A stretch of DNA of 64,000 nt from an uncultured Verrucomicrobiae bacterium (GCA_963706715.1 CAVPNI010000001.1:733289-797288); one strand, 5' to 3'; shown: positions 1 to 64,000, numbered from the stretch's first letter. The notes: a model not told the origin generated them from the sequence alone. Made by a program: numbers and translations.

Positions 1-2315
1 GCGGCATTACCAGCTTGCACCGTTTTCCATTTCCCGTCTTCGCCTCGCTCAACTTCCCAACCAACAAATTGAGTTGTCTTCAAATTTCCATCGCCAAGCC
101 GCTCGACTTGCCAAGTGCCGTGGTTGAGTTCTCGGTTACGGTTTCCTTCTCGATTTCCTGCTATGTAAGCATTGTGTTCCGAGCCAATGATGCGTTGTAC
201 AACGACACCTTTCTCTGTGAGCTTTTGATACAGGAGAGTGCCCAATTGAGGTTTTTTCCCGCAGGCTACTATGCTCAAGCGTTCAACTTGCCTGACGTCC
301 CTCACAAAATCAGAAATTTTTTCCGCAGCTATTCGATTGTTTGATTCTTCAATTAAATCGAATTTTTGTTGTCCATGCCAAATGGCAGTTATTTTCTCAT
401 ATTCTCCTTGAAGTGAAGTTTCGAGCGCGATCCAGTTCTTCTGCCACTCACTTCCCTGAATTGTCTCGTCAAACTTCCAATTCTTCCATTGTCCATTTTC
501 TGCCTGGCTCAATGCATAAATCTCAATGGTGGGATGTCTCTGGCGAAGATTTTCAATTGCATGTCGAAATTCATTACGTTCCTCTGTCTTTAAGACATTT
601 TCCGGAACCATGATCACTACGGCGCGAGGTTTCAGGGCTATCCGTCCGTTTCGGAGCATGTCATTCAAAAAACCAGAAAATGCTTCTGAATTTGTCCGCG
701 GACTATCTGCAATGATTCCTTGAGCCGTCTCCAAAAGGTCCCCGTTATTTAATAGCGAATTAAAATCATAAGCCAGATCTGCTTTGGGCGCTAGAATCAG
801 CTTCTTTGTCGACGGATGGTAAAAACCATAAAAATATTCGCTATCATAGCGCTGCATTTCTGCAAGAGGCAGATTTTCACGCCGAACTTTTTCTTGGACC
901 AATGATAATAAACGTTCGTCCCAATAATCGCTGGATGCAACCGAGTTGATGTTAATGGACGGCATATAAAAGATGGTCTGGGAAATTTTTGACGCATCCG
1001 GAGAAGGACCGCTCGGAATCCGGGCAGTGAGTACATCCACGTCTCGTTTAACGGCTGATTGAAGGCTCGTTAGAAATTGCCTTGGTTGAGCAACAAATCG
1101 CTGAGAAGCTGAGCTTGGCCTTGGTATCGCACTGACAGGTGCTGGACTTAATAGCTGACGGTCAGAATGAATACTGTTGCTTGTCGAGGTTTCCTCGGAG
1201 GACCCTACAAGGAATCGTCCTGCACGTGTGTAACCTAAGCTAGTGGCTGTTACTGTGGAGTCAGAGCCTTCGGCTACTGGTATCATATTAGTGATATCCG
1301 TAACTCTTCCCTTAGGAATTGGACCGCGAACATGGACTTCAGTGGGCGCAACCCCATCCCATCCATTAGTGAGACGTTCCACAAAATCTTGCGCGTTTCT
1401 ATCATCGGCAGGTAGATCAAAATTGAGCGCAATGGATTCATCCACATAGGCCACATCCAGTCCTTCAACGTCTATCATATACAACCTGATATTGCTTGGA
1501 TTTTCACCATGAACCCGGATGAATTCATTTTGATAAAGTTTCGCTAAACGAATAGTAGATCCGGCAGCGATCACGCTTGAACCGCCGCTGCCATCACCGA
1601 ACGTGTCGCTCCAATGGCCGACACCGTGAGAGCGAGCCATCGCTTGGACGGGAGGACCCTTGTGAGCACGGTAAACAAATTCTCCCTTTCGACCCTTTCG
1701 AATGAGAAAACCGGTCGGTCCCTCTCGATAAAGCTTTCCTTCTCCCACTAGCATATTCAGCAGATCCGGGTCTCGTTTGATAGGAATGTTTGTATCCCAA
1801 ACTGGGAAATCGGTTCCACTCGACCCCATGCGTTCAGCGAATGGTCGAGTCAGCGTGGAAAATCCGGATTTTTCTCCCCTTCCGGATCTGAGATAGACTC
1901 CAGCGTCTTCAGAGATGATTTTTTTTGAAGCCGTCCCACTTTGCCAATCCACTTCGACATAGGTATTAGCAGTTCGTGATTTCAGTTTTATTGCGACAAT
2001 CCGATTATTTTCGTTCAGGATGCGCACCACTTTAAGTGCCTCACCTGTTTGTGGATGGGCCCATGTACGTACCTCCCCTTGGCCTAAATTACGAAATTCT
2101 TCCGGAATCGTTGAAATAGCAGCTTGTTGCTCTTCAGAAACCATTCGGCGGTTCCGACTATGAATCACATGAGGTATCTGACTCTGCTGTTCATCGGAAT
2201 AAGCGTCGGCAATGGTGGAACTTGCGGAATGAATGTCCTGTTGTTGGACCGTTGAGACAAGATCCGAGGCTTGTGGAGAGTTCCCTGCGGTAACTGAGAT
2301 CAGGTGATGAGACAT
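1..2315 (-). CDS. Large hypothetical protein, first 771 codons (3' end lies beyond base 1); toxin-like multidomain candidate
   Basis: My own translation of the minus strand from the ATG at 2315-2313 (MSHHLISVTAGNSPQASDLVSTVQQQ...) stays open to base 1. It is absent from the ORF track only because it has no in-window stop. All listed minus ORFs in 1-2315 are in other frames. There is no hydrophobic signal peptide. The distal part shows ...ITAIWHGQQ-(38 aa)-RLSIVACGKK... (a His/Cys pair). Confidence 0.8.
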   Translation of the reverse strand, partial: MSHHLISVTAGNSPQASDLVSTVQQQDIHSASSTIADAYSDEQQSQIPHVIHSRNRRMVSEEQQAAISTIPEEFRNLGQGEVRTWAHPQTGEALKVVRILNENNRIVAIKLKSRTANTYVEVDWQSGTASKKIISEDAGVYLRSGRGEKSGFSTLTRPFAERMGSSGTDFPVWDTNIPIKRDPDLLNMLVGEGKLYREGPTGFLIRKGRKGEFVYRAHKGPPVQAMARSHGVGHWSDTFGDGSGGSSVIAAGSTIRLAKLYQNEFIRVHGENPSNIRLYMIDVEGLDVAYVDESIALNFDLPADDRNAQDFVERLTNGWDGVAPTEVHVRGPIPKGRVTDITNMIPVAEGSDSTVTATSLGYTRAGRFLVGSSEETSTSNSIHSDRQLLSPAPVSAIPRPSSASQRFVAQPRQFLTSLQSAVKRDVDVLTARIPSGPSPDASKISQTIFYMPSININSVASSDYWDERLLSLVQEKVRRENLPLAEMQRYDSEYFYGFYHPSTKKLILAPKADLAYDFNSLLNNGDLLETAQGIIADSPRTNSEAFSGFLNDMLRNGRIALKPRAVVIMVPENVLKTEERNEFRHAIENLRQRHPTIEIYALSQAENGQWKNWKFDETIQGSEWQKNWIALETSLQGEYEKITAIWHGQQKFDLIEESNNRIAAEKISDFVRDVRQVERLSIVACGKKPQLGTLLYQKLTEKGVVVQRIIGSEHNAYIAGNREGNRNRELNHGTWQVERLGDGNLKTTQFVGWEVERGEDGKWKTVQAGNA

Positions 2316-2487
2316 TGGATGTTAAAAATCCTGTGTACATTTGACTCATCAATTCCATAGAGAATATTATTAGGGTACTTGTTTGCTATAAATACTAAAC
2401 AGATTATGTATTATTATGCGAATTCCCTTCTGGGGACCGGTAAAATTTACGACTGACTCGCTCCGGATAACTGACGTTATGCACTTT

Positions 2488-2647
2488 TAGAAACTCCGGA
2501 GGAACACCGAGCCGTGGGAACAGCTGGGATAGTAGCCTGTCCGGCTTTGCCGGACAGCCCCTCCCCTCACAGGGGCGAAACTTGGCGGGAGCCAAGCGAG
2601 GCAAAAAGAACGACAAAGCGTGGTCATTTTATAGGGGTTATGCTATA
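2488..2647. mobile_element. Truncated copy of MITE family A (right ~160 bp with right TIR)
   Basis: It aligns with the right half of the copies at 37772-38029 and 49475-49732 (ggaacaccgagccgtgggaac...ggtcattttataggggttatgctata). The left half is replaced by a fragment of the S-type short repeat (ctgacgttatgcacttttag, 2471-2490). Confidence 0.75.
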
Positions 2648-2651
2648 ATAC

Positions 2652-4166
2652 TCAAGAAACAGCCCTATCGAGAGTGCGATATTGGATAGCTTCGGAAAGG
2701 TGCTGAGGTTGGAGAGATTCACATTGATCCAAGTCGGCGATCGTTCGCGCGACTTTGAGAATTCGATGGTAAGCTCTCGCGCTCAGACGGAGTCGATCCA
2801 TCGCGTGTTTCAGGAGGTTTTTCCCTTCCGAATCACATTGGCAGTGGCGTTCTAATAGAGACTCGCTCATGCGCGCATTGCAACCGCTGCCTGAAAATCG
2901 TCTGAATTGGATCTGGCGAGCGATGAGCACCCTTTCCAAGATTGCGGCTGAGGACTCGGAAACGGCAGGTTCTATCAATTCCTGATATTGGAGAGCCGGC
3001 GCCTCCACATGGATATCGATTCGATCTAATAATGGACCCGAAATTTTGCGGCGATAGCGTTCCACCTGTGGGGCAAGGCATCGGCATGGCCGGCGAGAAT
3101 CACCGTAGTGCCCGCAGGGACAAGGATTCATCGCCGCAACCAGCATGACTCGCGCTGGGAAGGTGACAGTCCCGGCAGCTCGCGTAATTGTAATGGAATC
3201 TTCTTCCAAAGGTTGGCGCAAAGCTTCCAACGAGGATCTCCGGAATTCCGGAAGTTCATCGAGAAAGAGCACTCCGTTGTGTGCCAAACTGATTTCTCCA
3301 GGTAAAAGTTCGGAAGATCCGCCCACCAGACCAATATCCGAAATTGTACTATGGACTGGGCGGAAGGGACGTTGGCGCAAAAGAAATCCATTCAGGATGC
3401 CGCAGATACTGTGGATTTTTGTCGTTTCAATTGCTTCCTCCAAAGTGGGCGGAGGCAGAATGCTGGGAATGCGCTTTGCGAGCATCGATTTTCCGGATCC
3501 CGGTGGCCCAATCAGGAGCAGGTTGTGATTTCCCGCAACGGCGACTTCAATAGCGCGTTTGACGCTGGCTTGGCCTTTGACATCTTGAAAATCGTGTTTT
3601 TCTCGTTCACACACAAATAACTCCTTCCCCGAGAGAGCGCGAGGAAGTTCAGTTGTTCCCGCAATAAAGTCGAAGCATTCCCGGAGGTTGTGTCCACCAT
3701 ATACCTCAAGTTCCGGAACCAGCGCTGCTTCAGAGACATTTGCAGCGGGCAAAAGTAAGGAACGCACTCCCTGTTTGCGTGCCTCGGAAGCTATCGAAAG
3801 GGCGCCTTTAATTGGACGAAGTTCACCATCCAAGGCGAGTTCGCCCACTGCCATACAGATCGGCAATCGTTTCAGCGGCTGTCTTAAATCCGCGGCAATC
3901 AAGGAAAGCGCGATGGGGAGATCAAAGTAGGGCCCTTCTTTTTTGAGATCGGCAGGAGCCAAATTAATAGTAGTTCGGCTTCGAGGACGGCGAAATCCAC
4001 TTGCGATGATCGCTGTGGTGACTCGGTCCTTGCTCTCCCGCACCGCTGCATCCGGCAACCCCACAATCACAATTGCAGGCAATCCGTGCCCGGAAATACT
4101 GGTTTCGATTTCGACGCGTACGGCATCGATCCCCTGTAAAGCTGCTGAAACTACCCGTGTAAGCAT
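2652..4166 (-). CDS. comM: Mg-chelatase-like AAA+ protein, YifB/ComM family
   Basis: 504 aa. It has an N-terminal Lon-protease-like segment ([15 protein letters not shown]...), Walker [15 protein letters not shown], Walker [11 protein letters not shown] and a C-terminal ...[17 protein letters not shown] tail typical of the family. Confidence 0.9.
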
Positions 4167-4421
4167 TGCAGGGGTACTTTAATCGTGATGCGAGTTTTAG
4201 AGGATATGCAATGGCAACGATTTTTTTTGAGCCACTGTTTTGAATCGACGCCTATTTAACTCCCCGGAACCCACGTGACGGCAGCTCAAAATATCTCAAA
4301 TAGCTCCTATGCAGGATCTGTGATTTTGAAGGTCTGTAATCTGTTATTTGAAAATATCCGCTCGGGTGAATCTTTTATAAAAACATTTGTATGAAATACT
4401 TATCAAAAGTTACATGCATAT

Positions 4422-4673
4422 ATGAATATCACAACTAATTCGGATTTGCAGACTGCCTTATTTTGGAGTCGCGTCATGCGTTCTCAAGAGGAAGCAGGGG
4501 CATCGTCTTCGGCAGTAACCGAAGATACGATTGAGTTCCAAGGAAAAGGGACAAAACATTTGCACGACATGCAATGCAAGCCCAATCTTTCCAAGTTGAT
4601 ATTCGGGCGGTTGACAAAAGTTCGAGAATTGATCGACTGTGAATTTGCAAAGCCAATCCCAAAGAAAATTTAA
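4422..4673 (+). CDS. Hypothetical small protein (83 aa), ORFan
   Basis: The ORF begins MNITTNSDLQTALFWSRVMRS. It is co-directional with the next ORFan gene and 18 bp upstream of it. No recognisable motifs. Confidence 0.35.
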   Translation: MNITTNSDLQTALFWSRVMRSQEEAGASSSAVTEDTIEFQGKGTKHLHDMQCKPNLSKLIFGRLTKVRELIDCEFAKPIPKKI

Positions 4674-4691
4674 AAATACAGTTTTTATTCT

Positions 4692-5135
4692 ATGAGCTTA
4701 TCTACCAATTCAGCTTCCACTTCTACGCAGTCCTTAGCGCAACTTGTCTTGGCTTATGAGGAGTGGACCAGGCGGAGAGAAGGCCCGCCCTCCGTTTTGC
4801 CCCCCAGGTGCATCTCAATGGCAGTAGCGGCGAAACATGCCGGAGGGAAATACAGCGATGGCTTTGGCGATAACGAAATATCCATCCCTTGTATGGTAAC
4901 ACTCGCTTACTTAACGAGACGACCAACCATTGCCCCGGGTGTTTACACTTGTGCATTACCTTCGGGAGAGAAACTGTGTCAACAGGATCAATCGGACGAC
5001 GTAAAAAACGCGAAACAGGCGGCTACACGAGTGGAGAGCGCCAAATCGGAAGGGAATGCAGCAGCAGCACAAACCGCAATGACTGAACTTCGCCAAATCG
5101 TAGACAGAGTTTTCCAGAAATGTTTGCAAGCATAA
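4692..5135 (+). CDS. Hypothetical protein (147 aa), ORFan with a decayed paralog at 11963-12275
   Basis: The start MSLSTNSASTSTQS...WTRRRE is polar with no signal peptide. The 3' end and downstream 200 bp are duplicated at 12227-12472, where the coding part carries in-frame stops. This supports the present copy as the functional one. Confidence 0.5.
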   Translation: MSLSTNSASTSTQSLAQLVLAYEEWTRRREGPPSVLPPRCISMAVAAKHAGGKYSDGFGDNEISIPCMVTLAYLTRRPTIAPGVYTCALPSGEKLCQQDQSDDVKNAKQAATRVESAKSEGNAAAAQTAMTELRQIVDRVFQKCLQA

Positions 5136-5340
5136 GTAGCTAATTTTGTATGAGTTGGTGGGGATGTTAGTAGAAATACGTTCCAGCTACCCATTAACTG
5201 TTAAGTATAAATATCTCACCGACTGTTTATGTTCAATCTGGAGATTCTGTTGTAAATTTCTGGATGAAAATCCTATTTGCCTCAAATCCTGTGATGCCGA
5301 GAGGCTTTCAAAACACGGTTTTCTTTCAACCTGGATTTAT
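5094..5340 (+). repeat. Conserved ~246-bp segment, copy 1 (last 42 nt of the CDS plus ~200 nt non-coding)
   Basis: It aligns with 12227-12472 at a near-constant offset of 7133-7134 nt with few small indels, e.g. gttaagtataaatatctcac(c/t)gactgtttatgt...ctcaaatcc(t/c)gt(g/a)atgccgagaggctttca. The overlapping ORFs 5146-5388 and 12292-12702 lose frame relative to each other, so the conservation is at the nucleotide level. Confidence 0.8.
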
Positions 5341-6175
5341 AGCGAAACAGCTATATACCCATCGCCATTGAAGATACCGCCGACTTGATCTCTCGTATCA
5401 ACGACTTTCATTCCATTCAGACGGTTTCTTCATGTTGAATGGGTATATTATATTCATATGGCATAAAGTATCCGCGGGTATACTTTAATACGCAGATAGG
5501 CGAAGAAAGGTGACGCCTTATTCTCAGAAAGCGTTCTAAAATTATCACTCCGGATGCGGTAATTAATTTATGCAACAGGTCGCATTCATTCTCTGCTAAA
5601 TTTTCTTGGAGTAACTCCTAGCTGGACCATTGCGCCAATTGTTTCGGTAACGCTGCTATAGACTTCTCTTCATTTACATCAAAATTTTTTTTTGTCCTAA
5701 AGACCATCAACCAGTAAATACCTATCAACGTCTATACAGCTTTCACAACTATATTCCCGTATCCGCTTTCTTTGTTTCTATTCAAGTAACTATTTTTAAC
5801 TTAGTTATGCAAATATTATCAGCAATATCTAGCTCCCATCTCCCAAGCAAGGAGCCGCATCAACTACGCAGATTGAAAATTTGAGATTCACAGGATAATG
5901 TAGTTAATTATGATATGTGAAAAATCCAATCGAAATAGGACATAACATGTCCCGATCGTGTCAGATTTTTTAACATGCAATAATTCGGAATCAATCATTA
6001 CTACTTATGTGATTCCGTACTATTGCAGCTACTGTATAATGAATAATTTGCATAAATATCTGCGGCATACTGCCGTACAGTTGTTTAACAAACGAACATT
6101 TCAGTGGAAAATCGGAAAATTAAGAGGGAATCACTCTTAGTTTTCTAGTACAAAATAACAATATATATCAATAAT

Positions 6176-7351
6176 ATGAATATTACATTAAGTCCTAATA
6201 TACCATCATCCGGCATCGCTGCTGCTCAAAGAAGCCAAAATGAAGCCTTGCGGTTCAATAACCCTCAGAATCAAATAGAAAATCCGGAAAATGCCCAAGG
6301 TACGCACCGTGGGAGCGCTCGACTGGATCAACTCGTTTTGACTGGAGGGAATCGATACAGGAGACAGGTTCGGACTTCTGGTTCTAATTCTATTTTTAAG
6401 CTAAGCCCATCTGACGTGACGCGCCTAAAAGGTGTAGTAAATACCATTCAGAATAATATTAATACGTTTTTGACACAAAAACTGAAGACTCCGGAAACAG
6501 ACACTCAGGCAGGAGAAAAAACGCTCATTCTAGCTTGGACCGTAGAATATAAAGAAATATTAAATAATCTGAAACAGGAACTGGAGAAATCAGAGGCTCA
6601 TCCAGTTCGTATTCGACTATTTCTTGAAGATCTTAAACAAATGGTGGGAGATGCCGATACGAGGATCCCAGCACAATTGGAGGCCGCGTTCAATCTAAAT
6701 AACGACATCACGGACGACAGTACGCCTGCTACAACAAAAAAAATAATAAAGGACATTAGAACTGCGGAAAGGGATAACTTAAAAGGATTTTTAACTGAAT
6801 TTCACAGGGAGAATCTAGCCATTATTAATTCGGAAGTCGATAAATATCCCCTGGGTGAGGAATTCAAGCACGGATTGACTGAGAAAGACAAGCATGGGCC
6901 AGAAAGTGGTAAGACAACGTTTACCTCAGTCAAAGATCGATTTACACAAACTGCTACTTTCTCAGCTTCGTTGGATGATGAAGATTCCGTATACACTGGA
7001 ACGGCGATGATCCAGAATCCGGAAGAAACACGGAGATGGGACAGAACGAGTTTCGACTGCAATACTTATGCATTCGACGTCTCACCAGCGGAACGGGTAC
7101 GTAGTATAAAGCTCCATGGGGAAATTCCGGCTATATCAAGGACGGTATTTGATCGTGATAGTAGTGGAGCGGAAATACCCGGAACCCGGAGGTCAGAGAA
7201 TATTTCAGCAACACCGTTAAAAGTCCAAGCGTATGATTTCAGTGTTCCGCGAGGGCGCAAGCTCGTCTCGATTCCTATTCCAGAATCTCATTATGAATAC
7301 TCTCAACCAGAGGTGGTCTTTCATGGGACAGACGGCATGCAAGAGTCGTAG
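6176..7351 (+). CDS. Hypothetical protein (391 aa), ORFan
   Basis: A long ORF in AT-rich DNA. The N-terminus MNITLSPNIPSSGIAAAQRSQNE...GGNRYRRQV is polar. There is no signal peptide and no TM segment. Confidence 0.6.
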   Translation: MNITLSPNIPSSGIAAAQRSQNEALRFNNPQNQIENPENAQGTHRGSARLDQLVLTGGNRYRRQVRTSGSNSIFKLSPSDVTRLKGVVNTIQNNINTFLTQKLKTPETDTQAGEKTLILAWTVEYKEILNNLKQELEKSEAHPVRIRLFLEDLKQMVGDADTRIPAQLEAAFNLNNDITDDSTPATTKKIIKDIRTAERDNLKGFLTEFHRENLAIINSEVDKYPLGEEFKHGLTEKDKHGPESGKTTFTSVKDRFTQTATFSASLDDEDSVYTGTAMIQNPEETRRWDRTSFDCNTYAFDVSPAERVRSIKLHGEIPAISRTVFDRDSSGAEIPGTRRSENISATPLKVQAYDFSVPRGRKLVSIPIPESHYEYSQPEVVFHGTDGMQES

Positions 7352-7723
7352 AAGGTAGTAATTATAAATGCCGCGCTTGCGACAATGACGCTAAGTTTCT
7401 CCAAAAGTGGAAAGGACGCTGTTTCTAGAAAACTGAAGAGATAGAAAAGAAAACAGCTCACGCTGGGATACACAGTCGAGTGAATCTCTTAGGGTGAAAA
7501 ATGACGAGTCTTTTGGCTAGTATTAAATAGTGTTTGTTGTCCAAGCGCAGGACTTATTCTGAATAATTACGATAGACGGATGTACAATTAAAGCGTCTAA
7601 CAAAGCGTCTAACTAGGGTGGTCATAACGATCGATATAAACCTGGGGACTATTACTAGAAAGTAATGTAAATGACGCATAAACAGACTGATAATCACATT
7701 AACTATATAGATTCAAAAACAAT

Positions 7724-8728
7724 ATGTCTGAGGTGAAATATATCTCTAATGGGTATCCCGTAGGTGTTACTCAAGTGAAAAGTGCAAGTGAGCAACAAGG
7801 TGCTGTTGAACAGACAGAAAATAAAAATACAAAGCAGGGGAAGAGTCAACTGAATGCTCTTTATCAACAATCCTCTCGCCGTGCTCATCAAAGGCGAAGT
7901 TTGGATACGCAAGACAATACAAATCAATCGGTGCAGCAACGCAACGTAAAAATTAGGGTAGATGAGTTACAGACGTATATAGAAACAACCGTAATGAAGG
8001 ACGATCGTATCTCTTCTAGCAATAAACAACATCTCAAGAAAAATGTCGATGATTTGCTCAAAGAGGTAGAAAAATGGAATAATTCTAATGAGAAAGAACA
8101 GTCAAGAAAAGTGGAACACTTAGTTTATGAAATACGAAATTGGAATATTGGTGGTATCGGTATAGCAAAACGGTTGGATAATTTACGGGAAGTCAGGGGA
8201 ATTTCATATTTTTCTCCGATCATATCTGAGGAGCAAATGATAATAAATGGAAAACAAACATTACGAAGTGAGGTAACTAACACAATTGCTGACTTAGGTA
8301 AATACGTCCAGGAAAGTCCGGATCTGACACCAGATAGCAAAAACTGGTTGCTATCTGAAATAAATAATAAGCTTAAAAAACCAATGAATCACGCTGTTAC
8401 CGATTTGAATCCAGCATGGTTCAAAACGAATATTGGACTGATTAGATCAGCAATAAGTGCTCTGCAAAATAAGTTAAAATATTGTTTAATTTATGTACAA
8501 AACAACAAAAGCGGGCATACGGAAAAAGAAATAAGTAACTACTTCAATACATTGATCGCTCAAATCGATAAAATTAAATTTCCGATAGGCATGGCGGGCG
8601 GGAAAAGGGTAACCACTACTAGTGCCGAAAAGCTTATCATATGGGCGAGTTTAGATGGCGAAGATGGTGAGAAATCTGAAGTAGAGATAATTCCCGAAAG
8701 AATCGCAGAGACTCCGATTTCTAGATGA
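7724..8728 (+). CDS. Hypothetical protein (334 aa), K/N/E/Q-rich, probably helical or coiled
   Basis: The ORF has the N-terminus MSEVKYISNGYPVGVTQVKSASEQQ...SSRRAHQRRS. No signal peptide and no known motif. Confidence 0.6.
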   Translation: MSEVKYISNGYPVGVTQVKSASEQQGAVEQTENKNTKQGKSQLNALYQQSSRRAHQRRSLDTQDNTNQSVQQRNVKIRVDELQTYIETTVMKDDRISSSNKQHLKKNVDDLLKEVEKWNNSNEKEQSRKVEHLVYEIRNWNIGGIGIAKRLDNLREVRGISYFSPIISEEQMIINGKQTLRSEVTNTIADLGKYVQESPDLTPDSKNWLLSEINNKLKKPMNHAVTDLNPAWFKTNIGLIRSAISALQNKLKYCLIYVQNNKSGHTEKEISNYFNTLIAQIDKIKFPIGMAGGKRVTTTSAEKLIIWASLDGEDGEKSEVEIIPERIAETPISR

Positions 8729-9183
8729 ACGATCAATAAGTTATATTTAACAATAACGATAAGCAAAAAATGTTTATCTGGAGATGGGAATAATTCCTAG
8801 CCCGCACAGCCAAAAAAAGCTGCTGATTCAGCCCATGAGCCGGACCTTTCATGGGCAAAGTCAATATATTCCCAAACTTTGGAAAACTATGTTAGTGGTT
8901 TATGACAGTGCTGGATTGGAAGTCTAATACAGCCAGTTATAAGTAGAGTGATGGAGTTATTAGCGCTTCTCCTTACAAGCGAAGGGTGGCAACAGAGCTG
9001 TAGCTGTCTAATCGGAATGCCTCAACACAACGTGTGGAAAGGCAATGCGGATTTCAGGGCGATGTCTTTGGAACGTTGATCAATGCAGTACATAAACGTT
9101 CTATAGAATATTTCTGAGCAGACTGCATAACAAGCGGTTGCCCATCTAAACTGGAGCGGATTTGTGCTGAAAGAAAACTGAAT

Positions 9184-26708: not shown

Positions 26709-27937
26709 TGGTTGTTGTGCCGGGTGGATTCAATTCGTTCCAAATAATGATCCAGAACAAGGTCGGGGATGCCTTTGATTCTGGCAAGTGAGAATTCTTC
26801 ATTAGCCTGATCGAATTTCTTTTCGCGAAAATAAATCACCCCTTTCCAGAAATGGTCACGACTGCGGGTCCGTTCTTCAGAAAGGGCATGCTTGGGAGCG
26901 AGTAATTCGTAGAGTTCCAAGCGTTTCTTTCCTTCCCTCAAACGGATCAGTTCAATGGGACGAACTTCGCAGCTGTCGAGGGCTAATTCAAGAGTATCGC
27001 TAGCGGTGAGGATGCGACATCCGTAAATCGAACATGCGGTACAAAGCTTGCGAGCAAAATCGAGGGTGTTGCCAGCAACACTGAACCCGCCAAGTCGCGG
27101 TCCTCCAAAAGCACCTGCGATCACTGGTCCGGAGTGAATTCCGACGCTAAAATCAATGTGTCGCTGCCAACGGCAGTCGCATTCCATATTTAATGCATCC
27201 AAACGCTTGACGAGATCCAAAGCAATCCGACAAGCTTTGATGGCATGTTTTTCATCGGGAATGGGCGCGCCAAATACAAAGCGCATGCTCTCTCCATCGC
27301 ATTGCTCCAAATAGCCACCGCTTTCCACTACAAAATCCGAAGCAACTCGCAGGCAAAAATTAGTCATCGCCACATAGGCTTCAGGTGACATCATTTCCAT
27401 AAGTTCCGTGTGATTTTGTACGGCAACCACCACTATTGTTGTCTCGAGCGGCGCCCCAGGAAATAAGACGGATTGATTGGAATCTACGAGCTGAGAGAAT
27501 TGCGATTGCGCAAGGCGTCTGCCAAACAGACGTTCCAAAACACGGTTTCTTTGGCCTATTTTTGTCGCGACTGCAAAAATGGTTCCCACGATGAAGCTGA
27601 GTAGAATAGTGGCGCAGGGCAGAAAGGGAGAAATAAATACGTTATAGAGCGAAACCACCCAAGAGGCCCCTAGGCAAACCAGCAACGCCCCCGCTGTCAC
27701 TATGATACGCAGAGACATTTTGGTGATGCTCAACATGAGCCACGCAATTACAAAGGAGAAAAAAAGAGCAAGGAAAAGGGAAACGTATGGCGGCGAGAGG
27801 AGGATTTTCTGTTTCAGAGAATAAATTTCGTGCAGCGCATGATTTGGTGCTGCCAAAAGCCCCGAAGCTAAAAGGAGAAGCGCAATGCCTGTGGAAAATG
27901 CCCCAATTAAAATGCTGATGCGTAATTGTCGGCTCAT
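26672..27937 (-). CDS. Membrane-anchored class III adenylate/guanylate cyclase
   Basis: The preferred start is the ATG at 27937 (MSRQLRISILIGAF...); the track ORF's 42-aa N-extension reads through an R-type repeat. There are about 5 TM helices, then a cyclase core ...VVAVQNHTELM...GGYLEQCDGESMRFVFGAP...VGIHSGPVIAGAFGG..LGGFSVAGNTLDFARKL. Confidence 0.85.
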   Translation of the reverse strand: MSRQLRISILIGAFSTGIALLLLASGLLAAPNHALHEIYSLKQKILLSPPYVSLFLALFFSFVIAWLMLSITKMSLRIIVTAGALLVCLGASWVVSLYNVFISPFLPCATILLSFIVGTIFAVATKIGQRNRVLERLFGRRLAQSQFSQLVDSNQSVLFPGAPLETTIVVVAVQNHTELMEMMSPEAYVAMTNFCLRVASDFVVESGGYLEQCDGESMRFVFGAPIPDEKHAIKACRIALDLVKRLDALNMECDCRWQRHIDFSVGIHSGPVIAGAFGGPRLGGFSVAGNTLDFARKLCTACSIYGCRILTASDTLELALDSCEVRPIELIRLREGKKRLELYELLAPKHALSEERTRSRDHFWKGVIYFREKKFDQANEEFSLARIKGIPDLVLDHYLERIESTRHNNQTDFATNFIGFF

Positions 27938-27954
27938 GGAAAGGAAGAGGGTGG

Positions 27955-28102
27955 AGGAGCCGACTTCGTCGGTTTCCTTTAGAAGCCGATAATTACAAAC
28001 AACAGTTTTTTGAGCTACAAATTTTTGGGAGTTGTAGTGCAAATAATACCTATTTTCATTCAACGGTTTCCAGAGGAAAGGGACGAAGTCCCCGAAGTCC
28101 GT
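27955..28102. repeat. R-type hairpin element, copy 2
   Basis: ccgacttcgtcggtttcctttagaagccg ... gaggaaagggacgaagtccccgaagtccgtc (inverted arms), with a central hairpin gctacaa...ttgtagtgc. It abuts the stop codon of the ClpX-like gene. Confidence 0.7.
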
Positions 28103-29694
28103 CAGACTTTGCCACCACTCTCGGGGCTCTCAGTGTGGTAAGATTGTATCACCAGTTCGCTCAAATATCCTTCCGGATTATCAATCGCATCTTCAGGTAA
28201 GACCAGATTGGCACCAGGATTTCCTTTTTGAATCAGCTGTAAGCCGAATTGATAGTCTTTAAACAGTTGTTCACAAAGTTCGGACACGGAAATTTCCTCG
28301 CTTTGAGCACGCCGAACCAATCGCTCCAAGGCAGCCTGAGAAGGCTCCAGTTGAACACTGTATTGCTCGCTGAAATGCTGGAAAAATTCGATTGCCGCAG
28401 CTTCCATAGCGCGTGTTTTTTCCACCGAGCCCGTTTGTAAAAAGTCCGCCAAGTGCTGAGATGCGTTTTTAACAAATGAGGCGTTCACGGTGAAGGATTT
28501 GATTCCCGACTCAGGAAGCTCGTATTTGAAATCGCGGAGCAACTTTTCCAAAACAGTCAATAGGCCGCGGGCTCCGGTATTTTCTTGGGTGGCCAACCGG
28601 GCGATTTCGTGGAAAGCATCGTCCTCAAACTGCACGTTGATCCCATAGGCGTGGAAAGCACGCTCATACTGCCGAATGATGCTGCCCTCAGAGTATTTCA
28701 TGATAGAAAATAAGTCTTCGATTTCCAAAGGATGGCAGATGGAGCGAACGGGGAGACGGCCAATAAATTCGGGTTCGAACCCATACTCCACGAGATCGCG
28801 AGTGGTGACAGCATGCAGAAGGCTGGTCTCCGAAATTTCTGACTTCGGAGACGCACTGAATCCGATATGCGACTGCCGATGTCGACGCCCGATGATGCGC
28901 TCTAGCCCTTCAAAGGCTCCGCTAACGATAAAAAGGATGTGTCGGGTGTTAATGGTTTCCTTGCGGGGATTGCGTCCTCTTTGCATTTCCATGACGGCTT
29001 GAATCTGGGCCTGCATGTCTGTGGGACTTTTCAGGGACACTTCTGTCTCTTCCATCAGTTTGAGCAGAGCGGTCTGCACGCCGCGTCCACTCACATCCCG
29101 GCCAAATTGCTCGCGGGAACCCGCGATTTTATCAATTTCATCCAGAAAGATGATCCCGAGCTCTGCAAGTGCAATATCGCCTCCCGCCCGATCCACGAGC
29201 TCCCGAACTAAATCATCCACATCTCCACCAACATAACCGGTTTCGCTAAATTTGGTGGCGTCAGCCTTCACAAAGGGTACTCCAATAAGATCCGCAATGT
29301 GTTTCACAAGATAGGTTTTGCCTACGCCTGTAGGACCGATAAGCAGAACGTTTTGCTTGGTATATTCCATAGCAATTTGCGAAACTTGGTCATTGGCGAC
29401 CTCTCGGGCGTGATGATAATGATCACAGACCGCAATGCTGAGGACTTTTTTTGCCTCGTCCTGGCGGATAACAAAGCGATCCAAGTGCTTCTTGATCTGG
29501 CGAGGAGTGTACTGAAATTCAGCAAGCGGCGAAGTTTGTGGTTTGGATTTGTTGACAAAAGAACCGTCTTGTTCAGGGGTTGACGGTACGGCAGCATCGG
29601 GAGCGGCAGTTTTGTCATTATTAAAAGCAGTGCGGAGTATTTCCGCCAGTTTCTTTTGCATTTCCTCCGGAGAAGGAAGTTGGGGTTCGCTCAT
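28102..29694 (-). CDS. ClpX-like AAA+ unfoldase lacking the N-terminal zinc-binding domain
   Basis: TPRQIKKHLDRFVIRQDEAKKVLSIAV, Walker A LLIGPTGVGKTYL, pore loop ETGYVGGDV, Walker B IIFLDEIDKI, an IGF tripeptide (SHIGFSAS). There is no Cys cluster at the N-terminus and an extra ~110-aa C-terminal extension. Confidence 0.75.
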   Translation of the reverse strand: MSEPQLPSPEEMQKKLAEILRTAFNNDKTAAPDAAVPSTPEQDGSFVNKSKPQTSPLAEFQYTPRQIKKHLDRFVIRQDEAKKVLSIAVCDHYHHAREVANDQVSQIAMEYTKQNVLLIGPTGVGKTYLVKHIADLIGVPFVKADATKFSETGYVGGDVDDLVRELVDRAGGDIALAELGIIFLDEIDKIAGSREQFGRDVSGRGVQTALLKLMEETEVSLKSPTDMQAQIQAVMEMQRGRNPRKETINTRHILFIVSGAFEGLERIIGRRHRQSHIGFSASPKSEISETSLLHAVTTRDLVEYGFEPEFIGRLPVRSICHPLEIEDLFSIMKYSEGSIIRQYERAFHAYGINVQFEDDAFHEIARLATQENTGARGLLTVLEKLLRDFKYELPESGIKSFTVNASFVKNASQHLADFLQTGSVEKTRAMEAAAIEFFQHFSEQYSVQLEPSQAALERLVRRAQSEEISVSELCEQLFKDYQFGLQLIQKGNPGANLVLPEDAIDNPEGYLSELVIQSYHTESPESGGKV

Positions 29695-29726
29695 AAAAAG
29701 ATAAAAAAATAATGGATACTTATAAA

Positions 29727-29806
29727 GTCATGTTACGCAAAAAAAGGAACCTTGTTGGTTAAAATGATCTTTTTTCCTCAAGAGCTCCTAAAGATGCGTA
29801 CGTCAG
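29727..29806 (+). repeat. S-type short palindromic repeat, copy 2
   Basis: gtcatgttacgcaaaaaaaggaaccttgttggttaaaatgatcttttttcc...ctcctaaagatgcgtacgtcag. It lies in the divergent intergenic region between the ClpX-like and RluA-family genes. Confidence 0.75.
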
Positions 29807-29863
29807 TTACAAACTTACTTTGCATTGGCTACTTGTCCAATGGTTGCTGTTTCTGTGATTGAA

Positions 29864-30763
29864 ATGAATTCTACTAAGTTAACTGTCGATTCCGAACATG
29901 CGGGTTGGCGCCTCGACCGCTTTGTTACGGCATTGGTGCCCGCTCTTTCCCGGACTCGTATCCAGGCTCTCATTCGGTCCCGGCATATTCTTTTGCAGGG
30001 GATTGCTGTCAAACCTGGCGAAAAAATTTATCCAGGGCAAGAAGTGTACTTATTAGAACCGCCACAAGTTGTCACTCCGGACTTGATTCCAGAGTCAGGA
30101 AATCTTCATATTTTATACGAAGACAAAGAGTTGCTGGTAATTAATAAGGAGCCCGGAATTGCCGTCCATCCCGGAGCAGGAATTACTCGCGGGACCCTCG
30201 CCGGGATCCTCTTAGCCTATTGTAAGCTCTCAGAGCTGGGGGGAGCTGACCGCCCGGGGATCGTACATCGACTTGATAAAGAGACCAGCGGATGCCTGGT
30301 AGTCGCGAAAAACGATACCGCTCACCAGGCACTGTCGCGGCAGTTTGTCTTGCGAGAGGTAGAAAAAACATATCTTGCTATTGTTCAAGGAGTTTTAAAA
30401 AAAATCTGTGGCGTGATTGATGCTCCGATTCGACGCCATCCCGTGCACCGCAAAAAAATGGCCGTAGCGCGGCCTTCAGAGGGTAGGGAGGCAGTGACAT
30501 TTTATCGAGTGGTAGCGGCTGAAGCAGGAATGAGTTTACTGGAGTGTCGACCTAAAACAGGCCGTACGCATCAAATTCGGGTTCATTTAAAACACATCAA
30601 TCACCCGATCCTCGGAGATTCGCTCTATGGAAAACGCGGGCGTTTCCAACGACATCTCTTACATGCTTGGAAACTCTCTTTGACACATCCTACCACCGGA
30701 GTCCGGATGGAATTTTGTACTCCCCCGCCCGCCGACTTCGCGGACTTCGTCAGTTTCCTTTAG
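29864..30763 (+). CDS. rluD: RluA-family 23S rRNA pseudouridine synthase (RluD-like)
   Basis: S4-like N-terminal domain (RLDRFV...SR..IQ.LI), catalytic motif GIVHRLDKETSGCLVVAKN, and ...GRTHQIRVHL. The last 10 codons (ADFADFVSFL*) are contributed by an R-type repeat. Confidence 0.85.
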   Translation: MNSTKLTVDSEHAGWRLDRFVTALVPALSRTRIQALIRSRHILLQGIAVKPGEKIYPGQEVYLLEPPQVVTPDLIPESGNLHILYEDKELLVINKEPGIAVHPGAGITRGTLAGILLAYCKLSELGGADRPGIVHRLDKETSGCLVVAKNDTAHQALSRQFVLREVEKTYLAIVQGVLKKICGVIDAPIRRHPVHRKKMAVARPSEGREAVTFYRVVAAEAGMSLLECRPKTGRTHQIRVHLKHINHPILGDSLYGKRGRFQRHLLHAWKLSLTHPTTGVRMEFCTPPPADFADFVSFL

Positions 30764-30925
30764 AAGCCACAATCGCAAATATAGCTTTTCTTGACCTACA
30801 ATCAGGCGGCTTTGTCGGTTTCTTTTAGGCGCCGCTTTCTTTAGAAACTTGTAGCGCAAAAAAGACTTTATTTGCAATTATCGGCTTCTCAAGAAATCGG
30901 ACGAAGTCCGCAAAGTCAGCGAAGT
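30736..30925. repeat. R-type hairpin element, copy 3 (~190 bp)
   Basis: gccgacttcgcggacttcgtcagtttcctttagaagccacaat ... attatcggcttctcaagaaatcggacgaagtccgc are long inverted arms. Single arms also occur at ~50903-50925 and 53205-53232. Confidence 0.7.
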
Positions 30926-31524
30926 TGGCATGGAAGAATATGGAAGATAACGAGTGCAGTGACGAAGAATTGGTTGCGCGGACACAGGCAGGAGATCCCT
31001 CTGCCTTTGACATCCTCGTCATCCGCTACAGCCCGCGGCTTTATGGCCTGATTTATCACATGACTTCTCACCACGAGGATACCTATGATCTGATGCAAGA
31101 CGTTTTTACAAAGGCATTTCGATCGATTTGTGGATTCCGCGGAAAATCCAGCTTTTACACCTGGATGCATTCCATTGCAGTGAACATGTCCCTCAATTTT
31201 TTAAAAAAAAGAGGGCGCAGATACCAGATGAGCTTGGATGACATGGACTTAAATCTAGATAAGAACGAGGAATTTCTTCGAGCTACCGCTGGCAGCGACC
31301 CTCGGAGGGAGACCAGTTTGTTGGAGCTTCAAAGAAAATTGAACGAAGCCATGATGAAGCTGTCTCATGATCATAGAGCTGTGGTTACGATGTTCGACAT
31401 CCAGGGAATGCCTCACGGAGAGATCGCAAAAATTTTAAAGATCTCAGAAGGAACGGTTCGTTCTCGGCTGTTTTATGCACATCGGCAATTACAGAGCTTT
31501 CTTGCAGAATTTAGAAAATCATAA
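30925..31524 (+). CDS. ECF-type sigma-70 family RNA polymerase sigma factor
   Basis: Region 2 (AFDILVIRYSPRLYGLIYHMT....DLMQDVFTKAF) and a region 4 HTH (GMPHGEIAKILKISEGTVRSRLFYAHRQL). The start is 30925 or the ATG at 30940. Confidence 0.9.
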   Translation: MAWKNMEDNECSDEELVARTQAGDPSAFDILVIRYSPRLYGLIYHMTSHHEDTYDLMQDVFTKAFRSICGFRGKSSFYTWMHSIAVNMSLNFLKKRGRRYQMSLDDMDLNLDKNEEFLRATAGSDPRRETSLLELQRKLNEAMMKLSHDHRAVVTMFDIQGMPHGEIAKILKISEGTVRSRLFYAHRQLQSFLAEFRKS

Positions 31525-31559
31525 CCCATTCGACAATTGCTATTCTGAACTAAAAAGTA

Positions 31560-32018
31560 ATGGACTCGCAAAGTGACATTCAGAAACTTCTCCGCTTAAA
31601 GCGCCATGAGATCCCTCCTGCGGGGTTTCATGAGAACTTTTTGGAGGAATTTCGCCATCGGCAAAGGGTGGATCTCCTGCGGAGAACTTTAAAACCCTCG
31701 ATTCGCCGGGTCTTGATCGAACGAGTCGGCGTCTTCTTGCCTTCATTACGTATTCCTTCATTGGCCTATGCTTCCATTGCTACAATTGGCATTATGGCGT
31801 CCGTAATCATTTGGACGTTCTCACCCTCACCCTCGCCAAGGGGTACTTCGAAACAATCATCATTCGGTGTTTCCACGAGCTCAAACTCTCCCGATTTCAA
31901 CGCTATTTCGGCGACACTCCCCGTGGAAATTCCAAGTCAACGTGCTGTAGGAACTTTACCGCCTTCTTATATTCTTGAAAGTCAGCCTGCTAGTTACAAT
32001 CTCCCGCTCGGTTTTTAA
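31560..32018 (+). CDS. Putative anti-sigma factor (single-pass membrane protein)
   Basis: It starts 35 bp after the sigma gene. It has a short cytoplasmic N-domain, one TM helix (LAYASIATIGIMASVIIWTF) and a Ser/Pro-rich exterior tail. The call rests on position and topology only. Confidence 0.5.
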   Translation: MDSQSDIQKLLRLKRHEIPPAGFHENFLEEFRHRQRVDLLRRTLKPSIRRVLIERVGVFLPSLRIPSLAYASIATIGIMASVIIWTFSPSPSPRGTSKQSSFGVSTSSNSPDFNAISATLPVEIPSQRAVGTLPPSYILESQPASYNLPLGF

Positions 32019-32040
32019 CGCCTGATGCATCTGCCTTGTT

Positions 32041-33369
32041 GTGACTTTTAACTTGCTGCTCCAATCTAACCGTATTCAGGTCGAGTTTAAGCAAAGAGGC
32101 AAAAAAATGCGAACCGTGGAATCGGCAGGAGCAAACTTGGTGAAGGCCGCCAACTTCGCGGAAAGAAATATCGCACTTGGAAAGCCGGAAGAGCAGGGCT
32201 GTTTTCGCGAAAATAGGTTGTTCCTGGGGTGCGCCCCCCACAACAACAATTTCTTTTCTTTAAGCAATTCAGGTTCTGTTCCAAGGTCTTCTCAGCTCAC
32301 GCTCCTCATTGGATGCATTTTTTGCATCCTGCCCAGTTTCTGCTCCCTTTTTGCAAAACCGGTAAAGTCGCTTCGGCCTGTGATTCTGAATCCCGAACCG
32401 AGCGTGCAAAATTCGCTGCCGCCTCAGCAATTGTCGCATGCCATTGGGACGACCGTTCGACGAATTTTTGAGGAGCGGAAGTCTGGTGTCATTCGGGTGG
32501 AAGCGATCGATAAGCATGGAAAACTTTATGGTTCCGGATTTTTCGCCGATCCATTCGGCACAATCTATACACTTTCTTCAATAGTCAGTGGGGCAACCAG
32601 CTTGGTAGTCCTCCAAAACAATGAAAGACTTCCCGCTCGACTCCTGACATCCGATTTGCGAAGCGGTTTGGCTTTAATTAAAGTGGACCAACAAGGTCCT
32701 TTTATACCGACTGGAGATCCCTCGAAATTACAGATAGGCTACCCTCTCCTGGCTATCGGGTATCCATTGAATTTACAAGAGGCCCCTTCTTTCGGCGTGA
32801 TAGGAAGTTTTGACCATCAATATGACAACTCATATTTTGCCACTCTGCACATTCGTGCAAATGTGCCAATACAGCGGGGATTTGGCGGCGCACCGGTTCT
32901 GAATATGAATGGGGAGGTGATTGGCATTATTGTCAGCGGTGTGGAGGGTGGCTCGGGATGTTACGTTTTGCCCATTACGGCCATGGAAAAAATTTGGAAA
33001 GATTTTGAAAGATTTGGAGAAATCCGCCATGGCCGGATAGGAGTCTTAGTTGAAGAAGCAAAACAGCCCGTAGCCGGATCCACCGCTATGGTATCCGGCC
33101 TGGAACTAGAAACTCCGGCAGCTTCCTGCGGATTGAAGCGTGGTGATGTGATTATCCGCATCGATCGAACCAAAGTGAGTACGGTTGAAGATGTCTTGGA
33201 TGCCTCCTTTTTTTTGACTGCTGGCGATATCGCTCAAATTGCGATCATGCGAGGAGGGCAACAATTGACCTTGGAAGCCAGAGCAGCTTCATATCCGCAC
33301 ACAAGCCCGCCCCCCCAAACGGACCGGCTGGATCTCCGAACAGTCCCGTCCAGTCCATTGCAGCAATAA
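32041..33369 (+). CDS. HtrA/DegS-like trypsin-fold + PDZ protein with all three catalytic residues substituted (pseudo-protease)
   Basis: Fold motifs GSGFFADPFGTIYTLSSIV, SDLRSGLALIKV and IQRGFGGAPVLNMNGEVIGI align to DegS GSGVI..GYIITNKHVI, SD..TDLAVLKI and INHGNSGGALVN..GELMGI. The resulting substitutions are His->Ser180, Asp->Gly209 and Ser->Gly282 (track numbering). The PDZ is GRIGVLVEE...GLKRGDVIIRIDRTKV. N-terminal anchor LTLLIGCIFCILPSFCSLFA. The start codon is uncertain (32041 GTG or 32107 ATG). Confidence 0.8.
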   Translation: MTFNLLLQSNRIQVEFKQRGKKMRTVESAGANLVKAANFAERNIALGKPEEQGCFRENRLFLGCAPHNNNFFSLSNSGSVPRSSQLTLLIGCIFCILPSFCSLFAKPVKSLRPVILNPEPSVQNSLPPQQLSHAIGTTVRRIFEERKSGVIRVEAIDKHGKLYGSGFFADPFGTIYTLSSIVSGATSLVVLQNNERLPARLLTSDLRSGLALIKVDQQGPFIPTGDPSKLQIGYPLLAIGYPLNLQEAPSFGVIGSFDHQYDNSYFATLHIRANVPIQRGFGGAPVLNMNGEVIGIIVSGVEGGSGCYVLPITAMEKIWKDFERFGEIRHGRIGVLVEEAKQPVAGSTAMVSGLELETPAASCGLKRGDVIIRIDRTKVSTVEDVLDASFFLTAGDIAQIAIMRGGQQLTLEARAASYPHTSPPPQTDRLDLRTVPSSPLQQ

Positions 33370-33502
33370 TAGCAATCCGAATGTTCCGGTTAAATTTATA
33401 AATTTCCGCACCATGCTCTGGTGAACCTATTTTTAGGTGTGGTTAATTTGCAAAAGCAGTGAGGTGAGTATATATTATTCCCCTTTAATCAACTACTACT
33501 GT

Positions 33503-36500
33503 ATGTCACCTGCTTCTGCAACTGGGTTGCTGAAATCTTTCACACCTATACCTAATACACTTCCTTCGGAAATTCCGAATAGAAATCGGAGAGCTTCAGA
33601 TTCCGAAGAATCATTTAAATTACCACCATCTTGCAGCAATGTACAATCTAACTCCCCTCCCTCTTTACTTAATAGATGTTTTGATGTAATCGCTAGGCAC
33701 ATTCCCACTGACGACAATTACCCGCGTGCAGATAATGCCGTATTATTAGTTAAGATTTTAAATGCGCTGCCAACTCAAAAAATCGCTTTATTAGATGTGA
33801 GATGGTTGGAATATTTGTCAACTGATATTATTATACGATTAAAGGAAGATTTTTGGAACGGACTTCAGCTTCATCAGTGGAGGGCATTTTCTCCGGATAG
33901 CATGCGAGCCATTGATCCGGAGATTTTAAAGAAATTAGATAAAAAGCAAGTGAATTCCTGGAGTTTTGACCAAATCAGAAGTCTGACGGGAGCTCAGTTG
34001 AGCGATGAACTTCTTTCTAAATTCGACTATTATTCTGTAGGTGCGTTAAGCCCGGAGCAAATTCAGGGATTCTCGTTGAATCAAATAGGCATCATTTTTA
34101 ATATTATTGAGGGCTCGGAAGGAGGGGGAGATCCCCAAATGACATGGTATCTTTGTTCGTTAAGCGATGCCCAATTCCATGGCCTCAATCAAGATCAGCT
34201 CCAAAGACTTTCATTGAGCGTTCTTCGCATCGTGAGGCAACGATTAAACGAAACGCAACGCACAAATCTTCTTTCTAATGGTCAGCGTACTTTCCTGGCA
34301 AGCATAGAGAATTTATCAAACTATGTCCGGAGTATTTCCCCGCAAGTCATTTCGCGACAATTTCGTGACTTGCCCCCCGAAGCGATGCCCTTATTAAGTA
34401 GAGAACAAATTGCTGCAATAGTTCCGAGTGCCATTGTACAAAGAGGAGGCGATTTCTGGACAAGGGTACGGAGAGAAACCGGTGAGGCAGGCTTGGCCTA
34501 TTTCGTCGGTTCCTTGACGAGAACACAGGCGAATTACTTATTTAATGGCGATTCCAGGCCTCCACTTAGGGAAGCTAGTAGATTCGTTCAGTATCTCTCG
34601 CCGGAAGCTTTTTCTGCAGAAGTCACTTGGAATGATGTAAATGAAGATTTACTTGAATTTCCCATCGAGAGATTGACTTTGGAACAAGTGAGGAGCCAAC
34701 ACCGCCGTGGCATCGTTGTGTACGGACGTGATCTCATCATGACAAGGTTAACTCCCCGTCAGATTCCTGAATTGGTACCAGACATTTTTAGGGATATGGA
34801 TACTGTTACCGCAGTACGGATTCCCGATGCATCTATGCAGAACATCACGCATGCACAACTACAGGAAATGTTTATTTCTGAAGACGAAAGATTTGGCGGC
34901 CTTAGGCTGGAAATGACAGTTAATAACGGAAATTTTTTGTCAAGATTGAGACCGGAACAAAGGGGCTGGTTGCCATCCCGTTATTTTATATACCTTAGCG
35001 CTGCAAATATTCGGCCTGAATTAATGACAGATGAGCAAGTTCGGGAGTTGAATAGTTTTAATGTGACGCGGATGATTCCTGACGAATTTATCAAGTTTAG
35101 GCCTGCGCAGATTGCAAACTTAGATAAAATAAGCTTCGATTATTTGACCCCCGCGCATTTATCACTTTTGAGTGAACAACAAATTAATAGCATAACGGAT
35201 GGTCAGCTCCAAAGAGTGCCCGTGGAAACCTTCCGTGGCATGAGATTGAATGAAGTTACTCGGTGGTGTCGTACTTTCACCGAGAGACAGTGGCAAGCCA
35301 TGACACCTCGGCAACGAGCCTTTTTTCTGGATCTCATCAATGGAGTTCCGATTGAAAGGGCAGGAATGACATTTGGCAACACACCGCCTCCGGGAGGGGG
35401 TGCTGCAGGAGGCAGCGGTTCCGGAAGCAGCGGTGGTCCGGGAGGCGGCACTGGAGGAGGATCTACTAGATCTCAGACAGATTATGATTGGATGTGGGGG
35501 GGGCCACAACGGCCATCATTTCAATCGATGTTCAGACATGCAGAGCAAATGAGTGAAAAAAATGTAATCACATCCTTTTTCCCTCTGGAAAGTATTAGAA
35601 AATCAACTGCAAAGGATTGGGAACCAAAATATACGCCCTACAGTAATGCCTTGTCCGCAGATGACTCTACGTATACTGTGAGCGGCTCAGTAGGATTTGG
35701 GATGAAAGTCCTCGAGGAGGATCAAAAGAAATATAAAAAGGTTGTTCAAGGTCTCATGCCAGATCAACTGCGTGCAATACCCGATGCAGTCATCCCTCTT
35801 ATAAATCCATTGTTCTTTGGCTGCCTGAGTCGTAAACAATTGATGCAAATGAGACCGGAACAGAGGAGGGCAATTACCGCAAAATTTATTAAAGTGGAGG
35901 AGCGCCTTAAAACGATACTCAATATTACAAAGGACCGGATCGTTACCCCTACCGAGTATCAAGCACTGTTAGATCAAGCTGATCGTAAGAAAATTAAGGA
36001 TGCATTAACTCTGAAAACCATCCAAAAGTTGGGAAATGATCCCAAATCTTTTCTTCTCTATTATTTAAAATCAGAACACCTTTTTAATTATGGCGCAAAC
36101 GACTGGAGTCGCAACCAAATCGCGGCCCTTCCCAAAGAAGTGATTGTGAATGTATGGACAGCGGAGCACTTTAATCGATTAACGCCCGATCAATGGCTGG
36201 GAATCCCGGTAGCGTATTTTTCAGAAATTGCTCCTGAAGTGATTGCAAAGTGGAACAAAAACTGTTTTGAGCCACCTTCCGTACTGGAGAATAATAATGA
36301 GTATCAGCAAGGATATCGGGAGCGGATACAGGCATTAGGAAACAAGGTTCGATTTATTGCACCGGAGGTAATAACCAAACTTGGACTTAAAGTTTTTGTC
36401 GAAGCGATGACTCCTAATCCTCTGGATGGAAATTCAGATCAGTTTGCTAAGCTTACAAGGGAACAGAGGCAGGCAATTTCATTTAAAATATTTCCGTCTT

Positions 36501-37537
36501 ATTTTTTCATGAGACTTTGGGAGCGTTACACATACTCTAAACAATACGAAATAGAAGATTTGAAAAGGATAGTTGGAGATTTTACAGAAAAACAAATTAA
36601 GGATATTATAGATATTTTTCTTCCGGAAATTAGAACGAAGGGAGAACTTGCCCAAATTTTTAATTTCTTCCAGCCCTGGCAGATTGCTCACCTTCCACAA
36701 GCATTACTCGATACAATTCCTTTTTATACATTCGCGATATTCAAGGATACTTTCCTCAATTCATTGGATGTAAAACAGCTTCGGACACGGACTCCTCAAC
36801 AAATTTCTAATATCAATCCGGAGATGATTTCAGGTCTGAAAAGTGGATTTATAAAAAATCTTACTGTTTCGCAAACCCGAGAATTGATCACATCACGGGA
36901 CAATATCGTTGTACGATTTGGAAATAATATCGAGTTTTTTGCTCCCGATGTCTTCCATAATCAAGAGGTGGTAACCAAGATTTTTTTAGATGCAACGGGT
37001 GATCAGCTTCGTCTATTAAAACAGAACCAAATAAGAAATGTGGATCTTACAGAAATATCTCCTCCGGCATTTGGAAAGGCTTGTGAAAAGGGAGAGGTAG
37101 CATTTCTTAAAATGTTCAACCCGAAACAAATAAATAGCCTCAACTCAGCACAACTAAAAGCAATATCCATAAACATCTACAAGAAATTATTTGTAGAAAT
37201 TCATACGAAAATGACAGATCAGCAAATTAGGCTATATGCTGCCAATTTATCTCCCACAGAATATCGGGTGGCCACGAGGACTTGGATAGAAGCATTGGAA
37301 GCCGGCGAATGGACACCGACGGATCAGCAACGTAGGGAGATATTGAATGGGACATTACGACTAAAAATATACAGAGATGCACCTGAGCAAACCACGCCAC
37401 CTACTATCGTTATTGTAAGCGGCCAGAGAGTATGGGAGGGATTAGAAAATGATCAATTAGAAACCCAAATTCCCGCTCCGCCCGTTCCACGCGTAGACAC
37501 TCGCATCTCAGGTAGAGTGGCGGAGCTCAGAGCATAA
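33503..37537 (+). CDS. Giant repeat protein, paralog 3 (~1,344 aa from the ATG at 33503)
   Basis: MSPASATGLLKSFTPIPNTLPSEIPNRNRRAS..., with no signal peptide. Hinge TPPPGGGAAGGSGSGSSGGPGGGTGGGS (35384-35463). The post-hinge module is colinear with paralogs 1 and 2 (WEPKYT..., LRAIPDA(L/V)IPLI(D/N)PLFFGCLS, NEYQQGY...) and ends ...SGRVAELRA*. Confidence 0.85.
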   Translation: MSPASATGLLKSFTPIPNTLPSEIPNRNRRASDSEESFKLPPSCSNVQSNSPPSLLNRCFDVIARHIPTDDNYPRADNAVLLVKILNALPTQKIALLDVRWLEYLSTDIIIRLKEDFWNGLQLHQWRAFSPDSMRAIDPEILKKLDKKQVNSWSFDQIRSLTGAQLSDELLSKFDYYSVGALSPEQIQGFSLNQIGIIFNIIEGSEGGGDPQMTWYLCSLSDAQFHGLNQDQLQRLSLSVLRIVRQRLNETQRTNLLSNGQRTFLASIENLSNYVRSISPQVISRQFRDLPPEAMPLLSREQIAAIVPSAIVQRGGDFWTRVRRETGEAGLAYFVGSLTRTQANYLFNGDSRPPLREASRFVQYLSPEAFSAEVTWNDVNEDLLEFPIERLTLEQVRSQHRRGIVVYGRDLIMTRLTPRQIPELVPDIFRDMDTVTAVRIPDASMQNITHAQLQEMFISEDERFGGLRLEMTVNNGNFLSRLRPEQRGWLPSRYFIYLSAANIRPELMTDEQVRELNSFNVTRMIPDEFIKFRPAQIANLDKISFDYLTPAHLSLLSEQQINSITDGQLQRVPVETFRGMRLNEVTRWCRTFTERQWQAMTPRQRAFFLDLINGVPIERAGMTFGNTPPPGGGAAGGSGSGSSGGPGGGTGGGSTRSQTDYDWMWGGPQRPSFQSMFRHAEQMSEKNVITSFFPLESIRKSTAKDWEPKYTPYSNALSADDSTYTVSGSVGFGMKVLEEDQKKYKKVVQGLMPDQLRAIPDAVIPLINPLFFGCLSRKQLMQMRPEQRRAITAKFIKVEERLKTILNITKDRIVTPTEYQALLDQADRKKIKDALTLKTIQKLGNDPKSFLLYYLKSEHLFNYGANDWSRNQIAALPKEVIVNVWTAEHFNRLTPDQWLGIPVAYFSEIAPEVIAKWNKNCFEPPSVLENNNEYQQGYRERIQALGNKVRFIAPEVITKLGLKVFVEAMTPNPLDGNSDQFAKLTREQRQAISFKIFPSYFFMRLWERYTYSKQYEIEDLKRIVGDFTEKQIKDIIDIFLPEIRTKGELAQIFNFFQPWQIAHLPQALLDTIPFYTFAIFKDTFLNSLDVKQLRTRTPQQISNINPEMISGLKSGFIKNLTVSQTRELITSRDNIVVRFGNNIEFFAPDVFHNQEVVTKIFLDATGDQLRLLKQNQIRNVDLTEISPPAFGKACEKGEVAFLKMFNPKQINSLNSAQLKAISINIYKKLFVEIHTKMTDQQIRLYAANLSPTEYRVATRTWIEALEAGEWTPTDQQRREILNGTLRLKIYRDAPEQTTPPTIVIVSGQRVWEGLENDQLETQIPAPPVPRVDTRISGRVAELRA

Positions 37538-37586
37538 AAATGCTCTCATAGCAGAGACAAAGAAATAAAGCTGATAATCAGGTTAT

Positions 37587-37628
37587 CCCATTTTGTCTTC
37601 CAAGACGAAATGGGGTAAATTTTCTTTC
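37587..37628 (+). terminator. Rho-independent terminator after paralog 3
   Basis: cccattttgtc-ttccaa-gacgaaatggg (an 11-bp stem with one G-U pair) followed by gtaaattttctttc. Confidence 0.6.
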
Positions 37629-37771
37629 AGAAGATTAGAGTATAAATGATTTTGATTTTGTGACTGCTTAAAAAAATTTGGGACCCTTGCTATTTGGAAA
37701 GGGCCGGCAATGAAATTTTTTCTAAATTATTCCCTCTCCTTTATCCACTTTCGATAGCAAGGAGCCTTTTT

Positions 37772-38029
37772 TATAGCATGACCCCTATAAAATGACACAT
37801 GAGTTGTCCGGGATTTTTTCTTCAGAGTTTGTTTTAACAAGCTGGCCATATCTGTAGATACGGACGGATTGTTGAAACAAAGTCTGGTGGAACACCGAGC
37901 CGTGGGAACGGCTGGGGTAGCCTGTCCGGCTTTGCCGGACAGCCCCCCTCACAGGGGCGAGACTTGGCGGGAGCCAAGCGAGACAAAAAGAACGACAAGG
38001 CATGGTCATTTTATAGGGGTCATGCTATA
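37772..38029 (+). mobile_element. MITE family A, full copy 1 (258 bp including flanking TA)
   Basis: Perfect 24-bp TIRs: tatagcatgacccctataaaatga / tcattttataggggtcatgctata. The interior is nearly identical to 49475-49732. The track ORFs 37785-38009 and 49488-49712 are artefacts of this repeat. Confidence 0.9.
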
Positions 38030-38118
38030 GACAGCCAATTTAACAGTTCAGGATAAAAATCAGAACGGACTGTTAATGGTGCAAATAAGAATATTCGATT
38101 AACTTTCGTCTTTGTGGC

Positions 38119-39177
38119 ATGAATCGGCTCAAAGAAAATTTCGGGAAAGTTCTTTTAGCATTTTGCGCTCTCCTACTTGCAACTTCCTCTTGGTATTTTA
38201 TATTTATTTCTGCAAGAACAGTGAGATCGGGGGTGGGATGGTGTGCGAAGGGTGCTCAGAACGTAAAGGAAGGGGGCAAGAGCTGGAGGCAGGAGCAATT
38301 ATTGTCAGAGAGGCAATCGCTGTCAGAAAATCGTACGGCTATGTTAACAACAAGTCATAAACTAAAATCGGATAATCAGAAATTTGTTGCTCGACTGGCT
38401 TCGGACCTTGAAGCTGTTCGAAGGGCACAGCAGCAAATCGATTTTCCTGAAGTTTGGAAATCTCGTTCGCTATTTGCCTCGCACCCTTATGTGTGTAAAG
38501 GGACTCAATTAATTGATCCTTTTGAAGAGTCGGAAGATATTCATCCACCTGTTCCCAATTCCTGGTTGATAAAACACCAGTTAGAATATGGAAGATCAGA
38601 TCTACTTCAGGCGGATCTTAAGGGAGACGGCTTTACAGTACTCGAAAATTATCAAACAAATACACATCCTACAGACCATTCAGTCCATGCACCTCCATAT
38701 ATTAAACTTCGTTTAAAAAAACCTATTCGCATCCCCTTTCGAATACAATTTAAGGGAAGTCCTGATGATGGGCAAACCTTTGCGTTAAATATCAAGGACA
38801 ATGCCGTGGAATGGACCCAGTTTCTTGCATTGGGAGAATCACTTCGAGTTGGGGATGCCGAATACATCTTGAAGGATCACTATCGCAAAGTATATGCCCG
38901 GAACGATGGATTAGAAGTCGATGTGAGTGAGTTGGTTTTAGAAAACAATGGACAAGAAATTGTCTTAGTTGTCGATCGGGAAATTGATTTTCCAAAGACT
39001 TACGCCCTGTTTCAAATTCTCAGGACAGATTTAGAATTAAGAGTCAAAAAAGGGGAAGTATTTTCCATTCCTCAACGGCAAGACTATCAGTATCGCCTTT
39101 TGGATGTGGGAGAGAGTGATGCACAGATCGAAGCTATCGCATCAGGTGAAAGGCATCACATTCCGAAACTGGAGTGA
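38119..39177 (+). CDS. N-terminally membrane-anchored protein upstream of the secretins (possible pilus/secretion-system accessory protein)
   Basis: TM helix VLLAFCALLLATSSWYFIFI. It ends 25 bp before secretin 1. It contains DLKGDGFTVLENYQTNTHPTD, reminiscent of the DxDGDG..EY.TDP motif. From memory it resembles Amuc_1099-type proteins of Verrucomicrobia; this is unverified. Confidence 0.5.
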   Translation: MNRLKENFGKVLLAFCALLLATSSWYFIFISARTVRSGVGWCAKGAQNVKEGGKSWRQEQLLSERQSLSENRTAMLTTSHKLKSDNQKFVARLASDLEAVRRAQQQIDFPEVWKSRSLFASHPYVCKGTQLIDPFEESEDIHPPVPNSWLIKHQLEYGRSDLLQADLKGDGFTVLENYQTNTHPTDHSVHAPPYIKLRLKKPIRIPFRIQFKGSPDDGQTFALNIKDNAVEWTQFLALGESLRVGDAEYILKDHYRKVYARNDGLEVDVSELVLENNGQEIVLVVDREIDFPKTYALFQILRTDLELRVKKGEVFSIPQRQDYQYRLLDVGESDAQIEAIASGERHHIPKLE

Positions 39178-39202
39178 ATAGGCTGAAACGGGACCCTAAA
39201 CG

Positions 39203-41716
39203 ATGGAAGCGATGATGACATTGCCCAGTAGAAATAAGTGGTGGGGCGTTATTGTTGTAATTTTGATACTTCTATTTGCAGTAGAATGCCTCGCATTTGC
39301 TAATACGACCGAAGTACTGGAGCTTATGGAGCGCAAGGAAGAGGGCTTAAAAGCGGCTGCGCGATATGCGCAAGAAGCTATGCGGACAGCTAAAAAAGCA
39401 TTCGCTAACAAAGAATATGAAGTTGCATTTTTCGAGTACCAAAGTGCCTTGGCTCATCTTCCATCAGCGGGTAACGCAACGGAGCAAATAAGAACCATAG
39501 CAAAGCAAAAATTCGGAGATGCGGCTATTAGCTTAGCTCGACATCTGATCTCGCAGGCTCGGTTTCAGGAAGCACAATCTGTGCTTCAGGCAGTGCTGGA
39601 ATATTGTTCAAAAAACCATCCGAAAACACTTGCCCTTCAGAAAAAACTAAAGGGACACAAAGCCTTTAATAAGACCCTGACTCCACAGTTTTTGGAACAA
39701 ACGAAAACTATCAACCAGCTTCTGTATGAAGCGAAGCAATTTCATCGCTCCGGACAGTATGATCAGACTCTCAGGCGGTACGAACAGATCCTCAACATGG
39801 ATAAATATCATGTTGTCGCTCGTCAAGGGTTGCTGGATGTGGAAAAAGCCCGGATGCGCTATTCTGAGGCGGCTTATATGGAAAGGCGGTCTCAATTGAT
39901 TGCGGATGTGGATGAGGCATGGCAGCGACCGGCACCCAAGTTGTATCCGGAACTCGCTCCAATTGTGGAACAGCCTCTACTGAAAACTCAGGGAGCTGCC
40001 ACCATTCATCGAAAGCTGGATACTATTATGATCCCACACATTAATTTTCGCGACAGCCCATTGCGAGAAGCTTTACAATATATCCGTCAGCGAGCTGCAA
40101 CATTGGATGTTACGGAATCCGAACCAGCACGAAAGGGAGTAAACATTATCTTAAAAGCAGATCCTGAAAGTGAACAAGCCAATATTCCCATTACTCTTCA
40201 ATTAACGGATGTTCCACTCCGCAATGTCCTCCTCTATTTGATGGAAGGTGCTAATATGAAACTGAAAGTGGAACCGCACGCCGTATTGGCAGTTCCTCTT
40301 TCAGAATCCACCGAAATCCTGATCACTAAAGAATACCAAGTTTCCTCGTCATTTATCTCTCAATTGCCAGAGTTGGGGAGACCTTCTGCGACAGAATCGC
40401 CGTTGGCTCCTGGATATTCCCTGGCTCCAGGATCACAGCCAACTATCGTTACGCGTTCCGGAGCTAAGGAATTTCTCCAGGCACAAGGCATTACTTTCCC
40501 TCCTGGCGCAAGTGCAAACTACCTGCCAAGTAGCAGTCGTTTGATTGTGAAGAACACTCAGACAAATTTGGATCTGATCGATTCCTTAGTGGAACAATCC
40601 ATGAACTCATCTCCAAAACAGGTAACCATTGAAGCTAAATTTGTGGAAATTACCCAAGATAATGCAGAAGAACTGGGATTCGATTGGCTTTTGGGGCAAT
40701 TTCGATTGCCCTTTGGCTCCGGGATCTACGGAAATGGAGGAAACTACGGCTTTGACACTCCCACGAATAGTTCTCTTCAACACCAAAATTTTCCAATCCA
40801 AAATGCCCAAGGAGTCCCGGTTGGAATGTCAAAACATGGTGCTGGCAGGCTAACAAGCGGCAATCGGAGCGGAAGCTTGGCACTTCAACTCAATGCGATG
40901 GACACCCTTTTGTTTGGTGGAGGGACTGCCCTTGTGACTCCCGGTATCCTTGCGTTAGCTGGAGTATTTACGGACCCTCAATTCCAGCTCGTGATTCGTG
41001 CGCTTCATCAAAACAAGGGAGCGGATCTCCTGACGGCTCCAAGTATTACGACCAAAAGTGGCTGTGCTGCCCGAATCCAGATTGTTCATGAATTTCGCTA
41101 TCCCACGCAGTTCGATCCACCTCAGGTACCGCCGACGCAAACATTTGGAATTAGCCCACTAACCCCCGCAACCCCCATCGCTTTTGCAACCAAAAACATC
41201 GGTGTCGAACTGGATGTGACTCCAACAGTGGGACCAGATGGGAACGCCATCGATCTCATCCTGCAACCGAGAGTTACCGAATTTGAGGGATTCATTAACT
41301 ATGGCAGCCCAATTGAGACCGTTGCCCCAATTACCAGTTCATTAGGCATAGCCACCGGAGCGACAGCCACGGTGAAACTTTCGGACAATACTATTCAACA
41401 GCCCGTTTTTAGTATTCGTGAAGCGAGTACACAAGTGACGATTACCAATGGCTCAACGGTCGCATTAGGAGGCTTAATTCAAGAAAAAATCCAGAAAGTT
41501 CAGGATAAAACACCCATCCTAGGCGACATTCCTCTCGTGGGGCGGCTTTTCCGGGCTAATACCGAACGACGGGTAAAAACAAATTTAGTGATGTTCGTTA
41601 CGGCAAGCCTCATCGATTCTGGCGGCGGACAATCCACCAACGTCATCGACCCCGGTAAGCAACCTACCGAAGAACAATCGCAATTTTCTGAAACGACTCA
41701 AGCCTCCTCGCCATGA
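39203..41716 (+). CDS. Secretin-family outer-membrane channel, paralog 1, with a TPR-like N-terminal region
   Basis: Signal/anchor WWGVIVVILILLFAVECLAFA. Helical-repeat N-region. Secretin core IEAKFVEITQDNAEELGFDWLLG ... STVALGGLIQEKIQKVQDKTPILGDIPLVGRLFR....VKTNLVMFVTASLI. Confidence 0.85.
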   Translation: MEAMMTLPSRNKWWGVIVVILILLFAVECLAFANTTEVLELMERKEEGLKAAARYAQEAMRTAKKAFANKEYEVAFFEYQSALAHLPSAGNATEQIRTIAKQKFGDAAISLARHLISQARFQEAQSVLQAVLEYCSKNHPKTLALQKKLKGHKAFNKTLTPQFLEQTKTINQLLYEAKQFHRSGQYDQTLRRYEQILNMDKYHVVARQGLLDVEKARMRYSEAAYMERRSQLIADVDEAWQRPAPKLYPELAPIVEQPLLKTQGAATIHRKLDTIMIPHINFRDSPLREALQYIRQRAATLDVTESEPARKGVNIILKADPESEQANIPITLQLTDVPLRNVLLYLMEGANMKLKVEPHAVLAVPLSESTEILITKEYQVSSSFISQLPELGRPSATESPLAPGYSLAPGSQPTIVTRSGAKEFLQAQGITFPPGASANYLPSSSRLIVKNTQTNLDLIDSLVEQSMNSSPKQVTIEAKFVEITQDNAEELGFDWLLGQFRLPFGSGIYGNGGNYGFDTPTNSSLQHQNFPIQNAQGVPVGMSKHGAGRLTSGNRSGSLALQLNAMDTLLFGGGTALVTPGILALAGVFTDPQFQLVIRALHQNKGADLLTAPSITTKSGCAARIQIVHEFRYPTQFDPPQVPPTQTFGISPLTPATPIAFATKNIGVELDVTPTVGPDGNAIDLILQPRVTEFEGFINYGSPIETVAPITSSLGIATGATATVKLSDNTIQQPVFSIREASTQVTITNGSTVALGGLIQEKIQKVQDKTPILGDIPLVGRLFRANTERRVKTNLVMFVTASLIDSGGGQSTNVIDPGKQPTEEQSQFSETTQASSP

Positions 41717-44208
41717 AGCAATTTTTCATGAAGCGCGTGTTGTCTGGAGTACTCATAGGGAATGCATGGGCGATGATCTTCCTAGGATCTGCCTTAGCTT
41801 CAAATACAGATTCGATTTCTTCCGCAGAACTGACCGAAGAGCGGGAAATCGTCCGGCGGAAAGAAAATATTCTCCTCGCCAAAAAATTAATTCGGCAAAG
41901 CGAGCAAGCGATGCAGAACCGAGATTATGCACACGCAACTCAAACCTACCTGAAAGCGCTCGATCTGATCCTACCTGCCGCCGCAACATTACGCCGAAAG
42001 GTTATCAATAAATTTAGTACTGCCGCCCTCCGGCATGCCCATGAATTGATCCAAAAGGGCCACTATTTTGATGCGCAAGAAATCACGAAAACGATATTAT
42101 TACCGCAATACGATCCAAAGAATCGGACAGCGCTTCAACTCCTTTCGCGATTACAGAAACCCAATTTCTTTAGGCCGGAGATTACTCCGGATTTTGCACA
42201 AGACAAAAAAAAGATCGCCCAGCTCTTCACAGAGGCGGATGGCCTTGCGAATACCGGCCGCATAGACCTTGCACAGAAGCGCTACGAGCAAATTTTAAAC
42301 ATTGACCCCTACAATATCGCGGCGCGACAAGGTCAAAGACGCCTTCACGAACGTAAAAGCGAATATTATCAACGGGCCTATTTGGAAAATCGAGCCCATC
42401 TCCTCGGAAGGGTAACTAAAAGCTGGGAACGGCCGGTGACATTGTTTCAAAACGAACGGATCACTCCGCAAGATCTTAATGTGGTTGGTCTCGCTGAGAC
42501 GGAGGAAATTCGCGCAAAGCTCAACAAAATAGTCCTTCCTAAGATTGAATTCCACGATTGTAGCATTCGAGAGGCCATCGATTTTCTAAAGCAACGTGCA
42601 AGAGAGCTGGATCCCACGCCAGGTGGTAAGGGAGTGAATATCGTACTCAAACTGGAAAAAGAGAAAAGGTCAGCCGCACCATTTGCTGCCGGCGAGGAAT
42701 CCGGCTCAAACCAAGAAAATTCCTCTTCTCCAAGGAAGAAAATTGATTTGAGCCTGACAAATATTCCCCTTTATGAAGTGCTCCGTTATATTAGCGACTT
42801 GGCAGGCTTAAAACTCAAAATCGAGCCCTATGCGGTTTCCATCGTCCCCTTGTCCGAATCCGCGGATCAGCTACTGACCAAAGAGTACCGTATTTTGCCT
42901 AATTTTCTCCCGACCAAATCCAGTGCCACTACCTCCGATTCCGTGGAGCAAAACGAGAAACCTTGGATTCGTATGGGCGCACAGGAATATCTTCAATCAC
43001 AAGGCGTGCCCTTTCCAAGTGGGGCCTTTGCCAACTATGTCCCTGCTGGCAGTCGCCTGATTGTGCGCAATACTTCCGACGCCCTAAACTTGATTGACTC
43101 CATCGTAGATGCGGCTAATAGAGCAGTCCCCCTCCAGGTCCAAATTGAAGCAAAATTTGTCAATATTTCTCAAAATAATTCAAAAGAACTGGGCTTCGAT
43201 TGGCTTCTGGGGCCGATTTCTCTTCCTAGTGGACTCGCCTTAAGCGGCGGAGCCCAACCGCCCACAGAAAACGGGCACTACCCCTTTGTGGATCTCGGGA
43301 CCGGTTTTCCGGCCGGTGGCAATCCGGTCACAAGTAATTTGCGTCGTGGCAGTGGGGCCGATCCGAACGCCGCCATCTCCGCCAATTCCATGAGTTCTTT
43401 TATTGCACAAGCGCTCAACGGCAATTTGGCCAAGGGGGGAGTGAACTCACTTTTTGGGATCTCAGGAATTTTCACGCGGCCACAATTCCAGATGGTGATC
43501 CGGGCCTTAAGCCAAATCAAAGGAGTGGATCTCGTATCCGCGCCAAAAGTGACGGCGCGCAGCGGCCAAAAGGCAACCATCAAGATGATCCGAGCTTTTC
43601 CATATCCAACCGAATTTCATCCGCCTCAAATTCCGCAGAAAGGGATAGTTGCTTCAAATGATGTCCTCACAAACAATGCATTTATATCGCAAACGGTGAC
43701 TCCCGCCACACCCATGCGGTTTGAGGTCCGGAATACGGGAATCACAATGGAAGTTGAGCCTCTCATAGGTCCCGATGGATTTACGATTGACCTCAACCTT
43801 TCGCCAGAGGTCGTGGATTTCGAAGGATTTATCAACTATGGTGTTCCCATTCTGGGTGTGGTAAACCAAGCCATAACAGGAATTCCCACTGCTACCGTGC
43901 TTACAGAAAACACAATTCACCAGCCCATTTTCAGTACTCGGAAAGTGACGACAAGTGTCAGCATTTGGGATGGGCAGACTGTGGCTTTGGGAGGCTTGTT
44001 GCGCGAGGATGTGCAAAAAGTCCAGGATAAGATTCCTTTATTAGGGGATATCCCCCTAATAGGGCAACTGTTTCGCTCCTCCTCGGAACAAAAAATCAAA
44101 GAAAACCTAATTATATTTGTGACCGCTCGACTGGTCGATGCGCAGGGTAATTCCATACGTTCCGGAGCTGACTTCGGGGACTCGTCCCTTTCCTTTGGAA
44201 ACCGTTGA
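41713..44208 (+). CDS. Secretin-family outer-membrane channel, paralog 2
   Basis: The ATG overlaps the stop of paralog 1 (ATGA at 41713-41716). It has the same architecture: IEAKFVNISQNNSKELGFDWLLG ... QTVALGGLLREDVQKVQDKIPLLGDIPLIGQLFRSSSEQKIKENLIIFVTARLV. Confidence 0.85.
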   Translation: MKQFFMKRVLSGVLIGNAWAMIFLGSALASNTDSISSAELTEEREIVRRKENILLAKKLIRQSEQAMQNRDYAHATQTYLKALDLILPAAATLRRKVINKFSTAALRHAHELIQKGHYFDAQEITKTILLPQYDPKNRTALQLLSRLQKPNFFRPEITPDFAQDKKKIAQLFTEADGLANTGRIDLAQKRYEQILNIDPYNIAARQGQRRLHERKSEYYQRAYLENRAHLLGRVTKSWERPVTLFQNERITPQDLNVVGLAETEEIRAKLNKIVLPKIEFHDCSIREAIDFLKQRARELDPTPGGKGVNIVLKLEKEKRSAAPFAAGEESGSNQENSSSPRKKIDLSLTNIPLYEVLRYISDLAGLKLKIEPYAVSIVPLSESADQLLTKEYRILPNFLPTKSSATTSDSVEQNEKPWIRMGAQEYLQSQGVPFPSGAFANYVPAGSRLIVRNTSDALNLIDSIVDAANRAVPLQVQIEAKFVNISQNNSKELGFDWLLGPISLPSGLALSGGAQPPTENGHYPFVDLGTGFPAGGNPVTSNLRRGSGADPNAAISANSMSSFIAQALNGNLAKGGVNSLFGISGIFTRPQFQMVIRALSQIKGVDLVSAPKVTARSGQKATIKMIRAFPYPTEFHPPQIPQKGIVASNDVLTNNAFISQTVTPATPMRFEVRNTGITMEVEPLIGPDGFTIDLNLSPEVVDFEGFINYGVPILGVVNQAITGIPTATVLTENTIHQPIFSTRKVTTSVSIWDGQTVALGGLLREDVQKVQDKIPLLGDIPLIGQLFRSSSEQKIKENLIIFVTARLVDAQGNSIRSGADFGDSSLSFGNR

Positions 44209-44591
44209 ATGAAAAAGGGTGTTAAACAACAATTCCGAAAAGGGGCCAGCACCGTAATGTAATTCAGCAACAACCTCTTCTATAATCGTCATCTCCCTCC
44301 TTGAGAGTTCGTGCGCCTTCGTGCGAATTGCACCCTGCCCTTACACGAAACTGCATCCGAGACCGCACCTTTTCTCCCCCAGCATTCCTTGTCATTCGTC
44401 ATCCATTTTTTCAGCACGTACGAAAAACAGTTTTAGGACTGATCTTCCCGCGTCCGAAAAAAGCCTCCAAAAATTATGCAACAAAAACGATTTTCGTCAC
44501 AAAAACAGCCGGAATTTGGGTCAAAAATTGACTTTGGCGAAGGTTGCGAAGGTTTGAGAGTGGTTTCCCAGAGTATAGTGATTTTTAGTAA

Positions 44592-44674
44592 GTGATGTTA
44601 TGCAAAAAAGGGAAACCTTGTTGGTCAAAATGGGTTTTTTTGCTCCCACGGCTCCTAAAAGTGCGTAACGTCAG
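44592..44674 (+). repeat. S-type short palindromic repeat, copy 3
   Basis: gtgatgttatgcaaaaaagggaaaccttgttggtcaaaatgggttttttt...ctcctaaaagtgcgtaacgtcag. Confidence 0.75.
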
Positions 44675-44726
44675 ATAATAATGCTGAATCATCCATCGAA
44701 TAGAGTTTAAATATTCCTCTTTGGCT

Positions 44727-44913
44727 GCTGGGTGGATTCCGTAGCTCATCGAATTTCGGGAAGAAAAGATTCAAAACAGTGTAAGCGAGTTAACCTGCCC
44801 CCCAAAAACTGGACGATAGAGCTGGGTGGATTCCGTAGCTCATCGAATTTCGGGAAGAAAAGATTCAAAACAGTGTAAGCGAGTTAACCTGCCCCCAAAA
44901 ACTGGACGATAGA
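44727..44913 (+). repeat. Tandem direct duplication (94 + 93 bp) containing an IS3/IS407-like terminal sequence
   Basis: gctgggtggattccgtagctcatcgaatttcgggaagaaaagattcaaaacagtgtaagcgagttaacctgcccc(c)caaaaactggacgataga occurs twice back to back. The ...taacctgcccccaaaaactgg part resembles IS407-group IRs (TGACCTGCCCCC...). It lies directly upstream of an IS3 OrfA remnant. Confidence 0.8.
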
Positions 44914-44946
44914 AAAAGGAAGTTTTGCTGGAGAAAAAAGCAGAAC

Positions 44947-45102
44947 ATGAAAAAGAGTAGATTCAGCGAGGAGCAAAAAATAGGGATCATCGGTGAGGGG
45001 GAAAGTGGGAATATTGGAGCGGTAGCCGCCAAAGACAACATAGGGGAAGGAACGTATTGGAGAACGAAAGGTTCGATAACCGAAAGAATTTTTTCCTGCT
45101 GA
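44947..45102 (+). pseudogene. IS3-family OrfA (HTH) remnant, 51 codons
   Basis: MKKSRFSEEQKIGIIGEGESGNIGAVAAKDNIGEGTYWRTKG matches the MKKSRFSEEQI..IL.E.E.G..V.E.CR..GIS..T.Y.WK.KYGG pattern. No OrfB follows. Confidence 0.55.
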
Positions 45103-45345
45103 TTGCGAGGCAACTGGGAAAGCAAATCAAAAAGCCGCTTAGCCCGACCGACCGGACCCGGAACCGCGGCGAGGCTTGGGTGCTTTACTGAGAAGCTCTT
45201 CGGGCGAAACTTTTAAAATATCGGATAACATAGCGATTTGCTCTGGACGGAAAAGCGACCACATCACGCTCCCACGTGGCATAGGCCGACTGAGTAATAT
45301 GGAGTTGTTTAGCTACTTCAGCTTGTGAAACGGTATTTAGAGATG
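45040..45345 (-). pseudogene. Frameshifted XRE-family HTH regulator remnant
   Basis: Minus-strand reading gives LNTVSQAEVAKQLHITQSAYATWERDVVAF... in one frame. It continues as ...ISVSPEELLSKAPKPRRGSG... and ...LSQLPRNQQEKILSVIEPFV in other frames. Confidence 0.4.
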
Positions 45346-46009
45346 GGAGAATTTAAATAAATACAGGCGCCTTTTCATGTCGCAACAGGTCGCATGCTAA
45401 CAAATATATGACATAAAAAGAAAGATAATGAAAATTCTGTAATCATTTGAAGCATGTGTAGATATGTGTTAATAGTAAACAATTCCTGCAATCAATGGCA
45501 CTTACCCCGCATCTAAACATCGGTAAATGATATCAACTGAATAATGAATTGGAAATTCTGAGCGCTCTTAGAGAGAAAGACGAATAAAATGCCTATAACT
45601 AAAGCGCATTAATCAGATGCGGCAAACCGCACGTAAGTCAAAAGTCAGTCGAGCCCGAAAAACTATTTAAAGATCCAAAGTCGAATTTTGCGCTGAGGGC
45701 AAATCTCTGGAAATGACAAAGAATTCTTAACTTTTAGAAGAAAAACAGTCGGAGCAATCCTATGAAAAATCGAACAAACCTATCAGTAAACACGCTATGA
45801 AAAGAACCAGAATAATTGAAAAACCAAAAAGGAAAACGTCTTTGCAGTGGCTAAAATCAGCATCCTTTGCGCCTCAAACAAGAGAGACGCGACCTGATTG
45901 TCGAGTATTTGCCAATTCGCCAATGTCACTTTTGTAGCCAACTCGCACTTTTTACAGCGACCCGACGTGGGGCGCTTAACAAATCTTATCTATATATTTT
46001 TATCATCGT

Positions 46010-47608
46010 ATGTTATTACTTGTTACATTACTTTCACTATTCACATGCTTAGGATTAGCTAATAATGCCTATGCCATAGATGTGGAGCCCGAATTTACAC
46101 GCATTAAAGAAAAAATAGAAGAAATAGGGTGGCCGCTGTTTTATGTTAATACTAACGATACTGTTCTGGTTTACCCAAATGAGTGGTTATTTGCTAATAA
46201 CTCATTTGCTAAAGATGTTAAAAATTTCGGGACCCTATTGTCTGGGAATACTATAGTGAACGGAAAGTATACGCAAGATGCTGACGGTCGTTTGGGTATC
46301 TTTGTTTCTGACGGCGAATCTAGTGTAGTGGTTGTTAAGGGGTCAGCCGACATCGATGGGGCGTTGGAAACGGAAGTGCTCTCGGAGCCCACCAGTGAGG
46401 GATATCTTATCCTTGCCGCTTCAGAAGGAGTCAACGGAACATTTAGTGAAGTTCGATCTTCGACGGACCTCCTGTTGGGAGTGATTTATGACCCTACCGA
46501 AGTGTGGTTACTCGTTTTAGGAAAAGGGGGGAGAATGACGTCGCTGGAGAAATTTGCTCCGCGAATTGCAGGAAATATTAAGGATGTGCTCTTTAACGCC
46601 ACCAATGCGCAGTATGGACAACTGACTGCTCGGCTGGCGGCGATTCGTTCGGGTGTGAATGGCGTGACTCTTCAGGGCCTCAGTCAGGAGCCTATGTCTC
46701 AACAATACAGCAAACGCACGCTTTCCTGTGGCAAACAGAAGATAGCGCAGGTTACCGAAGAGCTGCACTGGGATTTTTGGGCATCGGCATCGGGAGTATT
46801 TTCTCGAATCAACAATGTCGGTGACTTACCAAGTCTGAATTCGATTACCGGTTACTTTAGTATGGGAGCCGATTATCGCATCAACCAAGTCTTTAATGTG
46901 GGAACGTATGCGGGCTACCAAACCAGTTTGGCACGCTCTTCTAACGGACGGCTGAGGAACAACGGGCTCAAATACGGTTTGTATGGAACCGCCCAGTGGA
47001 ATGGCTTCTATCTGAATGGAATTGTGGGAGGAGGGGCCAATTTCTTTAACGTGAAACGTCCCGTTGATTTCTCAAATCACGACTGGAAAACACAGGGAAA
47101 TCCTTTTGCTGGAGAGGTGGATTCACTCCTAGGCGCTGGTTATGAACATCGTTGGAACTCCTGGACGTTTGGAATCAATAATTCCATTCAATATACCTAT
47201 GTAGGAGTTTCAGCATTCACGCAAGGCGGAGCCGAGACGAAGGGGACCAATCTGAATGTGAAAGTAGATGGGCAAAACCCTAGTTCGTTAGTCTACACAC
47301 TGGGAGGCAATATTTCCTACCTGTGGGAAATTGTACCGAATTATCACATTCTTCCGACGGTTGGGATGTATTGGCAACATGAATTTCTCAACCGCGGACA
47401 GCGGATTGGCGCAAGATATGCCAATGGGATCGGGGGACCGTACTATTTCAATAGCCGAAGCGGAACGCGTAATAATGCCTTTGGAACTGTCGGTATCACG
47501 ACTCAATTAGGACCTCGGTTTGGTACGTTTGCTTATTACACTCCGCAATTCGGGGGCAAACAAATCTACTCTAATGCAATTCTCCTAGGAGCAAATTTCA
47601 ATTTCTAG
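46010..47608 (+). CDS. Autotransporter (type Va), short passenger
   Basis: Signal peptide MLLLVTLLSLFTCLGLANNAYA. The C-terminal ~300 aa are colinear with the barrel of the 9184-11487 product (NATNAQYGQLTARLAAIRSGV..., NPSSLVYTLGGNISY, ...LLGANFNF*). Confidence 0.85.
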   Translation: MLLLVTLLSLFTCLGLANNAYAIDVEPEFTRIKEKIEEIGWPLFYVNTNDTVLVYPNEWLFANNSFAKDVKNFGTLLSGNTIVNGKYTQDADGRLGIFVSDGESSVVVVKGSADIDGALETEVLSEPTSEGYLILAASEGVNGTFSEVRSSTDLLLGVIYDPTEVWLLVLGKGGRMTSLEKFAPRIAGNIKDVLFNATNAQYGQLTARLAAIRSGVNGVTLQGLSQEPMSQQYSKRTLSCGKQKIAQVTEELHWDFWASASGVFSRINNVGDLPSLNSITGYFSMGADYRINQVFNVGTYAGYQTSLARSSNGRLRNNGLKYGLYGTAQWNGFYLNGIVGGGANFFNVKRPVDFSNHDWKTQGNPFAGEVDSLLGAGYEHRWNSWTFGINNSIQYTYVGVSAFTQGGAETKGTNLNVKVDGQNPSSLVYTLGGNISYLWEIVPNYHILPTVGMYWQHEFLNRGQRIGARYANGIGGPYYFNSRSGTRNNAFGTVGITTQLGPRFGTFAYYTPQFGGKQIYSNAILLGANFNF

Positions 47609-48002
47609 GGTGTCTGGCCTGAACAATAACCCGAACCAGTGATTTATGGAGTCTCTCGTCAATTGGAGTGGGTGAATAAGTAGAGGATATACCCGATCAT
47701 TGATCCACAACTCAATCCCCCGACCTCCCCTTTGGAGTGGGGATTGATTGTGGGAAAATGGGCGCCTTTCCTTGATCCAACAATGTCTTCAGTCAAACAG
47801 TGGAGCCTCTGCCCATAAACAGTCCTGTTCATGCATGGGATGAATCGGCAGCTTTTTTTTGGCTGTGCGTCCTACGAACTACCCAGGAACTGGGTTGATT
47901 TTGGAAGCCGCTTAGCCCCTGCTTGCAGTTCTTGAGACCGCAATTCAAGACTTCCGCGATCTTGAGCTCTGCGAACCACGAACTACCCACTAACTGAATG
48001 GA

Positions 48003-49290
48003 TTAAATATTGGGGACCAGGGAATAACCATGTTTTGCTGCGAGTTTAGAAAGAAGGCGTTTTTGGGAGAGAGCAACCTGCTCATGGTAAACTTCGAGGC
48101 CCCTTTCAACGTAGGGGAAGCCGTGTACCATAACGCGCCAAAAAAGGGCGGCCAACTTACGAGCCAGGGCTTTATTAGCAACTAAGTCGGATCCTTTCCC
48201 TTACAAAGAGTCATAAGTAAACGGTGGAGATCTTTAATTAGAGGAGCATTGCAGCCTCCAATCCTTTTTGTTGCGCTGGGAGTTGAGGGAGGCTGAAGGC
48301 CTTGAACACTTTTCCTGTAATAGCTCTTCTATGGCTTGGTCACATTGCCTAACGAGCTCCTGGCAAAAATGCCATGCATCATAAGCTTGTCTAAGGGCAA
48401 AGAGATGCTGTTTGGTCCAAGTCCCACGCAAACTCTCAATTACTCGATGGCGCTTTGCCCTCTGAATCTGGAGGCTACAAAGAGAAAGCAACACTTGAGG
48501 ATCACGCTCGCCCTTTAGAATGGCTTCAATCACCTTAAGTCCACTAACTCCGGAAAGTGAACGAATTACGTCATGAAACTTGATATTCATGCGTTCCAAG
48601 GCCTTCTGCATATGCTGTACATGGCTAGCTGCTGCTCTGATATGATCGCTTCGCAAACGCAAATAATCCTGCAACTGCCGAATATAGCAAGGCCCGTATA
48701 AAATGATCATGGATTTGACTGAAATTTTGGCTCCAGGCAAGACGCAAAAAAGAGGCCATATCTGTAGATACGGACTATTTTTTGCAACAAAGCTTGGAGG
48801 CAACACCTGGCCGTGGGAACGGCCGGGGTAGACTTGCCGAAGGCAAGCCCCGAAGGGGCGAGACTCAGCGGGGCTGAGTGAGTCAAAAGGGCGGCAAAGG
48901 CGTAATCATTTTATACGGGCTTTGCTATATTGGCCTGAGGTACAAAACCACCTTTTAATAGGCCATGAGCATGCAAAGTTGCTATCCATTGGCAGTCGGC
49001 CATATCCGTCTTCCTTCCAGGTACATTGCGTACGTACTTATCATTAACCACTTTTATCTCTATGCCGCTCTCCTCTAAAATCTCATACAAGGCTATCCAA
49101 TAAACTCCAGTAGCTTCCATTGCCACCGTACACACCTCTTCTTGAAGTAGCCAATCGCGCAGGGCGTGCAACTGACTGGTAAAGGTTCCAAAAACCTTAG
49201 GTGCTCCTCCGGCAATAGAAACGTGCATGTGTTCACTGTACGCTCCATAGAAACGCCGGCCATTTTACAGCTTGACCTGAGCAACCTTAC
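48003..49290 (-). pseudogene. IS110-family transposase, degraded (MITE insertion, internal deletion, N-terminal frameshift)
   Basis: The N-terminal domain reads ...CTVAMEATGVYWIALYEILEESGIEIKVVN...GRKTDMADCQWIA.LH..GLLKGGFVP. The middle reads IRQLQDYLRLR...LSGVSGLKVIEAILKGERDP...LRGTWTKQHLFALRQAYD. The C-terminus, VANKALARKLAALFWRVMVHGFPY...* (48003-48178), is not in the track. The Transposase_20 core between them is missing. An 11-bp inverted repeat ccactaactga lies at 47987-47997 and 49296-49306. Confidence 0.75.
48683..48929 (-). mobile_element. MITE family B, copy 2, inserted in the IS110 transposase gene
   Basis: It is inverted relative to copy 1 and flanked by TA. Removing 245 bp (the element plus one TA) rejoins ...GGFVPQANI|RQLQDYLRLR... 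in frame. The frame offset between the track ORFs is 422 nt, and 422-245=177, which is divisible by 3. Confidence 0.9.
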
Positions 49291-49345
49291 CCTACTCAGT
49301 TAGTGGACTAAAATACGAGTCCTTTGGACTTGATGGCTACGAACT

Positions 49346-50397
49346 ATGCTATTGTTTGGACGCGGGTCCAACTTTCCTGACCCACTCGTTATGTCGAGGA
49401 GCCCCTTTTTGATAAGCCGGGCTCATGTCCATGCTGATGAGTTCGATTTGATCTACCTTGCCTCCGTGAGCTTTTATAGCATGACCCCTATAAAATGATA
49501 CATGAGTTGTCCGGGATTTTTTCTTCAGAGTTTGTTTTAACAAGCTGGCCATATCTGTAGATACGGACGGATTGTTGAAACAAAGTCTGGGGGAACACCG
49601 AGCCGTGGGAACGGCTGGGGTAGCCTGTCCGGCTTTGCCGGACAGCCCCCCTCACAGGGGCGAGACTTGGCGGGAGCCAAGCGAGGCAAAAAGAACGACA
49701 AGACATGGTCATTTTATAGGGGTCATGCTATAGTTCGCTGGCAAAAGTTTTCAAAGATTCCGCGCTGCGACCTTCCACCATCAGAAGTAGTTTATGGGTG
49801 TCAGCATCGAGAATATTTGTCACGTAACGTTGTCCTCGTCGGGAGCGTGTTTCCTCCACTGAGATGCGCCGCACTTCTGCTCAGGATGTTTTGGCATGGG
49901 CCTCTTCCACGTAATGGGCTGCCACTCTCCATAGCCGGGTATCTCTTCTTTTAGGGTCTCGGACACTGCCACCATGGGCATTTCCCAAGCCAGTAATACC
50001 ATCTATTTAAGATAACCAGACTGAGGTTCTTCGCTCCTACTTCCTAAAAACAGGCCAATTATCTTGAATAGATGGTATTACATGGTGAGGGCTTCAAATA
50101 GCAGGGTGAATCCGCTTCCTTCTCTGGCCCAGGGTACGGCTACGCTCAATACTCCATGTTCTTCGCAGTTGCTTCGGGGTACTCGCGCTTCCAGAAAGCA
50201 CTCGTATTGGCAAAAGTTCAGGTGTCTTCATCGCTTGATACTGGTATCATGTGTCGCACATTTTTCCCACATTCCGGGCAACCAAAACGCTTTCCGCTCT
50301 CAAAATCTATTTTAAGTATCAACTTTCTCGGATTCCCTTCAAATTGACATTCTTTCACTTTCCATCCGGCTTCAAGTTGCAACGCCGCTGTAAACAT
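49346..50397 (-). pseudogene. ISL3-family transposase remnant (N-terminal zinc-finger part and middle part), disrupted
   Basis: MFTAALQLEAGWKVKECQFEGNPRKLILKIDFESGKRFGCPECGKNV (zf-ISL3-like). ...MPMVAVSETLK.... ...VDQIELISMDMSPAYQKG (compare IQAVCLDMSGIY in the 58460-59175 copy). It has several frame breaks, carries a MITE A copy, and is truncated by the IS110 element. Confidence 0.55.
49475..49732 (+). mobile_element. MITE family A, full copy 2 (258 bp including flanking TA)
   Basis: It has the same TIRs as copy 1 and only a few substitutions. It is inserted inside the ISL3 remnant. Confidence 0.9.
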
Positions 50398-50647
50398 AGT
50401 CCTCTTGGATAACATCAAATACAGTCGCCCATGTCCGATCATTCAGTTTCGGATCGTGGGCTTTTAGATATACTCTGGCCATCTCGATATTAAAGATAGC
50501 TTGAGTGCTAGCTTGGTTTTTAGCGGAAATTAAGCGGCGTGCTTCGACCTCGTCTTTGGTTTTTAGGCTCTTACGTCGCCGGGTGCCGACTTCCTCGGCG
50601 TAGAACATCCCATTTGGACGTCGATACAGGTGGAACTTGTCTTGCAT
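50372..50647 (-). pseudogene. Tyrosine recombinase (phage-type integrase) N-terminal fragment
   Basis: MQDKFHLYRRPNGMFYAEEVGTRRRKSLKTKDEVEARRLI...MARVYL is a typical integrase N-terminal arm/SAM-like start. No catalytic domain follows, because the ISL3 remnant abuts it. Confidence 0.45.
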
Positions 50648-51304
50648 TGCGGAACTCTGGTTGTGTAGGAGTTCTCGTCAAAACATCACCCAACTGCTGT
50701 AACAGACTGGTGCCCGATACGTGTCCTTTAGTGCCGATCTTTTGCGGCCTTAAAGTCGTTGCAAAACATTCTGGGACAATGCCGCGTACAAAACACCTTG
50801 TTTTTGATGCGTCAAATTGACTTTTTCCAGAGTAAATGCAGCATATCAGAAACTGATCGGAGCGTAAATTGTAGCTCAAAAAGATGTTTGTTTGCAATTT
50901 TTGCGATCTAGAGGAAACTGACGAAGTCAGTTATTGCGAAAATGTTCTAAAAAGACGGTCGCATTCTGCAGCAAGTTCTGGTAACTTACCTCGGAAACAT
51001 TCCGGTAGTTCTTACTGACTCAATTTTATCTTAGCCGGGCGTCCGCGCACTGAAGTGCGAGGCTGGCGTTCTGGTAGCGAACAATCAACCCATCCACAAA
51101 CCTAAATCCGAAACCATTTCGAATGCTTTGATCTTACAACACTTCTTTCGGCCAATGTTCCGGAATTCGTCATAATTTTATGATTTAAAATCACCAGAAG
51201 ACGGTCACAGCGATCTTCTTAAGCAATAGCCATTTTTAAAAGATGTCATTTCGTACAGGCATCTGGTTGCTAAAGAAGAAGTTTGCAGTACCCATTTTTG
51301 AACC

Positions 51305-51907
51305 GTGCCTACCATTGCAATTACCGGTGGAGTTGCCTCTGGCAAGACTGCCTTTCGCCAATATCTTTCCGCTCGATGGAAAGCTGAATTCTTTGATGCC
51401 GATACAGCGGCTATTGATCTGACAGATCATTCGGAGGAAATTCGTCGAGAAATTCAGGAAGCATTTGGTTCGGCAGCCTATCAAGCAAATCGGCTGGATC
51501 GAGACCGCATGCGCACACTGATTTTTTCCGATTTAAACAGCCGCAAAAAATTGGAAAATATTCTGCATCCTCGAATTCAGGCAATTTGGAGGCAACGTGC
51601 GGAAAGCTGCGCGAAGGAGAAAGGTAAGCTGTTAGTGGAAATTCCGCTTCTTTACGAAACCGGTAGCGAAGCAATTTGCGACTTTGTCGTAGTTGTGGCG
51701 TGTTCGTTGAGTACCCAAATGCAGCGGATGGCTCTTTCCCGTGGAGTGGGAGGCGATTTGGCGCAAAAAATCATTACCAGCCAAATGTCACTACAAGAAA
51801 GGCTCCATCGAGCGGATCAGGTGATTTGGAATGATGGGTCCGAGGAGCTTCTCATAGAACAAGCCGATTTGACCGCAAATCACTTAGTTGAGCGTTATGG
51901 ACAATAA
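51305..51907 (+). CDS. coaE: Dephospho-CoA kinase
   Basis: 200 aa, IAITGGVASGKT P-loop, ...LLVEIPLLYETG..., about the size expected for CoaE. Confidence 0.85.
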   Translation: MPTIAITGGVASGKTAFRQYLSARWKAEFFDADTAAIDLTDHSEEIRREIQEAFGSAAYQANRLDRDRMRTLIFSDLNSRKKLENILHPRIQAIWRQRAESCAKEKGKLLVEIPLLYETGSEAICDFVVVVACSLSTQMQRMALSRGVGGDLAQKIITSQMSLQERLHRADQVIWNDGSEELLIEQADLTANHLVERYGQ

Positions 51908-53201
51908 ATCTCTTCGGACGCACACCGCTCAGGATCAAACCGACTCCATCTCATTAGATGAGCTTCAGGAAAAATCCGTGCAAGAGCTCATTGCAACGGT
52001 AAAGGAGCTAAACATCCGCCTAAGAACAGAGGCATCTCGACATCATTTGGTCTTGGATTTGGCGCGCTACTTTCTGTCGACGGGACAAAAAGTTTCTGTA
52101 GAAGGTATTCTGGAACTTTCTGGAGAACAGGGAATTCTGCGTTCATTACGGTTTAATTTTAAACCAGGCGTGGACGATGTTCACGTTCCAGCCGCTCTCG
52201 TGCGTCAATATCAACTGAAACCTGGCCTAAAGATATCGGGCAATGTTCGGCCTCCTATGGAAAAAGAACGGGGCCTGATGTTGGAGAGCATAGCAGCAAT
52301 CGAAGGGACTCCTGTGTCCGCGTGGGCTGCCGCCAAGGACTTTGAAAAGCTCACGCCCTTACATCCGCAACGCCGCATTATACTGGAAAGTAAGATTAAG
52401 CCCACTCGTAGCGCACGTGCTGTGGATCTCATTGCTCCATTGGGCATGGGGCAACGGGGTTTGATTGTGGCCCCGCCTAGATCCGGCAAGACCATGCTTC
52501 TAAGAGATATCGCCAAAGCGATCCGCGACAATCATCCCGATATCCATCTCATTCTTCTGTTAGTCAATGAGCGGCCTGAGGAAGTGACTGATCTTCGCCG
52601 CGAAATCTCTGCGGAAATCATTAGTTCGACTTTTGATGAGCCCGTCTCGCGTCACGTCCAAGTTTGTGAATTGGTTTCCGAACGAGCAAAACGCCTCGTC
52701 GAACTAGGAAAAGATGTCGTCATCCTTTTGGATAGCATTACGCGAATGGCGCGTGGTTACAATGCCCTACAACCTTCCAAAGGTAGGACGATGAGTGGGG
52801 GAGTCGATTCTAAAGCCCTTACTCGTCCCCGCAAATTCTTTGGAACAGCCAGGAACCTCGAAGAAGGCGGCAGCCTAACAATCCTTGCGACTGCATTGGT
52901 CGAAACCCAAAGTCGAATGGATGACATGATCTTCGAAGAATTCAAAGGCACCGGCAATATGGAAATCCACTTGGATCGAACCATCGCCGAGCAACGGATA
53001 TTTCCAGCCATCCACATTATTAAATCCGGTACCCGTAAAGAAGAGCTCCTTTTTCATCCCGATGAATACCAGCGAGTGACCCTCCTCCGAAAACAGCTTT
53101 CAGCGGTTCCGGCAGCCGAAGCTATGCAAATCCTCGCAAACAATCTCGAAGCCACCCGAACAAATGCGGAATTGCTCTTAACCGGTTTGCGCGGGACCTG
53201 A
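51897..53201 (+). CDS. rho: Transcription termination factor Rho
   Basis: N-terminal [14 protein letters not shown] (Rho_N), an RNA-binding domain, Walker [19 protein letters not shown], and ...[37 protein letters not shown]. The ATG at 51897 is preferred over the TTG at 51888. It overlaps the coaE end by 11 nt. Confidence 0.95.
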
Positions 53202-53230
53202 CGATGGACGGACTTCGCCGACTTCGTCGA

Positions 53231-55018
53231 TTACTCCGTGATGATGTCTTTATAAGTCATGCCAGCCGGAATCATTGGGAGCACGTGTTCCGTGTAAGGA
53301 ATCATAATATCTAATACGTAGGCTTCCTTACTATCCAGCAAACGTTGAATGGCATCACGGAGGTCTTTTTTGTGGACAACACGTTCACATTTTACACCAA
53401 ATCCCTTACAAATCTGAATATAATCGGGATAGATCCGTTCCAAATCCTTAGGGTCGCCAAGGAAAGTGTGTGCGCGATTGCTATCGTAGAAGCGATCTTC
53501 CCACTGTACCACCATCCCCAGGTGTTGATTATTGAGAATGATTGCCTTTGCGGCGATTCCCTCAATATGGGCGGTTGCAAGTTCTTGAATGTTCATCAGA
53601 AAAGATCCATCTCCATCGATATCAATTACTTGCTTTTCAGGATAAGCGATTTTGGCGCCTAATGCAGCCGGATAGCCAAACCCCATTGCGCCTAAACCAG
53701 CGGAGGTCAGGAGTGTTCGAGGATGGATAAACTGGTAATACTGAGCGGCCCACATTTGATGCTGACCAACCCCGGTCGTTATAATGGCATCCCCTCGGGT
53801 CATTTCATGCAAAATCTTGATAACATACTGAGGTTGGATGACATCTGGAGTATCTTGAAAAGTAAGCGGATATTTCGTCTTCCAGGCATCGATTTGTGCG
53901 TACCATTCCGGAAAACGAGTAAAATTACCGGGGCATGGATGATAACCAGCTTGATCCAGAATCTCATTGGCCCTTTCCAAGACGTATTTCAGATCACTTA
54001 AAATAGGAAGTTGGACATGGCGATTCTTGTTAATTTCAGACTGGTCCAAATCAATATGAACGATCGTTCCATGTTTACAAAATTCTTCAAACTTACCGGT
54101 GACGCGATCGTCAAACCGTACCCCGATAGCAAGTAGAAGATCAGCTTCATTGACAGCATTGTTAGCGTAAACCGTTCCATGCATGCCCAACCATTTCAAC
54201 GAAAGCAGATGGTTTTCAGGGAAACAACCAATGCCCATCAGGGTAGTAGCTACTGGAATTTGTGTGCGCTCAACAAATTCCAGTAAATCCCGACTAGCGT
54301 TGCCAGAAATTACCCCTCCGCCGCAATAAATCATCGGACATTTTGCCTGCTCAATCAATCCGATCATTTTGTGCAAAGCGGCATCGTCCACTTTCATATC
54401 CGGCTGATATCCACGAAGAGTCACCTCCTGGGGATACACCGGATGAGTCTTCTGATTTTGAATATTCTTTGGAATATCAATCAGCACGGGGCCAGGCCTG
54501 CCAGACTGGGCAATATAAAAAGCTTCTTTGACAATCCGGGGGATATCATTGATGTCGCAAACCAAATAACTGTGCTTAACTATTGGCAACGTCATCCCAA
54601 AAACGTCCGTTTCCTGAAATGCTCCGCGACCAATCATTTCCTGTGGTACCTGGCCGGTAATAGCTACCAGCGGTACGGAATCCATGAATGCATCCGCAAT
54701 ACCAGTGACTAAATTAGAGGCTCCTGGACCGGAAGTCGCCATGCAAACCCCGGCGCGTCCGGTTGCTCTAGCATAGCCCTCTGCCGCAAAGACTCCACCT
54801 TGTTCATGGCGAGGAAGGACAACTCGGATGTTTTTAGATTGGGTTAAGGCTTGGTGCAGAGGTATGGACGCCCCTCCCGGATAGGCAAAAATAGTGTCTA
54901 CGCTTTCCCGTTCGAGGCAATGAATCAGGATTTCCGCTCCATTCATTAACAGGCCTTTGTCAACCAGAGATTGGCCATGAGCGGTCTCAGAACTAGGAGA
55001 AAATGGATGAGGTTGCAT
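53231..55018 (-). CDS. ilvB: Acetolactate synthase (acetohydroxyacid synthase) large subunit
   Basis: GAEILIHCLERESVDTIFAYPGGASIPLH.., ..GQVPQEMIGRGAFQE.D, ThDP motif IDIDGDGSFLMNIQELAT. The track ORF's 63-aa N-extension (to 55207) overlaps mgtE and is rejected. The start is 55018 or 54946. Confidence 0.9.
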   Translation of the reverse strand: MQPHPFSPSSETAHGQSLVDKGLLMNGAEILIHCLERESVDTIFAYPGGASIPLHQALTQSKNIRVVLPRHEQGGVFAAEGYARATGRAGVCMATSGPGASNLVTGIADAFMDSVPLVAITGQVPQEMIGRGAFQETDVFGMTLPIVKHSYLVCDINDIPRIVKEAFYIAQSGRPGPVLIDIPKNIQNQKTHPVYPQEVTLRGYQPDMKVDDAALHKMIGLIEQAKCPMIYCGGGVISGNASRDLLEFVERTQIPVATTLMGIGCFPENHLLSLKWLGMHGTVYANNAVNEADLLLAIGVRFDDRVTGKFEEFCKHGTIVHIDLDQSEINKNRHVQLPILSDLKYVLERANEILDQAGYHPCPGNFTRFPEWYAQIDAWKTKYPLTFQDTPDVIQPQYVIKILHEMTRGDAIITTGVGQHQMWAAQYYQFIHPRTLLTSAGLGAMGFGYPAALGAKIAYPEKQVIDIDGDGSFLMNIQELATAHIEGIAAKAIILNNQHLGMVVQWEDRFYDSNRAHTFLGDPKDLERIYPDYIQICKGFGVKCERVVHKKDLRDAIQRLLDSKEAYVLDIMIPYTEHVLPMIPAGMTYKDIITE

Positions 55019-55059
55019 AAACAGCGTCGGCGTCAGTGAACTGACAGAGTAACAAATTA

Positions 55060-64000: not shown

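Follow-up and report, generated by a model that had tools for sequence, protein, structure and literature searches.

A four-hairpin cassette carried by small mobile elements recurs across the Chthoniobacterales with its pairing kept by compensatory change

Small non-autonomous mobile elements of the order Chthoniobacterales carry a discrete, optional cassette of about 85 nt, in which four consecutive hairpins change their stem sequences and keep their pairing while the loops and linkers around them stay almost constant. The cassette came to light in two related families of MITEs, A and B, within a 64,000-nt stretch of DNA (hereafter the window) from an uncultured verrucomicrobial bacterium. 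Its discreteness and its order-wide conservation in unrelated carriers go beyond what the first-pass annotation of the window had recognised. Our preferred reading, held with moderate confidence, is that the cassette is selfish, a passenger module that folds on itself and travels with small non-autonomous mobile elements across the Chthoniobacterales.

The source genome (G000) comprises 3.04 Mb in four contigs with 47% G+C, and the window corresponds to C1:733289-797288. Genome-wide, about 314 termini have the form TATAGC-N8-TATAAAATGA; they belong to terminal inverted repeats (TIRs) of 24 bp that bound short, non-coding, multi-copy elements. The superfamily contains about 126 paired elements, all TA-duplicating MITEs, including 29 full copies of A (~258 bp, 97–100% identical), 24 full copies of B (~247 bp) and 48 short forms (164–167 bp); the remaining members are singletons of 110–341 bp whose TIRs have other central octamers. 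In the window, the four full copies of A and B lie where the first-pass annotation had placed them, and the kinship of the two families is supported; a partial A copy also exists, with its start at 2491 and not, as first given, at 2488 (Table 1). The further proposal that the repeats are MITEs with a TA duplication of the IS630/Tc1-mariner type is confirmed by 21 elements with paralogous empty sites in the genome that mark TA as a true target-site duplication. One TA is present in 14 of these, the same TA shifted by the alignment in 3, and TATA in 2, where the element boundary as drawn took in an extra TA. For example, the B copy inside the IS110 transposase gene (C1_781971_782217) has nine paralogous empty sites, from which it differs by the element plus one TA.

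Table 1. Positions of the mobile elements, their parts and the group II intron copies (window numbering, except for contig positions, which carry the prefix C).
Feature	Position	Strand	Remarks
MITE family A, full copy, 258 bp including the duplicated TA	37772..38029	+	TIRs 37772-37795 and 38006-38029; sequence read
21-mer core, quasi-palindrome CCATATCT GT AGATACGG, tip of the element-wide foldback	37844..37864	+	
Four-hairpin cassette, variant VA (AACACC ... GCGAGAC)	37891..37984	+	absent with exact boundaries from A-short; covariance model score 73.7 bits
MITE family A, second full copy	49475..49732	+	core 49547-49567, cassette 49594-49687
MITE family B, full copy, 247 bp	25587..25833	-	core 25742-25762, cassette variant VB 25632-25714
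MITE family B, full copy inside IS110 transposase gene	48683..48929	+	core 48754-48774, cassette 48802-48884
Truncated older family A copy (A positions 108-258, 90% identity)	2491..2647	+	cassette variant VA2 ~2503-2600
1030-bp IS630-family IS, left part, continuing to ~64390 past the window	63361..64000	+	TIR TAGAGCATTTTACATTTAAGTAG
Group II intron copies	C2:258348-260420; C3:129745-131817; C1:668250-670322		~10 in total in the source genome

IS elements, MITEs and introns abound in the source genome, in contrast to two genomes of the same genus (G003 and G004, each 0.9 Mb in a single contig and highly reduced), in which neither MITE nor cassette is found. It looks as though the genomes had reached different stages of reduction. 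Among the MITE families of the source genome, the TIRs vary in their central octamer (ATGACCCC, AAGGCCCG, GAAACGCC, GAAAGTCC, GAAATTCG, GAAGAACG), which is nevertheless matched between left and right in each element, even where the interior is 98% B-like. This concerted change of the octamer occurs in a genome with just one type of IS that has these outer motifs.

The structural body of these elements is a rod. The whole element folds end to end, with TIR–TIR pairing, arm–arm pairing and the central 21-mer as a hairpin at the tip (folding z of about -13, with RNA or DNA parameters). In an alignment of ten short families, two of which come from sister genomes, 93% of the cells in the rod are paired, compared with 42–49% when the partners are slid, and 27 of 64 pairs show two-sided changes. 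All four full copies in the window contain the 21-mer (GGCCATATCTGTAGATACGGA) without a mismatch, where 0 exact matches would be expected by chance. It had been described as invariant, which is true of the A and B copies; in other families the loop differs. Its stem holds a conserved A.C mismatch.

The cassette projects from one arm of this rod as a side branch. One might suppose that such an asymmetric insert is tolerated filler, which must fold on itself to spare the TIR–TIR rod and amounts to neutral packaging for IS630-type transposition. Both the one-armed position of the cassette and the covariation of the long-range pairs of the rod agree with this supposition. Yet one and the same cassette, loops and linkers included, recurs across the order in carriers whose ends are unrelated, as head-to-tail arrays and as solo copies, which makes the supposition very improbable.

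From 5′ to 3′, the cassette (77–98 nt) consists of AACACC, hairpin 1 with a GGGA loop, GGGGUAGAC, hairpin 2, hairpin 3 (CCC-GNA-GGG), CGAGAC, hairpin 4 with a GGGA loop and GCGAGUC, and is followed by AA. The four hairpins have the sequences that were first described; the sole refinement concerns hairpin 1, which is better drawn with a 6-bp stem, a GGGA loop and an ACC/GGU extension. They had been taken for a conserved part of the MITE families, a view that holds for their pairing but not for their place, as the cassette is separable and is not part of the MITE backbone. On three backbones, the short forms (A-short, B-short and C-short) are the long forms minus the cassette, with exact boundaries: the block that they lack runs from AACACC to a point five to seven bases past hairpin 4. 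Two sites are used, site R after GGAGG(C) in the right arm and the mirrored site L after TTTCAG(C/T)C in the left arm. Both directly precede an A-run (AAA), and hairpin 4 always points toward the nearer TIR.

Several arrangements illustrate this modularity. Variant VA is common to two different backbones, two different variants stand in tandem at C3:267615-267955, and around the copy at C1:613031 no backbone can be recognised. Mini-elements of 110–139 bp hold one to three hairpins; independent dispersal of single hairpins was considered and ruled out, hairpins 1, 2 and 4 being nearly confined to cassettes. In environmental contigs from two unrelated runs, an A element is present without the cassette, and in the four environmental runs examined MITE copies appear on short contigs only. 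The presence or absence of the cassette could alternatively result from precise deletion at the CAA/AA microhomology and subsequent recombination between families, and not from insertion. In the source genome the short cassette-less MITEs are about as abundant as the cassette-bearing ones (48 against ~62), which argues that the cassette gives no obvious advantage in transposition with IS630 enzymes.

Comparison with the IS elements of the source genome suggests how the carriers may move. The TA-duplicating, rod-shaped MITEs would be mobilised in trans by IS630-family transposases. An IS of 885 bp, present elsewhere in the genome in about five apparently intact copies, has B-type ends and encodes HTH_Tnp_IS630 and DDE_3 domains in two frames. 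No IS with the A-type octamer (ATGACCCC) was found in the genome, and A shares only the outer TATAGC and the inner TATAAAATGA. When MITE TIRs are set against IS630 ends, there is thus a match for B and none for A. The IS630 gene at 63419, which had been put forward as the partner of both families, is part of an IS of 1030 bp with 14 full copies and ends of the form TAGAGCATTTT(T/A)CATTTAA; these ends, reading TAGAGCATTTTACATTTAAGTAG in the window, differ from those of A and B and rule it out as their parent. It has eight 164-bp MITEs of its own (e.g. C1:368735-368900), the interior of which, arms and core, is homologous to the interior of the A, B and C MITEs. The suggested link to this IS thus applies to a sister family with an A/B-like interior and fails for A and B themselves. 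Regardless of their ends, all short forms measure 164–167 bp.

The 885-bp IS, whose ends match, would therefore be the candidate mover of B, while the 1030-bp IS probably moves the sister family with the same interior. One MITE interior is joined to the ends of two distinct IS630-family transposases, the DDE domains of which share only 34% identity. The possibility that the hairpins are remnants of a parent IS terminus, or derive from an IS interior, was also ruled out, because the similarity between MITE and IS ends after the first 25–28 bp. In both transposases the coding sequence is divided between two frames, and the frames overlap at a run of A (A9 in the 1030-bp IS, TATAAAAAAA in the 885-bp IS); split-frame sites lie at 63750-63766 of the window (1030-bp IS) and at L035:330-395. 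As several copies share this arrangement, it suggests frameshifting or transcriptional slippage rather than decay.

Maintenance of the stems by compensatory change, which had been claimed from A and B alone, is confirmed both within the genus and across the order. A covariance model was built from ten cassette variants of the source genome. In the within-genus alignment of 21 sequences, 90.9% of the cells are paired and 14 of the 23 pairs show double changes, a number reached by 0 of 500 shuffles. The order-wide alignment comprises 83 matches (77 distinct) from at least 16 genomes, fitted to the structure of the covariance model; here 91.4% of the cells are paired, against 35–42% in slid controls, and double compensatory changes occur in 21 of the 23 pairs. 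For example, the pair 9–25 is found as GC (31), CG (24), AU (14) and GU (4). Independently of the structure of the model, RNAalifold recovers hairpins 1 and 2.

While the stems change, the unpaired parts remain near-constant throughout the order, namely the AAYACC leader, the GGGA loops of hairpins 1 and 4 and the GGRUAGAC linker. Hairpin 3 (CCC-GNA-GGG), the CGAGAC linker and the tail GCGAGUCAA are likewise near-constant. Overall, the cassette varies 2–3 times less than the backbone, as judged from within-family substitutions. Changing stems between constant loops and linkers imply that something common to the order recognises the cassette. The transposases, which vary from carrier to carrier, do not qualify as this recogniser; a host protein, a dedicated enzyme or an RNA partner may do so.

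Covarying stems could also arise as a mutational by-product. Template switching, also known as quasi-palindrome correction, would re-perfect the palindromes and recombination would swap hairpins, leaving a structure without a role. Such a process fits the high-copy variants VA and VB, in which all 23 pairs are Watson–Crick, and for stems that differ wholesale and not stepwise (e.g. hairpin 2 of A, B and F). It is also in line with stem positions that are, within families, no less variable than loop positions, and with the covariation of both TIRs in the central octamer. What it leaves unexplained are the constant unpaired GGGA, GUAGAC, CGAGAC and GCGAGUC across the order, the persistence of uncorrected G.T mismatches on one strand and the fixed order and number of the hairpins. 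We consider this origin improbable; quasi-palindrome correction may help to keep the stems perfect.

The distribution of the cassette is broad and uneven. The covariance model matches 61 of 151 Chthoniobacterales genomes at E<=0.001, and at this threshold the other 90 contain no cassette. In each of four families of the order, 10–15 of the 15 sampled genomes carry it. Copy numbers are high, with 78 in the source genome, 51 in G099, 44 in G133 and 23–74 per genome in one family (f13). Outside the order, a sample of about 146 genomes of the phylum, which doubles as a specificity control for the model, gave zero matches at E<=1e-5. An exact 19-mer from the 3′ part of the cassette occurs in more than 120 stretches of a species-representative genome collection. 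Among the matches listed, the titles name Chthoniobacterales, Spartobacteria, Terrimicrobiaceae, Udaeobacter, Chthoniobacter and 'Xiphi' MAGs, and the remaining ones bear a broader verrucomicrobial label or, in a few cases, just 'bacterium'. At an earlier stage, blastn of family A against 40 relatives, with weak hits in the same genus, had suggested a genus-specific element, a suggestion overturned by the covariance model. Likewise, a scan of the genome contigs for the exact hairpin 1 motif GCCGTGGGAACGGCYGGGGTAG yielded 0 matches, because the stems vary.

The same 19-mer is found in 39 predicted viral or proviral contigs of IMG/VR (L238-L276), and the full cassette in 9 of the 12 that were tested. 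Such contigs may act as vehicles that spread the cassette among members of the order; alternatively, the provirus calls may include host DNA.

In other genomes, the carriers have inverted repeats that are unrelated to those of the source genome and to each other, and many cassette copies sit at contig ends, as is typical of repeats. Head-to-tail arrays of cassettes are observed in G133 (C1:62229-62488, C1:310325-310656 and C9:116986-117348, with periods of 87, 123 and 103–174 nt), from which it follows that the cassette multiplies outside TIR-bounded carriers. Tandem repeats with units of 7–8 nt (GGGAAATA, GCTGAAAA, AGGGTTGA, GTGAATG) adjoin the cassette on its 5′ side in several genomes (L043:1440-1500, L074, L083, L098 and L085, from G115, G033 and G133); in a second sample of 53 cassettes, they were present on the 5′ side in 4 and on the 3′ side in 0. 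At L044:1076-2836 (G089), a cassette lies between two tRNA genes within a dense array of at least 12, and others have a single tRNA gene no more than 150 nt away (L055, L068).

The two strands of the cassette-bearing elements are not equivalent. In all eight MITE families of the source genome, the plus strand, reading AACACC, folds 10–30 kcal/mol better than its complement, owing to G.T pairs that become A.C on the other strand (54 versus 11 in the consensus rod). The order-wide cassette alignment has the same excess (G.T 35 versus A.C 14, p = 0.004), and the smaller within-genus alignment has none (26 versus 25). That one particular single strand, DNA or RNA, is the folded form is suggestive only, given that the families are related and that both aligners favour G.U.

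No orientation bias relative to flanking genes was detected, either in the source genome (18 co-oriented versus 13 anti-oriented for cassette-bearing elements, 31 versus 38 for all elements) or in other genomes (16 versus 11); these tests used crude ORF calls, and at the GC-rich foreign loci many cassettes overlap long, possibly spurious ORFs. Random insertion relative to genes speaks against a host-serving cis-regulatory RNA. Consensus scans revealed no sigma-70-like promoter in the elements and a terminator-like site solely at the central 21-mer of B. No T-run or U-tract follows any of the four hairpins, so that the suggested terminator cassette is not supported. Rfam 15, at gathering and permissive thresholds, gave no match on the window, nor on the A and B copies at E<=10, and for 20 foreign loci it returned only tRNAs at E<=0.01. 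A literature search on repeats in Verrucomicrobia found none. A structured motif with such well-supported covariation is thus missing from Rfam.

A host-serving structured RNA or ssDNA element (small RNA, processing or stability element, protein platform), captured and spread by MITEs, would make recognition sites of the conserved GGGA (GNRA-type) loops and of the linkers, and with no Rfam match it would be a new family. The strong covariation, the conservation of motifs and of all four helices across the entire order, the loops of the GNRA and C-GNA-G types and the excess of G.U over A.C pairs on one strand are all in keeping with such a function. Indeed, order-wide conservation of loops and linkers is unusual for purely selfish DNA, counts against the passenger reading and fits a host function equally well. 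The genomic behaviour of the cassette is that of a repeat: 20–75 copies per genome, many of them at contig ends, tandem arrays and a location inside mobile carriers, with no preferred orientation to flanking genes, no internal sigma-70-like promoter and no U-tract. Its patchiness, with absence from 90 of the 151 genomes of the order and from both 0.9-Mb genomes of the same genus, points the same way. A host RNA is for these reasons rather unlikely, and it deserves to be kept in mind.

Hairpins without TIRs or evident target duplication of their own also recall REP/REPIN-like or IS200/IS605-PATE-like elements, which would be mobilised as ssDNA by a hairpin-recognising Y1 (HUH) transposase. In REPs, the foot of the palindrome bears a conserved tag, GTAG or CGTC (PMC3733652), and the GUAG that adjoins the 5′ side of hairpin 2 in many copies would be this 'GTAG tag'. 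The better folding of one strand is compatible with such a mechanism, as are the clusters and tandem arrays, known for REPs and BIMEs, and REPIN–RAYT systems are long-lived and vertically inherited (PMC3116915). This place varies, however, among the copies, which read UAGAC, CAGAC, GAGAC or GUGAC, and the cassettes are not arranged as inverted doublets. Their orientation relative to the replication strand, taken from GC skew, is unbiased (63 versus 51, p = 0.30). REPs flank their RAYT gene (PMC3116915), whereas no cassette (E<=0.1) lies within 1.5 kb of the eight Y1 genes of G133, G091 and G107, and neither the source genome nor G099, with their 78 and 51 cassettes, contains a match to Y1_Tnp (PF01797). 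There is in our view only a slender chance that the cassette belongs to this class.

For the passenger module that we prefer, the following course of events may be proposed. In the source genome, the cassette would hitch-hike as an optional insert in IS630-mobilised MITEs. The selected feature would be the fold of one strand, as ssDNA or RNA, needed in cis for the copying or retention of the cassette, its carrier or both. The fold might offer a landing pad for a host or element protein conserved in the order, or serve a nested mobile unit as the structure by which it is recognised. The cassette would pass from carrier to carrier at [G/C]^AAA sites, through insertion or recombination, and would serve its own spread, not the neighbouring genes. 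By analogy, one may go further and imagine the cassette as the non-coding half of a REPIN–RAYT-like partnership, whose ssDNA or RNA would be recognised through the invariant GGGA loops and linkers by a candidate protein conserved in the Chthoniobacterales. This protein would either copy the cassette into other small elements, at their [G/C]^AAA sites, or employ it in the role of a functional RNA. Such a partnership is speculative and, as we see it, doubtful; if true, it would define a new class of hairpin-guided mobile or regulatory element, beyond MITE cargo.

Another mobile element of the source genome inserts beside these hairpins. A group II intron of 2073 nt, starting with GTGTG at its 5′ end and containing a reverse transcriptase ORF, is present in about ten copies, all located outside the window, and inserts a few bases after hairpins. 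One copy directly follows a MITE core hairpin and others lie inside hairpin 1 of the cassette, with the junction ...CCCCAGCCG^. Class C introns target terminator-like stem-loops, and by analogy the intron appears class-C-like in its insertion behaviour. With such introns landing at its hairpins, the cassette shapes where other mobile elements go. A resemblance between hairpin 1 (GAGCCGU...ACGGCU) and group II intron domain V was considered and taken as a coincidence, the real link being the insertion of the intron beside hairpins.

The elements can be placed among known bacterial repeats. RUP of Streptococcus pneumoniae was reportedly linked to IS630-Spn1 by Oggioni and Claverys in 1999. It is listed among the bacterial MITE repeats (PMC3184786). 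The MITEs described here resemble RUP and Stowaway-like MITEs by their TIRs, TA duplication, lack of coding capacity, tens of copies and rod-like foldback, and by sharing their genome, here for B, with an IS630-family IS whose ends match. They differ in that their interior is not derived from the IS and is joined to the ends of two transposases only 34% identical, and in that they hold an optional cassette conserved far beyond the host genus. BOX of the pneumococcus and BIMEs of enterobacteria are modular mosaics of small hairpin units (PMC3184786, PMC2817692) and, like the cassette, multi-copy intergenic repeats of short hairpin modules with predicted secondary structure, in variable combinations or arrays. 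In the cassette, unlike these mosaics, the four hairpins are fixed in order as one unit that is conserved with covariation order-wide and nested in TA-duplicating MITEs.

REPINs share with the cassette a definition by hairpins, a non-autonomous nature, long life in a lineage, clustering and supposed folding as ssDNA (PMC3116915). The cassette is longer, with its four hairpins, does not form inverted doublets and occurs in a source genome without Y1 transposase and, elsewhere, away from Y1 genes. The SDRs of Nostoc, of 21–27 nt, are said to be nested in MITEs and other conserved sequence, as Elhai et al. reported in 2008. They likewise represent very small TIR-less repeats inserted inside MITEs, in contrast to which the cassette has 77–98 nt, four helices and conserved loops. 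Finally, bcr1 of the Bacillus cereus group is a mobile repeat of ~155 bp whose cruciform-like fold is kept by compensatory changes (PMC3184786), as in the cassette; bcr1, by contrast, has 5-bp direct repeats and is known to be transcribed. Maintenance of a fold by compensation (bcr1) and modular hairpin repeats (BOX, BIME) are therefore already known (PMC3184786, PMC2817692).

MITEs are usually seen as transposon ends enclosing arbitrary filler, and here the filler is the conserved part. A module of four helices keeps its loops, linkers and pairing throughout an order while the surrounding transposon ends are swapped, and one MITE interior can be refitted with the ends of two distant IS630-family transposases. 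The Chthoniobacterales thus provide a natural system for the role of single-strand folding in small mobile DNA, whether in transposition, retention, the capture of host factors or as RNA.
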